DNA of 64,000 nucleotides, taken from the IMG/VR virus record IMGVR_UViG_3300032254_000004, positions 508 through 64,507 of that record, one strand, 5' to 3'. This DNA comes from a virus. Lineage: Duplodnaviria; Caudoviricetes. Shown piece after piece: positions 1 through 64,000 of this stretch. The first letter of the stretch is position 1, and every line of letters starts with the position of its first letter. The position numbers were made by a program, and so were the translations under genes. The notes under the pieces are model-generated. The model had not been told where the DNA came from. It did no database searches and worked only from the letters and a program-made list of their open reading frames with translations.

Positions 1-98
1 TCCAAAAATAGCTTTTAGAAAAACCCCACCCGAAAATTCGACGGATAGGGTTTAAAATAAGTGGCAAAATGAAAACGAGGTTTTTACCTAGGCTAAAC

Positions 99-482
99 TT
101 AGTCCACTATGTGTAATGCCGCAGACGGTTTATTAGGTCCTTTAGGTACTCTTACCTCACCAATGTTAGGATCAGGATATCTCATGACAATATACTTGTC
201 GGTATATCTCACGACCTCAAAAGGGATCGAGAAGTCAACATCCGCAAGTCGATCCGTAGTAGGCGTAGAGTAGTTGGCATTGATACGTAGGAGGACCGCA
301 GCTCCAATAGGTGGTATTGCAGCAGGATCATGTCTCCAGATTTGTTTCTTAAGCAGAGCCTTCGAAGTTCTATAGGCCTTAGAGCCCCGTTTCCTAACTT
401 GACTATGTATTGATAACTGCGCCATAAGAGACCTCCTAAGTATCCGCTGGTAAGGTGTTAATCTAGCTGGTTTGATAAACAT
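99..482 (-). CDS. hypothetical early protein
   Basis: ORF track 99..518; start moved to ATG 482 because a sigma70-like promoter occupies 489-518. Confidence 0.5.
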   Translation of the reverse strand: MFIKPARLTPYQRILRRSLMAQLSIHSQVRKRGSKAYRTSKALLKKQIWRHDPAAIPPIGAAVLLRINANYSTPTTDRLADVDFSIPFEVVRYTDKYIVMRYPDPNIGEVRVPKGPNKPSAALHIVD

Positions 483-488
483 GTGAGT

Positions 489-518
489 ATTATATAATAA
501 AGGTCCTAAGGTCATCAA
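489..518 (-). promoter_or_regulatory. sigma70-like early promoter
   Basis: TTGATG-N18-TATAAT on minus strand. Confidence 0.5.
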
Positions 519-637
519 CAGTTATTTTCAGTGCGTAATTAAACGGACCAGGTAGGTCCTTGAGGGCATGCAAAATTCAAAAAGACCAGGTAGTGTTTCT
601 AGCAAACCGGCCACCAAGACCGCCCCACACGACGGAC

Positions 638-677
638 AAAAAAAAACCGACATAAGTCGGTCTTCTTCTTTTTTTTT
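638..677. terminator. bidirectional intrinsic terminator
   Basis: A9-CCGAC-ATAA-GTCGG followed by T-rich tract; directly downstream of ORF 685..972. Confidence 0.75.
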
Positions 678-684
678 GTCGGAA

Positions 685-972
685 CTATTTATTGTTCCAG
701 CCCCTCTTTATTTTTGTGATCATAGGTAGGATTACGTCTTGATCATAATTCGGATGTTTGTACCAATAGTTCATTTTTCGTTCACAAATGGTAAGTTCTT
801 TAGTTGCTTGTGTACATTCATTTCTTGTTGAGTCCTTATGGTTCAAAATGAACTTAAGGAACATGAAATTTTCATAATGACGTATATAGTGTCGATTTGC
901 ATTTTGTTCGTGGTACGGTACTGCTGATTTTGGATCAAAAGTGTTTGGTTGGGTATTGGAATAAATGAACAT
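685..972 (-). CDS. hypothetical early protein
   Basis: 95-aa ORF flanked by own promoter and terminator. Confidence 0.7.
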   Translation of the reverse strand: MFIYSNTQPNTFDPKSAVPYHEQNANRHYIRHYENFMFLKFILNHKDSTRNECTQATKELTICERKMNYWYKHPNYDQDVILPMITKIKRGWNNK

Positions 973-1003
973 AATGTTACCTATGTTTGTTGAACTATAC
1001 CTT

Positions 1004-1032
1004 ATTATAAATCATTTCCTAGGACCCTTCAA
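1004..1032 (-). promoter_or_regulatory. sigma70-like early promoter
   Basis: TTGAAG-N17-TATAAT. Confidence 0.7.
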
Positions 1033-1125
1033 CATGTCATTTAAGAAAATTTAAGGACCAGGCCAGGCCTTATGCCAATAGGGGCCCCAACGACCGCCAC
1101 TAGCGACCCGGTCCATCCTAGGGAT

Positions 1126-1156
1126 AAAAAGACCCCGACGGGAGGTGTCGGGGTCT
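1126..1156 (-). terminator. intrinsic terminator
   Basis: GACCCCGAC/GTCGGGGTC 9-bp stem followed by T5 on minus strand, downstream of ORF 1170..1421. Confidence 0.75.
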
Positions 1157-1169
1157 CTGATAGTCCTAT

Positions 1170-1421
1170 TCAGTTGTTCTCCTTCCTCCAAAGTAAGAAT
1201 TTCTCTGGGCAGTGTTTCCTACAGAAGGCCCCAAAGGAAAACCTTCTGATACCGACAAAATCCATAAGGGTCTTAAGGTGATCGATATCTTGGTTACCCA
1301 GTTCAACATCACGTGCGACCTCTTCCAGTATGGTAAGCTGGGTATCATTCAGATACTCTTTGATGTCGGATAGGGCATTTTCATCTGCCGAAGATCTGGA
1401 ATACTTTATCGCGGTGTGCAT
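1170..1421 (-). CDS. hypothetical protein
   Basis: 83-aa ORF with AGGAG RBS. Confidence 0.7.
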   Translation of the reverse strand: MHTAIKYSRSSADENALSDIKEYLNDTQLTILEEVARDVELGNQDIDHLKTLMDFVGIRRFSFGAFCRKHCPEKFLLWRKENN

Positions 1422-1430
1422 GGCTGTCTC

Positions 1431-1514
1431 CTATTGTGGAATGTAGAGGAAGAGTAGTATCAGGACTCCGAACGTTATGAGCCCTGACACTATGAAGTAC
1501 TTGACTAGCTTCAT
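1431..1514 (-). CDS. 27-aa single-pass membrane peptide (not in ORF track)
   Basis: MKLVKYFIVSGLITFGVLILLFLYIPQ; fills the gap, ATG overlaps upstream stop (ATGA). Confidence 0.55.
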   Translation of the reverse strand: MKLVKYFIVSGLITFGVLILLFLYIPQ

Positions 1515-1795
1515 GCTTCGCTAGTCGCAGGAGCTTGGAGATCCTGTTCGAGAACATTGCGCACGTGCTGGTAACGCTTGTTCAGGAATCGAGCGATCGA
1601 AGCTCGCGCATGGTTCTGCGCATTCAGATATCGGATCTGAGATGAGACACTGGTCAACTCATTGGCCTTAACGATCTTTGCCCATTCGGTCTTTGACATC
1701 TGAATGTCAGGTGACTTCGCACGACCCTTTTTCTTAGGAGCTTCAGTAGGCTCAGGAGTCGTTGTGTCAGAAGTCTTTACATTTGCTTTAGACAT
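1511..1795 (-). CDS. putative HTH-like DNA-binding protein
   Basis: SQIRYL..RASIARFLNKRYQHVRNVL helical motif; GAAAGGA RBS; own promoter. Confidence 0.55.
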   Translation of the reverse strand: MSKANVKTSDTTTPEPTEAPKKKGRAKSPDIQMSKTEWAKIVKANELTSVSSQIRYLNAQNHARASIARFLNKRYQHVRNVLEQDLQAPATSEA

Positions 1796-1850
1796 AATAT
1801 GTCCTTTCGTTTGGTTTGTTTTATTGACTCGTTATTGAATCAATATAAAT

Positions 1851-1879
1851 ATATTATAGCTTCGCATAAGTGACCCCAA
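1851..1879 (-). promoter_or_regulatory. sigma70-like early promoter
   Basis: TTGGGG-N17-TAATAT. Confidence 0.55.
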
Positions 1880-1920
1880 CGTTTTTCTGTAACATAATCT
1901 GTTTTTGTTTGCTGCATCTT

Positions 1921-1972
1921 TAACATAATATGATATTATCGCCTATTAACATAATATGATATTATCGCCTAT
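1921..1972. repeat. perfect 26-bp tandem duplication
   Basis: TAACATAATATGATATTATCGCCTAT x2 in the divergent intergenic region. Confidence 0.95.
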
Positions 1973-2256
1973 CAAAGAGTAATTTTCGGATGCGGATGTG
2001 ACATATTAGGTCCCGGCCACTAAGGGTGTTCTAAAATTTCTAAAAAATTACCTTTCCCAAAACCATGGTGGCCATTATCACTAAATACCTCAAGCACCGT
2101 ATGTTAATGATAATAGTCAAAGGAATATAACAATGAGGATAGTGATGATAATATTAGGGTTCAACTTTAAAGCGCTCTTTGGTCACTACAACAGCTACAG
2201 TTCTCTTTCCGCGTTATTACCAGGCTGTATTTTTTATAGGTAAGGTCCTTGAATTA

Positions 2257-2287
2257 TGTTGATCTTGTATAGATAGTCCTATATTAT
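2257..2287 (+). promoter_or_regulatory. late promoter
   Basis: TGTTGAT-N12-GTCCT-A-TATTAT; same pattern at 6205 and 9861. Confidence 0.65.
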
Positions 2288-2319
2288 AAAGAGACGTACA
2301 ATGTCGCAATGGTAGGCCA

Positions 2320-3249
2320 ATGTCCTTGCATGAGAATGATCCTAACGAAATTCCTATTCATGTAGCTCCTGAACCTAAAGCATTAGTGCCTCAGGGTGAG
2401 CCTGTTATTGAATCTCGTGCTACTATTATGGCTAAGTTAACACAGACGCTGTCGTTAAATGATTTAGGATTACCTGACTTCATATATCGTACAGATTGTA
2501 TTCCAGTACATTTTTATGAAGAAGATACTACAGAAGCTGAACGTATTAGTATTTTGCAAGCAGCTTCTTTACCTTTAGAATATTTTGAAGGTTATCCTAC
2601 ACAATCAAATGGATCAGCTTTCTGGTCTAAGATGGAATTTGAACCTCAGGAAGCATATCATGCATTCAATACTTATTTAGGTATTGTCGAAATTAGTGAT
2701 GATTCTGGTTCCCTAGTTGCTCCTGTTCGTACTTTTGGTGCAGTCGCAGCAGCTACAAGATTATCTGAAAGCGATCTTAAAGATCTTGCCAATATGTTCT
2801 ATTGGAAGTTCCGTGCCAAAGCATATGATATGTTTATGGTGGCTTCTTTCAGTAAACAAAAAGAGCGTCGTTCCTTAATTCTTGAAGATAACCATTTTAA
2901 AGTTGCTAACCGTTGGATTGATAAGCTTGAGAAAAAAGCTGAAGAAATGTTCAACGATGAAGATGCCATGGAAGATTTAAAACCCAAAGAAGTTTTGTCT
3001 TTAATGTTAGATTTTGCCAAGTATCAAAGAGTTACTGTTGGGCTACCTGCTAATGGAGGACAACAAACTAAAGACGATGTGCCTAAGAATGCTTCTTTAG
3101 AAGTTTCTATGCGGACTGTTGCTAAGCAAGCAGGGGAAGAATCTAAGACAATTGAAATGGATAGTCAAGGCATCGAACAGTTACTTGATGATCCTGAATC
3201 AGCTCAGCAAATGCAAGAGCTCATTATTAAGGCCAATACCCGAAAATGA
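2320..3249 (+). CDS. putative terminase small subunit
   Basis: position directly upstream of and overlapping terL; acidic helical protein. Confidence 0.55.
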   Translation: MSLHENDPNEIPIHVAPEPKALVPQGEPVIESRATIMAKLTQTLSLNDLGLPDFIYRTDCIPVHFYEEDTTEAERISILQAASLPLEYFEGYPTQSNGSAFWSKMEFEPQEAYHAFNTYLGIVEISDDSGSLVAPVRTFGAVAAATRLSESDLKDLANMFYWKFRAKAYDMFMVASFSKQKERRSLILEDNHFKVANRWIDKLEKKAEEMFNDEDAMEDLKPKEVLSLMLDFAKYQRVTVGLPANGGQQTKDDVPKNASLEVSMRTVAKQAGEESKTIEMDSQGIEQLLDDPESAQQMQELIIKANTRK

Positions 3250-4736
3250 GTTATGTAGAAGAACAGTCAAAAAGGTTATTGGAGAACTATAAGTTTACTC
3301 CTGCTACATTAGCACAGAAGTTAGATCCTTCTTGGATTCCTGCTGATTGGTTAATGTATACCTCTTTGAAAGTTGCTGCAGCTATTAAACAAGGTAATGG
3401 GCGTCTTATTATATCAGCTCCTCCACGGCATGGTAAAAGTAGACTAATTACTATCTTTACGTCCATTTGGATACAGGAAATATTCAAAACAGTAAACATT
3501 ATTCTCACCTCATATGGTGGGGAATTATCAGTTGATTTTGGTCGCGAAGTCAGAAACATAATTCAAGGGAACCAGGATCTTTTAGATGTAAGGATTTCTC
3601 AAGATCGTTCGAGAGCAAATGCTTGGAAGAACCAATGGAATGGTGGCATGGTTTCTGTTGGTCTTGGTGGTGCTATTACAGGTCGGGGTGCAGATGTACT
3701 TCTTATTGATGACTACATTAAAGAAATTAAAGAAGCACTTTCCACTACTACAAGAGAGTATATTTGGAACTGGTTTACTACTACTGCTTTTACTCGCTTG
3801 GAACCTGGTGGAACCTGTATCATCATTGCTACAAGATGGCATCACGATGATCTTATTGGCCGCATCCTAAAACATAATCCAGGAGGCGCTTGGGATTATA
3901 TTCATATTCCAGCAGAAGCTATGGAAAATGATCTCTTAGGTAGAGCTATAGGAGAACCTTTATTTCCTGAAAGGTATCCAATAGAAGTATTACGTGAAAG
4001 GAAAGCTGTTCTTGGTTCTTTCTTCTACAATGCTCTTTATCAGCAGATTCCTGAAAATCCTGAAGCCGCTATTACTGATGCTGATTGGCTGGATATTATT
4101 GATTTTGTTCCTGATGTTGATAAATTGCCTAAAGCTCGGGTTTGGGATTTGGCAGCTACTGAAGATGCGGGTGACTTTACTACCGGTGGTTTGTATACTT
4201 ATTCTAAACCTATAGATACATTAAACATCCACAATATGATCCGTACTCAAAAGTCACCTGGGGGAGTAGAAGACTTAGTCCGCAGAACTGCTATAGCGGA
4301 TGGAACTAATACTAAGATTTATATTGAGCAAGAACCTGGTTCATCAGGCAAGGCATTAATTCATCATTTCCAAACTACAGTACTACCTGAATACCATGTA
4401 GAGGCAGTTCCAGCTACTGATGGTAAATTATTCCGAGCTCAACCGATGTTAGCGGCTTCAGAAGCTGGTAAAGTCAAGTTAGTTAAAGGTAATTGGAATA
4501 GTAAATTTATTGATGAGTTTGGTGATTTCCCTGGAGGAGCTCATGATGACCAGATCGATAATGCAGCAATTGCATATACCAAAATGTCTGGTAAAACAGC
4601 TTATAGAGCTTCTTGGGGTAGAGACACTGAGAGAAGAAAAATAAATTCCCCTTCATTGAGTTCCTCTTCAAGATCTACTAGACGTAAGAATCGTGTTTTA
4701 CTACCTAATGTTTCAGGCGCAACATGGCGAGTTTAA
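3246..4736 (+). CDS. terL: terminase large subunit
   Basis: Walker A ISAPPRHGKS, Walker B LLIDD, ATRWH, C-terminal nuclease WDLA..D..DFT and HDDQID. Confidence 0.97.
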   Translation: MSYVEEQSKRLLENYKFTPATLAQKLDPSWIPADWLMYTSLKVAAAIKQGNGRLIISAPPRHGKSRLITIFTSIWIQEIFKTVNIILTSYGGELSVDFGREVRNIIQGNQDLLDVRISQDRSRANAWKNQWNGGMVSVGLGGAITGRGADVLLIDDYIKEIKEALSTTTREYIWNWFTTTAFTRLEPGGTCIIIATRWHHDDLIGRILKHNPGGAWDYIHIPAEAMENDLLGRAIGEPLFPERYPIEVLRERKAVLGSFFYNALYQQIPENPEAAITDADWLDIIDFVPDVDKLPKARVWDLAATEDAGDFTTGGLYTYSKPIDTLNIHNMIRTQKSPGGVEDLVRRTAIADGTNTKIYIEQEPGSSGKALIHHFQTTVLPEYHVEAVPATDGKLFRAQPMLAASEAGKVKLVKGNWNSKFIDEFGDFPGGAHDDQIDNAAIAYTKMSGKTAYRASWGRDTERRKINSPSLSSSSRSTRRKNRVLLPNVSGATWRV

Positions 4737-4761
4737 GCCTGGTTAATTAATAGGATATATT

Positions 4762-6201
4762 ATGACACAGCATCCAATGGGATTTTTAAGAACACTAGGC
4801 CAAATGGTTAGTCGTAATGGATTAGCTTCCATTTTCTCTAATCGTTTTGAAGGGGCTCGTCAGTACTATAAAATCTTTGGCTATCAAGATAATCTGCAAT
4901 ATGAACATTTATTATCTAAGTATACACGTCAAGGAGTAGCTTCACGTATTGTAGAAGCACCCTCACAAGCATTATGGGATAATCCTCCTGTAATTACATC
5001 CAATGATGAAGATTGGAATAATGCTTGGAATAGGCTTGTTGTTAAAAACAATCTTTGGCAAGCATTATTAAAAGTAGATAACCTTTGCGGTATTGGACGT
5101 TATTCTTGTTTATACATTGGAGTACAAGGGCGTCAAAAACCTAATGCCCCTGCAAATGGTGAATTAGCTTCAGGACTTCGAAATGTCCTATATCTACAGC
5201 CTTATTCACAAGTATCTGCTGAAATAGATTCTTTAAGCAATAATCAAAATAGTCCTCAATACTTATTACCCTATACATATACAGTATATCCATTTCGACA
5301 AAATCAAGGAGATATTGCAGTTAAAACTCCTGAAACAGTATCTTCTTTTAAAGTACATCATTCAAGAATGTTGCATGTAGCCGAAAATACTTTAGAAGAT
5401 ACTGTATATGGTTTACCTCGCATGGAAAGAGTATTCAATGATCTAGATGACCTTTTAAAGGTATCTGGAGGCACTGCAGAAACATTCTGGCTTACTGCCA
5501 ATAGAGGTATGCAAGTAGACATTGATAAGGAAATGGAGCTATCTCCTGAAGATGCTGCAGACTTATCAGAAGAATTGGATGAATTTCAGAACCAACTACG
5601 ACGGTACGTACGTACAAGAGGGGTCAAAATCGAGAGTATTGGGTCAGATATCCCCAAGCCTAAAGAAACTTTTGAAATGCTAATTTCCTTGATTTCAGGT
5701 GCTACTGGAATACCAAAACGTATTTTAATTGGCGCTGAAGCAGGACAGTTAGCATCTGAACAAGATAGGGCCAATTGGGCTGATCGTGTTGAGATGCGTC
5801 GTAAAGATTTCGGTGAGCCTGTAGTATTATTTCCTCTTATTAGTATCTTAACTAATCTTGGGGTATTGCCAAAACGTGATGATATTGAAATTGTTGTCAA
5901 TTGGCCCGATGCTTACAAATTAAGTCCTTTAGAGATTGCACAGAAATCGGCTCAACATGCTCGTTCAGCAACAAACTTTGCAAAAGCCATTGACACAATG
6001 ACTAATCTCAAGAAAGGTACTCCAGGAACAGAGCCGCAATTGGATGAAGATGGAAATCCTATTCCAGGTACTGGTACTGATGCTGAGCCAGGCATAGAGA
6101 TGGATGATCTAATCTCTATTGAAGAAGCAAGAACCATGATGGAACTTGAAAATCCTGTACCTCAAATTAATGATACTGGAGATCTTCAGGAAACTAATTA
6201 A
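4762..6201 (+). CDS. portal protein (DUF1073-type)
   Basis: follows terL; 479 aa; SGATGIPKRILIG and DRANW motifs typical of the family. Confidence 0.9.
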   Translation: MTQHPMGFLRTLGQMVSRNGLASIFSNRFEGARQYYKIFGYQDNLQYEHLLSKYTRQGVASRIVEAPSQALWDNPPVITSNDEDWNNAWNRLVVKNNLWQALLKVDNLCGIGRYSCLYIGVQGRQKPNAPANGELASGLRNVLYLQPYSQVSAEIDSLSNNQNSPQYLLPYTYTVYPFRQNQGDIAVKTPETVSSFKVHHSRMLHVAENTLEDTVYGLPRMERVFNDLDDLLKVSGGTAETFWLTANRGMQVDIDKEMELSPEDAADLSEELDEFQNQLRRYVRTRGVKIESIGSDIPKPKETFEMLISLISGATGIPKRILIGAEAGQLASEQDRANWADRVEMRRKDFGEPVVLFPLISILTNLGVLPKRDDIEIVVNWPDAYKLSPLEIAQKSAQHARSATNFAKAIDTMTNLKKGTPGTEPQLDEDGNPIPGTGTDAEPGIEMDDLISIEEARTMMELENPVPQINDTGDLQETN

Positions 6202-6204
6202 TCC

Positions 6205-6233
6205 GTGATTTACAATAAAAATTCCTATATAAT
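6205..6233 (+). promoter_or_regulatory. late promoter
   Basis: GTGAT-N12-TTCCT-A-TATAAT. Confidence 0.55.
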
Positions 6234-6259
6234 AATATAAGGACCAAGAGGTAATTATC

Positions 6260-6514
6260 ATGTCAACTACCGCTTCCTCTCGAAAATTCTTTCAGATTAC
6301 TCCTAGCGACGATGCTGCAGATAATTTTAAAGATACAAATACCCAAAAAGCAATATTTACAAGGGCTGTTTCGGCTACTGTCGAAGGGGTTCAAACAGTC
6401 ATCGACGTTGATGGTAACGAAGTACCAATATTCCTTTTTAAGGGATATAATCCTATAGTATGCGCTAGGGTAAAGACTGGCGGAGTAGCGTCTGACTTAT
6501 GGGCATTTTTCTAA
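6260..6514 (+). CDS. head spike base protein (RcGTA Rcc01079-like)
   Basis: 84 aa; ITPSD..TRAV..G..P.....RV.TG pattern; directly precedes a fibre gene. Confidence 0.7.
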   Translation: MSTTASSRKFFQITPSDDAADNFKDTNTQKAIFTRAVSATVEGVQTVIDVDGNEVPIFLFKGYNPIVCARVKTGGVASDLWAFF

Positions 6515-6515
6515 T

Positions 6516-8768
6516 ATGTTTGCAAGTATTGAATTAGGGTTATCCATAGTATCTGGTTGGAATCCTGCATATGGAATCAGTCCCAGTGCTTTATTCAGTG
6601 ACTTCATAATCACTAACGCAGATGGAACGCTGACGACTATTGCAGCAAGCGGCCCGCGCGGGCTTGAGGTGTATGGGGAAGCTACGAACCTTTTGCTTGA
6701 GAGCCGTTGTGACCAATATTTTGTCGCCAATGGCACGACACCGCCCACAATCACTGATCAAGTAACGCATCTGGGTCAGTCAACAACAGAGGTGGCGTTC
6801 GCCGATACCTTGACGCCCGGTCAGTCAAATGCGGGAGCGCATAGGCCGGGAAAGGCCGCGCAGCTTCTGAGCGGTCAGAAATATACACACTCAATTTATA
6901 TTGCATTGAACCGACCGCTTGTTGGTGGCGAGTTGGTCAAGATGCTATTTTCTGGATTTGCCGGATCAGTGCGACAAACAATTGATGCAGGGAACAGTGT
7001 GGACTTTGTTGGTCAGTTTGGTCGGCTCTCTTCACCTCAGTCGACCGTTGTGGTTGGGTCTGGCGGCGTCTACCCCATCATCTACATTGACGCCCCGCTA
7101 ACCAGCGACCTAACCGTCTATGTCCATTCGGGGCAGACTGAGCTTGGTGATTTTGCGTCACCTTGGATTGAAACAACGACTTCTTCAGCAACCCGCGCGG
7201 CCTCTGAGCCAACACTGGTGCAGGGGTATGGGCCAGAATTAGCTACGCTTGCTAATTTTGACAAACGTGCAGAGACGGACGGAACTGTTACATTCCTACC
7301 TGACGGCACGTTGAATTTCGTGAACGGGCTGGCGGGACTTTCTACAGCAGTTTCGGAAGAGATCACAGGGCTGACGGTCGGTGCAACGTACCGATTTACG
7401 ACTAGCGTCCGGCTTATTTCTGGTGCGGACCTAGTGACCGAATTGCGTACAGGTAGTGGAGGCGGGGGGGCGGACTTAGCGCAATCTTCATTCACGTCTT
7501 CTTCCACATTCATTACGCAAACCGTAGGCTGGGTGGCTACACAAACCAGCATTTTCTTGTCGGTACGGGCTGCTGTTGGTTCAGAGTTTCAAGTTGAAAG
7601 CGCCTCTTTTGCCGAAGTCCTCCCGTACCCCGGCTACGCGACAGAAGAACGGCTGGGGGATGAGCAAGTTGAGAACGGCGACTTTGCGAATGGCTTGACA
7701 GGCTACACTAACATCACAGCCCAAGACCCAGTTCTTCAAGATGGCGGCGTCTTCATTGAGCGTTCAGCAGATAACGTTACCAACACGTCCGTCGCACAGA
7801 CCACAAATATTTCCGGTCTTCACGAGGTCTCTTATGATGTGCTATCGGGCTCAGGCAACCTTTTGGTGTGCGAGAGTGAAACAATTGCTGCAACCGTAGG
7901 GCGGCACACGTTTCAGAGAACTTTCTCAGATGAGAACAGGTTTTCCGCCCGATGTTTCGCTGGGGCGAATGCAGTCATCGACAACATCACCGTCAAACCC
8001 GTCTACCGCGACCACACATTCAAAGTCGAATGGGACGCTGACAGTGTAACGGGCGACCGTGTTGTCTGGGAGGGCCGCAAGGATGCCAACAACCGGTTGG
8101 TGCTTCATTTCGTCTCAGGCATCCTGCGCTTTGAGAGTTTCGTCTCCGGGTCCAGCGAAGGCTTTGTCGCGGTTGCCGGTGTCGATGATGGCGGAAGCCA
8201 CAGCGCGGTGCTGTACTGGGATGAAGTCAGCGGCACGCTCTCGCTTGATGTTGACGGGCAGGGACTTGAAGGACCTGAGCTTGTTACGAATGGTGGGTTT
8301 GACACCGATAGTGATTGGACTTTTATCGGCTCAAGTACCGGAATCTCATCCGGTACGGCTTTGGTGACGGACTCGGGCGCTGCGGAGGGTCGGGCCACAC
8401 AGGCTTTAGCTATCGTCGAAGGTATACGATATTCGGTAGCGTTTACCATTTTGTCTACCGTTAGTAGCGGCGCAGTGACGCTAGGAGGCACGCGAACCGC
8501 CGCAGGCGGACTGGGCACACGTACGCTTGAGTTGATTGCAGGCTCAAGCGACAATGTCATAAAGCTTGGTACGAACACGGCATCGCCCGGTTCTTTTACT
8601 GAGTACGACAACATCTCCGTCAAAGCCACCTACACCCGCACCGGCCTGACACTGCCCACGAACCTCAGTCAAATAGCCCTGGGCCATTCAGGCGGTGCGA
8701 ACCAACTTAATGGGCTGATTGAAGAGTTGCTTGCATCAAATAACAATAACCTTTTAGAATGGGTCTAG
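6516..8768 (+). CDS. head fibre/spike with carbohydrate-binding (CBM/LamG-like) domains
   Basis: beta-rich 750 aa; repeated V.NG.F...W motifs (EQVENGDFANG, ELVTNGGFDTDSDW); LamG-like segment; follows spike base. Confidence 0.7.
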   Translation: MFASIELGLSIVSGWNPAYGISPSALFSDFIITNADGTLTTIAASGPRGLEVYGEATNLLLESRCDQYFVANGTTPPTITDQVTHLGQSTTEVAFADTLTPGQSNAGAHRPGKAAQLLSGQKYTHSIYIALNRPLVGGELVKMLFSGFAGSVRQTIDAGNSVDFVGQFGRLSSPQSTVVVGSGGVYPIIYIDAPLTSDLTVYVHSGQTELGDFASPWIETTTSSATRAASEPTLVQGYGPELATLANFDKRAETDGTVTFLPDGTLNFVNGLAGLSTAVSEEITGLTVGATYRFTTSVRLISGADLVTELRTGSGGGGADLAQSSFTSSSTFITQTVGWVATQTSIFLSVRAAVGSEFQVESASFAEVLPYPGYATEERLGDEQVENGDFANGLTGYTNITAQDPVLQDGGVFIERSADNVTNTSVAQTTNISGLHEVSYDVLSGSGNLLVCESETIAATVGRHTFQRTFSDENRFSARCFAGANAVIDNITVKPVYRDHTFKVEWDADSVTGDRVVWEGRKDANNRLVLHFVSGILRFESFVSGSSEGFVAVAGVDDGGSHSAVLYWDEVSGTLSLDVDGQGLEGPELVTNGGFDTDSDWTFIGSSTGISSGTALVTDSGAAEGRATQALAIVEGIRYSVAFTILSTVSSGAVTLGGTRTAAGGLGTRTLELIAGSSDNVIKLGTNTASPGSFTEYDNISVKATYTRTGLTLPTNLSQIALGHSGGANQLNGLIEELLASNNNNLLEWV

Positions 8769-8780
8769 AAGATATTCACA

Positions 8781-9065
8781 ATGACCAGCATAATCGAAGC
8801 TTTTACGACCTTTATAACAGCAACAGGTGTTAACGGATCAACAGCATTAGCTTTAGTTTTATCCGGGGGATTAGTTTATTTTATTCGAGAGTTAATTTTT
8901 AAGCAACGAGAAGACACAAAGGCGCAAATTGAGGCGTCAATGAAGACTGCAGAAGCCATGGATAAGATCATCCATACTCTTCACCTTAACCTTTATACCT
9001 TAGTAGCTGAACTTTGTCAAGCTAAAGGTATTCCAATGCCACGTTCGGGCGGTGCTGGTAAATAA
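8781..9065 (+). CDS. membrane protein, holin candidate
   Basis: N-terminal hydrophobic helix followed by coiled coil. Confidence 0.45.
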   Translation: MTSIIEAFTTFITATGVNGSTALALVLSGGLVYFIRELIFKQREDTKAQIEASMKTAEAMDKIIHTLHLNLYTLVAELCQAKGIPMPRSGGAGK

Positions 9066-9068
9066 ACA

Positions 9069-9566
9069 ATGCTTTATGCTATTCCCTTTGGACTTCTTTT
9101 AACTTATGCACTATATGCTGCAATTAGATCTAAAGGTTTAACTGAAATAAAAACGATCAGTTTACTATGGATCGTCTGGATTGCAAACGGGGCTATAAAT
9201 TATACATTAAAAGATTCAACTCCTTACATGGAGTATGCAATATTAGATTTCGCGGCTATTTTAATTTTAATGCTTTTTCAAACGCGTAATTGGCAACATG
9301 TTATTGCAAGTTTATATGCTGCCATGATTTTGACACATTTTCTTTTATGGGCTGGTATTACATCGAATACATTGTTAGATACAGGACACCCATATCAAGA
9401 CTTTCTTGCAGGGTTAGGGTATTTACAAATATTCTTTACCATTTATATTTCCAATGCAAGAAACCGATCTGATAATACTTATAGAAACTTTACTAGATGG
9501 TGTTTTGCTGTTGACCTTGTTTGGATGCGCTATTTGGGGCGTAGAAATAATGAAAGGCCGATTTAA
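9069..9566 (+). CDS. multi-pass membrane protein
   Basis: about five hydrophobic segments in 165 aa. Confidence 0.6.
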   Translation: MLYAIPFGLLLTYALYAAIRSKGLTEIKTISLLWIVWIANGAINYTLKDSTPYMEYAILDFAAILILMLFQTRNWQHVIASLYAAMILTHFLLWAGITSNTLLDTGHPYQDFLAGLGYLQIFFTIYISNARNRSDNTYRNFTRWCFAVDLVWMRYLGRRNNERPI

Positions 9567-9835
9567 TGGCCGAAAAAATAAAGGAAATTGGCTTACCAAA
9601 CTTTTTGGTAAGTGCAGTGACGATAATAGCTAGTGTAGTCATTACAATCTTATTAAATAACATTAACCAGAAATTAGGTCAGATACCTACCTTAATTGAG
9701 AAAGTAGAGACTATAGGCGAAGTAGTTAAAGATGATATCCGCCCTGAATTAAAAGAACAGCGTAATAGGATCACTGCCGCCGAAAGAGAAATATTCATGT
9801 TATCTAACGAAGTCGAAAACCTAAGCCGTCAATAA
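9566..9835 (+). CDS. membrane/coiled-coil protein, holin or antiholin candidate
   Basis: one TM helix plus heptad repeat. Confidence 0.45.
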   Translation: MAEKIKEIGLPNFLVSAVTIIASVVITILLNNINQKLGQIPTLIEKVETIGEVVKDDIRPELKEQRNRITAAEREIFMLSNEVENLSRQ

Positions 9836-9860
9836 TATTCTTCAAAAAGATCATTATTCC

Positions 9861-9891
9861 TGTTGATTAATTCTAAAAGGTCCTCTATAAT
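9861..9891 (+). promoter_or_regulatory. late promoter of capsid operon
   Basis: TGTTGAT-N12-GTCCT-C-TATAAT. Confidence 0.7.
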
Positions 9892-9915
9892 TAAAAGGTA
9901 CGACAAGGGCATAAA

Positions 9916-11451
9916 ATGAGTTACCATAATTTAACAGTTCAAGTTGATTCTAGCCTATCCGAAACAAAAACGTTTATGGATAAAGATTATCTTGTAGTGC
10001 CTGTTATTGCGATGGTAGAAGGTGTTCGCTTTGGAGCTAACCAATCAGATGCGGAACTCGGACTTGCAAAAGATTTTGGTAAGTACCCTACCTCATGGAA
10101 TAATATTCCTTTGGTTGTTAATCACCCTAAGATTGATGATTCCTTTGTATCTGCCAGCTCAGTTGAAGTTCGAGAAGAATTTTCTTTCGGATTTACAAAT
10201 GCTGCTAAAATCGAAGACAAAAAGCTTAAACTTGAAGCTTGGATAGATACTTCTCGTGGAGATGATATTGATGAAGTACAAGAGTTCATTGATTTAATTG
10301 AAGCTGATGAAGTCATCGAAGTTTCAGTAGGCTTCTTTGCAGATGTAGAATCAAAAGAAGGATCTTTCAAAGGTCAATCCTATTCAGGTATTTGGCGTAA
10401 CATCGTACCTGATCATTTAGCACTCCTAACAGATGAAGTAGGCGCTTGTTCAATTGAAGACGGCTGCGGGGTGCCTCGATTAAACAAAGGACAAGATATG
10501 TCTTTAAAAACAGATAATGCCAAATCCAAGGAAGCTTGTCCTTGCGGGAACTCAGAATCCGCGTGTTCCTGTTCTACAACTACCGTTAACTCTAGCCCCG
10601 CCAATACGGATCCAAATACTGTACAGGTAATTACCGTTGGGGCTGTATCAGGTAAAATTACAAGTAATAGTGTTTCTCGACTTTTATCACAAGCCCTTCT
10701 AAAACATTTCAAAGAAGATGATTATGTTGATTGTTGGGTAGTTTCATATACAGCTGGAGAAGAAAGTACTGTTGTCTTCACTAGCTGGGTGAGCGGTCAC
10801 GGTTACGTGACTAAAGGCGTCAAATTTAATATTGACGATGAAGGAATTGTTACATTTGAAGGTGATCCTTTTGATGTAAGAATTGTTGAAATGGTCATTG
10901 CTGAATTTGATGATGATGGATCGGACGAACAGGAGAACAGCATGTCCAATCAAAATGGAAAGACTCAGGATAATGGTACTCCTGAGAAGTCTGACACTTC
11001 CCCAGTAAGTGTTACAATTAATACTACGCAGCCAGAAGTAGTAACATCAGCTACTGAACTTGGTACTAATGAACCTGCAGTGCAGGCAGAAGCACCAAAG
11101 GTTCTTTCTCGTGAAGAAGCTATTGCTTCAATGACACCAGAAGATCAGCAGCTGATTAATGATGCTCTTGCAGTACAGTCAGCACAGAAGGAAGAAGCTA
11201 TCAAAACGCTTAAAGCAACTAACCGCTGTAAGTTCGATGATACTTTCCTTCAGGCACAATCGCTTACAACGCTTAACAATCTTGTAGAATTAGCTGCTGC
11301 TGAATCTACAATTGAAGTTCAGGCTGAAGGAAATGATTATAGTGGCCGTGCTGCTCCTGTAAATCCTGCCAAAGCTCCAACTACTCAATCAAGCGGTATT
11401 GTACCAGCACCTAAAGTGTTTGAAATTAAAAAGTCAGGTACAGCTGCTTAA
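9916..11451 (+). CDS. head maturation protease/scaffold (DUF2213-like)
   Basis: PLVVNHP, EVSVG, PDHLALL..G.CS..DGCG motifs; low-complexity scaffold-like C-terminus. Confidence 0.85.
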   Translation: MSYHNLTVQVDSSLSETKTFMDKDYLVVPVIAMVEGVRFGANQSDAELGLAKDFGKYPTSWNNIPLVVNHPKIDDSFVSASSVEVREEFSFGFTNAAKIEDKKLKLEAWIDTSRGDDIDEVQEFIDLIEADEVIEVSVGFFADVESKEGSFKGQSYSGIWRNIVPDHLALLTDEVGACSIEDGCGVPRLNKGQDMSLKTDNAKSKEACPCGNSESACSCSTTTVNSSPANTDPNTVQVITVGAVSGKITSNSVSRLLSQALLKHFKEDDYVDCWVVSYTAGEESTVVFTSWVSGHGYVTKGVKFNIDDEGIVTFEGDPFDVRIVEMVIAEFDDDGSDEQENSMSNQNGKTQDNGTPEKSDTSPVSVTINTTQPEVVTSATELGTNEPAVQAEAPKVLSREEAIASMTPEDQQLINDALAVQSAQKEEAIKTLKATNRCKFDDTFLQAQSLTTLNNLVELAAAESTIEVQAEGNDYSGRAAPVNPAKAPTTQSSGIVPAPKVFEIKKSGTAA

Positions 11452-11480
11452 TTCGTAATTGATGAAAGGAATGATTAGCA

Positions 11481-11918
11481 ATGGCTAATACAATTCAACT
11501 TAAGGGAGCCCCTATCCGTAAGGAAGGCGTCGCTTCAGAAGCTATGAGCCCAGGGCATTTCGTAGTTTCAACACCTACTACAACCAAAGGTACTGGTAGT
11601 CTTGCATTTCCAGCTGCTCTTGGTGATGTAGCTCAAGGTGTTGTTTATGAAGATGAAATCGAAGGCAAGGGTATTACTGATGCTTATGCAGTGAACGACA
11701 ATGTTCTTTATGGTGTATATTCCAAAGGCTCCGAGGTTCTTGGACGTCTCCCAGCAGGTGCTGCCGCAGTAGCTGTAGGAACTCCACTTGCCGTAAATAC
11801 TGATGGTACGCTTGCGCCAGCTACTATTGGTACACATTATGTGGCGTGTACTGCAATTGAAGCAGTTGATAACTCGGGTGGTGGCACAGAAGTCTTCATT
11901 CAAGTTGAAATTGCTTAA
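11481..11918 (+). CDS. capsid decoration/cement protein
   Basis: Ala/Gly-rich 145 aa between scaffold and major capsid genes. Confidence 0.7.
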   Translation: MANTIQLKGAPIRKEGVASEAMSPGHFVVSTPTTTKGTGSLAFPAALGDVAQGVVYEDEIEGKGITDAYAVNDNVLYGVYSKGSEVLGRLPAGAAAVAVGTPLAVNTDGTLAPATIGTHYVACTAIEAVDNSGGGTEVFIQVEIA

Positions 11919-11936
11919 TTGAAAGGAACTACGAAA

Positions 11937-12947
11937 ATGGAAACTGGCGCAGAAATTGATGTCGTCCACTCAGGAGGTGCAGTTTCAGGAACTTTAGCTC
12001 AGCGCCTTCTTGAAACTAACTTTAGCGTAGATGCATTGCGGCCTTGTGCTGATCCCAATTCACCTCATGTGCAAGCAACTTTGCGCCGGGATGAATGGAT
12101 TCAGTATGATACTGCAATCATCGAAGTTGCCCAACAGCGTCTTGTTGGTGTACAGGATCTCATGAGTCGAGGTCTTACTTACGATCTTCCAAACGCACTT
12201 GGTAAAACAAGTATTGAATGGGAAACCGTAAGTGATATGGATGAAGCCGAAACGAGCATGGCAGGTGTAACGCGTGCTCAGAATGATCGGATTGATTTCG
12301 ATATCACAAGCATGCCTGTACCTATTGTACATAAAGAGTTCTCACTTAACATTCGAGCTCTTAATGCTTCTCGGACTACAGGTACTGCTCTTGATACTAC
12401 GCAAGCACGTTTAGCAACTCGTAAGGTAACTGAAAAGATTGAGCAGATGCTTTATCTTGGTTCTACGGTTATTGGCTCAAATAGCCCCATCTATGGTTAT
12501 ACAACAGCCCCTAATCGTAATACCGGTTCAGTTACTGCAAGCTGGGTAACTGCTACAGGTACTCAGATGCTGACTGATCTTATCGCTATGATTAATGCAG
12601 CTAATGCAGTTAATATGTATGGCCCATTCATCATGTATGTTCCGCTTGCTGTCTTTACCCATATGGGCGAAGATTTTAAAGCTGAATCTGATAAGTCAAT
12701 CATGACTCGCCTTCTTGAAACGCCAAATCTTACTGAGATTAAGTCCTCTGAAACTCTTACAGGAACAAACATCCTCTTAGTTCAGATGACCAGTGATGTT
12801 ATTGACATTATTGATGGCATTCAGCCTACTGCAGTTCAGTGGGAAACTGAGGGTGGTTTTGTGCAGAATTTCAAAGTGATGGCTATTATGCCTCCACGAG
12901 TGAAATCAACGTACACTACTCAGTCAGGTATTGTACACTATTCATAA
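11937..12947 (+). CDS. major capsid protein (HK97 fold, linocin/encapsulin-like family)
   Basis: TLRRDEW..YD.AI, GVQDL, PIVHKEF motifs; GAAAGGA RBS supports ATG 11937. Confidence 0.9.
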   Translation: METGAEIDVVHSGGAVSGTLAQRLLETNFSVDALRPCADPNSPHVQATLRRDEWIQYDTAIIEVAQQRLVGVQDLMSRGLTYDLPNALGKTSIEWETVSDMDEAETSMAGVTRAQNDRIDFDITSMPVPIVHKEFSLNIRALNASRTTGTALDTTQARLATRKVTEKIEQMLYLGSTVIGSNSPIYGYTTAPNRNTGSVTASWVTATGTQMLTDLIAMINAANAVNMYGPFIMYVPLAVFTHMGEDFKAESDKSIMTRLLETPNLTEIKSSETLTGTNILLVQMTSDVIDIIDGIQPTAVQWETEGGFVQNFKVMAIMPPRVKSTYTTQSGIVHYS

Positions 12948-12961
12948 GTAAATTTGTTAGA

Positions 12962-12977
12962 GGGGTCGAAAGGCCCC
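12962..12977 (+). terminator. GC-rich GAAA-tetraloop hairpin after capsid gene
   Basis: GGGGTC-GAAA-GGCCCC; no clear U-tract. Confidence 0.45.
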
Positions 12978-12997
12978 GATAACATTTGGAGGTTAAA

Positions 12998-13273
12998 ATG
13001 TCAAAATATATTCTAGTAAAAGGTGTCTTTCGAGACAAAAAAGGGGAACTGGTTCCTCACGGTACTGCCGTAGAATTGAATGCTGATCAAGCATCTGCTT
13101 TTTCTGATATGTTTCAACCCGCAGCAGTCTATGAGGCAAATTTAAAAGCTCAGCAAGCTGTTCTTGAAGCTGCAGAAGTTGTTGAAACTGAATCAAAGCC
13201 AGAAGCGGAAACTGATAAAGATAAAGATCCTGCTCCCGCGGCTGATAAGCCAAAAGCACCAGTCGCTAAATAA
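12998..13273 (+). CDS. hypothetical virion-associated protein
   Basis: GGAGG RBS before ATG 12998. Confidence 0.7.
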   Translation: MSKYILVKGVFRDKKGELVPHGTAVELNADQASAFSDMFQPAAVYEANLKAQQAVLEAAEVVETESKPEAETDKDKDPAPAADKPKAPVAK

Positions 13274-13300
13274 GATCAGAACTAAGTAGGTATTAGAATT

Positions 13301-13675
13301 ATGGCCGTAACACCAGAAGAAGTGAAAGGCATATATCTAGAGGTTTCAAACCTCACGGATGCGCAAATTCAACCCTTCATTGATGTTACTGACGCCGTAA
13401 GTGCTAAATTTTTAGTTTCTAGTACCTACTCACCTGATCTCATTAAATCGATAGAACTATACCTGACTGCTCACTACTTATCTGTCTCGATGGAAAAAGG
13501 CGGACTTGAAAGAAAGAAGACTGGTGATTCCGAAGAGCGTTATCGTTCTCTTTCTACTGAGCAATCTGGTATAGCCCTGTCTGTATATGGACAACAAGCT
13601 TTAGCATTAGACTATGATGGAGAACTTGCTTCTCTAGCTTCTTCTGAACTATCTGCTCAATTCAGGGTTGTGTAA
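13301..13675 (+). CDS. head-tail adaptor
   Basis: synteny; LYLTAHYL and YGQQAL motifs. Confidence 0.7.
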   Translation: MAVTPEEVKGIYLEVSNLTDAQIQPFIDVTDAVSAKFLVSSTYSPDLIKSIELYLTAHYLSVSMEKGGLERKKTGDSEERYRSLSTEQSGIALSVYGQQALALDYDGELASLASSELSAQFRVV

Positions 13676-13679
13676 TGTA

Positions 13680-14006
13680 ATGTTAACTACGGATTATAAA
13701 CAAGAAATGACCTACTGGGGAAATCCAGTAACTACTTCTGTAGGAGGTATTTCTTTTGATGCTCCAGTAGCTTTAAAAGTACGTTGGGAAGAGCGTGCCG
13801 AACGTTTTTTAGATACCAACGGAGAAGAAGTGGTATCTAGAGCAGTTATTTGGGTTAAGGAAGATGTTGATATTGGAGGATATGTTTATTTAGGCAGCTC
13901 AATATTAACTGATCCTACCGATTTAGATGATGCATATCCAATTAGGCAATTCTTTAAAATTCCTGACCTAAGAAATTTATTTAATGAGAGGAGAATTTTT
14001 CTTTAA
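13680..14006 (+). CDS. head closure/stopper protein
   Basis: synteny; beta-rich ~108 aa. Confidence 0.65.
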   Translation: MLTTDYKQEMTYWGNPVTTSVGGISFDAPVALKVRWEERAERFLDTNGEEVVSRAVIWVKEDVDIGGYVYLGSSILTDPTDLDDAYPIRQFFKIPDLRNLFNERRIFL

Positions 14007-14459
14007 ATGACCAGGTTTCGCCCTAGAGTCGGACGTCAAGTAGTACGGAAAAGTGTATCTGAACCTACTAAAGCCGATACTTTTGCAGCTAGGGAATCTA
14101 TGAAAAGAATCATCAGTAATTATGAGGACTTCATAAAACATGTTGAAAAAACCACCCCAGAAATCTTAGTTGAAGCATTAAGACCAACCTTTAAAACAGC
14201 TAAGAAGTATACTCCTAAAGATACTGGAGTTTTAGTGAATTCAGGTTATTTAGAGATTATTTCATTTAGAGGAAAACCTACAGTAGAGATTGGTTTTGGT
14301 AAAGGCGGAAAACCTGATTATGCAGCTACTGTTCATGAGAATTTAGAATTTAAGCATAAAGCGCCTACTAGAGCTAAGTTTCTACAATATGCTTTAAATG
14401 AGCATCAAGGCCAAGTCGAAAAAGATATAGTCAAGCAACTAAAGGCAATTGTTGAATAA
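14007..14459 (+). CDS. HK97 gp10-like tail completion protein
   Basis: TPKDTGVLVNS, YAATVHE, AKFLQ.AL motifs. Confidence 0.75.
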   Translation: MTRFRPRVGRQVVRKSVSEPTKADTFAARESMKRIISNYEDFIKHVEKTTPEILVEALRPTFKTAKKYTPKDTGVLVNSGYLEIISFRGKPTVEIGFGKGGKPDYAATVHENLEFKHKAPTRAKFLQYALNEHQGQVEKDIVKQLKAIVE

Positions 14460-14890
14460 TGCAAATGTTACCTTCAGAAGGTTTAAAATTACTGTTAGTT
14501 GCTGCAGGATTTCCCGATGGCGGAGCAACAGACTGGGCTACTTATTTAGGAAGGCGCCCAGATAAACCAAATAGGATTGTTACTTTATATGATAGTGGGG
14601 GAGGAACCCCTAATCCTAAATGGTTAATAGATGAACCTAGTGTTCAAATTAAGGTAAGAGGTAAATCAGGAGATTATTATCCTGCATTTGAAAAAGCACA
14701 AGAAATAAAAAGAATACTACTAGGTGCTCCAAGTCAAGATATTGGAGGAGATCGTTGGGTTAATTTTAATATGGCAGGAGATATTGGTTATCTTGGCCTA
14801 GACAATAAAGATCAGCCTGACTTCGTTTTAAACTTTAACCTAATTATAGAACCCGCCGCTCAAGTCGGTGATCACAGAGCACCCCTATAA
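14459..14890 (+). CDS. tail terminator protein
   Basis: synteny; P.VQIKVRG motif. Confidence 0.75.
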   Translation: MQMLPSEGLKLLLVAAGFPDGGATDWATYLGRRPDKPNRIVTLYDSGGGTPNPKWLIDEPSVQIKVRGKSGDYYPAFEKAQEIKRILLGAPSQDIGGDRWVNFNMAGDIGYLGLDNKDQPDFVLNFNLIIEPAAQVGDHRAPL

Positions 14891-14902
14891 GGAGCTAATT
14901 CC

Positions 14903-15943
14903 ATGGCCGCTAAAAGTATTAAGTTATCTGATGATAATGTCACATTTTATACTCTCCCAGGTAGCTCTGGGGAAATTGCTAACGAAGCTGGTCTTTTACC
15001 AGATACTGTTTTTGGTCAAAATTTCGAATCTAACTTCCCAGGTTTGATTGATTGGACAATTAGTGCAGATGCTATTTTTAAAGGTTTTGCAGGTTATGTA
15101 GTAGGTTTAAAAATTACGGGTACTCCTACAGGAATGACGGCTGAAGCATGTTCATTAGTTTCCGGTAAAACTTACGAAATAACGGATACTACTAAACGTA
15201 TCTTGAATCGCAGTTCATCTCCTGCTTTGGATATTCTTGATAATGGAGTTTCGGTAGCTGCTGCGAATATTGAATCAATTGATTATCTATTCGGTCAAGT
15301 TACTTTTGTAGCAGGTTATACCCCCACTACTCCTATTACAATGACTGGGGAATATTTACCTGCTACAGAAATTGCCGGCGCAAAGACATTTACTCTTACT
15401 CAGACAGCTAATCCAATTGATGAAAGCACTATTCCTATTGTAAAGGCTAATGACGGGCGTCGTGTTTATTCTTACGGACTTAAAACTGTATCATTGGATA
15501 TCTCAGGAGTATATGCTTCTTCTAATGGTTTCCTAGCTAATCTGTTATCTCGGAATGAATTTATTCTTGAAATTAATCCTGATAATAGTGACTTGGCAGT
15601 TGCTCGTGGATTCTTCCGATTTACGACGCAAGGCCAATCAGGTAATGTGGGTGAACTTGAAGAAGAAACTTTGGCATTTACTCTTTCAGTTCCTGATGAT
15701 GATAAGGCAGCAGCTCCTTTCTCTTGGAACATTGAAGGAGCATCTACCATCTCACCAGCTATCGCAATTGCAATTGCTTCTTGGCAAGATGGTACTCCAA
15801 TATATGTACAGTATCTTCCAGATGGTCTTACTGGAGTTACCGGCGATGTAATTATTACTGATTTAAGTCTTGCCGGTGGACTTGAATCTATGAATACCTT
15901 TACAGTTAATATGCAAGGCTCGGATGCCCTCACTACTGTATAA
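14903..15943 (+). CDS. major tail tube protein
   Basis: two GL..W/V.(I/L)S/D-type tube-domain motifs; synteny. Confidence 0.85.
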   Translation: MAAKSIKLSDDNVTFYTLPGSSGEIANEAGLLPDTVFGQNFESNFPGLIDWTISADAIFKGFAGYVVGLKITGTPTGMTAEACSLVSGKTYEITDTTKRILNRSSSPALDILDNGVSVAAANIESIDYLFGQVTFVAGYTPTTPITMTGEYLPATEIAGAKTFTLTQTANPIDESTIPIVKANDGRRVYSYGLKTVSLDISGVYASSNGFLANLLSRNEFILEINPDNSDLAVARGFFRFTTQGQSGNVGELEEETLAFTLSVPDDDKAAAPFSWNIEGASTISPAIAIAIASWQDGTPIYVQYLPDGLTGVTGDVIITDLSLAGGLESMNTFTVNMQGSDALTTV

Positions 15944-15970
15944 GGTTTATAATTGACATAGGAGGTAATT

Positions 15971-16348
15971 ATGTCAAACGAAGTCAATAATACAGAACTT
16001 GCTAAAGAAAAAGTACCCAGCCGCGATGATATTCGGGCTGCTATCTTTTCTTCAGATTCGAAAAAACCCCAAGTATTCTCTTTAACATTTTTCGGTCAAA
16101 AGCTTGAATTACGTCAGCCATCTGTTGACAACATTATCAAGTTAAGCGATGAAAGCAGTAATACCACAAATAATGTAGTAGATATTTTAATTGAATATGC
16201 ATTTATTCCAGGTACTACAGAAAAAGTATTTGAGAAAACTGATGCAGATGCAATTAAATCACTTCCTTTTAATAAGGACTTTTCTGCAGTCATTGCAGGA
16301 TTCAAAGAACTTACGGATATTAACTTGGAGGAAGAAGCAAAAAACTAA
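15971..16348 (+). CDS. tail assembly chaperone (gpG-like)
   Basis: between tube and tape measure; ends in slippery A AAA AAC. Confidence 0.85.
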   Translation: MSNEVNNTELAKEKVPSRDDIRAAIFSSDSKKPQVFSLTFFGQKLELRQPSVDNIIKLSDESSNTTNNVVDILIEYAFIPGTTEKVFEKTDADAIKSLPFNKDFSAVIAGFKELTDINLEEEAKN

Positions 16349-16524
16349 GATCTTCCCCTCTTATGTATAGTGTTATGACTATTGCATTTGAGTTGGGAAG
16401 GCCCCTCGAAGAAGTCTTAGGCTATCCAATCCAACATATCCGATATTGGCTCGCTTTCTTTAAAGTTAGGCAAGAGAAGATAAAAGCCGCAGAGACTAAG
16501 AATAAACCTAGAGTCAGGAAATGA
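16339..16524 (+). CDS. -1 frameshift extension of tail chaperone (gpGT-like)
   Basis: heptamer A AAA AAC 16339-16345; the -1 frame is open to TGA 16524 (KLRSSPLMYSVMTIAFELGRPLEEVLGYPIQHIRYWLAFFKVRQE...). Confidence 0.8.
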   Translation, partial: KKLRSSPLMYSVMTIAFELGRPLEEVLGYPIQHIRYWLAFFKVRQEKIKAAETKNKPRVRK

Positions 16525-16535
16525 ACGGATAAGTA

Positions 16536-19505
16536 ATGGCTATTAATTTAGGCGATGTAAATTTCCGATTAGGTGCTGACGCAAGAAGTTTGGGTAAGAG
16601 CGTAAAAATTCTGAAAGACTTCGGTAAAGAAGTTGATCGCGCAACTAACCTAACTTCTAAGGGTGCTGCTACAGTAGCAAGCGCATTTCGCAGGCAGGAA
16701 AAAGCTGCAGCAGATGCCTTGCGTACTGTAGTAAATATGAATCAACGTTTTCGTAATTCTGACTTCGGTGCTAAATTAGTCCGTCAGTCAAATAAAGCAT
16801 TCAGAGATTACAATGCTACATTGACATCAGGACAATTAACAACTGTTGATTTCCAAAGAGCTCAAGTACAATTCCGGAATTCACTAGCTTCCACATCTCG
16901 GGAGTTTCGTAAGCTAAAAGAAGAAGCTAAGGGTGCTCAAAATCCTACTTCTAAGCTTACGACTATTCTTAGAGATATGGCATCTACTTCAGTACTTATT
17001 TCAGGTCCTTTAGGAGGTGTGGCAGCTCGCCTAACTACTTTGGCTAATGTATCGAGATCTGGAGGGGCTGCCGTAGCTGCCTTATTAGCAGGGGTAGCTG
17101 GTGGTGCTTTCATCTTCCAAAAATTCGGTTCTGCAATAGTTCAAACAGGTCAACAGTTTATTTCCTTTGAACAGCAGCTTTTATCTATCTCAGGTAATTT
17201 GATTGTTGCTAAAGCATCAATGCAGGATATTATTGATATTGGTCGGGATACTGGTCAAGTAATTTCTTCTATTGTTCCTGCTTTTGCAAGGTTCTCAGCA
17301 GCTGCTAAAGGTACTTCAATTGAAGGCCAAAATTCAGCTGAAATCTTCCGCAGTGTTAGTTTAGTCATGTCAAGACTTCAGGCTCCAGCAGAACAAGTAT
17401 CTGGTGTATTTAGGGCCTTAGAACAAATTATGTCCAAAGGGCAAGTTCAAGCTGAAGAGTTAAGAGGTCAGTTAGGTGACAGACTTCCAGGTGCTATTCA
17501 GATTGCTTCAAGAGCAATGGGAGTAAGTACGGTTCGTTTAAATGAAATGCTCAAAGCAGGTGAAGTTCTTTCAGAAGAGTTTTTACCTAAATTTGCAAGA
17601 GAGCTAAGGCGTACTTTTGGTTTAGAAGGTGTTGAATCTATTGACAACTTCCAAGCTTCCATAAATAATATGCGTAATACTTTTGATCTATTATTGGTAC
17701 GTTTCAATGAAGTTTCAGGAGCTAGCTTAAAAGTCAAGATAGGTATTGATCTTATTTCTTCTGGTTTGGATTTCTTAGCTACTAACGTAGAAGTAGTCAT
17801 CGGATTAGTAGGAGCTCTTACAGGTGCTTTGATTGGATTAGCTGCTCCTGTAATCTTTACTTCTATTGGCGGATTAATCTCTTTAACTAGGACTCTTACT
17901 ACTGCAATTGCTTCCCTAAACTTCGTAATGTTACTTAATCCTGCAGGAGCTCTTGCAGCTGGATTAGGTAGGCTTGCTACAGTCATTGCAGGTGGTACTG
18001 TAGGTTACTTAGCTTTCAAAAGTGCAGTTTCTTCTTCTAATATTGCTATGGCTACAGGGGGGCAGCAAATTGATGATTTCATTTCCGACTTTGATGAATT
18101 AGGAAGAGCTTCCAAAGAATCCGCAAGAGTTCTTATTCGTAATGTGCAGAGAACAATTGAAGCTTTAAATGAACAAAAGGAAGCTATTCGAGATCAAGCA
18201 CAACCTTCATTTGCAGATAGTAACCAAATTGATTTCCTTGATGGATTACGCAGAACCTTAAATCAGCTACCTGTAATAGGGAACTTAATCACAACTGATA
18301 ATGAAGCTTGGGCAGAAGCAGTCATTATCTTTGATGATCTCAAAGGGCAAATTGACGCTAATATAGTAAGGCTCAATAGGCTGAAAGAAATTGAAGCTGG
18401 ATTAGAAGATCCTAGTCCTATCTTTGGTAAAAGCTTTATCAATGCTAAAGAAGACATTGAAGACTTGATCTTTGATTTAGAAAGCCTTAAAAGAATTGCT
18501 TCCAGCGGTCCTAATCTCAAAGATATCCTACGTGCAGAAGATCTTGAGAAAGCAAGGGAGACTGTTAAGGATCTTGGTGAGAAAGAAATTGCGGCTATTA
18601 ACAATATTTTAATCGAAGCAGGTTTCTCAGCTGGTTCCTTAGTAGGTAATCTTGGCGCTTTGATCACTACTACAAGGGAATATGAAGAAACAATTGATAA
18701 ACTTAAAGGAAGAGTTACCACTGAAAGAAAATATCAGCTTGCTTTAGATGAAACAACTCGCCGTATTGAGGCTCTAGGTGAAGGTACTAGGGCAGTTGAG
18801 CGGTTAGAGAATGCTTTAAAAATTGAAGGTACTATTCGTAGTATGCGGAAAGAGCTTGAGGATGCAGGATTCTCTTCTGATGAAGTAACTATGAAATTAA
18901 GTACCTTAAGTCTTGCTTTACAAGATCTCGATGCTGCAGAATTAGCTGCTGAAAAAGTAAATGCCTCTATGGAAGCCATCAATGAAGTAGGTGGGAATGC
19001 TGTAGATAATTTCTTCACTACCTTGATTGGCGATGCAAGACAAGGTGAATTATCGCTTGCTTCCTTAGCAGACTTTGCAGATTCTGTCGTAACTGATATC
19101 ATCAATACCTTTACTAGGTTAGCTGTTATCAACCCAATTAAAAATGCTCTCTTTGGTGGAACAACTGGAGGAGCAGGATTACCTACTATTGACTTCTCAT
19201 CCTTGTTTGCTGGGGGCTTTGCTAAAGGTGGATTTATTCCCCCTGGTAAATTCGGCCTCACAGGTGAAAATGGGCCTGAAATAGTTGAAGGTGGAAGAAC
19301 CGGACGTACTATTACTCCTATCAATGACAATAATTCCGAAGGTAACATCACAGTTAACCAGAATAACTATTTCTCAGTAGGTTTAAATGCTGAAGTTAGA
19401 TCTGAAATTGCTAAAGAATTACCTAAGGTTCAAAAAGCTGCTGAAGAAGGTGTAGCTAATAGAATAGCTAGGGGTGGTGGCTTTAATAAGAGAATGAGAG
19501 CTTAA
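16536..19505 (+). CDS. tape measure protein
   Basis: 989 aa helical; QIMSKGQVQAEELRGQLGDRLPGA motif; AKGG C-terminal motif. Confidence 0.95.
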   Translation: MAINLGDVNFRLGADARSLGKSVKILKDFGKEVDRATNLTSKGAATVASAFRRQEKAAADALRTVVNMNQRFRNSDFGAKLVRQSNKAFRDYNATLTSGQLTTVDFQRAQVQFRNSLASTSREFRKLKEEAKGAQNPTSKLTTILRDMASTSVLISGPLGGVAARLTTLANVSRSGGAAVAALLAGVAGGAFIFQKFGSAIVQTGQQFISFEQQLLSISGNLIVAKASMQDIIDIGRDTGQVISSIVPAFARFSAAAKGTSIEGQNSAEIFRSVSLVMSRLQAPAEQVSGVFRALEQIMSKGQVQAEELRGQLGDRLPGAIQIASRAMGVSTVRLNEMLKAGEVLSEEFLPKFARELRRTFGLEGVESIDNFQASINNMRNTFDLLLVRFNEVSGASLKVKIGIDLISSGLDFLATNVEVVIGLVGALTGALIGLAAPVIFTSIGGLISLTRTLTTAIASLNFVMLLNPAGALAAGLGRLATVIAGGTVGYLAFKSAVSSSNIAMATGGQQIDDFISDFDELGRASKESARVLIRNVQRTIEALNEQKEAIRDQAQPSFADSNQIDFLDGLRRTLNQLPVIGNLITTDNEAWAEAVIIFDDLKGQIDANIVRLNRLKEIEAGLEDPSPIFGKSFINAKEDIEDLIFDLESLKRIASSGPNLKDILRAEDLEKARETVKDLGEKEIAAINNILIEAGFSAGSLVGNLGALITTTREYEETIDKLKGRVTTERKYQLALDETTRRIEALGEGTRAVERLENALKIEGTIRSMRKELEDAGFSSDEVTMKLSTLSLALQDLDAAELAAEKVNASMEAINEVGGNAVDNFFTTLIGDARQGELSLASLADFADSVVTDIINTFTRLAVINPIKNALFGGTTGGAGLPTIDFSSLFAGGFAKGGFIPPGKFGLTGENGPEIVEGGRTGRTITPINDNNSEGNITVNQNNYFSVGLNAEVRSEIAKELPKVQKAAEEGVANRIARGGGFNKRMRA

Positions 19506-19506
19506 T

Positions 19507-20151
19507 ATGGCAGCTACATTTCCATTGACTCCTCCTACAGTAGGTGGCTTACAAGCAGTTGCCAATCTTAGGTTGCAAAGGCAAGTTGGTCAGACAATGA
19601 GTCCTACTGCAGGTCCTGGTCCTACTCAAGAGTGGGATGGTGCCTGGTGGGCTGCTGAACTTATTACTATCCCTATGAGGAGAATACAAGCTAACTCTTG
19701 GAATTCATTTATAGTCTCCCTCAGGGGTAAGAGTGGATACTTTCTCATAGGAGACCCTGCTTCAAATGAACCTCTAGGTAATATGACAGGTAGTCCTGTA
19801 GTAGATGGGGCGGGTCAAACTGGTGATGCTATTTCAATAAGAAATGCTCCTATTTCTTTAACAGATGCATTATTACCTGGTGATTATATTCAAGTAGAAA
19901 CTACCGCAGGTCCTAGATTGCATATGGTATCTTATCAAGGTGCTGTTAATACTGATGGTACAGGAAGAGCAGATATTCCTATTGAACCAGGCTTAAGAGA
20001 TAGTCCTGCAGATGGTTCTGCTATAACATATATTGATCCAGTTGGAATGTTTCAATTAGCTACTAATGATATCGGCTGGGATATTTCAACAGCTCTCCGT
20101 TACTCTTACACTATTCCTATTATTGAAAAAATGGTTAAGGAAACTCCCTAA
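19507..20151 (+). CDS. distal tail protein (Dit-like)
   Basis: follows tape measure; PGDYIQV and I.IEPGLR motifs. Confidence 0.7.
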   Translation: MAATFPLTPPTVGGLQAVANLRLQRQVGQTMSPTAGPGPTQEWDGAWWAAELITIPMRRIQANSWNSFIVSLRGKSGYFLIGDPASNEPLGNMTGSPVVDGAGQTGDAISIRNAPISLTDALLPGDYIQVETTAGPRLHMVSYQGAVNTDGTGRADIPIEPGLRDSPADGSAITYIDPVGMFQLATNDIGWDISTALRYSYTIPIIEKMVKETP

Positions 20152-21128
20152 TGGCAGACCGTAGTATGACATCAGAGATGGAAGTAGCCATCACTGAAGA
20201 ACATACAATGCCCGCTATATTTGCAGAACTCCAATTCCTGACAACTCCTGTCAGATTTTGGAATGGATTCACTGAGCTTGATTGGAATGGTTTTACTTGG
20301 TCCGGTAAAGGGTCTTTTACGGGAATAGAAGGTGTAGAAGAAAATACTGACGGTACTTCTCAAGAGGTAATTCTTTCACTTTCCGGATTAGATAAAGATC
20401 TTGTTGCTGCTGCTTATGCAGATATTTATCAAGGACGTCAGGCTAAAGTATGGTTAGGCCTTCAACAGCTTATTGCAGGCTATGGTGTTGACCGAGTTTT
20501 AAACGGTACTTTTGATACTGACGATTCTAATTGGACAAAGGCTACTGCAAGTGATTTAACAGTAACTATTGTTTCAGGACAGGCTGTAGTTCAAAATACT
20601 CACGCAACAAACAGCAATGGAATATATCAGGATATTTATATTCCACCAGGTAAAGATTTCAGACTTGATTTTGCCCAGATTAGTTTTACAGGCACTGGTG
20701 GAATTACTATTTATGATGACCATGACTTCAATAATGTTATTTATTCTAATGCTTCACCAGATCCTACAGGTACGCAGGTAATTAATTCAGTATCAGGACG
20801 TATTCGTATTTATTTAAAGGTAGATGCATTATCAACAATTACCTATGATAATATTGTAGCTAGGCCTTTAATTATAAATCGAGATACTGAAATTATCCCT
20901 GATCCTGTATTATATATGCAAGGTATTATGAGTTCGTTAGGTGACGTAGTTGATGAAGGAGGGCAGGATGCTGTCTTATCATTGAAAGTCACTTCCCAAT
21001 CTCTTAATCAAAGAAGCCCAAGACGTTGGAGATTAACTCCAGAACATCAGGAAGAATTATACCCTGGGGATACTGGACTTCGTTGGGTGACAAATCTTGC
21101 TCAACAAGACATTCAGTTCGGAGGATAA
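20151..21128 (+). CDS. baseplate hub-like protein with inserted CBM-like domain
   Basis: W.GF.W.G.G N-terminus, RRW..T.E.Q...YPGDTG..W C-terminus; internal VLNGTFDTD..W domain. Confidence 0.65.
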   Translation: MADRSMTSEMEVAITEEHTMPAIFAELQFLTTPVRFWNGFTELDWNGFTWSGKGSFTGIEGVEENTDGTSQEVILSLSGLDKDLVAAAYADIYQGRQAKVWLGLQQLIAGYGVDRVLNGTFDTDDSNWTKATASDLTVTIVSGQAVVQNTHATNSNGIYQDIYIPPGKDFRLDFAQISFTGTGGITIYDDHDFNNVIYSNASPDPTGTQVINSVSGRIRIYLKVDALSTITYDNIVARPLIINRDTEIIPDPVLYMQGIMSSLGDVVDEGGQDAVLSLKVTSQSLNQRSPRRWRLTPEHQEELYPGDTGLRWVTNLAQQDIQFGG

Positions 21129-21132
21129 GTGA

Positions 21133-21582
21133 ATGGCTAAAAATAAATTCAAACCTTTAATGAGACATGAATGGCCTCAAAACTGGCCTACCTTGCTTAT
21201 TGAATATATTCAAAAAGCTGGTAGAGATCCTTTTCAATATGGTACTAATGATTGTGCTCTATTTGCATCTAACTGGGTTCGGAAAATAACTGGTTCAGAT
21301 CCTGCATATAAATTTCGTGATCAATACACAAACGAAATGGGTTCTTATATGGCCCTTAAAAAGTATGGTACTGGGCGGCTAGATACTACATTCGATGAAT
21401 ATTTTGAAAGAGGAATTGTTCGTAATGCTCGTAGGGGTGATATTTGCAGTCATGTACCAGATGGTGATAGGGACTTAATGGTAATGGGTATTATTGCAGA
21501 TGGAAATGGAGTTTTTCTGTCAGAACAAGGACTTACTACCTTATCTGTAATTCATATCAAAGAAGTATGGAAAGTTGGTTAA
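21133..21582 (+). CDS. NlpC/P60-like tail tip peptidase
   Basis: FQYGTNDCALF catalytic-Cys motif; RRGDI. Confidence 0.75.
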   Translation: MAKNKFKPLMRHEWPQNWPTLLIEYIQKAGRDPFQYGTNDCALFASNWVRKITGSDPAYKFRDQYTNEMGSYMALKKYGTGRLDTTFDEYFERGIVRNARRGDICSHVPDGDRDLMVMGIIADGNGVFLSEQGLTTLSVIHIKEVWKVG

Positions 21583-24558
21583 ATGCCAGTTATTGGAGTT
21601 GCTGCGGCAGTAGGAATTGGTGGATCTTTGATAGGTGGTGCTGTTGGTGCCTTCTTAATCAATACTGCTATTTCATTAGCTGCCTCTGCTGCCTTAGGGT
21701 ATCTCTTTGGAGAGAGTCCAGAGGCTGCTTCATTCAGTTCTAGCCTTAATGTAACTTCGACAGTTCCTGATGCCAACAGATCCATTATTCATGGACTTAC
21801 ACGAGTAGCGGGTAATCGAGTATTTGCAGAAACAAGTGATAATGGGCAATACCTTCACTTAGTACATATTCTAGCTTCTCATGAAATCGATGCTTATCAG
21901 AATCATTACGCAGGTACTAAGCAGTTATTACTTGATGGTTCTGGTATGGATACTGGAGACTATAATGGCCATCTTTGGGTTAAAGAATATTTCGGAACTC
22001 ATGATCAAGTTGCAGATCCTGATTTAGTTGCTGAAACAACCTCATGGGAATCTACTGATAGACTTCAAGGACAAGCTTACGTTTATTATAAACTTAAATG
22101 GAATGCTGATCTTTGGGGCAATATTCCAAACTTTCTTGCAGATATTAGAGGACGTAAAGTTTACGATCCTAGAAACGTAGCACATAACATTAATGATCCT
22201 TCCACATGGGAATGGAGTGATAATGCGGCATTGTGTATTGCTGATGAATATAGAGGAGTTCCTTTATTAGATGGTACTGGAACCCTCAGACGCCTATATG
22301 GTGCAAATGCTCCTGATGAATTCATCGATTGGGATGAAATTGCCGCAGAAGCAAACATTTGTGATGAACTCGTACCCTTAGCTGAAGGGGGTACTCAAAA
22401 AAGGTATACAGTAAATGGAATATCTAACACAGGTACTTTACCTGAAACCGTCATTGATGAGATGCTTACATCTTGTGCAGGGATTCGTATTGACAATGGA
22501 GGTTTCCTCTCTTTACAAGTTGGTGCCCCTCGTGTAGCAACTATTCATCTTGATGATTCCGATATTATTGGGACTAGAGCATTAACGGATACCATTGACT
22601 TTGATAATGTATTTAATGGAGTAAAGTCTACATATCGAGGAGCTGAAACTCAATTTGCTATTACAGATACTCCTTCCTATCAAGATGCCGCACTAGTAAC
22701 TTTAGATGGTAGGGAAAATTGGCTTGATCTAACTCTGAAATATATTGATACCGCTTCTAGAGGACAAAGATTACAGTTTTTAGCCTTAAGTGAAAACCGA
22801 AGGCAAAATCATGGTGAATTACCTTTTAATCTTAAAGCATTTAAACTAAGGGCTGGATCTTGGTTTACATATACTTTACCTGAAAGAGGTTGGAATCAAA
22901 AGACATTTAGAGTTCTGCGCTGGAAACCTGTTATTGACGATTCTCCTTATTTTGGATTTGTCTTAACAGTCCAAGAGATGGATGCTTCTGCTTATGATTG
23001 GAATGATACACAACAAAAGATTGTATTACCTTCTCAAGATACAGATTTGCCTAATCCTCTTATACTTGCTGATCCTACAGGCTTTACTATCACGCCTACA
23101 GTATATAGAGGAGAACAAATTCTTACTATCTTAGAAGTAGATGCTCCTATTACAGAAGGGGCTAATATTAATCATATCTTCGAAGTAAGGAAATCAGGTT
23201 CTATTATCTGGGAACCATATCCACCAGTACGAGGATCACGCTTAGAGGTATCTTTAGATCCTGGTGATTATGATTTCAGAGTAAAAGCCACTGCCCGCCT
23301 TGGTGGTGAAAGCGGATGGGTTATTGAATCTAAAACGATTGAAGGTAACGTTATTCCTCGCGTTACAGGACTTCAACAAACTGGAAGAGGTACTTCTGAA
23401 ATTTCCACAGGACCTAACTTTGATTGGTCTTGGAGGAAAGGTTCTGCTTATAATGCTGGCTTAAACAATCCTTTAGGAGCTAATGTCAATTCAATTGAAA
23501 GTAGTTTCTTAGGATATCAAGTTATAATTAAAGCCACTGATAATAATGCTACCTTAAGAACTACTATTGTTACCGATCCCCAATTCATTTATACAGCACA
23601 GATGAATCGTGCTGACTCTAGAAGGATCTTAAGCGATGAGCCTCAACGCAGGGTTACCATCGAAGTTCGTCAATTAGGTAAGTATGGAGAATCAACTGAA
23701 AAGAGTGCCCCAGTATCTCAATCAGTTAGTAATCCTGCACCTGCTGCTGTTACAGGTATTAACACTACGGCATTCTATAAATCAGCATGGATTAATTTTG
23801 ATAGTACTGCAGCGCGTCAAGATGGCGATGAGCTCGGAACAATCGTAAGAACCTCTACTACTAGTTTCGACCCCGCTAATGGTGAGGGGGTTGTAGCATA
23901 TGAAGGGTCAGCCTTAAATCGAGTTCCAATATCGCTGGTACCAGGACAAGAGACTTTTTACGCGGTAGCTATATTTGATATGTTTGGTACCGGAGATCTT
24001 ATTTGGTCCTCAGTATTGTCAATAACTTCGCAAGGCGTTGACCAAGTAGATCTTTCAGATGAATTGTCTGGTGAAATTGATCAAATTGCAGATAACGTCA
24101 CTGATATTGTAAATCTGACAACGGTTACTGATACGTTAGCATCTGACTTGACTATTGTCCAATCTAATGTAGATGACAATACTGCGTCTATTTCTGAATT
24201 GTTCTTATCTGTAGATGGTATAGAAGCTAAGTGGGTTGTTAAGTTAGATATCAATGGTTCTATTTCTGGTATTGAATTAGCAGATTCTTCTCAGACCAAA
24301 TCTACATTTACGGTACTTGCAGAAATTTTCCAGGTAATTCACCCTTCTATAAATGGGGGTGCTGCTGTAAATGTCTTCAGTATTGAAGGTGGTTTAGTTA
24401 AGCTAGCATCTCTTATTGCCCAAGAAGTTATCACTGATCATCTTGCAGCTAGGTGGGCAACTGTCGGTACATTAGAAGGTGGACGTATTGTAGATGATAT
24501 TACGAATGTACGCTTTGATATTAACCTTACAAGTGGTTACTGGACCATTGTGAGGTAA
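21583..24558 (+). CDS. central tail fibre / host-specificity protein (J-like)
   Basis: RGRKVYDPR, W.WSDNAALCIAD; FN3-like repeats; C-terminal coiled coil with AKWVVKLDING.ISG (DUF1983-like). Confidence 0.9.
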   Translation: MPVIGVAAAVGIGGSLIGGAVGAFLINTAISLAASAALGYLFGESPEAASFSSSLNVTSTVPDANRSIIHGLTRVAGNRVFAETSDNGQYLHLVHILASHEIDAYQNHYAGTKQLLLDGSGMDTGDYNGHLWVKEYFGTHDQVADPDLVAETTSWESTDRLQGQAYVYYKLKWNADLWGNIPNFLADIRGRKVYDPRNVAHNINDPSTWEWSDNAALCIADEYRGVPLLDGTGTLRRLYGANAPDEFIDWDEIAAEANICDELVPLAEGGTQKRYTVNGISNTGTLPETVIDEMLTSCAGIRIDNGGFLSLQVGAPRVATIHLDDSDIIGTRALTDTIDFDNVFNGVKSTYRGAETQFAITDTPSYQDAALVTLDGRENWLDLTLKYIDTASRGQRLQFLALSENRRQNHGELPFNLKAFKLRAGSWFTYTLPERGWNQKTFRVLRWKPVIDDSPYFGFVLTVQEMDASAYDWNDTQQKIVLPSQDTDLPNPLILADPTGFTITPTVYRGEQILTILEVDAPITEGANINHIFEVRKSGSIIWEPYPPVRGSRLEVSLDPGDYDFRVKATARLGGESGWVIESKTIEGNVIPRVTGLQQTGRGTSEISTGPNFDWSWRKGSAYNAGLNNPLGANVNSIESSFLGYQVIIKATDNNATLRTTIVTDPQFIYTAQMNRADSRRILSDEPQRRVTIEVRQLGKYGESTEKSAPVSQSVSNPAPAAVTGINTTAFYKSAWINFDSTAARQDGDELGTIVRTSTTSFDPANGEGVVAYEGSALNRVPISLVPGQETFYAVAIFDMFGTGDLIWSSVLSITSQGVDQVDLSDELSGEIDQIADNVTDIVNLTTVTDTLASDLTIVQSNVDDNTASISELFLSVDGIEAKWVVKLDINGSISGIELADSSQTKSTFTVLAEIFQVIHPSINGGAAVNVFSIEGGLVKLASLIAQEVITDHLAARWATVGTLEGGRIVDDITNVRFDINLTSGYWTIVR

Positions 24559-24563
24559 ATGGT

Positions 24564-25868
24564 ATGATTAGAACACTAAACAATAGAAATGTAAATAACG
24601 GGGTAGCTGCAAATACGTTTGCTATTTGGGATGCTGGGGTAGATGGTACTGATTATGCTCCTGCAATTAACCCTGACTTATACAAAGATAGGGTAATTCT
24701 GCATTCTGATTGGGATTACATTGGAGTAGACCGTACCTTAACTTCAGCTCCTGTAGTAAGACCAGCAGCTTCTATAGGTCCTCCAGGTAATTTCATTACA
24801 GTTAATTTAGGAGCTCATGGCCAAGGGGCTCCTCCTATGATGGTTTCAAGGTTCTCTATTGACGGAGGTACTACTTGGAACACTATTAACGGAACTGTAC
24901 ATTCTAATCTTATAGACATATATAGAGGTCGTTCGTTTGTTATTCAAGCAGACAATACAAATGTCTATGCTTACATTTGGGAAATTGGCCCAGTAACTGC
25001 TCAAACACTCACATTCCAAACTCATATTTTAAAAAGAACGTTTGGGGAAACAAAACCAGATAACAATGTGGTATTTAGAGCAGATTTACCTAATTCCTAT
25101 ATTGAAGCTGCTGGTGGTGTATTTGATTCTAGAAGACAATATTTACAAACTCCCGCAGCAGGCCAAGCTACGGACATATATCATCGTACAGGACCTACTC
25201 ATTTATTAGTTGCTGGTGATGAATCACAAGAATCTATTATTGGTATGAGTACATCAGCACATCTTCTTAATATGAGAACGGCAGAATTCTTTACTACATC
25301 TTGGCCTCCTTATGTAACTACAGTAACACCTTTACAATTAGTATTATCTGGTACAGGTAGTCCTGCTGACGTTATTGAATTTTCTAATAACAGGGTTCGA
25401 ATATCTAATTCAGCTGGGCAAGATATTTTAGATTCTAGCCGTAAGATGATTGCATATAGAGATGAGACCAGTTTTTCTATAAGTATTCCTTCTAGAGGAG
25501 TATCTACAGGAGGACTTCCTCAAGAGGTAGTACATCATTCTTGGACGGTCCCTGCTGGTACAGATATGTTAATGGGGTGGTTTAAATTAACTTCTGCTTC
25601 TCAATTTATTAGAACAAATGAACCAATTGACTTTTCAGCTGCTATAGTTGTAACTGGGAGTTATGCAGTGACTAATGTTGGAGGCTACTTATTCATTAGA
25701 CAAATGTCAATTGTATATCCTAGGATTGTAGGTAATCAAGTAGAAATTGTTGAAAACTGGTTTTATAATACTACAGGAATTGCTTCCCCGGCTCCTACTA
25801 ACTTACCTGCATATACGGCAGACATTAAATTATTCGCTTGTGCGACCACTGGAGGCATTACACCATGA
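24564..25868 (+). CDS. tail tip accessory protein
   Basis: beta-rich 434 aa between central fibre and side fibre. Confidence 0.55.
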   Translation: MIRTLNNRNVNNGVAANTFAIWDAGVDGTDYAPAINPDLYKDRVILHSDWDYIGVDRTLTSAPVVRPAASIGPPGNFITVNLGAHGQGAPPMMVSRFSIDGGTTWNTINGTVHSNLIDIYRGRSFVIQADNTNVYAYIWEIGPVTAQTLTFQTHILKRTFGETKPDNNVVFRADLPNSYIEAAGGVFDSRRQYLQTPAAGQATDIYHRTGPTHLLVAGDESQESIIGMSTSAHLLNMRTAEFFTTSWPPYVTTVTPLQLVLSGTGSPADVIEFSNNRVRISNSAGQDILDSSRKMIAYRDETSFSISIPSRGVSTGGLPQEVVHHSWTVPAGTDMLMGWFKLTSASQFIRTNEPIDFSAAIVVTGSYAVTNVGGYLFIRQMSIVYPRIVGNQVEIVENWFYNTTGIASPAPTNLPAYTADIKLFACATTGGITP

Positions 25869-28204
25869 CTACATACAGAGATGGAACCCTTAATCTTACT
25901 AACGGTTCTCAAAACGTATCTATTACAGGAGGTACTACTGGAGTTGGTTTGATTGAAGTAGGTTCTTTGATTACATCCGCTGACTTAGCTCAAGTGGCTT
26001 ATACAGTTGATAGCATTGTAGACTTAAATAACTTTACGTTAAGTGACGGTTATAATGGACCTACAAATGCTACAGCAAGTTATGAATCCCATAATGACTT
26101 TACTCCTTTAGGTGTTCCTATTGTACAGGATGGTGATCTATATCCATTTGGTGTATTAAGGGAAGCACATCTAAAGCTTGAAGAATTATTTGCAGCTAAC
26201 TTCTTAGCAGACTCTACTACTTCTTTGGCTATTGGAACAGGTACTAAAGTATTTACTCTAATCCAAGAGAATCGCCAATATATGGTAGGTCAAAGAATAC
26301 TTGTTAATTCTAAAGCAGATACCAATAACAACATGTGTGGTTTAATTACCGACTACACTGGAAATATTCTTACTATTTTGGTTGATACTATTGGAGGCTC
26401 TGGAACATTTGCTGATTGGAGCCTTGGCTTAGTAGGGGCTACTGGTGCTACTGGTGCTCAAGGCCCTGCTGGCCCGGCTGGCACTAATGGCACTAATGGC
26501 ACTAATGGCACAGACGGCACTAATGGTACAAATGGCATTAATGGTACAGACGGGGCAGACGGGGCAGATGGTACAGCTGCTTCTATTATTGATAGGAATT
26601 TAACTGCTCCTCCAGGTTCTCCTACTGTAGGTGATGAATATATTCCCGCTTCTCCTGCTACAGGTGCTTGGACAGGCCAAGAAAATTCAATTGCTAAATG
26701 GAATGGATCCATTTGGGAATTTAAAACCCCTAAAGAGGGTTGGTTGGCTTGGATCGTTGATGAAGGAAGACAGGTTCGCTGGGATGGTTCAACATGGGCT
26801 AATTGGGTTAATCAAGATCTGTCAACAGACGCTTCTCCAAGTTTTGCTTCTGTTACAACCACCGCCGATGTAGAGTTCAACGGCGTGGACGTTGGCCGTG
26901 GCGCGGGTGACATCGGCTCCAACACGGCGGTTGGTGCAACTGCGCTAGATGCAAACACCACGGGCATTCAAAACACGGCCATAGGGGCGGGCACCTTGGC
27001 GGCAAACACCACGGGCATCGACAACACGGCGGTTGGGAAAAGCGCAATGGCCGCAAACACCACGGGCCAACAAAACGTGGCAGTGGGCACCAATGCCCTC
27101 ACCGCAAACACAACAACTCACTACAACACAGCCGTTGGGTATGTTGCCCTTGAGTCCAACACTGCAGACTACAACACAGCGGTTGGATATGGCTCTATGC
27201 AAAACAACACCACTGGCGTGCAATCTGCGGCGCTTGGCCGTGGGGCACTCGCAGCCAATACCACCGGAAACTATAACGCTGCGGTTGGTGATACGGCGCT
27301 CAACCTCAACACCACGGGCAGCTACAACACGGCAATCGGCCTGTCCGCGATGGGTTCATCAACCGCTGACAACTCCAACACGGCCCTCGGCGCGTATGCC
27401 CTTAACACCTCTACCGGATATTCCAATTCGGCAGGTGTTGGGTACAACGCGCAGGTCACGGGTTCCTTCCAAATTCAACTCGGCGATACCTTCTCCACAC
27501 CCTATGCCTATGCCGCACTCGTCGTGCGTTCAGATGAGCGTGACAAAACCGACATCCGCGACACTCTTCTTGGCCTCGACTGGATCAATAAGCTCCGTCC
27601 CGTCGATTACAAATGGGATATGCGCGAGGACTACAAGCCAGCCCCACTTGCACCTTTTATCGAAATCGACCCTCTCGTCTCTCTCGAAGGTGCCCCCACT
27701 TTCGACCTAGTTAAACCTGAAGCGCCTGAAGATGACGAAGACGCAGAAGCGGTCACGCAATACGAAGCCGATCTAGCTACATACAACACGGCCCTCGCTG
27801 TCCATGAGATCGAATTTGATGCTTGGTCAACCGCTGCTTCAGCAGAGTATGAGACGGCCAAAGCCGAATATGACGCCCAAAAAGCCGCATGGCTCGAAGC
27901 CAACAAGCTTTCCAACATCACGCACGATGGCACGCATACGCGGACCCGTTATCACCACGGCTTTGTCGCCCAAGAGGTCCAGCAAATTATCGCTGACACG
28001 GGCATCGACTTCGGCGGCTTCAAGGACGCATCCCACGACGGTGGGGAAGATGTTCTCTCTCTCGCCTATGAGGAACTGTTCGGTCCCCTCGTTAAGGCGG
28101 TCCAAGAACTTTCAGCAAAGAACGATGAACTCGTTACAGAAAATAGCAATCTTAAAACTGTCATTGATGACATCGAAGCACGCCTAGCAATGTTAGAAGC
28201 TTAA
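25865..28204 (+). CDS. tail fibre with collagen-like linker, DUF2793-like domain, beta-helix repeats and C-terminal S74 chaperone
   Basis: G-X-Y run; APPGSP..G..Y...ATGAW.G; NTAVG..AL..NTTG repeats; SDERDKTDI; GGAGG RBS supports ATG 25865. Confidence 0.9.
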   Translation: MTTYRDGTLNLTNGSQNVSITGGTTGVGLIEVGSLITSADLAQVAYTVDSIVDLNNFTLSDGYNGPTNATASYESHNDFTPLGVPIVQDGDLYPFGVLREAHLKLEELFAANFLADSTTSLAIGTGTKVFTLIQENRQYMVGQRILVNSKADTNNNMCGLITDYTGNILTILVDTIGGSGTFADWSLGLVGATGATGAQGPAGPAGTNGTNGTNGTDGTNGTNGINGTDGADGADGTAASIIDRNLTAPPGSPTVGDEYIPASPATGAWTGQENSIAKWNGSIWEFKTPKEGWLAWIVDEGRQVRWDGSTWANWVNQDLSTDASPSFASVTTTADVEFNGVDVGRGAGDIGSNTAVGATALDANTTGIQNTAIGAGTLAANTTGIDNTAVGKSAMAANTTGQQNVAVGTNALTANTTTHYNTAVGYVALESNTADYNTAVGYGSMQNNTTGVQSAALGRGALAANTTGNYNAAVGDTALNLNTTGSYNTAIGLSAMGSSTADNSNTALGAYALNTSTGYSNSAGVGYNAQVTGSFQIQLGDTFSTPYAYAALVVRSDERDKTDIRDTLLGLDWINKLRPVDYKWDMREDYKPAPLAPFIEIDPLVSLEGAPTFDLVKPEAPEDDEDAEAVTQYEADLATYNTALAVHEIEFDAWSTAASAEYETAKAEYDAQKAAWLEANKLSNITHDGTHTRTRYHHGFVAQEVQQIIADTGIDFGGFKDASHDGGEDVLSLAYEELFGPLVKAVQELSAKNDELVTENSNLKTVIDDIEARLAMLEA

Positions 28205-28221
28205 TGACATAGGAGGTAATT

Positions 28222-29310
28222 ATGTCAAATTTGGATATTATTAATATGGATTGGTTTTATGGAAGAGCAGCTACTTTAGCTCCAGGAGCTATTGTAAATA
28301 AGGCAAATAGTCTTAATATTGACCCTAATAAATTTATGGCTATGTCTTTGAAAGAATCTGCAAGAGGTCCTTTCTTACCTGACGGCAGACCTACTATTCT
28401 ATTCGAGGCACATATCTTTGCCCGTGAAACAAAGAACAAGTATAATCAAAGCCACCCTAACATTTCTAGCAAGTCTTGGAATCGTAATTTATATGGTGCA
28501 GGAGGTGCTCATCAATATACTCGATTGCAGGCTGCTTTGGAATTAGATCCAGAAGCTGCTTTGAAATCTTGTTCTTGGGGCTCTTATCAGATTATGGGCT
28601 TTAATCATAAAGATGCTGGCTATGATACAGTTAAAGATATGGTCAGTGCTTTCTGTGATTCAGCACAATCTCAATTAGATTCCTTTGCAAATCTTTTAGT
28701 GGAATGGGGATTAGTTACGGCATTACAAAGTTGGGATACTGATACCATTGGCTATCGTTATAATGGGCCTCGTTACAGAGAAAACCAGTATGCCGAAAAG
28801 CTTGATGAAATCTACCGTTCACTTTCTGCAGATACTATTCTAAAATTAGGTTCATATGGACATAAAGTAAGAGCTTTACAAATGGCATTACGCCAACATA
28901 AGTTCAATGTCACTGTGGATGGTTCTTTTGGTCCTGCTACTGAAAGAGCAGTTATGCTGTTCCAAGAAAAGAATGGTTTAACAATTGATGGTACTGTAGG
29001 GCCTCAGACCTGGTCAGACTTCGCGCTTAAACGCACGGAAACAACTACTGTAGCAGGTAGTAAAAGGGTTAAAGGTGCTGTGGTAACTGCCACTGCAGGA
29101 GCTGGGATTTCATTTGATTCTATTTCCGAGCTTTTAACTAAAGCACAGCAATTAAATACACAAGGGACGCAAGAGGCGATAGACCTTCTACAATCACAAC
29201 AGGACAATCATATTCTTATGACAGCTGTTGGTATAGGCTTGATTTTAGTTGCTGGGTACTTTATCTGGACTAAGTATGTGGACAATAAGAAACAAGAAGG
29301 AGTCTTGTAA
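28222..29310 (+). CDS. endolysin: N-acetylmuramidase (DUF3380-like) plus peptidoglycan-binding domain plus C-terminal TM
   Basis: ES..G, ILFEAHIF, SWGSYQIMGFNH; DG.FGPATE.AV..FQ...GL..DG.VGP.TW. Confidence 0.92.
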   Translation: MSNLDIINMDWFYGRAATLAPGAIVNKANSLNIDPNKFMAMSLKESARGPFLPDGRPTILFEAHIFARETKNKYNQSHPNISSKSWNRNLYGAGGAHQYTRLQAALELDPEAALKSCSWGSYQIMGFNHKDAGYDTVKDMVSAFCDSAQSQLDSFANLLVEWGLVTALQSWDTDTIGYRYNGPRYRENQYAEKLDEIYRSLSADTILKLGSYGHKVRALQMALRQHKFNVTVDGSFGPATERAVMLFQEKNGLTIDGTVGPQTWSDFALKRTETTTVAGSKRVKGAVVTATAGAGISFDSISELLTKAQQLNTQGTQEAIDLLQSQQDNHILMTAVGIGLILVAGYFIWTKYVDNKKQEGVL

Positions 29311-29561
29311 TGTCTTTCATCTTAGGAATATGGGAATTATTAGGTCCTGTAAAAGATATCCTAATGTATGTTGGTGGTGCTTTAGCTATTGTAGGCGGAA
29401 TTTATTGGAAAGGAAAATCGGATGCTAGACAAGACGCAAAAGTTGCAGCTACAGAAAAGGCCTTCAGAGATGCCCGTCAAAGGGATGCTATTGAAGACGA
29501 CTTGCGTACTCGTACTAACGATGGGGTTGATAGGATGCTCGACCCCTGGTATCGGGACTAG
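29310..29561 (+). CDS. i-spanin (Rz-like)
   Basis: N-terminal TM plus coiled coil directly after endolysin. Confidence 0.65.
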   Translation: MSFILGIWELLGPVKDILMYVGGALAIVGGIYWKGKSDARQDAKVAATEKAFRDARQRDAIEDDLRTRTNDGVDRMLDPWYRD

Positions 29562-29739
29562 CCTAGAGCTTGAAGGGGCTAATGGCGAAATGGAACGAGT
29601 TGATTGTGTTGGGTGGAAGCCTATCTTACCATCACGAGAGGACGTTTTAACTCGCGGAACTAAAGAACAAATCATTGCTCATAATGAAACTGGGCAAGAG
29701 AGAGGTTGTTGGTCAGCAGCATCCGATAATACTAACTGA
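29485..29739 (+). CDS. o-spanin lipoprotein (Rz1-like)
   Basis: MLLKTTCVLVLTMGLIGC lipobox; overlaps i-spanin in another frame. Confidence 0.7.
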   Translation: MLLKTTCVLVLTMGLIGCSTPGIGTSLELEGANGEMERVDCVGWKPILPSREDVLTRGTKEQIIAHNETGQERGCWSAASDNTN

Positions 29740-29748
29740 CCAACTCCA

Positions 29749-29779
29749 GGGGTTACTGATTGCCTCCATCGGTAACCCC
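29749..29779. terminator. hairpin between convergent late and middle operons
   Basis: GGGGTTACTGAT/ATCGGTAACCCC 12-bp stem with one wobble. Confidence 0.6.
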
Positions 29780-29787
29780 ATCCCTTC

Positions 29788-30267
29788 TTAAAAAGGAAAT
29801 GGTACTTTTTCTGGTTCAGGTTCCCAAGGGAATGTGAGCCATTTATTATGCTCCCACGTGGCGGAGTAGTAATACTTCTGTAACCGGCCCAGATTAGTAT
29901 CTTGACGCTTACCCATAAAAAGATAATAAGCATCTGGATAGTGTTCATATAATGCTTTTGCAGTAGAGCCTGTTTCTAGAATATCATCCACAATAATGAT
30001 GCGGTCTTCTTTAAGCCCCTTCGGAATATTAACCAGAGGACCTAACCTAGTACCTTTCTCATTAATTTTTCCTGGTTCATCATAAGTAACTGCTTCTATA
30101 GAACCTAGGAACTTAATATCAAGCTTATTAGATAACATTACAGCAGGTATTAGGCCTCCCCTTGAAACTCCTATAATACCATCCCATTGATATCGATTAA
30201 GGACTAATGCTAGATTGTTGACATAAGTTTCAATATCTGTCCAAGAAACTTTCTGCATAGTAGTCAT
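29788..30267 (-). CDS. type I phosphoribosyltransferase (Gpt-like)
   Basis: IIGVSRGGLIPA; PRPP-binding IIIVDDILETGST; WLTFPWE. Confidence 0.9.
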   Translation of the reverse strand: MTTMQKVSWTDIETYVNNLALVLNRYQWDGIIGVSRGGLIPAVMLSNKLDIKFLGSIEAVTYDEPGKINEKGTRLGPLVNIPKGLKEDRIIIVDDILETGSTAKALYEHYPDAYYLFMGKRQDTNLGRLQKYYYSATWEHNKWLTFPWEPEPEKVPFPF

Positions 30268-30980
30268 TATGATTCCCCTTTCAAATGAAATTTAGCAGTC
30301 TCTACTACTTCAGTATCTTCTGAATTTTTTGCCAACCACATTAGATAATCCTTAGGTACTTTATTCCATGGAGTTCCTTTATGTTTGCCAAAAGGTATCT
30401 TACCTACTTTAACATTAGAACCAGATACCACTATCATCTCTGCAAGTGTCATTTTCTTTGAAGCCAGCATCTTAGCTAAAAGAAAGGCAGTTACATAAGT
30501 ATCAGGACCTGCTCTATGTGCTGGTAAAGTTCTTGATTCTGTCATATGATGATCAAGCTTAAGGTAATATCTTAACACCTGATTCTTATGTGCTGGGGCA
30601 TCTGGATACATTGTTTGAGCTATCTTAAGAGTACATAGCCATTCAGTATCTTCAGGATTAAAGAACTTACTATCAAAGGCAACATTATGAGCCGCCCAAT
30701 AGTCACATTGTATCTCAGCCATTTCATCCAAGACTTCGCGAGAAGGCTTTGCAGCGACTAGCATATCATCCCTAATGTGATGTATTGCTAAAGCATTAAT
30801 ATTGATTGGATATGTTGGCTTAGCGAGAATACTGTGAGTATCCCCGACCCGAAGATTTTCAGTAATACCTTCATTATTTAAATCTACGAATAATTCCGTA
30901 TATGCAAATTCAACAATGTCTGCTTTTGGAGGAAACCCAGTCGTCTCCGTATCCATGACATTAATCTTTATCTGTCCCAT
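30267..30980 (-). CDS. DEDDh 3'-5' exonuclease (ExoX-like)
   Basis: DTETTG, AHNVAFD, AHRAGPDT; C-terminal PFGKHKG domain. Confidence 0.9.
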   Translation of the reverse strand: MGQIKINVMDTETTGFPPKADIVEFAYTELFVDLNNEGITENLRVGDTHSILAKPTYPININALAIHHIRDDMLVAAKPSREVLDEMAEIQCDYWAAHNVAFDSKFFNPEDTEWLCTLKIAQTMYPDAPAHKNQVLRYYLKLDHHMTESRTLPAHRAGPDTYVTAFLLAKMLASKKMTLAEMIVVSGSNVKVGKIPFGKHKGTPWNKVPKDYLMWLAKNSEDTEVVETAKFHLKGES

Positions 30981-30988
30981 TTCATTTC

Positions 30989-31339
30989 CTAATCTAGCCA
31001 TGATGTTGTAAGTACAATATTATTAGGTAGTTCATACTTCTTAAGTATGTTAGCTATCTCACTCTTAGAATAACCTGCTAATCCAGTACCTATTGGAGTA
31101 AGCATGAATAACATTTTAAGATTACTCCTTGCATATTTTATAAAAATAACTATATGCTTTTCAATTTCACTTAAAGGAAGCGTATTTAAATCTCCATCTT
31201 TAGTAGGTATAGCATATGCAGTTCCAGTAAGACCTTCCCCTATTCCATAAACAGCTCCATGATATTTCCTTGCAAATAATGCAGCTCCCATACCATGACG
31301 CCCAGCACGATTTGAACCAAAAACAAAAATCTCTTTCAT
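30989..31339 (-). CDS. macrodomain-like phage protein
   Basis: IFVFGSN.AG.HG.GAA and TPIGTGLAG motifs. Confidence 0.6.
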   Translation of the reverse strand: MKEIFVFGSNRAGRHGMGAALFARKYHGAVYGIGEGLTGTAYAIPTKDGDLNTLPLSEIEKHIVIFIKYARSNLKMLFMLTPIGTGLAGYSKSEIANILKKYELPNNIVLTTSWLD

Positions 31340-31340
31340 T

Positions 31341-31997
31341 CTATCTCCTGTTGATTAGTGCCATGAGTTCTGCACGAGCTTCTGGAACATCTTTAAAGCG
31401 TCCAGACATTTTGGAAGTCACCGTATCTGAATGATGGTCTTCACAACCTCTAAATTTAACACAAAAGTGTTCAGCCTCGATAATTACTGCAACATCCTTC
31501 GTTTCCAAGATCTCAATAAAAGCAGTTGCAATCTGTTCTGTCAGACGTTCTTGTAGTTGAGGGCGTCTTCCGAAGAACTCTACTACCCTATTGATTTTAG
31601 ACAGTCCAATTAATTTAGCACCTGGGATATATGCCACATGGGCACTTCCTATAATAGGCATAAAATGATGTTCACAAAGGCTCTTTAATTCAATATTCCG
31701 AATTAAAACAATTTCATCAGCCTTACCATCATTAGGAACTTCCATACATGCTGGAAAGTTTTCATAATCAAGACCTGAAAAAATTTCATTCTTGTACATC
31801 TTGGCTAGTCGATGAGGTGTTCCCTCAGTAGATGGATGTTTAAGATTTAGCCCTAAGTTCTCACAAAAAGGAGCTAAGTCTCTTTCTAAGTCAGAAACAT
31901 TCGTTTTACCAAACATTGCAAAATCGACAGGATTCTCAATCTCAGCATTAACTAAAGCTTTTCTAACTCTAATGCCTAATTTAGGATCGGTTTTCAT
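31341..31997 (-). CDS. folE: GTP cyclohydrolase I
   Basis: TPHRLAK, SLCEHHFMP, GLSKINR, QLQERLT, HFCVKFRG. Confidence 0.97.
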   Translation of the reverse strand: MKTDPKLGIRVRKALVNAEIENPVDFAMFGKTNVSDLERDLAPFCENLGLNLKHPSTEGTPHRLAKMYKNEIFSGLDYENFPACMEVPNDGKADEIVLIRNIELKSLCEHHFMPIIGSAHVAYIPGAKLIGLSKINRVVEFFGRRPQLQERLTEQIATAFIEILETKDVAVIIEAEHFCVKFRGCEDHHSDTVTSKMSGRFKDVPEARAELMALINRR

Positions 31998-32569
31998 TGT
32001 TCTTCCTTTTTCGAAGTTAAGCAATCAGCTACGATTTCCCACATATCACCATTTGACATTTGGTATCTGTCAAATTTATCATCAGGAGTTACCCCTATTT
32101 GACATAATGAATGTGCCCCTTTATCATGTTCTTCTGTCTTTTTCATTAAGGTAACTGTCTTACCATCTCCTAATGCAGTTGAAGAATGATATACATAAGG
32201 TAACATATCATAAGTTTCACCTACACTAATTTCCTGACTACTTACTTGTTTAAGTTGTCCCTCATAATGCTCAACCCAAGGTCGCCCTCCATTTTCCATA
32301 CGCGCGCCTTCATGTAAGTAAGCTATGTGTGAAAAACTAACAGGAACAGCCCTACTTAAGAAGAAAGTATCATTACGTTGCTTACCTACTATAACTCTAC
32401 TACGAAAACCAAAACGATGATCATGTACTTGCGAATGTTCAAAGCATGATCGTTTAGGAAGTTCAGGGTGCCATACATGCATTCTATAAGTTTCAGGTAA
32501 TTTAATTTGAAGAAAACCTAGTCCATGTAAAGAAATAGGTGCTCCAATTACATCATCAATCGTTCCCAT
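31994..32569 (-). CDS. cupin-fold hypothetical protein
   Basis: RMHVWHP and VHDHRFGFRSRV His-rich metal motifs. Confidence 0.55.
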   Translation of the reverse strand: MGTIDDVIGAPISLHGLGFLQIKLPETYRMHVWHPELPKRSCFEHSQVHDHRFGFRSRVIVGKQRNDTFFLSRAVPVSFSHIAYLHEGARMENGGRPWVEHYEGQLKQVSSQEISVGETYDMLPYVYHSSTALGDGKTVTLMKKTEEHDKGAHSLCQIGVTPDDKFDRYQMSNGDMWEIVADCLTSKKEEQ

Positions 32570-32930
32570 TTGTAAATCCTTCTCTTTTTCTACTTGTCCT
32601 TGAAACAGGTTCACCTCTTAGGCGTCTCACCTCAAAGTCCGCATATTCTTTAATCTTCTCAAGGTCTTCAATTTCCTTAGCTGGATCTTTAAGGCCTGCT
32701 CTTAGTACGTATCTAAGAATTGAGAATCGATTACCATTTAAATTTAAGACATTGGCAATATCAATAACTTCAATACCTAACCTTTCACCTAAAACACCTG
32801 TATAGTGACTAGGACTCTTTACCATATCTTTTACTGAAGCAGTAGAATTTTGAGCTGCTCTTGTTAAAGTTTCGGAAGCAATTTGCATTTTACTCTCGTC
32901 TGGCATGTTTTTATTCCTTATCCATTTCAT
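32556..32930 (-). CDS. DUF3310-like protein
   Basis: DMVKSPSHY, IEVID, GN....Y..RAG.K....EDLEK. Confidence 0.85.
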   Translation of the reverse strand: MKWIRNKNMPDESKMQIASETLTRAAQNSTASVKDMVKSPSHYTGVLGERLGIEVIDIANVLNLNGNRFSILRYVLRAGLKDPAKEIEDLEKIKEYADFEVRRLRGEPVSRTSRKREGFTNGND

Positions 32931-32972
32931 TTAATATCATGCAGTATATAATCGCAAGAATAAATAATGCAA

Positions 32973-35327
32973 TTAACCACATTTGGAATATCCGCAAGAT
33001 GAACAAGTCATACATCCAGCAACATTAACATAAGTAGGTTGTCTGCATGTAGGACAAATCTCGCCTTTTACTCCACTACCACTAGTACTCTTTTCCGCGC
33101 TAATAGAAGGCTGAATTTCATCAGGCTCTAACATCCCAAGCTTAATAAAATGCGCTTGTAGTGATTCCCCAATATAAGCAATCAGAGAGCCATAATGTCT
33201 TCCATTAACCCAAGCAGTATCCGACATGGAAACAACTTGTGATAATTCTTCAGCAATGAATGCTGAGTTATATTCAAGACGGAAAATGGAAGTAATTGCT
33301 AATGTTAGTCCTGTCATCCATTCATGATATCTGGCGTCTTTAGTAGCGAAGAATATTTCGAAAGGCCTTCCATTACTATCTTGATTAACTGTCATGTATA
33401 ATGCTGATGACATATGAGGCCAAGTAAGCTTATATGTAACACCATATAATTCTTCAGGCCTATCTCTTAGCAATGATGTAGGTGAAATAGCTTTCTTTTC
33501 TTCATCATCGTCAATTGAAAGAATAGATCCTCTAACATCAGAAGGACGATATGTAGTACATCCTTTACAACCTTTACTAGCTGCATAGGAATAAACATCC
33601 TTAAACTCTTCAAATGTCATTTCAGTAGGACAGTTAACTGTCTTAGAGATAGAAGAATCAATCCATTTCTGTAATGCTGCCTGAATATCAATATGCTCTT
33701 TAACCCCAAGATCTTGTGCAGTTACAAAATGCTCTGGAATCTTAATATCAGGATCATTATTTACATGCTTATAGAATCTGGTAAGGAAACTCTCTACGGT
33801 TTTCTCACGCCAGGTATTATCGTTATTTCTTACCTTACGTTTATATTCCAAAGCAAAGTTAGGTTCACATGAAGAAGAAACATTACCGAAAACAATAGAC
33901 GTGGTTCCTGTAGGAGCTAATGTTAATACAACCCCATTACGCATACCATACTTTTTGATCATTCCTTTTGTTTCAGAAGATAGTCTCTGAACGAATTTGG
34001 ACTGAAGGAATTTTTCTTCATCATATAATAAAAAGGAATCTTTCTCATATGCTAATTTGGCTGATGCTTGGTAAGCCATATTAGCAAAGAATTCACCCAT
34101 GGTATCTACAAAATTAAGAGAAGCTAAGTCACCATATTTAAATCCAAGTTGGGCAATGGCATCAGCTAATCCAGTAAAGCCAAGACCAATACGTCTTTTA
34201 TTCAGTTGCTCTTCTTTTTGTTCTTCGAGAGGGTAATTAGTTACATCAATTACATTGTCAAGGAATCTTACGCCTATGTTAATTGCTTCTTTAAAAGCAT
34301 CATAGTTAAAAGTTGCTTGAGGGGTAAAGGGTTTCTTAACTAATTTAGCAAGATTAATTGCACCTAAATTACATGCACCATATGGAGGTAATGGTTGTTC
34401 TCCGCAAGGATTTGTACAGCGGATATCTTCTACATAATTTAAATTATTCATTGCATTGACTTCATCAATGAAAATGATACCTGGTTCAGAATATTCATAG
34501 GTATTTTCAATAATTTGATTCCAAAGATCTCCGGCATCATGTACTGAGTAAGTATATTGTTGAACACCATTTTCATCTATGAAGTCATAATCTTTAAGCT
34601 CTTGAGGTCTTTCATCCTCACGACTTTCAAAGTACATAGGTTCATGGAAGTATAAAGGCCATTTTGCATCTTCAGCAATGGCGGATAAGAAAGCTTCAGA
34701 AACTAGTACCGAGATATTGAAATTAACTAATGACCCTGCTTCTCTCTTACAATGGATATAATCTATAAGATCTGGATGGGTGTCACTTAGAGTTGCCATC
34801 ATAGCACCTCTACGATTCCCGGCAGACATAATGGTTTGACACATTGAATCCCACATACGCATAAATGGGATTGGTCCTGAACTTGGAGAACCTGTACGCT
34901 GTAGTCGTGCACCAGATGGCCTTACGGTAGAAAAGTCAGTACCAATACCACCTCCTTGTTGCATTGATAATGCTGCTTGTTTATTAGCCAGCATAATGTC
35001 ATCAAGGTTATCTTCAATGGTTTTGTTTACAAAACAGTTAACTAACGTCACTCGATTGCCAGTACCTGCTCCTGCAAGATTTCTTCCTGCGGGAACAAAC
35101 AATCCTTGTGACATAACCTTTTTAAAGTTGTAATACCAATCAGCTTCGATACCTTCTACTTCAGCACTTGCCATAGCTAAAGCTACTCTATGGAAGGTAT
35201 CTAAGATAGAATTATCTTTATGGAACTTGTATTTTTGAGTCCAAATTTCCTCACTGAAATCATAACCAAAGAAATCAAATTTATCATGTAAGGAATCTAA
35301 TTCGATACTAATTTTGTTAATCATCAT
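32973..35327 (-). CDS. nrdJ: class II (B12-dependent) ribonucleotide reductase
   Basis: LVNCF, GGGIG, TNPCGEQPL..YGACNLG, APTGT, C-terminal TSCPD and CxxC..CxxC. Confidence 0.95.
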   Translation of the reverse strand: MMINKISIELDSLHDKFDFFGYDFSEEIWTQKYKFHKDNSILDTFHRVALAMASAEVEGIEADWYYNFKKVMSQGLFVPAGRNLAGAGTGNRVTLVNCFVNKTIEDNLDDIMLANKQAALSMQQGGGIGTDFSTVRPSGARLQRTGSPSSGPIPFMRMWDSMCQTIMSAGNRRGAMMATLSDTHPDLIDYIHCKREAGSLVNFNISVLVSEAFLSAIAEDAKWPLYFHEPMYFESREDERPQELKDYDFIDENGVQQYTYSVHDAGDLWNQIIENTYEYSEPGIIFIDEVNAMNNLNYVEDIRCTNPCGEQPLPPYGACNLGAINLAKLVKKPFTPQATFNYDAFKEAINIGVRFLDNVIDVTNYPLEEQKEEQLNKRRIGLGFTGLADAIAQLGFKYGDLASLNFVDTMGEFFANMAYQASAKLAYEKDSFLLYDEEKFLQSKFVQRLSSETKGMIKKYGMRNGVVLTLAPTGTTSIVFGNVSSSCEPNFALEYKRKVRNNDNTWREKTVESFLTRFYKHVNNDPDIKIPEHFVTAQDLGVKEHIDIQAALQKWIDSSISKTVNCPTEMTFEEFKDVYSYAASKGCKGCTTYRPSDVRGSILSIDDDEEKKAISPTSLLRDRPEELYGVTYKLTWPHMSSALYMTVNQDSNGRPFEIFFATKDARYHEWMTGLTLAITSIFRLEYNSAFIAEELSQVVSMSDTAWVNGRHYGSLIAYIGESLQAHFIKLGMLEPDEIQPSISAEKSTSGSGVKGEICPTCRQPTYVNVAGCMTCSSCGYSKCG

Positions 35328-35329
35328 TA

Positions 35330-35608
35330 TTACCCTCTTAAATTAGTTGTGCTTGTTTTGGTTGTTTGAGCTTTATTTTTTATTGCTTTTTGTTTTTGTG
35401 CTTTAGTACCAAACAAGATAATGCTGCTATAAAGTTCTTGTACTAAGGAATATAATCTTCCTGCAGGATTACTTGTTTCAAGAATTAAAGCACACTCAGT
35501 CATTGCTTCTTCTACGGTAAAAGTAGATTCAAACTTACCGCTAACTTGATTCCAAGCTCTCGAGAGTCTCCAATACTTTTGAATATTCGTCTCCAAGAGT
35601 GTTGACAT
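35330..35608 (-). CDS. hypothetical protein
   Basis: GAGG RBS before ATG 35608. Confidence 0.55.
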   Translation of the reverse strand: MSTLLETNIQKYWRLSRAWNQVSGKFESTFTVEEAMTECALILETSNPAGRLYSLVQELYSSIILFGTKAQKQKAIKNKAQTTKTSTTNLRG

Positions 35609-38009
35609 TACTGACCTCTTCAAATTGCTTATTAAATTCAGGTGATCCAATTAGATGACCCCAGCGAATTCCTAATTCAGATTCTGCTAGGAAAGGAACT
35701 CTTAAAAGTCCCCAATCTTTTGGTACTTGTTCCATAGTGGTAGTTACTAGGTGAGAAATCTCCTCTCGATCTTCCGGATCACATTCAATGATCAAACAGT
35801 CATGTACAGTATTAACAATTAATGCATTATACTTTTCTCTAAGGATTGGTTCTAAGATAGTACCAGCAATCAAAGTAATATCTGCTGCAGTACTCTGGTG
35901 TGGAAAGTTAGATGCAGTATTTTCAAGACGTCTTCTACGCTCTAAGGTTACAATACCAAATCTTCTTTTTCTTCCGAAGACTGTTCCTAGAGCTTGGCCT
36001 TTCATAACTGCATTACGACATCCCTTAATAAAGCGTGCTGCATCAGGAAAGCGATCTAACCATTTATTAATCCAACGTTGTGCTTCATTCAAAGTAATGT
36101 CAAACTCAGCAACAAAAGAGAATGCTTGTCTTCCGTAAACAATACCAAAGTTAATGGCTTTGCCTCGCATCTTCATTTCATGCTTTTCAAAAGCGCCTAT
36201 CTCTGGATTGGTATAATCTTCAAATACTTCAGCAGTTACTTCATCATGAAGACTAATCTCGTCATTGTTGAAGATTCTGCATAATTCTTCGTCTCCAGAT
36301 AACTGAGCTAAGGATCTTAATTCAGCTTGAGATAAGTCACATTCAATTAAGATTCTTCCTTCCGGAGCTATAAACATACCTCTTACTTCAGGCTGTCTAG
36401 GAATATTCTGCATATTAGGTCCAGCTGATGATAAGCGTCCTGTTACTGTACCATTTAGATTATAGGTAGCATGAATTCTTCCATCAGAGTCAATCTTTTC
36501 GATACACGGATATACGTATGTCGATAAATACTTTTGGATCTTTCGAATCCTAAGTAATGGCTCTAAACATTCATGTGAAGGTAAAGATTCTAAGGTATCT
36601 TTATCAGTAGATTGGTCTATATGCCCCAATTTAAGATGCCCATAAAGATACTTCTGTAGTTGCTTATATGAATTTGTATTTACCTCTTTACCCCAAGATG
36701 CAATAGCCAGATCTTGAAAAGTTTTCTGACATTCTTTCATCTCAGCTTCCATAGATTCCTTATGTTCTTGAACCCATTTCTGATCTGTTTGGAAACCATT
36801 CCATTCTACCCTAGCAAGATAGTTGGATGCTGGAATAAGTACTTTTTCATAATTTTTCTTTAAGGCTGGATCTTCTTGTAGCTTGGCCCATAATGGCGCG
36901 TATAGTTGATATGTAATCCCAATATCTAAAGCCGCATATTTCCTACGTATATCATCAGGTATCTCTCTATAGGAAGTATCCTTATTAGGTAAATATGGTT
37001 TCAACATTCCTTTGTAGTCAGGAGCACCAATCCAATCCTTACCTACTTGTTCAAGATCATGTATTCCTTTTACTTCATCAAGTACATAAGACATAAGCAT
37101 TGTATCATGATCAACTCTAGCATCCCAACAATCAAGAGCCCACATAAAACGAATGTCGAATTTACCGTTATGCCAAAGAAACTTACATTCATTTTCAAAT
37201 AGATCAGGAGTAATTAATTCTCCAGGAACTATAAATACGAATTTACCATTCCAAGTAAAGCCTATTTCTAAAGTTTCATGCTCCCAAAAATTAAATCCTC
37301 CAGTCTCAATATCAGAACCAATAATAGCCCCTGGACGTTTCTTCAACATCTTAGCAAGGGCTTTAACTTGATTCTTATTTGTAAGGGTAATATGTTTAGG
37401 CTCTACATATTTTTTGAATGTTCCCCCTTGGAATAAACTAAATGCTTTTTGAAAGTCATGGGTATATTGCTTTAGAGAACCCCCTCCAGCTATCATAGTG
37501 GAAGGATGATATGTAACAAAGACACCTTCAGAAGCTAAATCAGATTCAATTACTGAACCTCTTTCATTACCAATTTTAAGTTTGTGGTTTCCGGTAATAG
37601 CATGAAGAGCTCCTACACCTAATGCAATAATTTGCTTTCTAGGATGTGAGCCAATTTCTTCAAGAAGCCTTTTGTTGCAATTCTTTAGAGCACGTTTATA
37701 TTTAGATTTACCCCCTTCTTTTTCTCCTATCTTTTTACCTGCTTTATTCTTAATTATTTTACGCCCAGTCTTTTTATCTTTGGCAAAGCATTCAATGGCA
37801 TTAATATATAATGGTTCAATCCCAGCAGCTTTATAACCACCTCTTTCAAGCATACCTTCAATTAGTTTCTTATGCTGCCCTGTAAATGCTTTCTTATGAA
37901 CCATTTCGATAGGAGAAGGCCCATCACCAATAATGACTAATGGAGAGTCAGCTGGACCTCTCGATCCAACTTTAACTCCTCCATAAGGACAATCTTCACA
38001 TCCTGGCAT
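35541..38009 (-). CDS. polA: family A DNA polymerase with N-terminal uracil-DNA-glycosylase-like domain and 3'-5' exonuclease
   Basis: CxxC..IIGDGP..TYHPS (UDG-like); DIETGG, HNGKFD; DLSQAELR, KAINFGIVYG, TVHD. Confidence 0.95.
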   Translation of the reverse strand: MPGCEDCPYGGVKVGSRGPADSPLVIIGDGPSPIEMVHKKAFTGQHKKLIEGMLERGGYKAAGIEPLYINAIECFAKDKKTGRKIIKNKAGKKIGEKEGGKSKYKRALKNCNKRLLEEIGSHPRKQIIALGVGALHAITGNHKLKIGNERGSVIESDLASEGVFVTYHPSTMIAGGGSLKQYTHDFQKAFSLFQGGTFKKYVEPKHITLTNKNQVKALAKMLKKRPGAIIGSDIETGGFNFWEHETLEIGFTWNGKFVFIVPGELITPDLFENECKFLWHNGKFDIRFMWALDCWDARVDHDTMLMSYVLDEVKGIHDLEQVGKDWIGAPDYKGMLKPYLPNKDTSYREIPDDIRRKYAALDIGITYQLYAPLWAKLQEDPALKKNYEKVLIPASNYLARVEWNGFQTDQKWVQEHKESMEAEMKECQKTFQDLAIASWGKEVNTNSYKQLQKYLYGHLKLGHIDQSTDKDTLESLPSHECLEPLLRIRKIQKYLSTYVYPCIEKIDSDGRIHATYNLNGTVTGRLSSAGPNMQNIPRQPEVRGMFIAPEGRILIECDLSQAELRSLAQLSGDEELCRIFNNDEISLHDEVTAEVFEDYTNPEIGAFEKHEMKMRGKAINFGIVYGRQAFSFVAEFDITLNEAQRWINKWLDRFPDAARFIKGCRNAVMKGQALGTVFGRKRRFGIVTLERRRRLENTASNFPHQSTAADITLIAGTILEPILREKYNALIVNTVHDCLIIECDPEDREEISHLVTTTMEQVPKDWGLLRVPFLAESELGIRWGHLIGSPEFNKQFEEVSNVNTLGDEYSKVLETLESLESS

Positions 38010-38023
38010 TTAAGCCCCCAAAC

Positions 38024-38809
38024 TTAAATTGAACGAATCATACGGTTTACTTTTATTGTATTAAAATCCATCCATTCATTATGTTTAGCAGTTTCCCACC
38101 AATTCCCTCTGCCACTTAAATTAACAAAAGTATGGAATTCCTTGGATAATAGCTGTTCTGAATTTGCCAATCTTACTGGCACTGCAGAATCAATAGAAGC
38201 TACTGCAGGATGTTTTGCTGAAACCATATCATCCCAAACATAATCAGAAAAGCCTAAAAGATGAATGTTGACTCTAGGATAAAGAGTACTTACAATGTCA
38301 ACGAGTTCTCTCCGAGAATTACAAATACGTCCAGTTGTATTACGTGCAATACCAATCCAAGCGGGTTGATTTCCTGTAAACATAGCCATAAATTGTTCAA
38401 GACAACGAAGCCAACTAATCATATTTTCCCCTTGGGGAACAAACATAAGTTCAGCTCTAGAAGAAAAATAAGCAGCCCAATCAGGATATGCTTTTACGGA
38501 TGCTTCAAGAGTTCCTTGCCCATCAAGAAGAACATCTGGCAAGACTACTACTTGAGCTCCTGTGATTTCAGTAGCTTCTTTTACCATTCCAAAATCTACA
38601 GAATTACCCAATTCGATTACTGAATTGTCCATAATTGTACGATTCATAGTCCAATTACGATTCAGATCATTTCCAGGTTTAAATTGTTCATATGCTTCAG
38701 GATCTTTTACTACTTCATGAGCAAGGTAAAAAGCATTATGTAGAATTCGTGTATTGGAAAAGAGTTCTTTAAGAATATGCGGTGGTGCTACTGGAAGGAA
38801 AGATGCCAT
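38024..38809 (-). CDS. dpdA: TGT-like 7-deazaguanine DNA transglycosylase (DpdA-like)
   Basis: MDNSVIELG, LPDVL, VPQG, IHLLG, SIDS motifs; lies between queE and polA. Confidence 0.75.
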   Translation of the reverse strand: MASFLPVAPPHILKELFSNTRILHNAFYLAHEVVKDPEAYEQFKPGNDLNRNWTMNRTIMDNSVIELGNSVDFGMVKEATEITGAQVVVLPDVLLDGQGTLEASVKAYPDWAAYFSSRAELMFVPQGENMISWLRCLEQFMAMFTGNQPAWIGIARNTTGRICNSRRELVDIVSTLYPRVNIHLLGFSDYVWDDMVSAKHPAVASIDSAVPVRLANSEQLLSKEFHTFVNLSGRGNWWETAKHNEWMDFNTIKVNRMIRSI

Positions 38810-38813
38810 AGAA

Positions 38814-39629
38814 TTAAACCTCTGCTTTATTAGCCCATGTAAGTACATGAAGTTGTGGAAGGAAAACGGTATCAAAGAAGCGTTCATCGCTAAGAATATT
38901 ATCACATAAAACTCTATAGTCTTTCAAGAGTTCTAATCTCAAAAGGTTATCAACATCTTCTTGCCTGTCAGAATTTCCAAAACTATCTGCAATCTCTCTA
39001 CCTGGAGGATATGAATTACCTAAACTTAGATACTTACTGACAACACCATATTCTGCACAGATTTCAAAAACATGAGCAGCAAATTCCAGATCACGTTGAT
39101 CGAAGACTACAATCTTACATACTTTAGCGGCACCAGTATTACGTACTTGATCAAGAAAAGCCCTAAATTCTCTTGAATCAAAAGATTCACCCATACCAGG
39201 CCCCTTAGGAGACATTGTAATGACATCAACATAATTAAGATACTGTTGCCATTTAGTAGCTTGGGTTTCTACATTGATATGAAAACCTGCTGATTTAAAA
39301 TCTGCAGTTAACCTATTCAGATTGTGAATGCAAGGATTACCTCCTGAGTAAGTAATCCAATTACTTCTACCTTTTGACTTCGCATGATGATTAGCAAACT
39401 TGTCTATAATCTCTTGTTGCGTTAACCATTCAGCATTAGCCTGTACTTGCTTTGGGTCTACTGCATGCATACTATCGCACATTGTGCATTTATAATCGCA
39501 AAGACCAAATCTAATGAAATGTGTTTGAGCTCCAATAAGAAGACCTTCGCCTTGGATAGTAGGCCCAAACATTTCCATCACTGGAATCTTCTTTGTTAAT
39601 ATAGGATCAGTTTTAAGTTCTTTTGTCAT
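38814..39629 (-). CDS. queE: 7-carboxy-7-deazaguanine synthase (radical SAM)
   Basis: FGPTIQGEG, CDYKCTMCDS, SGGNP, ITMSPK, LPQLH. Confidence 0.95.
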   Translation of the reverse strand: MTKELKTDPILTKKIPVMEMFGPTIQGEGLLIGAQTHFIRFGLCDYKCTMCDSMHAVDPKQVQANAEWLTQQEIIDKFANHHAKSKGRSNWITYSGGNPCIHNLNRLTADFKSAGFHINVETQATKWQQYLNYVDVITMSPKGPGMGESFDSREFRAFLDQVRNTGAAKVCKIVVFDQRDLEFAAHVFEICAEYGVVSKYLSLGNSYPPGREIADSFGNSDRQEDVDNLLRLELLKDYRVLCDNILSDERFFDTVFLPQLHVLTWANKAEV

Positions 39630-39871
39630 ATTTTTAAATCCATCCAAGGTTTTGCTAAATCACTAGCAATTATATCCAAAGCTTCTTCTTTAGTAATTTG
39701 AAAGTGATTTGTCCAATCTACCTCTATAGCGGTATAGTTACGTTCACATAACCAAAGATTACCTGAAGGCATTCTTTTAATATGTAATGAACTATACATG
39801 TTGAGATGTTCACTTAACTGTTTAGTACGTAAAACACCATCTCTCAGACTAAGGGGTAAATTATCTGTCAT
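39626..39871 (-). CDS. hypothetical protein inside que cluster
   Basis: ORF coupled to queD and queE. Confidence 0.55.
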   Translation of the reverse strand: MTDNLPLSLRDGVLRTKQLSEHLNMYSSLHIKRMPSGNLWLCERNYTAIEVDWTNHFQITKEEALDIIASDLAKPWMDLKI

Positions 39872-39872
39872 G

Positions 39873-40349
39873 TTAATAAACCTTTTGGTAGATAGCTGAA
39901 TTGGCTTCATGTTCAGAGACTTCTACACGACGCAATTCAACTCTTTCTCCATAGCCGTTATCTACGAGCCAAGTCACAATACATTCGAAGATTAATTTGG
40001 CAGTTGCTTCCATACCGCAATGCTCAACATCAACCATATCAATAATTCCAGCATTATGCATTTCTTCAAATTTTCTACGTGCTGGGTCATCTTCAGCAAC
40101 TAACGTTTTATGATCGAAGGTATCTTCAAGCATTCCTTTGAGGCTTTTAAGAGAACCAAAGTCAACAACCCAGTTCTCTTTATTAAGCTCAACGGCAGCA
40201 AATTCCATTCGGATCTGAAGAGCATATCCATGTAGGAATCTACAATGAGATTCTGCTCTCCATTGTCTGAAAGCACAAGATAATCCTATATTATGAGTAT
40301 ATGTCTTTGTGCTTAAAAATTCGTGATTAGGAGCTGCTGTAATAGTCAT
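39873..40349 (-). CDS. queD: 6-carboxytetrahydropterin synthase
   Basis: SHCRFLHGY, WVVDFG, FDHKTL, VSEH. Confidence 0.95.
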   Translation of the reverse strand: MTITAAPNHEFLSTKTYTHNIGLSCAFRQWRAESHCRFLHGYALQIRMEFAAVELNKENWVVDFGSLKSLKGMLEDTFDHKTLVAEDDPARRKFEEMHNAGIIDMVDVEHCGMEATAKLIFECIVTWLVDNGYGERVELRRVEVSEHEANSAIYQKVY

Positions 40350-41209
40350 GCAGAGACTCCATCATTTCCTGCATTAAGCGAAGGAAGGAATGCCAAATAT
40401 TTTTCAACTACTGCTCCATCGTAATTAGGCGTTGTTGGAAGGTCCATCAATCCTTCTTTTACCGCACGTAGAATTAGAGGATCTGGAACATTTGCCTCTT
40501 CAAAACCCTTAGCTCTTAAGAGCGTAGCATGGTCATGTCCAAGAGGAGGATATTGTCCATCATATGCTGTGTGGGACCAAGCTAATGCGTCAAAGCAACC
40601 TTTTATTTGTAAGGCAAAGGTAACACTTCCAGCTTTGGTAGTATTCATTAAGGGAGTATGAATCTTTAAGCTTCCTAAAGCGCCATCTTCACCTGTAAAG
40701 GTACCAAGATTACATGCTCGTTGAAGAGCATCAATAAATATTTGTCGGCAATCAGGATAACCACCAAAATCTTCTTCACAGACACCAGTAACTAAGTTCT
40801 GGCATCCTAGTACATAAGCTCTGTTAGCTGCAATGGTAAGAAATAATTGATTACGCATTGGAACAAAAGTCTTCTCAAGCCCACCTGGGAGAGAAGCATG
40901 ATCTTCATATTGTTCCAATTCATTATCGGAAACTAATGGAGACGTTCCTTTAAGAATCTTAGCACTTGTTAGTATTCCAGAATGATCTGATTCTTGGGCT
41001 TCTAACGTGATAATTTCATGACTAGCGACACCCGCCATTTCAGCTACTTTACGGGCTGAATTTAATTCAATAGCATGACGTTGACCATAGTTAAATGTAA
41101 TAGCATGGACTTCATCAAAGTCGTATTTTGCCAAAAATAGACAAGTAGTTGAATCTTGGCCTCCAGAAAGAACTACTAATGCTTTAGTTGGTTCCATGAT
41201 CGTCTCCAT
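40346..41209 (-). CDS. queC: 7-cyano-7-deazaguanine synthase
   Basis: LSGGQDSTTCL, FNYGQRH, TFVPMRN, GYPDCR. Confidence 0.97.
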   Translation of the reverse strand: METIMEPTKALVVLSGGQDSTTCLFLAKYDFDEVHAITFNYGQRHAIELNSARKVAEMAGVASHEIITLEAQESDHSGILTSAKILKGTSPLVSDNELEQYEDHASLPGGLEKTFVPMRNQLFLTIAANRAYVLGCQNLVTGVCEEDFGGYPDCRQIFIDALQRACNLGTFTGEDGALGSLKIHTPLMNTTKAGSVTFALQIKGCFDALAWSHTAYDGQYPPLGHDHATLLRAKGFEEANVPDPLILRAVKEGLMDLPTTPNYDGAVVEKYLAFLPSLNAGNDGVSA

Positions 41210-41528
41210 TTCGAAATTGTGTTAATGATACGACATTGCTTTCATTAGCATTGCCTTGTGAACTTGAAATTAATTCTTCCGAATCATTCCAATTGCCATG
41301 AGCTACAAACCTATTTAATTCTTCAAGATCGATCCGGTGAATATTACCAACTCTTCTAGATCGTAATTTGTTGGTTTCCACAAGCTTCAACGCTGTAGGA
41401 TATGATACCGAAGCTTCAGGATGTTCTTTCTTTAACCACTTAACTGCTTTAGAAAGTGAAAGAGATCCTACAGAATGCAGCTCATGGTCAAGTGACGCAT
41501 ATTTGCCTGCCACCTGACCATTCACCAC
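41184..41528 (-). CDS. excisionase-like HTH DNA-binding protein
   Basis: VSYPTALKLV...KLRSRRVG..HRI..EEL. Confidence 0.7.
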   Translation of the reverse strand: MVNGQVAGKYASLDHELHSVGSLSLSKAVKWLKKEHPEASVSYPTALKLVETNKLRSRRVGNIHRIDLEELNRFVAHGNWNDSEELISSSQGNANESNVVSLTQFRNGDDHGTN

Positions 41529-41534
41529 AGTTAC

Positions 41535-42014
41535 TTAAACTTCAAAGCCGTCGCCTTCAGCAGTATCACCGCTGAGAGGCTTCAGTACTTTGATAGCATT
41601 GCGATCTTCATTATCCTGACCCTTTTCAACTGCAACCTTTGCAAGAGCAGTTTTACCTGCAAGATAACCTTCATCAGCAATTTTCTTAATGTCGAAAGGA
41701 CCTTCCAACAACTCAGGTGCAAGAGCAGCCAGATTAGTCTTGGTCATGCCCTTAGCTTTTTCACTGAACGAGAAGTAGGAGAACAGTTTACGATTTTCGT
41801 ACTCACCTTCAGTGATCGTGAAAGTCATTGCCCACATTGGCTGACTGGATGCTTTAGAGATTTGATACTCTGCACTGTCAACAACTACGGGATACATACC
41901 CTTAGGAATGGCATCAAAGGACATCGCTTCGACGTCGGAAAGATCCATCATCAAAGAACCTTCTTCATTTTCACCATCCAAAAAAGTATCTACTGCTTCA
42001 TCAGACATATTCAT
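41535..42014 (-). CDS. single-stranded DNA-binding protein (DUF669-like)
   Basis: FDAIPKGMY, GEYENRKLF, acidic tail ending FEV. Confidence 0.8.
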   Translation of the reverse strand: MNMSDEAVDTFLDGENEEGSLMMDLSDVEAMSFDAIPKGMYPVVVDSAEYQISKASSQPMWAMTFTITEGEYENRKLFSYFSFSEKAKGMTKTNLAALAPELLEGPFDIKKIADEGYLAGKTALAKVAVEKGQDNEDRNAIKVLKPLSGDTAEGDGFEV

Positions 42015-42048
42015 CTTCCTCTATTATGCACATTATTGTGCGTTTACA

Positions 42049-42927
42049 CTACTCTGAAATTAGCTTCAGAGCAGACATGATTTGACCCATTGTTGGATCA
42101 TCAAAGTGCGCACCTTTGAAGATGGCACGTCGATTCTTAGCTGCAAAATTACCTACAGGCTGGACATAAAGTCTCCGAGGAGCTTGTTCATTTCCTTCAG
42201 CAATTTTACCAGACATCAAATAACCTACAACATCCATAAACCCTTGAACTTGTAAAGAGAGTTTACCTGTGATGTTGGGTGCAAATGCTTTTCGTTTTAG
42301 TTCATCCTGTGTATATGCAGAAGAACAAATCAAAATAACATTCATTGGCAGATCACGATATGCTCGAATGAGCAACTGCATCATCTGATTGTTCTTTCGG
42401 AATTCACCCCATTCAGCGACATCCATTGTCTCAGGATCTAATTCCATTCCTGTTGAAAGCCCGAGTAATTGGTACATACAAAATTCATTAATTTCGGTTA
42501 AGGAATCGATGATGATTGTACGATATTGTTTTGGCTCAGTGATTTCAACTCCTGGTTTAACCATGCGTTCCAATTCAAGAAGCTTTTCAGTATTGCCAAG
42601 ATCACGATGATGACAATGTGCTTTAAGGAATTGTTGTACTTTAGCCACTGATTTAAAATCTGTAACCCGAATACGATCGATAAGACCTGAATTCTCAATA
42701 CGCGGATTTTCATCATATGCCATCTCACCACTTTCAGCATCAATAAGCAAGACATCACGCATTTGAGAGACATCAACTGAAGTACCTGCTAGAGTAGATT
42801 TGCCAGTACCATAATCACCATATACCATAATCTTGATATAGCGTTCTGTCTGGATAGGTTGTGAAGTGATGGTAAAGGCAGTCTTCGGGATTTCAACAGA
42901 GCCTTCAGCTTTAGTTGGATCAGCCAT
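42049..42927 (-). CDS. Sak4-like AAA NTPase/annealase
   Basis: YGDYGTGKST, IDAESG, IIDSLTE, AKNR. Confidence 0.85.
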   Translation of the reverse strand: MADPTKAEGSVEIPKTAFTITSQPIQTERYIKIMVYGDYGTGKSTLAGTSVDVSQMRDVLLIDAESGEMAYDENPRIENSGLIDRIRVTDFKSVAKVQQFLKAHCHHRDLGNTEKLLELERMVKPGVEITEPKQYRTIIIDSLTEINEFCMYQLLGLSTGMELDPETMDVAEWGEFRKNNQMMQLLIRAYRDLPMNVILICSSAYTQDELKRKAFAPNITGKLSLQVQGFMDVVGYLMSGKIAEGNEQAPRRLYVQPVGNFAAKNRRAIFKGAHFDDPTMGQIMSALKLISE

Positions 42928-42937
42928 CTTAGTTCCT

Positions 42938-44116
42938 TTAAATGTCGAATTGATTTACTTCAGGGGTTTTAGGGAGATATGCTTCTGGAGGCTTCAGATA
43001 CTTTCTCCATGAATCATAGTCAAGATCTCTCTTTTTAAATTCATCGTTGATAATACCTTCCCAATCTGAACCATCATCCATACTTACGCATGCACCATTG
43101 AAAGCACACATATGGGCACAATCTCTTGTAGGATTAGGATATAATGGAAGATTTGGATTCAGCATATCTTCACATTCTAGAAGGATCTTCTTACCTTCAG
43201 CTTCTTGCATACGAGCTGAACGATTCACATAATCATAACGGATAAATTTATCTTGTCTTTCATCTTCAAGCTTTGCAAGGTTATTAAGATACTCTACATT
43301 CTCAACAGGCGACTTTTCAATAGAACCATAAAGATCAATTAAACCTTCTTTATATGTAATATGGGTTACTGATTGATTTTGTGCTATTGACATCTTTCCT
43401 GATTTCAAAATACGAGGACTACCTATTTCTCTTTTCAAGTGCTGTGCATAGATCATTCCTTGAACAGGCATGTCATACATATAAGCACCAGCCCAACAAT
43501 AGGTAGTAATTTGAGGATCTGTCTGAAAGTGCAACTGTGCAAATTGTTTAGCTGTCTTATAATCTAAGAGCCATAAAACTCCTAAAGCATGATCAATAAC
43601 TACCCTATCAATAGTTCCTGAATAGATTACTCTATCATAACCAGATCTTGCTAAGAGTTCAGGGGAGACTGGAATTGGGATACGGAAATTAACTTCTACT
43701 TGCGGAACACCATTATGTACATAAGTAGGTAAAAGAGAATGTTTTCTTCGTTCAGCCCACTTGACATAATAGTCAATCATGGTATAACCCATTTCCAAAA
43801 GATCTTTCCAATCATCTGGAAGCTGGTCTGAATTCTGCTTCTTGGTCGCCTCAGCATAAGCTAACAAGGCATGTTTAGGATCTTTATAAATACGATGTCC
43901 GTGGTAGTCTTCCATTACATAATGAAAAGCTGTACCAAACCATAATGGAGCTGCATTTTGTTTTGGGCCGATGTTTTGTCTTAGATGAGAATTCCAACCC
44001 CATTTACGTCGACATTGTTTAAAGAGGACTCGGTCTGATGTTCTAATAACTGCAACCCTTTCCCCCTTTTCCTGTTCTTCGTGTAGAACTAATCCTAGAG
44101 CTTCATCAGTCATCAA
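42938..44116 (-). CDS. PD-(D/E)XK (Cas4/RecB-like) exonuclease
   Basis: CRRKW, GTAFH, GTIDRV, LDYKT, C..MC.F...C. Confidence 0.85.
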   Translation of the reverse strand: MMTDEALGLVLHEEQEKGERVAVIRTSDRVLFKQCRRKWGWNSHLRQNIGPKQNAAPLWFGTAFHYVMEDYHGHRIYKDPKHALLAYAEATKKQNSDQLPDDWKDLLEMGYTMIDYYVKWAERRKHSLLPTYVHNGVPQVEVNFRIPIPVSPELLARSGYDRVIYSGTIDRVVIDHALGVLWLLDYKTAKQFAQLHFQTDPQITTYCWAGAYMYDMPVQGMIYAQHLKREIGSPRILKSGKMSIAQNQSVTHITYKEGLIDLYGSIEKSPVENVEYLNNLAKLEDERQDKFIRYDYVNRSARMQEAEGKKILLECEDMLNPNLPLYPNPTRDCAHMCAFNGACVSMDDGSDWEGIINDEFKKRDLDYDSWRKYLKPPEAYLPKTPEVNQFDI

Positions 44117-44327
44117 TGAATCCTTCTCTTAAAGCTATTGTATGGTTGATTTCTAATTCAAAGACATCAGCAAAGATGTCGATCTCATTTCGATCCTTAA
44201 TATGTTCAAAAGCGATCCATGCTTCCTCTTGTGCGCCGAATGTATCAGTATATTCAACTTGGAGAGAAGTATGGCTCATCGATAAATAACGGACTTCAAC
44301 AGTCACGTACTTATCTTGATCTGTCAT
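44106..44327 (-). CDS. hypothetical protein
   Basis: 73-aa ORF downstream of promoter. Confidence 0.6.
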   Translation of the reverse strand: MTDQDKYVTVEVRYLSMSHTSLQVEYTDTFGAQEEAWIAFEHIKDRNEIDIFADVFELEINHTIALREGFIDD

Positions 44328-44359
44328 GAGAGCCCCCAGCGGTTTGAAACTAGAAAATT

Positions 44360-44388
44360 ATATTAAATTCAATAAAGTGGCTTTTCAA
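44360..44388 (-). promoter_or_regulatory. promoter of replication/modification operon
   Basis: TTGAAA-N17-TAATAT. Confidence 0.6.
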
Positions 44389-44417
44389 GGGGAATCTTAT
44401 GGTCAGCATCTAACTTT

Positions 44418-44684
44418 TTATTTCCTCTTTTGACGTAAACCTAAGAGTTGTTCAGATAATCCAAAAGAATCGGTAATTTCTTGATCAAGTTCTTCAATTG
44501 GATTATAGATTTCATCACCAGGTTTCCAATGACACGTATTACATTCTATTTCATTATCCACACATCTACCACATGGAGGCATAATATGACAAGAACAATT
44601 CTCAACTGGCGGGAAATACATTTTTCCCTCACAACTTATATTAGGACAATAATCATCCTCTTGAATTTCGGTCATTTGATTCAT
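44418..44684 (-). CDS. Cys-rich hypothetical protein
   Basis: several CxxC motifs. Confidence 0.55.
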   Translation of the reverse strand: MNQMTEIQEDDYCPNISCEGKMYFPPVENCSCHIMPPCGRCVDNEIECNTCHWKPGDEIYNPIEELDQEITDSFGLSEQLLGLRQKRK

Positions 44685-44850
44685 CCTTACAAATTGCTTG
44701 ATAGAATCTTATAGATCCGTGTTCTTGCATTATAGAAGAAATACCTCCACAGGTAATATACCCTTCATTAAGATAATAGTTTACCTTTTCAGCAAGTCTT
44801 GGTAAGTCTACATCACTAATAACTTTGTAATTAAATTTTATTTCAGACAT
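44653..44850 (-). CDS. small hypothetical protein (DUF1737-like)
   Basis: YKVI...L...VN.YL.EG....GG...FYQA pattern. Confidence 0.55.
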   Translation of the reverse strand: MSEIKFNYKVISDVDLPRLAEKVNYYLNEGYITCGGISSIMQEHGSIRFYQAICKDESNDRNSRG

Positions 44851-44852
44851 TA

Positions 44853-45155
44853 TTAATCAAGTCCTAAAATTTCAATTAAGTCCGATTCTTCAAGATCATA
44901 TTTGACTAATATGTTATTAAAGTCTTTTTCAATGTTTTTAAGACGCTGCTCTGCTGCTTCTTTAATTGCATCTCTCCTAGCCCATTCAGGATCATCAGAG
45001 CAACAATGCTTATGTGTATTAAAGTATGCTTCGGCAGTTTCATAAAAACGGTACTCGCCTTCATAAATAGCCTTCCCACAAACAGTACATAACATAATGC
45101 CAGTTTTTATAAAACGAGCATCTACATATTGATAATCGCGCGTTTCAGACGACAT
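44853..45155 (-). CDS. hypothetical protein
   Basis: 100-aa ORF, CxxC. Confidence 0.6.
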   Translation of the reverse strand: MSSETRDYQYVDARFIKTGIMLCTVCGKAIYEGEYRFYETAEAYFNTHKHCCSDDPEWARRDAIKEAAEQRLKNIEKDFNNILVKYDLEESDLIEILGLD

Positions 45156-46569
45156 GGAGGAATTCCTTGATTGAAGCAGAGGATTTAAAGGTTTTGTTTA
45201 AGTTGTCCGTACGGTGTCTTAATACATGTATGCGTTCTAGATCTAACGAATTACGATATAGCCAGTATTTGTGTACAATTGTTTGGGACAGATCAGAGTC
45301 TGCTCTTGCTAGTCTGGCTTCTGCTTGTTTAATGGGCGTACGATTCCAATGTACCCCGACAAAATGAGATCTAATTGCAGTCCCTAAATGAAAAGATTCA
45401 GCAAAGTCAATAGTACCTAATGCAACACTCTTTTGACCTTTCAAAGCTCTGAATGCTTTCGACATTCTTTGAACTTCTTGACCATCTGTCCCTCCTACAA
45501 ACATAAAGGTTTTATATCCTCTATCTTGTAATTCCTTTTCAAAGTAAGGTAAGGATGCTCTAAAAGGAGAGAATATAACTGTATGTTGTTCTTGGGGGTC
45601 GTTCTCGTTATCTTTTAGGTGTTCTAAAATGCCTTCAAAAGCAGACCCTAGGCCCAGGGACTCATCAAGGATTTTCGGGCAATTTAGTAGTTGTCGATGT
45701 TGTTGAAAGGTTGATAATGACACTTGCGAAATTAACAAATTGCCATTTTCAAGCTCAGCATACATATTAGCGCTTAGATCATTATAGATTTTTTCCTGCT
45801 GCTTATTCATTTCAATCCAAATAGGCTTACCAACTGATTTTGGAACACTACCATCGATCTCGTGGAAACGATAGACATATTCTTTAATCATCCAGTTAAA
45901 GCCTTCGATGTTTTTAGGCCCAATAATTTCCTTACCAAATGCCCCATCAAAGCTAACGCAGTAAGTTTCTACAAATTTCCAGTATGACCTAAAGAGCTTA
46001 CGGTCTAGAAGATGTAGATGTCTCCAACCTTGAGCAGGATGTTTTTCAAACCAAGTACCTGTGAGCATAATCTTAATGGGAATGTTTCTCAGGATCTTTT
46101 CTAGTGCTTTAAAGGTTTTTGTTTTGTGCCCTGGAAGCTTATGGCATTCGTCTATGATATATGCATCAAAGCCGACTTTTAACACTTCAGCTGCATCTCG
46201 AACTATCGTCTCTTTCGTAGCTAGGTAATATACCTTATTTTTTAAGAGCCATCTGGCTTTTCTTTTTTGAACAGTAAGACCTTGTGCTCTGATTATATTG
46301 AAATGTGCAGGATTAGCAAACTCAGGGAACCATTCATCTATTTCATCGAGCCAGGTTCCTAGGGAATTGCGCGAACATATAATAAGTACTTTCTCAGGTT
46401 TTAAACAGAATAAGGTGGTTAGTGCTGCTACTGTTTTACCAGTACCCATATACATGTCGAATAGAATCTTTTTTGTGCGTACTCCTTGAGCCACCCCTTT
46501 AATTTGATAATGTCTAAGAAGTGCCTTAACGCGAGGTAATGCTTCCCCAAGTTTACTATAATCCAACAC
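45145..46569 (-). CDS. SNF2-family helicase
   Basis: MGTGKT, IIDECH, LTGT, QAEARLAR. Confidence 0.9.
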   Translation of the reverse strand: MLDYSKLGEALPRVKALLRHYQIKGVAQGVRTKKILFDMYMGTGKTVAALTTLFCLKPEKVLIICSRNSLGTWLDEIDEWFPEFANPAHFNIIRAQGLTVQKRKARWLLKNKVYYLATKETIVRDAAEVLKVGFDAYIIDECHKLPGHKTKTFKALEKILRNIPIKIMLTGTWFEKHPAQGWRHLHLLDRKLFRSYWKFVETYCVSFDGAFGKEIIGPKNIEGFNWMIKEYVYRFHEIDGSVPKSVGKPIWIEMNKQQEKIYNDLSANMYAELENGNLLISQVSLSTFQQHRQLLNCPKILDESLGLGSAFEGILEHLKDNENDPQEQHTVIFSPFRASLPYFEKELQDRGYKTFMFVGGTDGQEVQRMSKAFRALKGQKSVALGTIDFAESFHLGTAIRSHFVGVHWNRTPIKQAEARLARADSDLSQTIVHKYWLYRNSLDLERIHVLRHRTDNLNKTFKSSASIKEFLHVV

Positions 46570-46570
46570 T

Positions 46571-46810
46571 TTATTTACCTTTGATCATAACTGGGTGAGA
46601 GTGTTTATGATGAGGTTCTAATACTACAAGCATCCAATCTTTTCCAAGTTGCCGAATTCCTGGTTTTTCATAAGAGGTTATAACAGCTTCAAAAAGATCA
46701 GAATGTTCGTACTTACCTTCCATACTAATAGTTACAGTCTCATACCATTTACCAGAAGGTTTAAAGATATCTGCTCTCACATCAGATTCTTTCGCACTAA
46801 AGTTTGTCAT
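46571..46810 (-). CDS. hypothetical protein
   Basis: 79-aa ORF in packed operon. Confidence 0.65.
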   Translation of the reverse strand: MTNFSAKESDVRADIFKPSGKWYETVTISMEGKYEHSDLFEAVITSYEKPGIRQLGKDWMLVVLEPHHKHSHPVMIKGK

Positions 46811-47049
46811 TTTTTAATCCTTCGGAATTCTCGGTTAGCAATGTATGCAACTACTAAACAAGTTAAAAGTACTAGCCTGGAGAACATATTCCACTGAGGC
46901 CAGAAAGCATCCCAATAAGCATAAAAAGCAAATGCCCAACACATTAATAGTAGGACTAATGCCGTGATAATGATCTGAGGGATATCCCTCAAACCAAAAG
47001 GCTTTAGTGATTTATTATTCTGATTCGGTTGATTTAGGGACATTGTCAT
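46807..47049 (-). CDS. two-TM membrane protein
   Basis: two hydrophobic segments. Confidence 0.6.
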   Translation of the reverse strand: MTMSLNQPNQNNKSLKPFGLRDIPQIIITALVLLLMCWAFAFYAYWDAFWPQWNMFSRLVLLTCLVVAYIANREFRRIKK

Positions 47050-47398
47050 TTGGAAGAATTTTCTGTTGTTTCAAGAGATCACGTTTTTCTGCATCAGTTA
47101 AGAGCTTACTATTCAGTAACTGATTTAAGACTTTGGGATCAATATAAGGTACTTGCGTAGGAACATAATCAGTAGGGATATTAAATGTAACTACTAAATT
47201 AATACCTTGCCATATACGATCACGATCTGAATTATATCCTAACGCATTAGTAAAAATCTTATAACGTTCGGACTGTCTAATTTTAGCTTCTATTTCCTGT
47301 TTGGTATCATAGAATTTTTTAGACAGTTCTTTAAAAGAATTAAATTCCTCTTCGGTTAAAAAATCCTGAGCTCTAAAGGTAACTTTAGGATAATACAT
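47015..47398 (-). CDS. hypothetical protein
   Basis: 127-aa ORF, overlapping stop/start. Confidence 0.6.
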   Translation of the reverse strand: MYYPKVTFRAQDFLTEEEFNSFKELSKKFYDTKQEIEAKIRQSERYKIFTNALGYNSDRDRIWQGINLVVTFNIPTDYVPTQVPYIDPKVLNQLLNSKLLTDAEKRDLLKQQKILPNDNVPKSTESE

Positions 47399-47595
47399 CA
47401 GCCTGTCACTCCCCGATATGCCTGTTCAAATTCATCACTTACTTCAGCCATTTCATTTTTAGCTTTAGTGGATGCATCTTGTGCCTTTTTAAGTGCATTT
47501 GATGTGCGAGTTACCTGTGCTTTAGCATTTTGAAAACGCTTCTGCAATTCACCAAGATCAATACCTGAGTTAGATTTAGTTTTACGAGTTGCCAT
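47398..47595 (-). CDS. coiled-coil hypothetical protein
   Basis: GGAGG RBS; heptad pattern. Confidence 0.65.
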   Translation of the reverse strand: MATRKTKSNSGIDLGELQKRFQNAKAQVTRTSNALKKAQDASTKAKNEMAEVSDEFEQAYRGVTG

Positions 47596-47597
47596 GA

Positions 47598-47873
47598 TTA
47601 CCTCCTATGGCCAGTTAAGCCCCAATAATTTAGGGCACTATTAAGATCATTAGAACATGCAGATGCCATTTGACATTTAGAACATTCTACTCCATATGTA
47701 TAAGATCCTATTCTTATATCGAGTTTAGGTAACCCCGGTTCAGAACGTTTTATAGAACTAGGATTCTTAAACATGATTAAATTAGGCCTAGAACTACAAC
47801 TACCGCAGTTACGTAATTCTTTTACTTTGCTTTGGAAAATGATATCAGTCATTAAATATTCCTTGTGAGACAT
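47598..47873 (-). CDS. Lar-like (restriction alleviation) zinc-finger protein
   Basis: LRNCGSC...VECSKC...SALNYW resembles CPFCG..C..C..A...WN. Confidence 0.45.
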   Translation of the reverse strand: MSHKEYLMTDIIFQSKVKELRNCGSCSSRPNLIMFKNPSSIKRSEPGLPKLDIRIGSYTYGVECSKCQMASACSNDLNSALNYWGLTGHRR

Positions 47874-48117
47874 TTAATAGTTTAGCAACTTCTGTTGAAC
47901 GAGCATTTTTACCTGCTTGGAATACTCTTTGGATTATGCGATCCATTTGCTCAGCATCTTCTTTAGCAGTGAATTTAATTACAGCATCCATATGACGCTG
48001 TCCAGGATAACTTATTTCCCATTGACAAGCTTCTTTATTATCCCAAGGACATTGAATTAATTGTCCATTTAACCGTAAATATGCTTTACGTTGTATGGGA
48101 GCTTCTATTTCAATCAT
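47845..48117 (-). CDS. hypothetical protein
   Basis: 90-aa ORF after tRNAs. Confidence 0.6.
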   Translation of the reverse strand: MIEIEAPIQRKAYLRLNGQLIQCPWDNKEACQWEISYPGQRHMDAVIKFTAKEDAEQMDRIIQRVFQAGKNARSTEVAKLLNVSQGIFND

Positions 48118-48131
48118 AACGTTATCCTTGT

Positions 48132-48205
48132 TGGTTGGTAGAGTAGGATTCGAACCTACATCTCAAGAGTCAAAGTCTTGGATCCTACCATTAGACGATC
48201 TACCA
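48132..48205 (-). tRNA. tRNA-Gln(UUG)
   Basis: TGGTAGA/TCTACCA acceptor stem, CAAGA-CT-TTG-AC-TCTTG anticodon arm, GTTCGAATC T-loop, encoded CCA. Confidence 0.95.
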
Positions 48206-48206
48206 T

Positions 48207-48291
48207 TGGTGGCCGCTACCAGACTCGAACTGGTAAGCCTTTCGGCGGCAGATTTTAAGTCTGCTGTGTCTACCTATTTCACCAAGCGGCC
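48207..48291 (-). tRNA. tRNA-Leu(UAA)
   Basis: GGCCGCT/AGCGGCC acceptor stem, GCAGA-CT-TAA-AA-TCTGC, long variable arm, encoded CCA. Confidence 0.95.
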
Positions 48292-48297
48292 TTATCC

Positions 48298-48729
48298 TCA
48301 ATCTTTCCTAAGTTCTTTTCGAATGTTCATTAAAATTTTACCTAAGTGATTTTCACCTATTCCAATAGGAGATTGACCCCAGAAAATATCACCCCAATAA
48401 TTACCTTCAATTATTGGCATATCTCCAGTATTAAGAAGAAGTTCTTTTAGGACAGGATCTTTAAATTTAGTCATATTTATTTGGTACATTAAGCCAACTT
48501 TTATTGATTCCCAATTTGATACTTTAACATAGGATCTTCCTAAACGTTTAGCCTTACTAGGTGTCTTAGCCAATCTAACCATTTCAGCTTGCCAACTGTA
48601 CATACACTTGAGTGATTGAAAAGCATGTTCATTAGTAGGGTAAATAAGCCCATTAGCTAGCTTAATGTCATGGTAATAAAAATTAGACAAAAAAGAGTAA
48701 TTACCATCAAATGATGTAATTTCTGTCAT
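48298..48729 (-). CDS. NADAR (YbiA-like) family protein
   Basis: FLSNFY, PTNEHAFQ..K, LLNTGD..IIEGN.WGD.FWG, N.LGKILM.IR. Confidence 0.92.
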   Translation of the reverse strand: MTEITSFDGNYSFLSNFYYHDIKLANGLIYPTNEHAFQSLKCMYSWQAEMVRLAKTPSKAKRLGRSYVKVSNWESIKVGLMYQINMTKFKDPVLKELLLNTGDMPIIEGNYWGDIFWGQSPIGIGENHLGKILMNIRKELRKD

Positions 48730-48730
48730 A

Positions 48731-48958
48731 TCAATTATGCTTACGGAGACGTTTAGGTAGCATGTGAGGAAACCATTTAGCCACCACAGCCAAAGTAGCG
48801 AGTGCTAATACTAGAAGAAATAGGATTACATCTACTACAACATATCCGGTTGCAAATGAGACTCCAAATCCCCCTGCTTTGATACCAATAGCTTCCGCAG
48901 GTACATCTTCGCCATAGTACAGTTCTTGCTCAGCAGTAAATTGTTCATCAGGTTTCAT
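48731..48958 (-). CDS. membrane protein
   Basis: C-terminal hydrophobic helix. Confidence 0.55.
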   Translation of the reverse strand: MKPDEQFTAEQELYYGEDVPAEAIGIKAGGFGVSFATGYVVVDVILFLLVLALATLAVVAKWFPHMLPKRLRKHN

Positions 48959-49142
48959 TTTCTTTTTCCTTTGCTATCCTAAGGTCTTCTCTTAGCCCTA
49001 AGAGTGTTTTTTGGTCACGTCGTTTACCCCCTCCTGTATAATAAAAATCATCCGACATTTCATTGATTTTCATTTGCTTAAGGTGGTCTTCGATTTGAGA
49101 TTCAATCTCTGAAATAACAAAAGAGAATGTTTGGTTATTCAT
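48948..49142 (-). CDS. hypothetical protein
   Basis: 64-aa ORF. Confidence 0.5.
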   Translation of the reverse strand: MNNQTFSFVISEIESQIEDHLKQMKINEMSDDFYYTGGGKRRDQKTLLGLREDLRIAKEKENET

Positions 49143-49148
49143 TGCTAA

Positions 49149-49868
49149 TTACCAATCTTCAGTTAGTGCATTAAGTTCAAGCATTGTTTGTTCTTGTTCT
49201 TTCATAAGAGCTCTACCTTGTTCATCTTGGGAAAGTAAATGATCAATGCGCTGACTATCTTTTAAGAGAATATTCACAATCCTTTGTTTATTATGACTAA
49301 TTCTTGCCAGATCATTCTTAAGCTTACTAATTTGTTTCATGCGTTCTTGATCAGCTATGAATGCTTGATCATCTACAACATCAATAATTCTAGTATGAGG
49401 TCCCCAATTGTAGTTAGAACGTTTACTTACCCGTTCAACCTTAACAATTGCATATTCAAAGTTAGTCCTACGATCAGGTACAATAACATAATCACCTACA
49501 TTAATTCCAGGATGACTATTAGAGTAAGTATAACAAGTAGGGTTTCCATTAAACTTTACTGTCACATAAGGCCAAATAATATCTTCTTTACGTTTATAAA
49601 GATCAGAAGATACTTCATGAGTAACATCATCAACAAAAGATAGTGCTGCCGTAGTTCCTTCAAAAGGATGTTTATGAAGAGATTGTCTTACTGAAGCTCT
49701 TTGGAAGCGGGAAGCAAGATAAGGGATGCCTGGATTTTCAGTGGTTGTAATTTTATTAGCCACAACCTCACTTACTATATATTTTTTACCTTGCCTAAGA
49801 GTAATGCAATTAGTAGCATCTACGCATATTACTTGTTCATCAGGTCTAAATTTACGAGTTCTACCCAT
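49149..49868 (-). CDS. hypothetical protein
   Basis: GGAG RBS before ATG 49868. Confidence 0.65.
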   Translation of the reverse strand: MGRTRKFRPDEQVICVDATNCITLRQGKKYIVSEVVANKITTTENPGIPYLASRFQRASVRQSLHKHPFEGTTAALSFVDDVTHEVSSDLYKRKEDIIWPYVTVKFNGNPTCYTYSNSHPGINVGDYVIVPDRRTNFEYAIVKVERVSKRSNYNWGPHTRIIDVVDDQAFIADQERMKQISKLKNDLARISHNKQRIVNILLKDSQRIDHLLSQDEQGRALMKEQEQTMLELNALTEDW

Positions 49869-49872
49869 CGGA

Positions 49873-50160
49873 TCAATCTCCATTTTCGGGTTGTGTTGTG
49901 ATTTCAAATTTATCAAGTGCAGAATCAAAGATTCCAAAATCAGGAGAGCCATTTGGCTGCTCATTAACTAAACGCTTTACCATCTTAACATGTTTACAGG
50001 GAGATCTTCTAGAAGGACAACTACATGGCGGCCATATTTTTCTTACGATGGATGTTTCATAAGTTTCTAAAGGCATGCCTTCATCGTCAAGCTTAGTAAC
50101 AGAGTATAAGCCAGGTGTGCTAGCTATTGCTCTAATGGAATATTTCAGTTTCTTCGCCAT
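49873..50160 (-). CDS. SWIM zinc-finger protein
   Basis: CSCPSRRSPCKH. Confidence 0.7.
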   Translation of the reverse strand: MAKKLKYSIRAIASTPGLYSVTKLDDEGMPLETYETSIVRKIWPPCSCPSRRSPCKHVKMVKRLVNEQPNGSPDFGIFDSALDKFEITTQPENGD

Positions 50161-50232
50161 ATCAAAATGTCCAAAAAATTTTTCAAAAATAGGCTTTTCT
50201 AAAAAGCTGCCCCTAAGTCCGTCACACTCAAA

Positions 50233-50331
50233 CTACCTGGATAAGAAAACTAAAAGAGATATCCATGTAGCTCCTGGTAATGTGATTGCACATACCCAAA
50301 GCAAAAGTTTTAACCAATCAATACGTTTCAT
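50233..50331 (-). CDS. 32-aa membrane peptide (not in ORF track)
   Basis: MKRIDWLKLLLWVCAITLPGATWISLLVFLSR; TAATG coupling to upstream ORF. Confidence 0.55.
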   Translation of the reverse strand: MKRIDWLKLLLWVCAITLPGATWISLLVFLSR

Positions 50332-50471
50332 TATAGAGGTTCCCACCCATCTTTGTACCAAAACAATTTGTCACATTCAATGCAAGAACCTTCTCTATAC
50401 CCATCGGCAATGACTTCTTTATGAAAACAGAAAAATTGCCGAATTTTCTTTTTGAATTTAAGAATCGTCAT
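50331..50471 (-). CDS. 46-aa hypothetical protein (not in ORF track)
   Basis: MTILKFKKKIRQFFCFHKEV..CIECDKLFW; fills the gap. Confidence 0.55.
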   Translation of the reverse strand: MTILKFKKKIRQFFCFHKEVIADGYREGSCIECDKLFWYKDGWEPL

Positions 50472-50739
50472 AATGTTTCATGTCCTCATGGAATTGAGCT
50501 ACATATGCTGCATCATCTTTAACTTGTTGTGCTTGTTGAGCCTTAAGACGGTCTTTACCTACTTTAGAAGGTTTTTCAACAAGTTTCCAAGATTCCGTTT
50601 GAGTTGACCACCTTAAGACTCTTTGAGCTTCTTTGACGATGGCGAATATCTCATTATACTCACGCCATGATTCAGCCAACTTCCCAGGGAGTGCTTGTTT
50701 CTGTACAAGAGTCAGCTTATTAGGTTTCTTTCTGGACAT
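50458..50739 (-). CDS. hypothetical protein
   Basis: AAGGA RBS; promoter TTGATT-N18-TATAAT just upstream. Confidence 0.65.
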   Translation of the reverse strand: MSRKKPNKLTLVQKQALPGKLAESWREYNEIFAIVKEAQRVLRWSTQTESWKLVEKPSKVGKDRLKAQQAQQVKDDAAYVAQFHEDMKHYDDS

Positions 50740-50782
50740 GCTTTTCCTTTATTAAATTGTTACTTATATTATATATTGGCAA

Positions 50783-50962
50783 TTAGGGGACAATCAAGAG
50801 TCCATTTTCTTTTTTAAGTTGTCCTTTAGCGATCTGCTTTTGACGGCGTGCTTCTTCTTTAAATGAGCTTCCTGGTTTGCCATTACCACTAAGACGGCGA
50901 TATGCAGTATAAAGTGTAGAGCGTCCGCCATAACTTTTGTGATCTGGATTAGTAGGTTTCAT
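50783..50962 (-). CDS. basic hypothetical protein
   Basis: AAGGA RBS before ATG 50962. Confidence 0.55.
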   Translation of the reverse strand: MKPTNPDHKSYGGRSTLYTAYRRLSGNGKPGSSFKEEARRQKQIAKGQLKKENGLLIVP

Positions 50963-50972
50963 CTGATATTCC

Positions 50973-51584
50973 TTAGGTTCCTTGGGTTCCGTTGATAAGC
51001 TTTTCAGCATTGGCTCCACTAGCAATTGCTGTAGTAAATGCTTCGCGAGTAAAGCCGGCGCTTCGAATTTGTTGCTCAGTATAGCCACTGACTTTGTCGC
51101 CTTGATTGGCTCTTTGTTCTGCTCCTGTTGCCCATCTGACATTATTTGGTTCATAACCTCTCATATTGTCAATGCGATCTAATGTATGATTCTTTGAAGG
51201 GCGTTTTCCAACATCTTTGAAGAATAGTTCAAAACCAGTTTCTAGATCATACCATTCATCACAAATGTCAATACCCCGAGCACTATAATGCTTTTGAGCA
51301 ACATGTTCTTCATTGCGAGTACGTTCACGAACCATTAACCAGATACGGTATTCATTATTATAAATAGAACGTAATGATTTAGGGTTCTTACAACCGCAAT
51401 GTGTTTTAGGATTACCTTTACGCTTAAGGTACATTTCCGGTACTGTTAGCTTAGCTCCACAAGAACATTCTACCCTCCAACGTTTTCGAATTGAAGGGCT
51501 AGTTTTCTTACCCCCTTTTCGAGTACGTCCAATTAATGTAAAGTCACCTACTTTCTGACCAATCTTAAGAACTGATTTTGTCAT
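50973..51584 (-). CDS. free-standing HNH homing endonuclease
   Basis: CSCG, HCGC, Y..RGI.IC.EW, TLDRIDN..GYEP.NVRWAT..EQ..N. Confidence 0.9.
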   Translation of the reverse strand: MTKSVLKIGQKVGDFTLIGRTRKGGKKTSPSIRKRWRVECSCGAKLTVPEMYLKRKGNPKTHCGCKNPKSLRSIYNNEYRIWLMVRERTRNEEHVAQKHYSARGIDICDEWYDLETGFELFFKDVGKRPSKNHTLDRIDNMRGYEPNNVRWATGAEQRANQGDKVSGYTEQQIRSAGFTREAFTTAIASGANAEKLINGTQGT

Positions 51585-51889
51585 GCTTCAAGTCCGGCTT
51601 TCGGAATTGCATCAGGATGAATCAAAGTGAGGTAACAGCCTTTTGGATATAATTGGTTATTGTCCTCTTCTTTACTATTGAATCGTGATTCGGTATACAT
51701 CATTGACCAAGCTCCATTCTGCATCTCAGGAATGGCAAATTGCTCTTTAAAATAATCACGGGCAACTTTCCAACTTAGAGTACTGTGAGGAACTTCGACT
51801 TCAATCCAGAAGTCCTTCATTGCTTCACCTTGTCTAGTACGATGAATTTGCCCAAATGTAAAGTAATAACGATCAATTTTAGGTGTCAT
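51581..51889 (-). CDS. hypothetical protein
   Basis: YYFTFGQ.H motif; packed ORF. Confidence 0.65.
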   Translation of the reverse strand: MTPKIDRYYFTFGQIHRTRQGEAMKDFWIEVEVPHSTLSWKVARDYFKEQFAIPEMQNGAWSMMYTESRFNSKEEDNNQLYPKGCYLTLIHPDAIPKAGLEA

Positions 51890-52272
51890 GGTTTTACGAT
51901 CTTTCCATCTGCATCAATAAGATTAGCACGACGCATTGAGCCGATATAATTATTGATGCGTATACGTTCTATTGTTGCTTTTAAAGATTCCTGATTAGTT
52001 AGTACGTTCAAGATCCAACGATTACGCAAACGATACAATTTATGTGCCGTTGGCATTGTTTTCAGAGAGACCCTAAAAGCTTGCCATTCACAATGATCAT
52101 CAACTTCATAAACAGCCATCCTTACATGAACATGAGATGGTTGTTTGTATTCACCCATAAACTCCCAACATTTAATTTTGTCAGCAGCTAAAATGTCAAA
52201 GCGTTCATCCGGCAATGGTTTGCCAATTAAATGACGATACTCTTTGTCAAACTTTTTAAATTCTTTTGCCAT
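51886..52272 (-). CDS. hypothetical protein
   Basis: 128-aa packed ORF. Confidence 0.65.
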   Translation of the reverse strand: MAKEFKKFDKEYRHLIGKPLPDERFDILAADKIKCWEFMGEYKQPSHVHVRMAVYEVDDHCEWQAFRVSLKTMPTAHKLYRLRNRWILNVLTNQESLKATIERIRINNYIGSMRRANLIDADGKIVKP

Positions 52273-52279
52273 GTTAAAC

Positions 52280-52582
52280 CTATGTATCGTCCAAAACGCT
52301 TTTTATGATGATGTCAAGTTTCTCTTTTCTTTCTTCAAGATCGCATCTATGATCTTCCATATTTCCGAATTCAGTTTCACCTGTTGCACCATCATATGAG
52401 CCATATTCGCTATAAAGATCATTGATCTCTTCTTCATACATTGACTGAATTGCTTTAAAACCTTTTTCAAGCTTATCGATCTTAGCAGCTTGAGCCATAA
52501 TATGAGCAGCAGTCTCTTTTGGATTCCGCTGAAGCTCAATGATCAACATGCGTTCAAAATCACTATGTGCCAATTTACTCAT
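52280..52582 (-). CDS. hypothetical protein
   Basis: 100-aa packed ORF. Confidence 0.6.
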   Translation of the reverse strand: MSKLAHSDFERMLIIELQRNPKETAAHIMAQAAKIDKLEKGFKAIQSMYEEEINDLYSEYGSYDGATGETEFGNMEDHRCDLEERKEKLDIIIKSVLDDT

Positions 52583-52881
52583 ATCATTTGTTCCAGTATT
52601 TGTTTAATTTCAGAGTCAGACACAGAATAGTCATTGATTGATGATTTCCCACCATATTCATGCACTAACTGAATAGACGCAACACACTTATCGCCGAGTT
52701 TGACACTTAGTGTTTCCATATCAGATGCACCGATCTCCAACATAATATCATTGCAGTTTGTGCTGCCGAAAATAGCGACATCCCCTTCTTCGTCGAATAT
52801 GGTGATCGAAGTACCTTTTTCAAGTAATGCAGCTACCAAAACTTTTGTCTGCTCATATGATGCATATGTCTTTTCCATCAT
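52579..52881 (-). CDS. hypothetical protein
   Basis: 100-aa packed ORF. Confidence 0.6.
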   Translation of the reverse strand: MMEKTYASYEQTKVLVAALLEKGTSITIFDEEGDVAIFGSTNCNDIMLEIGASDMETLSVKLGDKCVASIQLVHEYGGKSSINDYSVSDSEIKQILEQMI

Positions 52882-53084
52882 GATGCTTCCTTAGTAAAAA
52901 TACCGTTGTCTTCGCCAAACTGGGTTTCTTGGAAATAGTCGTCGATCTCGACACAAAGCTCTACTACTGTCTCACAATAGCCAAGAGTGTCGGCGCCATT
53001 TTTTGCAAAATACCCATCTTCATTATGCTTCACGATAAGTCCCTTATAGGATCCCATTGTCTTTGCTGTATTACCACTCATCAT
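52878..53084 (-). CDS. hypothetical protein
   Basis: 68-aa packed ORF. Confidence 0.55.
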   Translation of the reverse strand: MMSGNTAKTMGSYKGLIVKHNEDGYFAKNGADTLGYCETVVELCVEIDDYFQETQFGEDNGIFTKEAS

Positions 53085-53326
53085 GATACCCCGTTCAAAA
53101 TTTCTGAAATGACATTACATTGTGTAACATATGTATAGTCTTCACGTTCAACACAACGTTCATAATATTGATCAAAAGCATACCTAACAGCTCTTTGTTG
53201 AATTATATTCAATTCTTCAAAAAGAGAAAAAGGCATATCTCCTGAAAAACTTACCATCAAACCTTTATCACAAGTTTCAAGTTCAATAGTAAATTTGCTT
53301 GTTGTAGGAATCATAAGTCCCATCAT
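53081..53326 (-). CDS. hypothetical protein
   Basis: 81-aa packed ORF. Confidence 0.55.
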   Translation of the reverse strand: MMGLMIPTTSKFTIELETCDKGLMVSFSGDMPFSLFEELNIIQQRAVRYAFDQYYERCVEREDYTYVTQCNVISEILNGVS

Positions 53327-53508
53327 GATGATGTGCCCTCTTTGAAAGCTTTACGAGCAGCACGAAGGCTTTCGTTCGTATAAGGATCGAGCTTTGCTCC
53401 GCCTGCTTTATTTGGAGGAAGCTGCGTGACATCATTCTTTGAGAGATAATCCTCAATCAAAGATTTGTCTTCAGCAGATACAACTTTAGGTGCATTTATG
53501 TGGTTCAT
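53323..53508 (-). CDS. hypothetical protein
   Basis: GGAG RBS; 61 aa. Confidence 0.6.
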   Translation of the reverse strand: MNHINAPKVVSAEDKSLIEDYLSKNDVTQLPPNKAGGAKLDPYTNESLRAARKAFKEGTSS

Positions 53509-53559
53509 CTTGAGTCTCCATCGTCAAGGTTAGATATTAATGAACAGTCTTATTTAAAT

Positions 53560-54125
53560 AAAAGGTGGTGAGCGAGGATAGAACTTAGCAACGTTTTAGA
53601 AAAATTAGATTGGCTACTAAATCTTCTAAAGGACTAGTTTCCATACCTTCATCTGCATATTCTAATTGCCCGCTCACCGTACTATCCTTTAGCTTAAAGT
53701 CCAACTAGATGATAGCTTCCGGACTTGGATTAATGAGACGATTTGTGCCAATCGTTAAATAAGTTACAAACATGAATAACTTATTGGACTTTTTTGTTCA
53801 TTCCACTAGTAAACAGGGAAGCCGACTAGCCGGGAAGATTTTGTTAGTCCGATGAGGCTCATTAACCACTAAATTATGTAGGATATTACAAAATCGAACT
53901 TTGTCTGATCGAACTCTGGAATGCAACCCCAGCACTGAATTTGTTAAAATACGTTGCATGTATTTATTTTTGTTCAGTCTTTGTAGCTTTTGTAATATCC
54001 GTATATTTCATTGTGTAGGATTTACCCTACGAGGTGCATTGTCTCTCTCCACCAATGTTTCCCATTTTCTTTGGGAGAAACCATATTAAGTAAGAAATTT
54101 GTTTCTAATATGGTTTCATTCAATA
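53560..54125 (-). ncRNA. candidate large structured ncRNA (~570 nt) of unknown family
   Basis: no credible long ORF; upstream promoter; many perfect helices (13, 12, 9, 8, 8 bp), 7-bp kissing loop, 3' pseudoknot/fold-back, U-tract. Confidence 0.65.
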
Positions 54126-54130
54126 TAATT

Positions 54131-54159
54131 ATATTATATTGAAAGTTTATTGCCCTCAA
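54131..54159 (-). promoter_or_regulatory. sigma70-like promoter reading into the candidate ncRNA
   Basis: TTGAGG-N17-TAATAT; the -10 lies inside an 11-bp perfect palindrome TTCAATATAAT-TAT-ATTATATTGAA. Confidence 0.65.
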
Positions 54160-54183
54160 GAGAAAAATAATAGGCAAATTAAA

Positions 54184-54660
54184 TTAATTTTCTGGGGGAT
54201 GGAAAATGTAAAAATAAGCTCCGTGCCTAATTGCGTCCCTGGCGTGTCTCTCACCAACCGCCTCCATACCCCAAGCTTCGAGCTTTTCATCAGTACAGAA
54301 TTGTTTGGCTTCTTGAGCTGTTTGTCCCTTAGGGATGATATTTGCTTGAAGAGATAAGAAACGTATGATGCCAATTATTTGTGCTGTATGTACTTCAGAC
54401 CAAGCATGAGTATCTGTCTTCCATTGATAAATTCGGTATACTTCGTAAACAATCTTATCCGGTCCTTTACGATAGATAAGATCACGTAATTCAACTAATT
54501 GTTCCCAAGTATATTCAGTTGTGCGGATTTGTCCTGATGAATGCAAAACCCCCTTACGAAAGAAAGCCCAACCTACTGTTTCACCAGGATCAAAAGCTAG
54601 TACATCGAGTTCCATATTTTGAGGATTCTTAGTCTGTACGAATTTTTCAAAAGGTAGCAT
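54184..54660 (-). CDS. RuvC-like Holliday junction resolvase
   Basis: LAFDPGETVGWA, IVYE, HARDAI. Confidence 0.75.
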   Translation of the reverse strand: MLPFEKFVQTKNPQNMELDVLAFDPGETVGWAFFRKGVLHSSGQIRTTEYTWEQLVELRDLIYRKGPDKIVYEVYRIYQWKTDTHAWSEVHTAQIIGIIRFLSLQANIIPKGQTAQEAKQFCTDEKLEAWGMEAVGERHARDAIRHGAYFYIFHPPEN

Positions 54661-54694
54661 TATGTTTAAATCCTATTATTGAAATAAGAGCAAG

Positions 54695-54727
54695 AAAAAA
54701 GGGCCTCCTAATTAAAGGAGACCCTTT
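54695..54727 (-). terminator. intrinsic terminator
   Basis: AAAGGG-CCTCC-loop-GGAG-ACCCTTT followed by T6 on minus strand. Confidence 0.7.
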
Positions 54728-54787
54728 CCATCCTAAGACTGCTATTGGGGGGAGGGGGGCAATCTCAGGATCACTGAAGATGAAGAC

Positions 54788-55219
54788 TTAACCCTCAGAG
54801 GATTCACCCTCACCTTCAGTAGCCTTAGCTGCATCTTCTTCAGCCTTCGTAGCAGCTTTTGCAGCAGCTTTCGTAGCAGCTTTTTCTTCCTTACGACGAT
54901 TAAGCTCTGCTTCAGAAGGTCCACCTGCGAGACCTTTTGTAGCCGCAAATACAATCTGATAAGGGATTGTGTTTTCGCCATTTTCAGAAGTACATTCTTC
55001 AACAATATGATCGCGAATCTGACTGCGTGTCATTTTGTCGGCTTCTTCAATGCCTTCACCTACCCAAAGCTGACGAATATAATCGGTACGATTAACAGCT
55101 TCACCAGATGGCGTAGTAACAATTCGCTGACGCTTGTCAACTTTCGGAGCTTCTTCGGCAGGTGCTTCAGTTGCTTCAGTTGCTTCGGTTACTGTTTCTT
55201 CTTTTGCTTTACGTGACAT
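54788..55219 (-). CDS. putative abundant DNA-binding protein
   Basis: own promoter, GGAGG RBS and terminator; IRQL..RSQI..YQIV core; KAATKAAAK histone-like tail. Confidence 0.6.
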   Translation of the reverse strand: MSRKAKEETVTEATEATEAPAEEAPKVDKRQRIVTTPSGEAVNRTDYIRQLWVGEGIEEADKMTRSQIRDHIVEECTSENGENTIPYQIVFAATKGLAGGPSEAELNRRKEEKAATKAAAKAATKAEEDAAKATEGEGESSEG

Positions 55220-55302
55220 AATTGATAACCTCCAAAGGTATCTAACTAGCTAGTTGTTTACGTTTTTGATAAGTTGCATCCGCTAACTCATCAACATTAT
55301 TT

Positions 55303-55331
55303 ATAATATAGCATAAAGTGATGGGCTTCAA
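55303..55331 (-). promoter_or_regulatory. sigma70-like promoter
   Basis: TTGAAG-N17-TATTAT. Confidence 0.7.
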
Positions 55332-55345
55332 CAGAAATCTTATGG

Positions 55346-57781
55346 TCATTGAGATATTTTTTTAGTGTCAACCTTATAATGCATTCGATTACCTTTTTTA
55401 CCTACTTCTTTAATACCTGTAGTTTCATGTATCATATGTTTAGAGTTCGCAATATAGATTCCAAGCTTACGAGTAGCTTTCAATAAGGTACATTCTTCAA
55501 AGTCAGGATTACTTGCTGCCCAAGCTACAATATCCTTAACTGTAAATTCAGGTGAAGATGAAGTTGTCTTAGCTTTATATTTGGCAAATTCTACTAATCC
55601 TTCTAAAGCCCAGTCATTAGCTGACACTAACTTATTGACATCACCTGATAATCTTTGAGGAATCCATTCATGATCAATATTAAATACATCTCTTGCCATA
55701 ATAGTTAAAGCTTGTTCAAAGTTAATTAAACGATGCTGAGCTCTATATGATGAATTCCAATTCTTTTTAATTACTTGGAAGAATCTTTGAAGTACAATGA
55801 AATGATGAGCTAACCAATATTCTCTACCTTTTCTAGATTCTAATTGTCTTTCCTTCCATGAAGAATCATATGACAAAGAGCCATCAGCTTGACTAGATTC
55901 ATACTTATCGAACTCTACTACTATTGCACGTTGAAGAAGGTCAGCCGCCATAAATGGTTGTGCAATTGCAGTAAAACAAAATACGTTGTCAACTTTAATC
56001 CTCATAAGATCTGCATTAGAATAAAGCTTGCGCATTTCTACATGTGGTTGAGGTTCCGTAATCAAACGACAAATCTCGTCAGATAATGTTGTCCTTAAAG
56101 CTTTGTTCAAAAGTTGCACATTGTCTGTCACATGCAATCCGCCAGAGTTAGCTAATGCTGCATGCCAATCTTTAATGTCTGTAGGTGCATTTTTAAGATC
56201 TGCTCGTCCTGTTTGTATTGATAGACGAAGTTCATAAAGTGTTGATTTACCTGATCCAGATTCCCCAATTACAAGCTCTACTGGTAACTGAGATGATTTC
56301 CACCTATACAGCCATGGTGAGATATAATATAAAAGAGCCAGCAGTGTTTGTGCATCGCCTCTTTCCTTAAGTCTAGTTTCACCTAAGACCTCATTCCACC
56401 ACATAGGAATTTTACCAGTTTCAACCTCTTCCTGCTTAAGATGCTTTACAGCTTCAAGAAACTTTTCCTGATCTAATTCTTCAGTACAATCTGCTTCAAA
56501 TAGAATACCATCATCACCGTTCTTTTTTATTGAGATGTCATCAGCATCAATATATACATAATGCCCATTACCAATTTGATAACGTACACAATCTTCATGA
56601 CCTTTGGGACGTGCTAATATTCGATGTGGTATTACTTCTTCAATAGGATTCTCACCTGTAAACTGAGCACCTAACCATTGCATTAATCTTTGGTCTGCTG
56701 CTGGAGATATTCCATAACGTTTATACAATAACTTACCGAAGCTAGTTTCCTGTAAACTCGTTCTGGCATCAAGATTAATATTTACTTGCATCAAGGCAGA
56801 AGTCTTATTATCGAAGTAGTACATCTGGTCTTCAGACTTACTGTGCATTCTATATCCAGAAGCATCAAGTTCAGCAATAAGTGCCATAGATATCGATTGC
56901 ATTTCTTTACGTGCAATCTTAGTCTTTTGTAATTTTTTAGAAATGAATTCTCTAGCATTAGGATGTTGCGGAAATGCTCTAGGGTTATTTATTACGGCAT
57001 TATAAAGTTTACGAAAATGCGCAGGTCCGCCGGAATCATGCATTAGAAAATCGTCTAAAGCAACTTTCTGAGAGGTATCTAAAGATGGAAGTATCAATTG
57101 CTTAATTTTATCCATCTCAAGACCAATATGCCTTAACTCATATCCTAAAGAAGCAGCAGCTCTCTGTACAGCAGGTTTAACTCCAGTAAAAATATCCGTG
57201 TCGTAGATAATCATTAGAGAATAGTTATTATATAATGCGAATGACGTAAGTTCTTCGAAACCTTTAGCCCTAGCACTACTTGTCATTTCCTCTACCATAG
57301 CTGTAGCAGGTAATTGCGCTTTAATGGTCCCAGCAGCATAATTAAATCTTGACAACTGCGTTTCCTTGGGTAGGATAATAGAACGATTCTTCCATGAATC
57401 TACTCCACCAAAAGCAATTGCAGGAAATCCCATTTTACATGCTAAAACTGCTTTCTTCTCCCCTTCAGTAATAATAATTACCTTCTGTTTCGACTGCTTA
57501 AGAGTCTCTTGAAACTTAGGTGGGAAATATACGTGATTTAAAGAATTCTTAACCTGTTTATATTTAGGATCATTCTCACCACCATTCAATAGTCGAGTCC
57601 TATAAAAAGGAACACGTTTACCATTAATATCAAAGTAAGGAATAGAATAGCCGTTAATACCCTTTTGGATATTGCATGCTTCTCGTTCCGTATCATCAAT
57701 AGGACTAGCTTTAAGATCTTGCATTTCAAGACCGGACCGTTTAAGGTCATCAACTATGTCCTCTAACACATTGTTGGACAT
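55346..57781 (-). CDS. primase-helicase (DUF3854/Toprim primase plus P-loop helicase)
   Basis: IITEGEKKA, GGVDSW, YDTD, DDFL; GESGSGKST. Confidence 0.88.
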   Translation of the reverse strand: MSNNVLEDIVDDLKRSGLEMQDLKASPIDDTEREACNIQKGINGYSIPYFDINGKRVPFYRTRLLNGGENDPKYKQVKNSLNHVYFPPKFQETLKQSKQKVIIITEGEKKAVLACKMGFPAIAFGGVDSWKNRSIILPKETQLSRFNYAAGTIKAQLPATAMVEEMTSSARAKGFEELTSFALYNNYSLMIIYDTDIFTGVKPAVQRAAASLGYELRHIGLEMDKIKQLILPSLDTSQKVALDDFLMHDSGGPAHFRKLYNAVINNPRAFPQHPNAREFISKKLQKTKIARKEMQSISMALIAELDASGYRMHSKSEDQMYYFDNKTSALMQVNINLDARTSLQETSFGKLLYKRYGISPAADQRLMQWLGAQFTGENPIEEVIPHRILARPKGHEDCVRYQIGNGHYVYIDADDISIKKNGDDGILFEADCTEELDQEKFLEAVKHLKQEEVETGKIPMWWNEVLGETRLKERGDAQTLLALLYYISPWLYRWKSSQLPVELVIGESGSGKSTLYELRLSIQTGRADLKNAPTDIKDWHAALANSGGLHVTDNVQLLNKALRTTLSDEICRLITEPQPHVEMRKLYSNADLMRIKVDNVFCFTAIAQPFMAADLLQRAIVVEFDKYESSQADGSLSYDSSWKERQLESRKGREYWLAHHFIVLQRFFQVIKKNWNSSYRAQHRLINFEQALTIMARDVFNIDHEWIPQRLSGDVNKLVSANDWALEGLVEFAKYKAKTTSSSPEFTVKDIVAWAASNPDFEECTLLKATRKLGIYIANSKHMIHETTGIKEVGKKGNRMHYKVDTKKISQ

Positions 57782-57784
57782 AGG

Positions 57785-58105
57785 TTATTCCCCTAATTGA
57801 AATACGGTATATTGCTGTTTTCTGCCTGCAGGAGTCTCCGCTGCGACATCTTCTACAATAACTGTTCCTTCTGCAATCATTTCATCAAGAATAGGACGCC
57901 AAAGTCTAACTGGTAAAGACGTACCTAATCCTACTTGGATCATAGCATGTGATAACCTTGGAAAGATCGTTAAGATATGGTTAATCTTAGCTGCAATTTC
58001 TTTTTCTAAACCATTGTGCATTACATTTACTTTCTTTGAGCCTAGCTTATGACTTATGTTCCCAGAAGATATTACCTTTTTCATCATAGGCGACTTCGTA
58101 TCCAT
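57785..58105 (-). CDS. winged-helix-like hypothetical protein
   Basis: helix-helix-wing pattern; weak. Confidence 0.5.
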   Translation of the reverse strand: MDTKSPMMKKVISSGNISHKLGSKKVNVMHNGLEKEIAAKINHILTIFPRLSHAMIQVGLGTSLPVRLWRPILDEMIAEGTVIVEDVAAETPAGRKQQYTVFQLGE

Positions 58106-58355
58106 TAAAATAGTCTATGACTAAACATGGAATTTTTGCAGGTAATTTACCTGACTTGACCATTTCCGAATCATCAAACAAGGTTACGTTTTCAAATTGT
58201 ATCGCACCTAAGTACTTATAATCATCATTATCCTCAAGTAGGTAATCATCACAATATCCAATAGTAATTCCTAATATTTTAATAGGGTGCGTATCTTTTG
58301 GAATAACACGCCATCGGGTTATGTGTGATTGTCCCTTGATTCTGTTAACGGTCAT
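58047..58355 (-). CDS. hypothetical protein
   Basis: 102-aa packed ORF. Confidence 0.55.
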   Translation of the reverse strand: MTVNRIKGQSHITRWRVIPKDTHPIKILGITIGYCDDYLLEDNDDYKYLGAIQFENVTLFDDSEMVKSGKLPAKIPCLVIDYFNGYEVAYDEKGNIFWEHKS

Positions 58356-59295
58356 TACAGAATCCTTTGAAAATAGGTGCTCTTGGCTTTTCTTTTACAC
58401 CATAGGATTGATATGTAAATGTGACTAACTTACCTAAATAATCCATTTGATTATGCCAGATTTTAATCCTGGTTGCTTTGTCAAAACCTGAACCAATATA
58501 AAAAGTCATACCATCAAATGGAGTACCTGGAATACCCATAACTTTCATGCGCCCCATGAGATCATCCGCTATTTTATTCTCTTGAGAGGCACTTCTAACA
58601 GTATATCCTAGAGCGTCTGTAGTGGCTTCATTATGATTACGTTCTAAAGCTTCGAAGCCAACGATCTTTCCTTCACAATCCTCAAAACGTTTGACAGCTA
58701 CTAAACCCATTTGTTTGAGAGTTGAGCGACCTTGTTTATAAAGGGATGTATTATGTCGAAACATTAACCCTTCATAATTACGTCCAAGAAAAACTTGTTC
58801 TAATTCTTCAGTTGCTTTTAGATTATGGGACCATACTTGAGGAACTTCAGTAATGGAAATTTCTAAAGGATCTTCAACTTTACCTATTCCACAAAGCCTA
58901 TTGCTAAGATGGTTGATACGATCAAAAAAAGCTCGGTCCAAAAGACTACAATCATCAAAGACGTGAAAACTGATTCCTTCAATGGTTTCATCATGTGTCA
59001 TTACCTTAGATTGTGTCTTCTGGAAGCTGTAATCAGAAGATTCATGATTTCCGTAAATTAACTCACCATCAAACCCAGACAGTAAACTATGTTCTTTTTC
59101 AAAAAATGCTCTAAGTGCTTTATTAGGAATTGGCTTAAGCGAACGTGTTACTGCACCTAATTCTGGATGAACTACAATACGGATACCGTCTAATTTGGGT
59201 GAGCAAATGAAACCTTCATCCCAAGGTACTGTAGGAAGGTATTCTTCGTATGTCTGATTTTTCTTTAACTTAGCAGCCAACATTGGTCTAAACAT
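58345..59295 (-). CDS. ATP-dependent DNA ligase
   Basis: SPKLDGIR, FDGEL, FHVFD, YEGLM, IGSGF, PRAPIF. Confidence 0.95.
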   Translation of the reverse strand: MFRPMLAAKLKKNQTYEEYLPTVPWDEGFICSPKLDGIRIVVHPELGAVTRSLKPIPNKALRAFFEKEHSLLSGFDGELIYGNHESSDYSFQKTQSKVMTHDETIEGISFHVFDDCSLLDRAFFDRINHLSNRLCGIGKVEDPLEISITEVPQVWSHNLKATEELEQVFLGRNYEGLMFRHNTSLYKQGRSTLKQMGLVAVKRFEDCEGKIVGFEALERNHNEATTDALGYTVRSASQENKIADDLMGRMKVMGIPGTPFDGMTFYIGSGFDKATRIKIWHNQMDYLGKLVTFTYQSYGVKEKPRAPIFKGFCNDR

Positions 59296-59671
59296 TAGTA
59301 TATACTCCTTTAGTATCTTTAAGGTACTCTTGCCTCATTCTATCAAATAAGCGATCAAGGTTATCATCATTATCCCGCATAGCTAAGATTCGATCAACCC
59401 CTTTTTGGATTCCATATCTAGATACTCCAGTAGTTAGCGCAATATAATGAGTACACCAACCACATTCAGTGTGAACAAAATACCAAATCATATGCCTACG
59501 TAGAACATACTTCTCAGTCCTTCGACTTGTTCGGAACATATCTCTCAGAGAAAAATTAATTGTAGATTCTTTGAAATAGACATTAAAATTAACTACTGCC
59601 CACAGCATAGATTGAATGACACAGTATTCGTGCCCACTTCTAATTTCCTTTGATATTGCTTTACGACTCAT
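59288..59671 (-). CDS. DnaA domain IV-like HTH protein
   Basis: RRHMIWYF......THYIAL..GVSRYGI.KGV.RI pattern. Confidence 0.5.
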   Translation of the reverse strand: MSRKAISKEIRSGHEYCVIQSMLWAVVNFNVYFKESTINFSLRDMFRTSRRTEKYVLRRHMIWYFVHTECGWCTHYIALTTGVSRYGIQKGVDRILAMRDNDDNLDRLFDRMRQEYLKDTKGVYTNV

Positions 59672-59694
59672 TGGGGATCCTATTAATTCAATAT

Positions 59695-59723
59695 AATATA
59701 ATATATCTATCTCGGCATTTCAA
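59695..59723 (-). promoter_or_regulatory. sigma70-like promoter
   Basis: TTGAAA-N17-TATATT. Confidence 0.55.
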
Positions 59724-60848
59724 CTAGAAAGGCATGTCAGGCTTCTTTTTATTTTTAGAGGTACTTTCAAGGTATACTTTAAGGTTTTCTAAGAGGTCTA
59801 GGAGCTCTCCAGGTAAGTCATAAATATCCTGATCTAGCCATTCTTCTACACCATTTTGCATCTCCTCCAAAGTAGGTACTTCAAGCTTATGTTTTGCTTC
59901 TTCCCGTTTTTTCCTCTCGGTCCTATAATGCTTCCCTAACGCGGAATTAATACGTGGTAGTCGTTGGGATATTGGAATAGACTTAACGACATTAAAGAAC
60001 TCACTGGAAGAGACATAAGTATCGAAGTCTAAAGATGCTTCAAAGCCCTCACCCTTCTCAATTGAAGCAGCCATAATTGTTTTATTACCTGAATGTACAA
60101 TCATCTGCATGATACGATGTTTAACCCACCAGAAATCTTTTAAAGTCCTATCTTCAGTCAGTTCCATATCCCTAATGAAATTATAGGTAAATCTGGAAGG
60201 GCTTTCAAGCTCATATGCTCTCACCCCTTTATAGTATACGTACTTAGAGCGTCCTTCATAAGCTTCTACCCCATTATACACATGTAAAGGATCTCCTGTT
60301 TCAAGAAAGACTTCTGCATGCTCATCTTCATGAATAGATGCAAACTCGTCATGCTCAATGATAAAAAAGGAAGAATTTTCAGCTAAGGCAATTTCCTCAT
60401 CTGTGCAATAGGCATCACCGTTCTCATCTTTAGTATTAGACATAAGTTCACGATAAGCTTGCCATAGTTCCCAGTTTTTACCAAGTTCCAAAGTGAAAGG
60501 TAATTTACTATAAACCCATTCACCAGGCTTACTATCTTCAATATGACGTTTCTTAAGCATAGCAAAAAGGGTCTTTGTGCCTCGATAGTCATATTCTTTA
60601 GTATAAAGTTCATAGTGCATAAAACCTGCATAAATTGTAATTTTAGCACCTTCTCTCAAAAGAACAGCTATGGCATATTTCAAACCTGTACCGAAGTATC
60701 CAATAGGGCTATCAGAATTAGGTTTTTCATTAAGTCCGAAAGTAGTTAGTCCTACAATGTCAAAGATTCCAGGAGTTTGAAAAACTGTCGTTCTTTGAGA
60801 GATTTGAATGATTTCTTTATCAGGGTCAGTATTAGCAATATTTGGCAT
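59724..60848 (-). CDS. GHKL (HATPase)-domain protein
   Basis: IGYFGTGLKYAIAVLLREG; AYRELMSN..DENG; AAGGA RBS. Confidence 0.7.
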   Translation of the reverse strand: MPNIANTDPDKEIIQISQRTTVFQTPGIFDIVGLTTFGLNEKPNSDSPIGYFGTGLKYAIAVLLREGAKITIYAGFMHYELYTKEYDYRGTKTLFAMLKKRHIEDSKPGEWVYSKLPFTLELGKNWELWQAYRELMSNTKDENGDAYCTDEEIALAENSSFFIIEHDEFASIHEDEHAEVFLETGDPLHVYNGVEAYEGRSKYVYYKGVRAYELESPSRFTYNFIRDMELTEDRTLKDFWWVKHRIMQMIVHSGNKTIMAASIEKGEGFEASLDFDTYVSSSEFFNVVKSIPISQRLPRINSALGKHYRTERKKREEAKHKLEVPTLEEMQNGVEEWLDQDIYDLPGELLDLLENLKVYLESTSKNKKKPDMPF

Positions 60849-60849
60849 G

Positions 60850-61131
60850 TTAAGATTCCTTAGGTTTTGGGATATAATCACCAGATTCAATTAGTTTAAT
60901 AGCTTTCTGTCCTGCATGAGTTTTACAGAGGAATTCACCACCGATGCAAAAAACAGCACCATGTTGACACTTTTTATGATCCCATTCGGGCCGCCTTTTC
61001 AAATAATGTTCCTTACGCCAGTTAGGGTTATGTGGTGTTTCTGGGATTTTACGTTCACATTGAATGAGTTCCTTATATACAGGAACTACAGGTTCAGTAC
61101 GAATACGCTTTAATTTCTTAGTACGTCGCAT
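60850..61131 (-). CDS. hypothetical protein with Cys/His cluster
   Basis: CQHGA.FC......CKTH. Confidence 0.55.
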   Translation of the reverse strand: MRRTKKLKRIRTEPVVPVYKELIQCERKIPETPHNPNWRKEHYLKRRPEWDHKKCQHGAVFCIGGEFLCKTHAGQKAIKLIESGDYIPKPKES

Positions 61132-61546
61132 TGATAAACTCCGGGTGATCTTTAGGCCAACCAAGGCAATGAGCTCTCTCATGCCTAACAAAAAGGTAAT
61201 AAGCAAATTCTCCGACTAAAAGTCTGCTAGGGACATATATAATGCACCAAGTACCTGCAAGCTTAAGATCGTTACATGCTAGAGCTCTGTCATTAATACA
61301 ATGAGCATCAAGCTCTTCAAAGGATAATTCTTTGATAACAATCATTACTTGATCCGAAGGTAACACTGGTCGATCATACTCTTTAGGAATAGGTTTCCAT
61401 GTAGACCTCGTAAGTTGGCTCCATTGGAAATATGTAAAGTCTTTAGCTTCTTCTAATGCGGTTGGACTTTGTTCATAAGCTTCAAGACTATTCGAACAAG
61501 ACATTAAACTTAAAGACAAGACTAAGGCTAAGACTTTATTAGACAT
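61118..61546 (-). CDS. lipoprotein with HExxH zinc-peptidase motif
   Basis: MSNKVLALVLSLSLMSC lipobox; VRHERAHCLGWPKDH. Confidence 0.65.
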   Translation of the reverse strand: MSNKVLALVLSLSLMSCSNSLEAYEQSPTALEEAKDFTYFQWSQLTRSTWKPIPKEYDRPVLPSDQVMIVIKELSFEELDAHCINDRALACNDLKLAGTWCIIYVPSRLLVGEFAYYLFVRHERAHCLGWPKDHPEFINATY

Positions 61547-61580
61547 TAGAGATCCTTTGCATGAAGTTCAGGTGAAAGAG

Positions 61581-61997
61581 TCATTGTGATGCTTTCAATT
61601 TAAATTTGCAGGATAAAGTGGTTGGTTTATCTTTGTAATCTTTCAATGCAGATAGTTGTCCAAGATACTGTTCAATGTCATCTATAAAATAAGGGTGGTG
61701 TGACAACAAGATATCAAATGACAAATTGCTTTTTAAGTCCTCATTTGGTGAATGTATGCCATTCATAATGGTAATTTGTTCTTGTGTCAGTGGTTTTTGG
61801 GAAACTGCAACTAACGAAATTCTACCATCACATGACATTGCACAAAACTCATTAACGGCATGCGCTCCTGTAGTTAGCATGGATTCGAACTTATCAAGAG
61901 CATCCAAATGCCTATTCATATACCATTTTTCTTTCCTTACATGATCAACGATTATGAAATTAAATGTAGGAGGCCTAGGAATCTGATTTTGTGCCAT
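61581..61997 (-). CDS. hypothetical protein
   Basis: 138-aa ORF. Confidence 0.6.
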   Translation of the reverse strand: MAQNQIPRPPTFNFIIVDHVRKEKWYMNRHLDALDKFESMLTTGAHAVNEFCAMSCDGRISLVAVSQKPLTQEQITIMNGIHSPNEDLKSNLSFDILLSHHPYFIDDIEQYLGQLSALKDYKDKPTTLSCKFKLKASQ

Positions 61998-62523
61998 CTT
62001 GCAATTCCTCTACTTTTTCTTTTAGGTTTGTGACAACTCTACGAGATACTCCCTCCCTTAACAAGATCCTATAACGAGGATCTAAAAGAAGGAATTCCTG
62101 TTGCGTCAGTTGCATAAGAGTATCTGAAAGTGTTTTTGCAGCATTCCGACGGGCTTCATGATTTGGTTCAGCCATTACTAAAAGAAGTGAACGAATGGTA
62201 GGATTTGGGTGTTTATCGATCATCAATGGTTCAAATGTCAACGGACCTCGCTTTGCATATTTGCGCATATGAGACGTAGTACGTTGTCGAATTTTCATAA
62301 ATTCCGGATGGTTTGTTTCTTCAAAATAACGAAGTGTCTTTAAGATAACTTCATCAGTCATAGCACCGATAGCAATAAGCTGACCATCTGGCAATACCCA
62401 CAATGCTGGATGAGGTAATCCTAAGACATAAATGTCCTTAAACTCCTCTTGAAGCTTTTTCATAGAGCGTCTATGGCTAACGGTTGCATTAATAAAATAA
62501 AGCGTCCCTTGTTGTTTAGTCAT
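61975..62523 (-). CDS. hypothetical protein
   Basis: 182-aa ORF. Confidence 0.65.
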   Translation of the reverse strand: MTKQQGTLYFINATVSHRRSMKKLQEEFKDIYVLGLPHPALWVLPDGQLIAIGAMTDEVILKTLRYFEETNHPEFMKIRQRTTSHMRKYAKRGPLTFEPLMIDKHPNPTIRSLLLVMAEPNHEARRNAAKTLSDTLMQLTQQEFLLLDPRYRILLREGVSRRVVTNLKEKVEELQDGTKSDS

Positions 62524-62996
62524 TTTGTAGCCTCAATTTTTTCGTCAAGTTCTTTCATCCTAGTATCACATATTTCAAGCAAGTCTTTCAAGTTATCAAT
62601 ATCTTTTTGGGCATCTTCTTTCACTTGTCCAAAACGAAAACGACGCGCTTTCAGAATCTCATGAGCTAAAAGACCCGATGCATGGACTTTATATTCATGA
62701 AATCTGTTATTGTTGATAGTGTTCGAAATTTCCTCATAAACACAACCTCTAAATAGGTCTTTGTTCTTAAAGGTATGAAACCAAACACTAGGTAGCCAAA
62801 TGACATTATTTTCGAAGTCAACGTATTCATGATGTTCTTTTACTGTGATATATGCATCTGCCTCTGGAATTACTAGACGTAGATCAATGCCACCGAATTT
62901 ATTAAACGAAATACCTAGTTGCCAATCAATATTACGGGAATTCTTTTTTCGAAAGGTGAACAATTTTTTAGGTACTACATAGGGTTCGTAGATCAT
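62520..62996 (-). CDS. hypothetical protein
   Basis: 158-aa ORF. Confidence 0.65.
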   Translation of the reverse strand: MIYEPYVVPKKLFTFRKKNSRNIDWQLGISFNKFGGIDLRLVIPEADAYITVKEHHEYVDFENNVIWLPSVWFHTFKNKDLFRGCVYEEISNTINNNRFHEYKVHASGLLAHEILKARRFRFGQVKEDAQKDIDNLKDLLEICDTRMKELDEKIEATK

Positions 62997-63022
62997 GATG
63001 TCTTGTTTCTTTTCTTGAGTAA

Positions 63023-63328
63023 CTAAGAAAGATTTACCTCGAATAGGCAGCTTTCCAGTTGTCCAATCCGAACGATTTCATCATGAAGTTCAACCGCCGA
63101 GATAAGCCCATCACGAAACTGGCTTAGCGGTTCTGCAAACTGGGTAGCAAGGTTTTGATCCGCCTCTCGGGCAGCATCCCACATCGCACCGCCCTCTGGT
63201 TCAGTCTTCCGATTGATAGGGAAGGGAAAGGCTTTTTCCGCATCATCGAACAATTGCTTTATACGGTCTACAAGGTTCATTTCATCCTCCATTTTTCCGG
63301 AAACCGGAAAGTGTTGCATTTTAGACAC
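63023..63328 (-). CDS. hypothetical protein
   Basis: 101-aa ORF, GC-richer, contains repeat copy 1. Confidence 0.6.
   Translation of the reverse strand: MSKMQHFPVSGKMEDEMNLVDRIKQLFDDAEKAFPFPINRKTEPEGGAMWDAAREADQNLATQFAEPLSQFRDGLISAVELHDEIVRIGQLESCLFEVNLS
63208..63235. repeat. 28-bp direct repeat, copy 1
   Basis: TCCGATTGATAGGGAAGGGAAAGGCTTT identical to 63781-63808. Confidence 0.95.
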
Positions 63329-63764
63329 AGTTATCCAGTTGCCCGATTGAAAGGGATGGAAAGGTTTTTTCTACGTTGGCTCCTGACAGGTTGGCTTCCA
63401 ACAGGTCGGCTTGCCACAGGTTGGATTCTGACAGGTCGGCTTGCCACAGGTTGGCTCCAAACAGGTTGGCATACGTCAGGTCGGCTCTCCACAGGCAGAC
63501 TCCCCGTAGGTTGGCCTTCTCCAAGTTGGCTCCCGACAGGTTGGTTTCTCGTAGGTCGGCTCCTTCTAGGTCGGCTCTCCATAGGTTGGCTTCCGATAGG
63601 TTGGCTCCTCGCAGGTTGGCTTCCCGCATATTGGCTCCATTCAACCAACCCCATTTAACAGCGGCACCAATTTGGTGGGATCGCGATTTGGCTTTAAAGC
63701 TGGCGTCAATCTCCGCTATGAATTGAACGGAACCAGAAAAACGGTTTTTAATTTCTACCTTCAT
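63321..63764 (-). CDS. pentapeptide repeat protein
   Basis: A(N/D)LxxA(N/D)L repeats; N-terminal IKNRFSGSVQF..EI. Confidence 0.92.
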   Translation of the reverse strand: MKVEIKNRFSGSVQFIAEIDASFKAKSRSHQIGAAVKWGWLNGANMREANLRGANLSEANLWRADLEGADLRETNLSGANLEKANLRGVCLWRADLTYANLFGANLWQADLSESNLWQADLLEANLSGANVEKTFPSLSIGQLDNCV

Positions 63765-63769
63765 GGGAA

Positions 63770-63895
63770 CTACTCCGCTGTCCGATTGATAGGGAAGGGA
63801 AAGGCTTTCTCACGTGGTATTGACATATAAGTTTGCCAAGTGTATAGAACTTTGCTATCAGGCATCTGAAAAGTTACTTCAATATATCTTTGCAT
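63770..63895 (-). CDS. 41-aa ORF (not in ORF track)
   Basis: MQRYIEVTFQMPDSKVLYTWQTYMSIPREKAFPFPINRTAE; first ORF after promoter, AAAGGA RBS. Confidence 0.5.
   Translation of the reverse strand: MQRYIEVTFQMPDSKVLYTWQTYMSIPREKAFPFPINRTAE
63781..63808. repeat. 28-bp direct repeat, copy 2
   Basis: identical to 63208-63235; degenerate third copy 63343-63368. Confidence 0.95.
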
Positions 63896-63930
63896 AGCAA
63901 TATTTCCTTTGTTGCTTAGATCTTAATATT

Positions 63931-63959
63931 ATAATATAGTGTTTTTCAATAGCCCTCAA
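63931..63959 (-). promoter_or_regulatory. sigma70-like early promoter
   Basis: TTGAGG-N17-TATTAT. Confidence 0.7.
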
Positions 63960-64000
63960 GAATTAATTTGTGGTTGTTGGGGGGGGGGGGGGGGTCGCTA

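What the first reader, a model, noticed from the sequence alone, without database searches (positions are those of the whole stretch)
53560..54125. Candidate novel ~570-nt structured RNA with a perfect kissing loop
Seen (plus-strand coordinates): the largest gap in the early region lacking a credible gene, with a promoter at 54131-54159 and a U-tract near 53560. Perfect helices: 54077-88/54106-17 (12 bp); 53881-93/53988-54000 (13 bp); 53934-39/53973-78 topped by 53947-52/53960-65; a multiway junction closed by 53730-37/53858-65 that holds 53738-43/53750-55, 53758-66/53777-85 (9 bp) and 53786-90/53846-50 (with inner 53801-04/53833-36 and 53806-10/53825-29); and 53697-702/53721-26. The 7-nt loop of one hairpin (53953-59) is exactly complementary to the 7-nt loop of its neighbour (53921-27): AUGCAAC/GUUGCAU. 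A G-U pair closing that loop and A-rich internal loops (ACAAAA twice) work only on the minus strand, matching the promoter. Established: phages and prophages carry large ncRNAs (GOLLD, ROOL) that multimerise through kissing loops. Inference: a new large phage RNA (scaffold, protein sponge or anti-defence); I could not assign it to a known family.
Basis: partly seen in the sequence, partly recalled or inferred. Interest (0 to 1): 0.88.

Follow-up and report, generated by a model that had tools for sequence, protein, structure and literature searches.

The report
Orphan folded RNA candidate, marine phage
A 675-base gene-free stretch of an uncultured marine phage probably makes a highly folded non-coding RNA with repeated ACAAA loops, but nothing related was found in any collection searched, so neither its fold nor its function can be proven yet.

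Summary
Window 53509-54183 is the largest gene-free gap in the window.

The statistics are weaker than they look. The z-score of -7.0 is against shuffles. Against this genome's own 566-nt windows the fold ranks first but sits only about 2.6 sd out. A 7-nt loop-loop match of this kind occurs in 1-5% of control windows.

New support:
- A promoter block (CTTGAGGGC plus an aligned TATA-rich box) recurs ahead of the first early gene.
- ACAAA occurs 9 times on the minus strand against 0.9 expected, and 8 of the 9 lie in predicted loops.
- The fold is better defined than in all 78 control windows.
- Divergence from a Tara Oceans variant is low, and every change is compatible with the fold.

Against:
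- There is no Rfam match.
- No homologue was found in 48 related phage genomes or in the public collections searched, so covariation cannot be tested.
- No RNA data are available.

The gap and five ORFan genes form an insertion that the closest relatives lack.

Verdict: a plausible new, orphan, early-transcribed structured RNA, either standalone or a leader. Its function is unknown and multimerisation is untested. Interest is moderate.

The parts
54128..54160 (-). Promoter-like block: CTTGAGGGC (54152-54160, contains TTGAGG), then TAATAT (54131-36, 17-nt spacer) or TATAAT (54128-33)
   Evidence: The same 9-mer with a co-aligned TATA(A/T)TATAAT box occurs at 63931-63960(-) ahead of the first early ORF. 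TTGAGG-N16-18-TAWWAT occurs twice against 0.28 expected. The generic sigma-70 scan did not call it.
54119..54143 (.). 25-nt perfect palindrome (11-nt arms) overlapping the -10 region; possible operator
   Evidence: I6. One arm differs by one base in the Tara variant (54140). The half-site ATTATATTGAA also occurs at 59687-97(-) in another promoter-like gap.
54009..54117 (-). 5' domain: 12-bp hairpin (54077-54117), 5-bp hairpin (54060-54076) and a branched hairpin (54009-54057)
   Evidence: domain z = -4.5 against shuffles
53881..54000 (-). Domain D2: a 13-bp closing helix around three hairpins. Two adjacent hairpins carry the complementary 7-nt loops.
   Evidence: z = -3.9. Covariance model R1 was built on it.
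53953..53959 (-). Loop AUGCAAC
   Evidence: Exact complement of 53921-53927
53921..53927 (-). Loop GUUGCAU, closed by a G-U pair
   Evidence: The MFE prefers a 3-nt loop; the 7-nt loop form costs +1.5 kcal/mol.
53728..53867 (-). Domain D3: a 10-bp closing helix around a three-arm junction
   Evidence: z = -5.2; the MFE makes up 24% of the ensemble. Model R2 was built on it.
53679..53727 (-). Linker with competing weak hairpins. A 9-bp alternative helix 53696-53704/53784-53792 reaches into D3.
   Evidence: I10; z = -1.6
53567..53678 (-). Domain D4: a 10-bp G+C-rich closing helix around a long bent hairpin
   Evidence: z = -4.0. The C-to-U change at 53593 in the Tara variant turns a G-C pair into G-U.
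53556..53563 (-). U-tract UUUUAUUU, 3 nt after the D4 stem; possible leaky terminator
   Evidence: Sequence. The terminator scan did not call it.
53746..54102 (-). Nine ACAAA motifs on the minus strand. First bases are at window 54102, 53993, 53984, 53973, 53944, 53904, 53844, 53797 and 53746.
   Evidence: 9 observed against 0.91 expected (Poisson 5e-7). The maximum in any other 566-nt window is 5. Eight of the 9 are unpaired in the MFE.
53323..53508 (-). g61, the first of five small ORFan genes (down to 52280) that together with the gap form the insertion
   Evidence: It has a GGAG Shine-Dalgarno sequence.
54184..54660 (-). Upstream RuvC-fold Holliday-junction resolvase gene
   Evidence: AlphaFold2 pLDDT 95; Foldseek TM 0.67 to bacterial RuvC. 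Invariant D/E/H/D columns.

Best explanation
The gap encodes a non-coding RNA of about 560-570 nt on the minus strand. Transcription starts near 54122 from an early-type promoter and passes through four independently closed structural domains. It reaches a G+C-rich stem and U-tract near 53560, where some transcripts probably stop and others read through into g61 and the four ORFan genes behind it.

The RNA acts as RNA. Its rigid scaffold holds eight or nine single-stranded ACAAA motifs in hairpin and internal loops. I read these as a multivalent platform for a factor that recognises ACAAA (a decoy or sponge), or as A-minor donors for compaction or self-association. The pair of complementary 7-nt loops could add a loop-loop contact within one molecule or between molecules.

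Shown: the sequence features and their statistics.
Inferred: transcription, the RNA ends, any binding partner and any multimer.
For: - It is the largest gene-free gap of the window. No ORF in it has a family match or a Shine-Dalgarno sequence. Two 1-nt indels between the variants argue against coding.
- Promoter: CTTGAGGGC plus an aligned TATA box recurs ahead of the first early ORF.
- Fold: z = -7.0 on the minus strand against -4.65 on the plus strand. The GC-adjusted MFE ranks first among about 225 genome windows.
- Definition of the fold: ensemble diversity is 65.7 and ensemble defect 0.13. The 78 control windows have minima of 78.7 and 0.16 and means of 134 and 0.30. Each domain scores z = -3.9 to -5.2 against shuffles.
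- ACAAA: 9 observed against 0.9 expected, strand-specific, 8 of 9 in loops. Generic A-rich motifs are not enriched.
- Divergence from the Tara variant is 0.6-0.9%, against a 2.9% mean over 21.7 kb. Third codon positions next door differ by about 6%, and the neighbouring short gap 54661-54787 by 32%.
- All six differences are tolerated by the fold. Two turn G-U into G-C or the reverse (54172, 53593), and the rest lie in loops or the promoter spacer.
Against: - No homologue was found anywhere, so there is no covariation.
- There is no Rfam match.
- Against this genome's own background the energy excess is modest (about -2.6 sd). At 140 nt, coding windows and terminators score better.
- The low-divergence patch (53176-54150) also covers g61 and abuts a mosaic breakpoint at 53091-53143. 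Recent recombination could therefore explain the conservation; the gap is in the lowest 7% of windows, not unique.
- The promoter matches consensus at only 8/12, and the U-tract is offset by 3 nt.
- The closest relatives lack the whole insertion, so it is dispensable for the phage type.
Confidence: 0.42

Rival explanations
1. It is purely a cis-acting leader: a long structured 5' UTR or attenuator that sets how much transcription and translation reach g61 and the ORFan cassette, with no function in trans.
For: - No separate promoter is visible between the U-tract and g61, whose start lies 47 nt downstream, so g61 must be read through from the gap's promoter.
- When the g61 leader is included in the fold, the 5' arm of D3 pairs with 53530-53545, just upstream of the g61 Shine-Dalgarno sequence, instead of with its own 3' arm. 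This is a possible switch (I5, 83).
- The gap and the cassette are present or absent together.
- The scan's earlier notes describe promoter-linked kissing-loop leaders in other phages (unchecked leads).
Against: - 560 nt in four closed domains is far more than known phage leaders or attenuators need.
- The ACAAA enrichment has no obvious role in cis.
- The alternative pairing is 79% complementary and A+T-rich, so it could be chance.
- No look-alike of those other leaders was found.
Confidence: 0.2
2. It is a non-functional spacer: decayed remains of genes or a recombination scar in a hypervariable accessory slot, whose structure and motifs are chance or compositional.
For: - The closest relatives have only about 80 nt between the resolvase gene and the g128 homologue, so the region is an insertion in a mosaic hot spot.
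- It is a singleton.
- Energy and loop-complement statistics are each only at the 1-5% level against genome controls.
- The low divergence may reflect a recent exchange.
Against: - ACAAA at 9 against 0.9 expected, all on one strand and in loops, is hard to get by chance.
- The region ranks first on three fold measures.
- The promoter block is shared with the head of the early operon.
- tblastn with the relatives' neighbouring proteins finds no gene remnant in it.
Confidence: 0.2
3. It is a DNA-level element: a replication origin, a single-strand initiation site or a cluster of protein-binding sites, with ACAAA/TTTGT as the recognition core.
For: - It lies 1.2 kb downstream of the primase-like gene and next to the resolvase gene.
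- It has nine same-orientation copies of a 5-mer, a 25-bp palindrome and many inverted repeats.
- A relative (G004) has a non-coding array of about 17 ACAAAA motifs at about 10-nt spacing that looks like iterons.
Against: - There is no A+T-rich unwinding region; G+C is 0.32-0.37, like the flanks.
- The motif spacing is irregular (9-109 nt) and the flanks are not conserved.
- Cumulative GC skew does not switch here; the switches lie at about 30 kb and at the genome ends.
- Nested helices that close 90-120 nt only matter in single strands.
- The fold is 11 kcal/mol better on the transcribed strand because of G-U pairs.
Confidence: 0.1

Closest known systems
GOLLD and ROOL large 'ornate' RNAs of phages and prophages (Rfam; cryo-EM in PMC12286853)
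   Same: Phage-encoded, 500-800 nt, multi-domain, function unknown, rich in A-rich loops, with complementary loops. [quoted passage not shown]
   Different: There is no covariance-model match even at E <= 10. It is not next to the tRNA genes, which lie 5.3 kb away. There is no family, no covariation and no evidence of multimers. It is an orphan in a single phage lineage.
Protein-sponge RNAs with repeated loop motifs (CrcZ for Hfq, PMC4063720; CsrB/RsmZ for CsrA)
   Same: A non-coding RNA of about 400-570 nt that displays many copies of one short single-stranded motif. CrcZ is 407 nt with six A-rich stretches bound by the distal face of Hfq.
   Different: The motif here is ACAAA, not GGA. The Hfq-type patterns are not enriched: (ARN)3 occurs 4 times against a genome mean of 3.6, and AAnAAnAA 3 times against 0.6. 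There is no CrcZ or CsrB model match. The host and the binding partner are unknown.
phi29-type packaging RNA (pRNA)
   Different: pRNA is 120-174 nt and belongs to phi29-like phages. There is no Rfam match here. This RNA is four times longer and sits among early genes.
Candidate structured RNAs mined from IMG/VR by comparative genomics (PMC10690425)
   Same: An uncatalogued structured element in an uncultured phage genome from IMG/VR.
   Different: Those 10,006 candidates were defined by covariation across homologues. This one has no homologue, so that approach could not have found it.

Membership tests
GOLLD (Rfam) | Match to the family covariance model | tested here: not met
   cmscan found no match at gathering score over the whole window, or at E <= 10 over 53300-54400.
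ROOL (Rfam) | Match to the family covariance model | tested here: not met
GOLLD/ROOL | Homo-oligomeric assembly through kissing loops and A-minor contacts | not testable with these tools
   Complementary 7-nt loops exist, but nothing here tests assembly.
GOLLD/ROOL | Phage or prophage location, often beside tRNA genes | tested here: inconclusive
   It is in a phage genome, but the two tRNA genes lie at 48132-48291, 5.3 kb away.
CrcZ-type Hfq sponge | Several A-rich (ARN)n or AAnAAnAA stretches above background | tested here: not met
   (ARN)3 occurs 4 times against a genome mean of 3.6. AAnAAnAA occurs 3 times against 0.63, which 8% of windows reach. Only ACAAA is enriched.
CsrB/RsmZ-type CsrA sponge | Repeated GGA in hairpin loops | tested here: not met
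   Loop sequences listed from the MFE show no GGA repeats. There is no Rfam match.
phi29 pRNA | Match to the Rfam model | tested here: not met
Replication origin | Regularly spaced iterons and an A+T-rich unwinding element | tested here: not met
   Only weak two-copy direct repeats were found. G+C equals that of the flanks. ACAAA spacing is irregular.
Replication origin | Switch of cumulative GC skew | tested here: not met
   Skew is monotonic through 50-58 kb and switches at about 30 kb and at the ends.
Intrinsic terminator (3' end of the RNA) | G+C-rich stem followed directly by a U-tract | tested here: inconclusive
   There is a 10-bp stem with arms 92 nt apart, then 3 nt, then UUUUAUUU. 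The scan did not call it.
Conserved structured RNA family (any) | Covariation in homologues | not testable with these tools
   No homologue was found beyond variants at least 99% identical in the gap.

The most novel reading that the evidence does not exclude
This is the founding member of a new class of large phage RNA. It would be carried on a mobile promoter-RNA-ORFan cassette.
Probability: 0.1. Interest if true: 0.8.

Novelty: new variant of a known kind. Interest (0 to 1): 0.45.

Why it matters
Large structured phage RNAs such as GOLLD and ROOL are among the least understood products of phage genomes. All known ones were found through covariation, which cannot see lineage-restricted RNAs.

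If this element is real, phages would also carry orphan, cassette-borne large RNAs. The ACAAA loop array would give a concrete handle for finding a binding partner by pull-down with the loops intact and mutated. If it is not real, it is a useful warning: a shuffle z-score of -7 and a 'perfect' kissing loop can arise in a genome whose ordinary sequence already folds well.

Tried and rejected
Searches for homologues, all negative:
- blastn of the gap against GenBank phages.
- blastn and nhmmer against 80 loci around resolvase homologues.
- BLAST of the gap against 48 whole related IMG/VR records.
- Covariance models of D2 and D3 against those 48 records, against the closest Logan, ENA and GTDB loci, and against pattern-derived loci.
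- Four pattern scans of viral contigs. Two returned nothing and two returned only hits that the models rejected.
- One metagenome scan, which hit only an unrelated organism through a chance 20-24-mer.

Neighbouring proteins:
- g61 and g81 have no relatives.
- g100a hits only repetitive, low-complexity proteins.
- The single-protein scan with the resolvase found nothing.

Expression: no RNA holder is listed among the sequencing runs. The laid contigs gave only the two known variants.

Ideas rejected:
- Hfq/CrcZ analogy: ARN motifs are not enriched.
- Positional analogue in relatives: most apparent gaps after the resolvase gene are covered by overlapping ORFs, and the one real gap (L008) is unstructured, z = -0.3.
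- An RNA-guided nuclease pairing with the upstream RuvC-like gene: it is a plain 158-aa RuvC fold, and its many homologues lack any such RNA.
- Small ORFs inside the gap: no family hits.

Full report
**Context.** The window is almost all of a 64.5-kb IMG/VR virus record. Near-identical DNA occurs in a microbial-mat metagenome and in Tara Oceans marine metagenomes. Genes on the minus strand from about 64 kb down to 29.8 kb are the early and replication genes. The finding sits between a 158-aa gene (54184-54660) and a 61-aa ORF (53323-53508). I confirmed the 158-aa gene as a RuvC-fold Holliday-junction resolvase: pLDDT 95, TM 0.67 to bacterial RuvC. With ORFs of 55 aa or more on the expected strand, this is the largest uncovered stretch of the window, ahead of the 524-nt divergent control region at 1796-2319.

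**The observation.** The RNA falls into a 5' hairpin group and three domains, each closed by a 10-13-bp helix: D2 53881-54000, D3 53728-53867 and D4 53567-53678. Pair probabilities are mostly 0.86-0.98. The loops AUGCAAC and GUUGCAU are exact complements on adjacent hairpins of D2. The MFE closes the second loop to 3 nt, and the 7-nt form costs +1.5 kcal/mol.

**Is it more than chance?**
- Against dinucleotide shuffles the answer looks overwhelming: z = -7.0 on the minus strand and -4.65 on the plus strand, with each domain at -3.9 to -5.2.
- Shuffles are a lenient null here. I regressed MFE on G+C over about 225 windows of 566 nt from the same genome. The target lies about 31 kcal/mol below expectation, or about 2.6 sd. 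That is first in rank, but the next windows, which are coding, are at -2.5 sd.
- At the 140-nt scale, terminators and some coding windows score better. The gap's best window ranks 7th.
- The fold is better defined than in any of 78 control windows. Ensemble diversity is 65.7 against a minimum of 78.7 and a mean of 134. Ensemble defect is 0.13 against a minimum of 0.16.
- A perfect loop-loop complement of 7 nt or more occurs in 1 of 156 control windows with strict loops, and in 7 of 156 with the same relaxation the target needs.

The structural evidence is therefore consistently best in the genome, but each item is only at about the 1-5% level.

**New evidence: promoter.** However, the block CTTGAGGGC, followed at the same distance by TATA(A/T)TATAAT, occurs only here and at 63931-63960 on the same strand. 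The second copy lies just ahead of the first early ORF. The sequence around the predicted start, ATTATATTGAA, recurs in a third promoter-like gap at 59.7 kb. This makes a transcription start near 54122 credible. A 25-nt perfect palindrome overlaps the -10 region.

**New evidence: ACAAA motifs.**
- ACAAA occurs nine times on the minus strand of the 566 nt, against 0.9 expected from the genome (Poisson 5e-7). No other window exceeds five.
- Eight of the nine lie in predicted hairpin loops, junctions, or the two 7x7 internal loops.
- The enrichment is specific. Hfq-type (ARN)n patterns and A5 runs are at background level, so the CrcZ analogy I first considered is weak.

**Variation.** The only other versions are a Tara scaffold and short contigs (L083, L084, L231-L234).
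- The gap differs at six places, or 0.9%. In the adjacent resolvase and primase-like genes about 6% of third codon positions differ, and the short gap 54661-54787 differs by 32%.
- Over 21.7 kb aligned, the mean divergence is 2.9%, and the gap is in the lowest 7% of 675-nt windows.
- All six changes are compatible with the fold. One turns G-C into G-U in D4. One turns U-G into C-G in the hairpin 54150-54177. Two are 1-nt indels and one is a substitution, all in loops. One lies in the promoter spacer.
- Caveat: the low-divergence patch extends over g61 and ends at a mosaic breakpoint at 53091-53143, so recent recombination is an alternative explanation.

**Origin.** In the closest relatives (resolvase 54-60% identical; L085, L090, L091), the resolvase gene is followed after about 80 nt by the homologue of g128 (51886-52272). 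The gap plus five small ORFan genes is therefore a 1.9-kb insertion.

**Homologues.** None was found by BLAST or nhmmer, by two covariance models over 48 whole related phage records and all other loci, or by pattern scans. Rfam gives nothing, even at E <= 10. No RNA run was listed.

**Rivals.**
- A DNA origin is disfavoured. There is no A+T-rich element, the motif spacing is irregular, and GC skew does not switch here.
- A pure cis-leader is a serious rival, because g61 has no promoter of its own. When the g61 leader is included in the fold, the 5' arm of D3 can pair just upstream of the g61 ribosome-binding site.
- A non-functional spacer cannot be excluded for a singleton.

**Verdict.** Most likely this is a real, early-transcribed, highly structured non-coding RNA of a new, orphan type. 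It may work in trans as an ACAAA-loop platform, with leaky termination feeding the cassette behind it. Confidence is about 0.4 for that reading, and about 0.6 for any RNA-level function. Membership of GOLLD or ROOL is rejected, and likeness to them in mechanism is untested. The scan's earlier notes report kissing-loop leaders on other phage DNA, but no look-alike of this sequence.

Noticed in passing
L132:3900-4350 (G004, IMG/VR relative; same as L094:1330-1760): A non-coding array of about 17 ACAAAA motifs (CTAACAAAAA and similar) lies on one strand, often at 10-nt spacing. It follows an extremely A+T-rich repeat block, at a convergent junction of gene blocks. It looks unstructured (A/C-rich, G-poor) and could be iterons, a Rho or other protein loading site, or a distant analogue of the ACAAA loops here.
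   Followed up: partly
window 54661-54787: This short gap holds a strong 14-bp terminator (54696-54729, minus strand). It is 32% divergent between the window and the Tara variant, while the flanking genes differ by 2-8%. It is a hypervariable or exchanged spot.
   Followed up: partly
window 52280-53508 vs L083:4155-6021: The ORFan cassette is itself mosaic. The Tara variant has genes of 61, 92, 118, 67, 142 and 100 aa where the window has 61, 81, 68, 100 and 100 aa. Non-homologous replacement starts at 53091-53143.
   Followed up: partly
window 63931-63960 and 63975-63992 (minus strand): The likely main early promoter shares CTTGAGGGC and a TATA box with the promoter of the finding. Just upstream is a run of about 20 C, which could be a genome end or an assembly artefact.
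   Followed up: partly
window 53161-53300 (inside g81) and 11021-11160, 41461-41600: These coding windows have GC-adjusted folding energy as extreme as, or more extreme than, any 140-nt piece of the candidate RNA (z -3.6 to -4.5). They could be embedded structures or simply this genome's background.
   Followed up: no
window 53696-53704 / 53784-53792: A perfect 9-bp alternative helix joins the linker to the inside of D3 and competes with the 5-bp helix 53786-90/53846-50. GGACU and AGUCC each occur twice, so a conformational switch or pseudoknot is possible.
   Followed up: no
window 50973-51584: An HNH endonuclease gene is conserved (56-57% identity) at the same relative position in the closest relatives, downstream of the g128 homologue.
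   Followed up: partly
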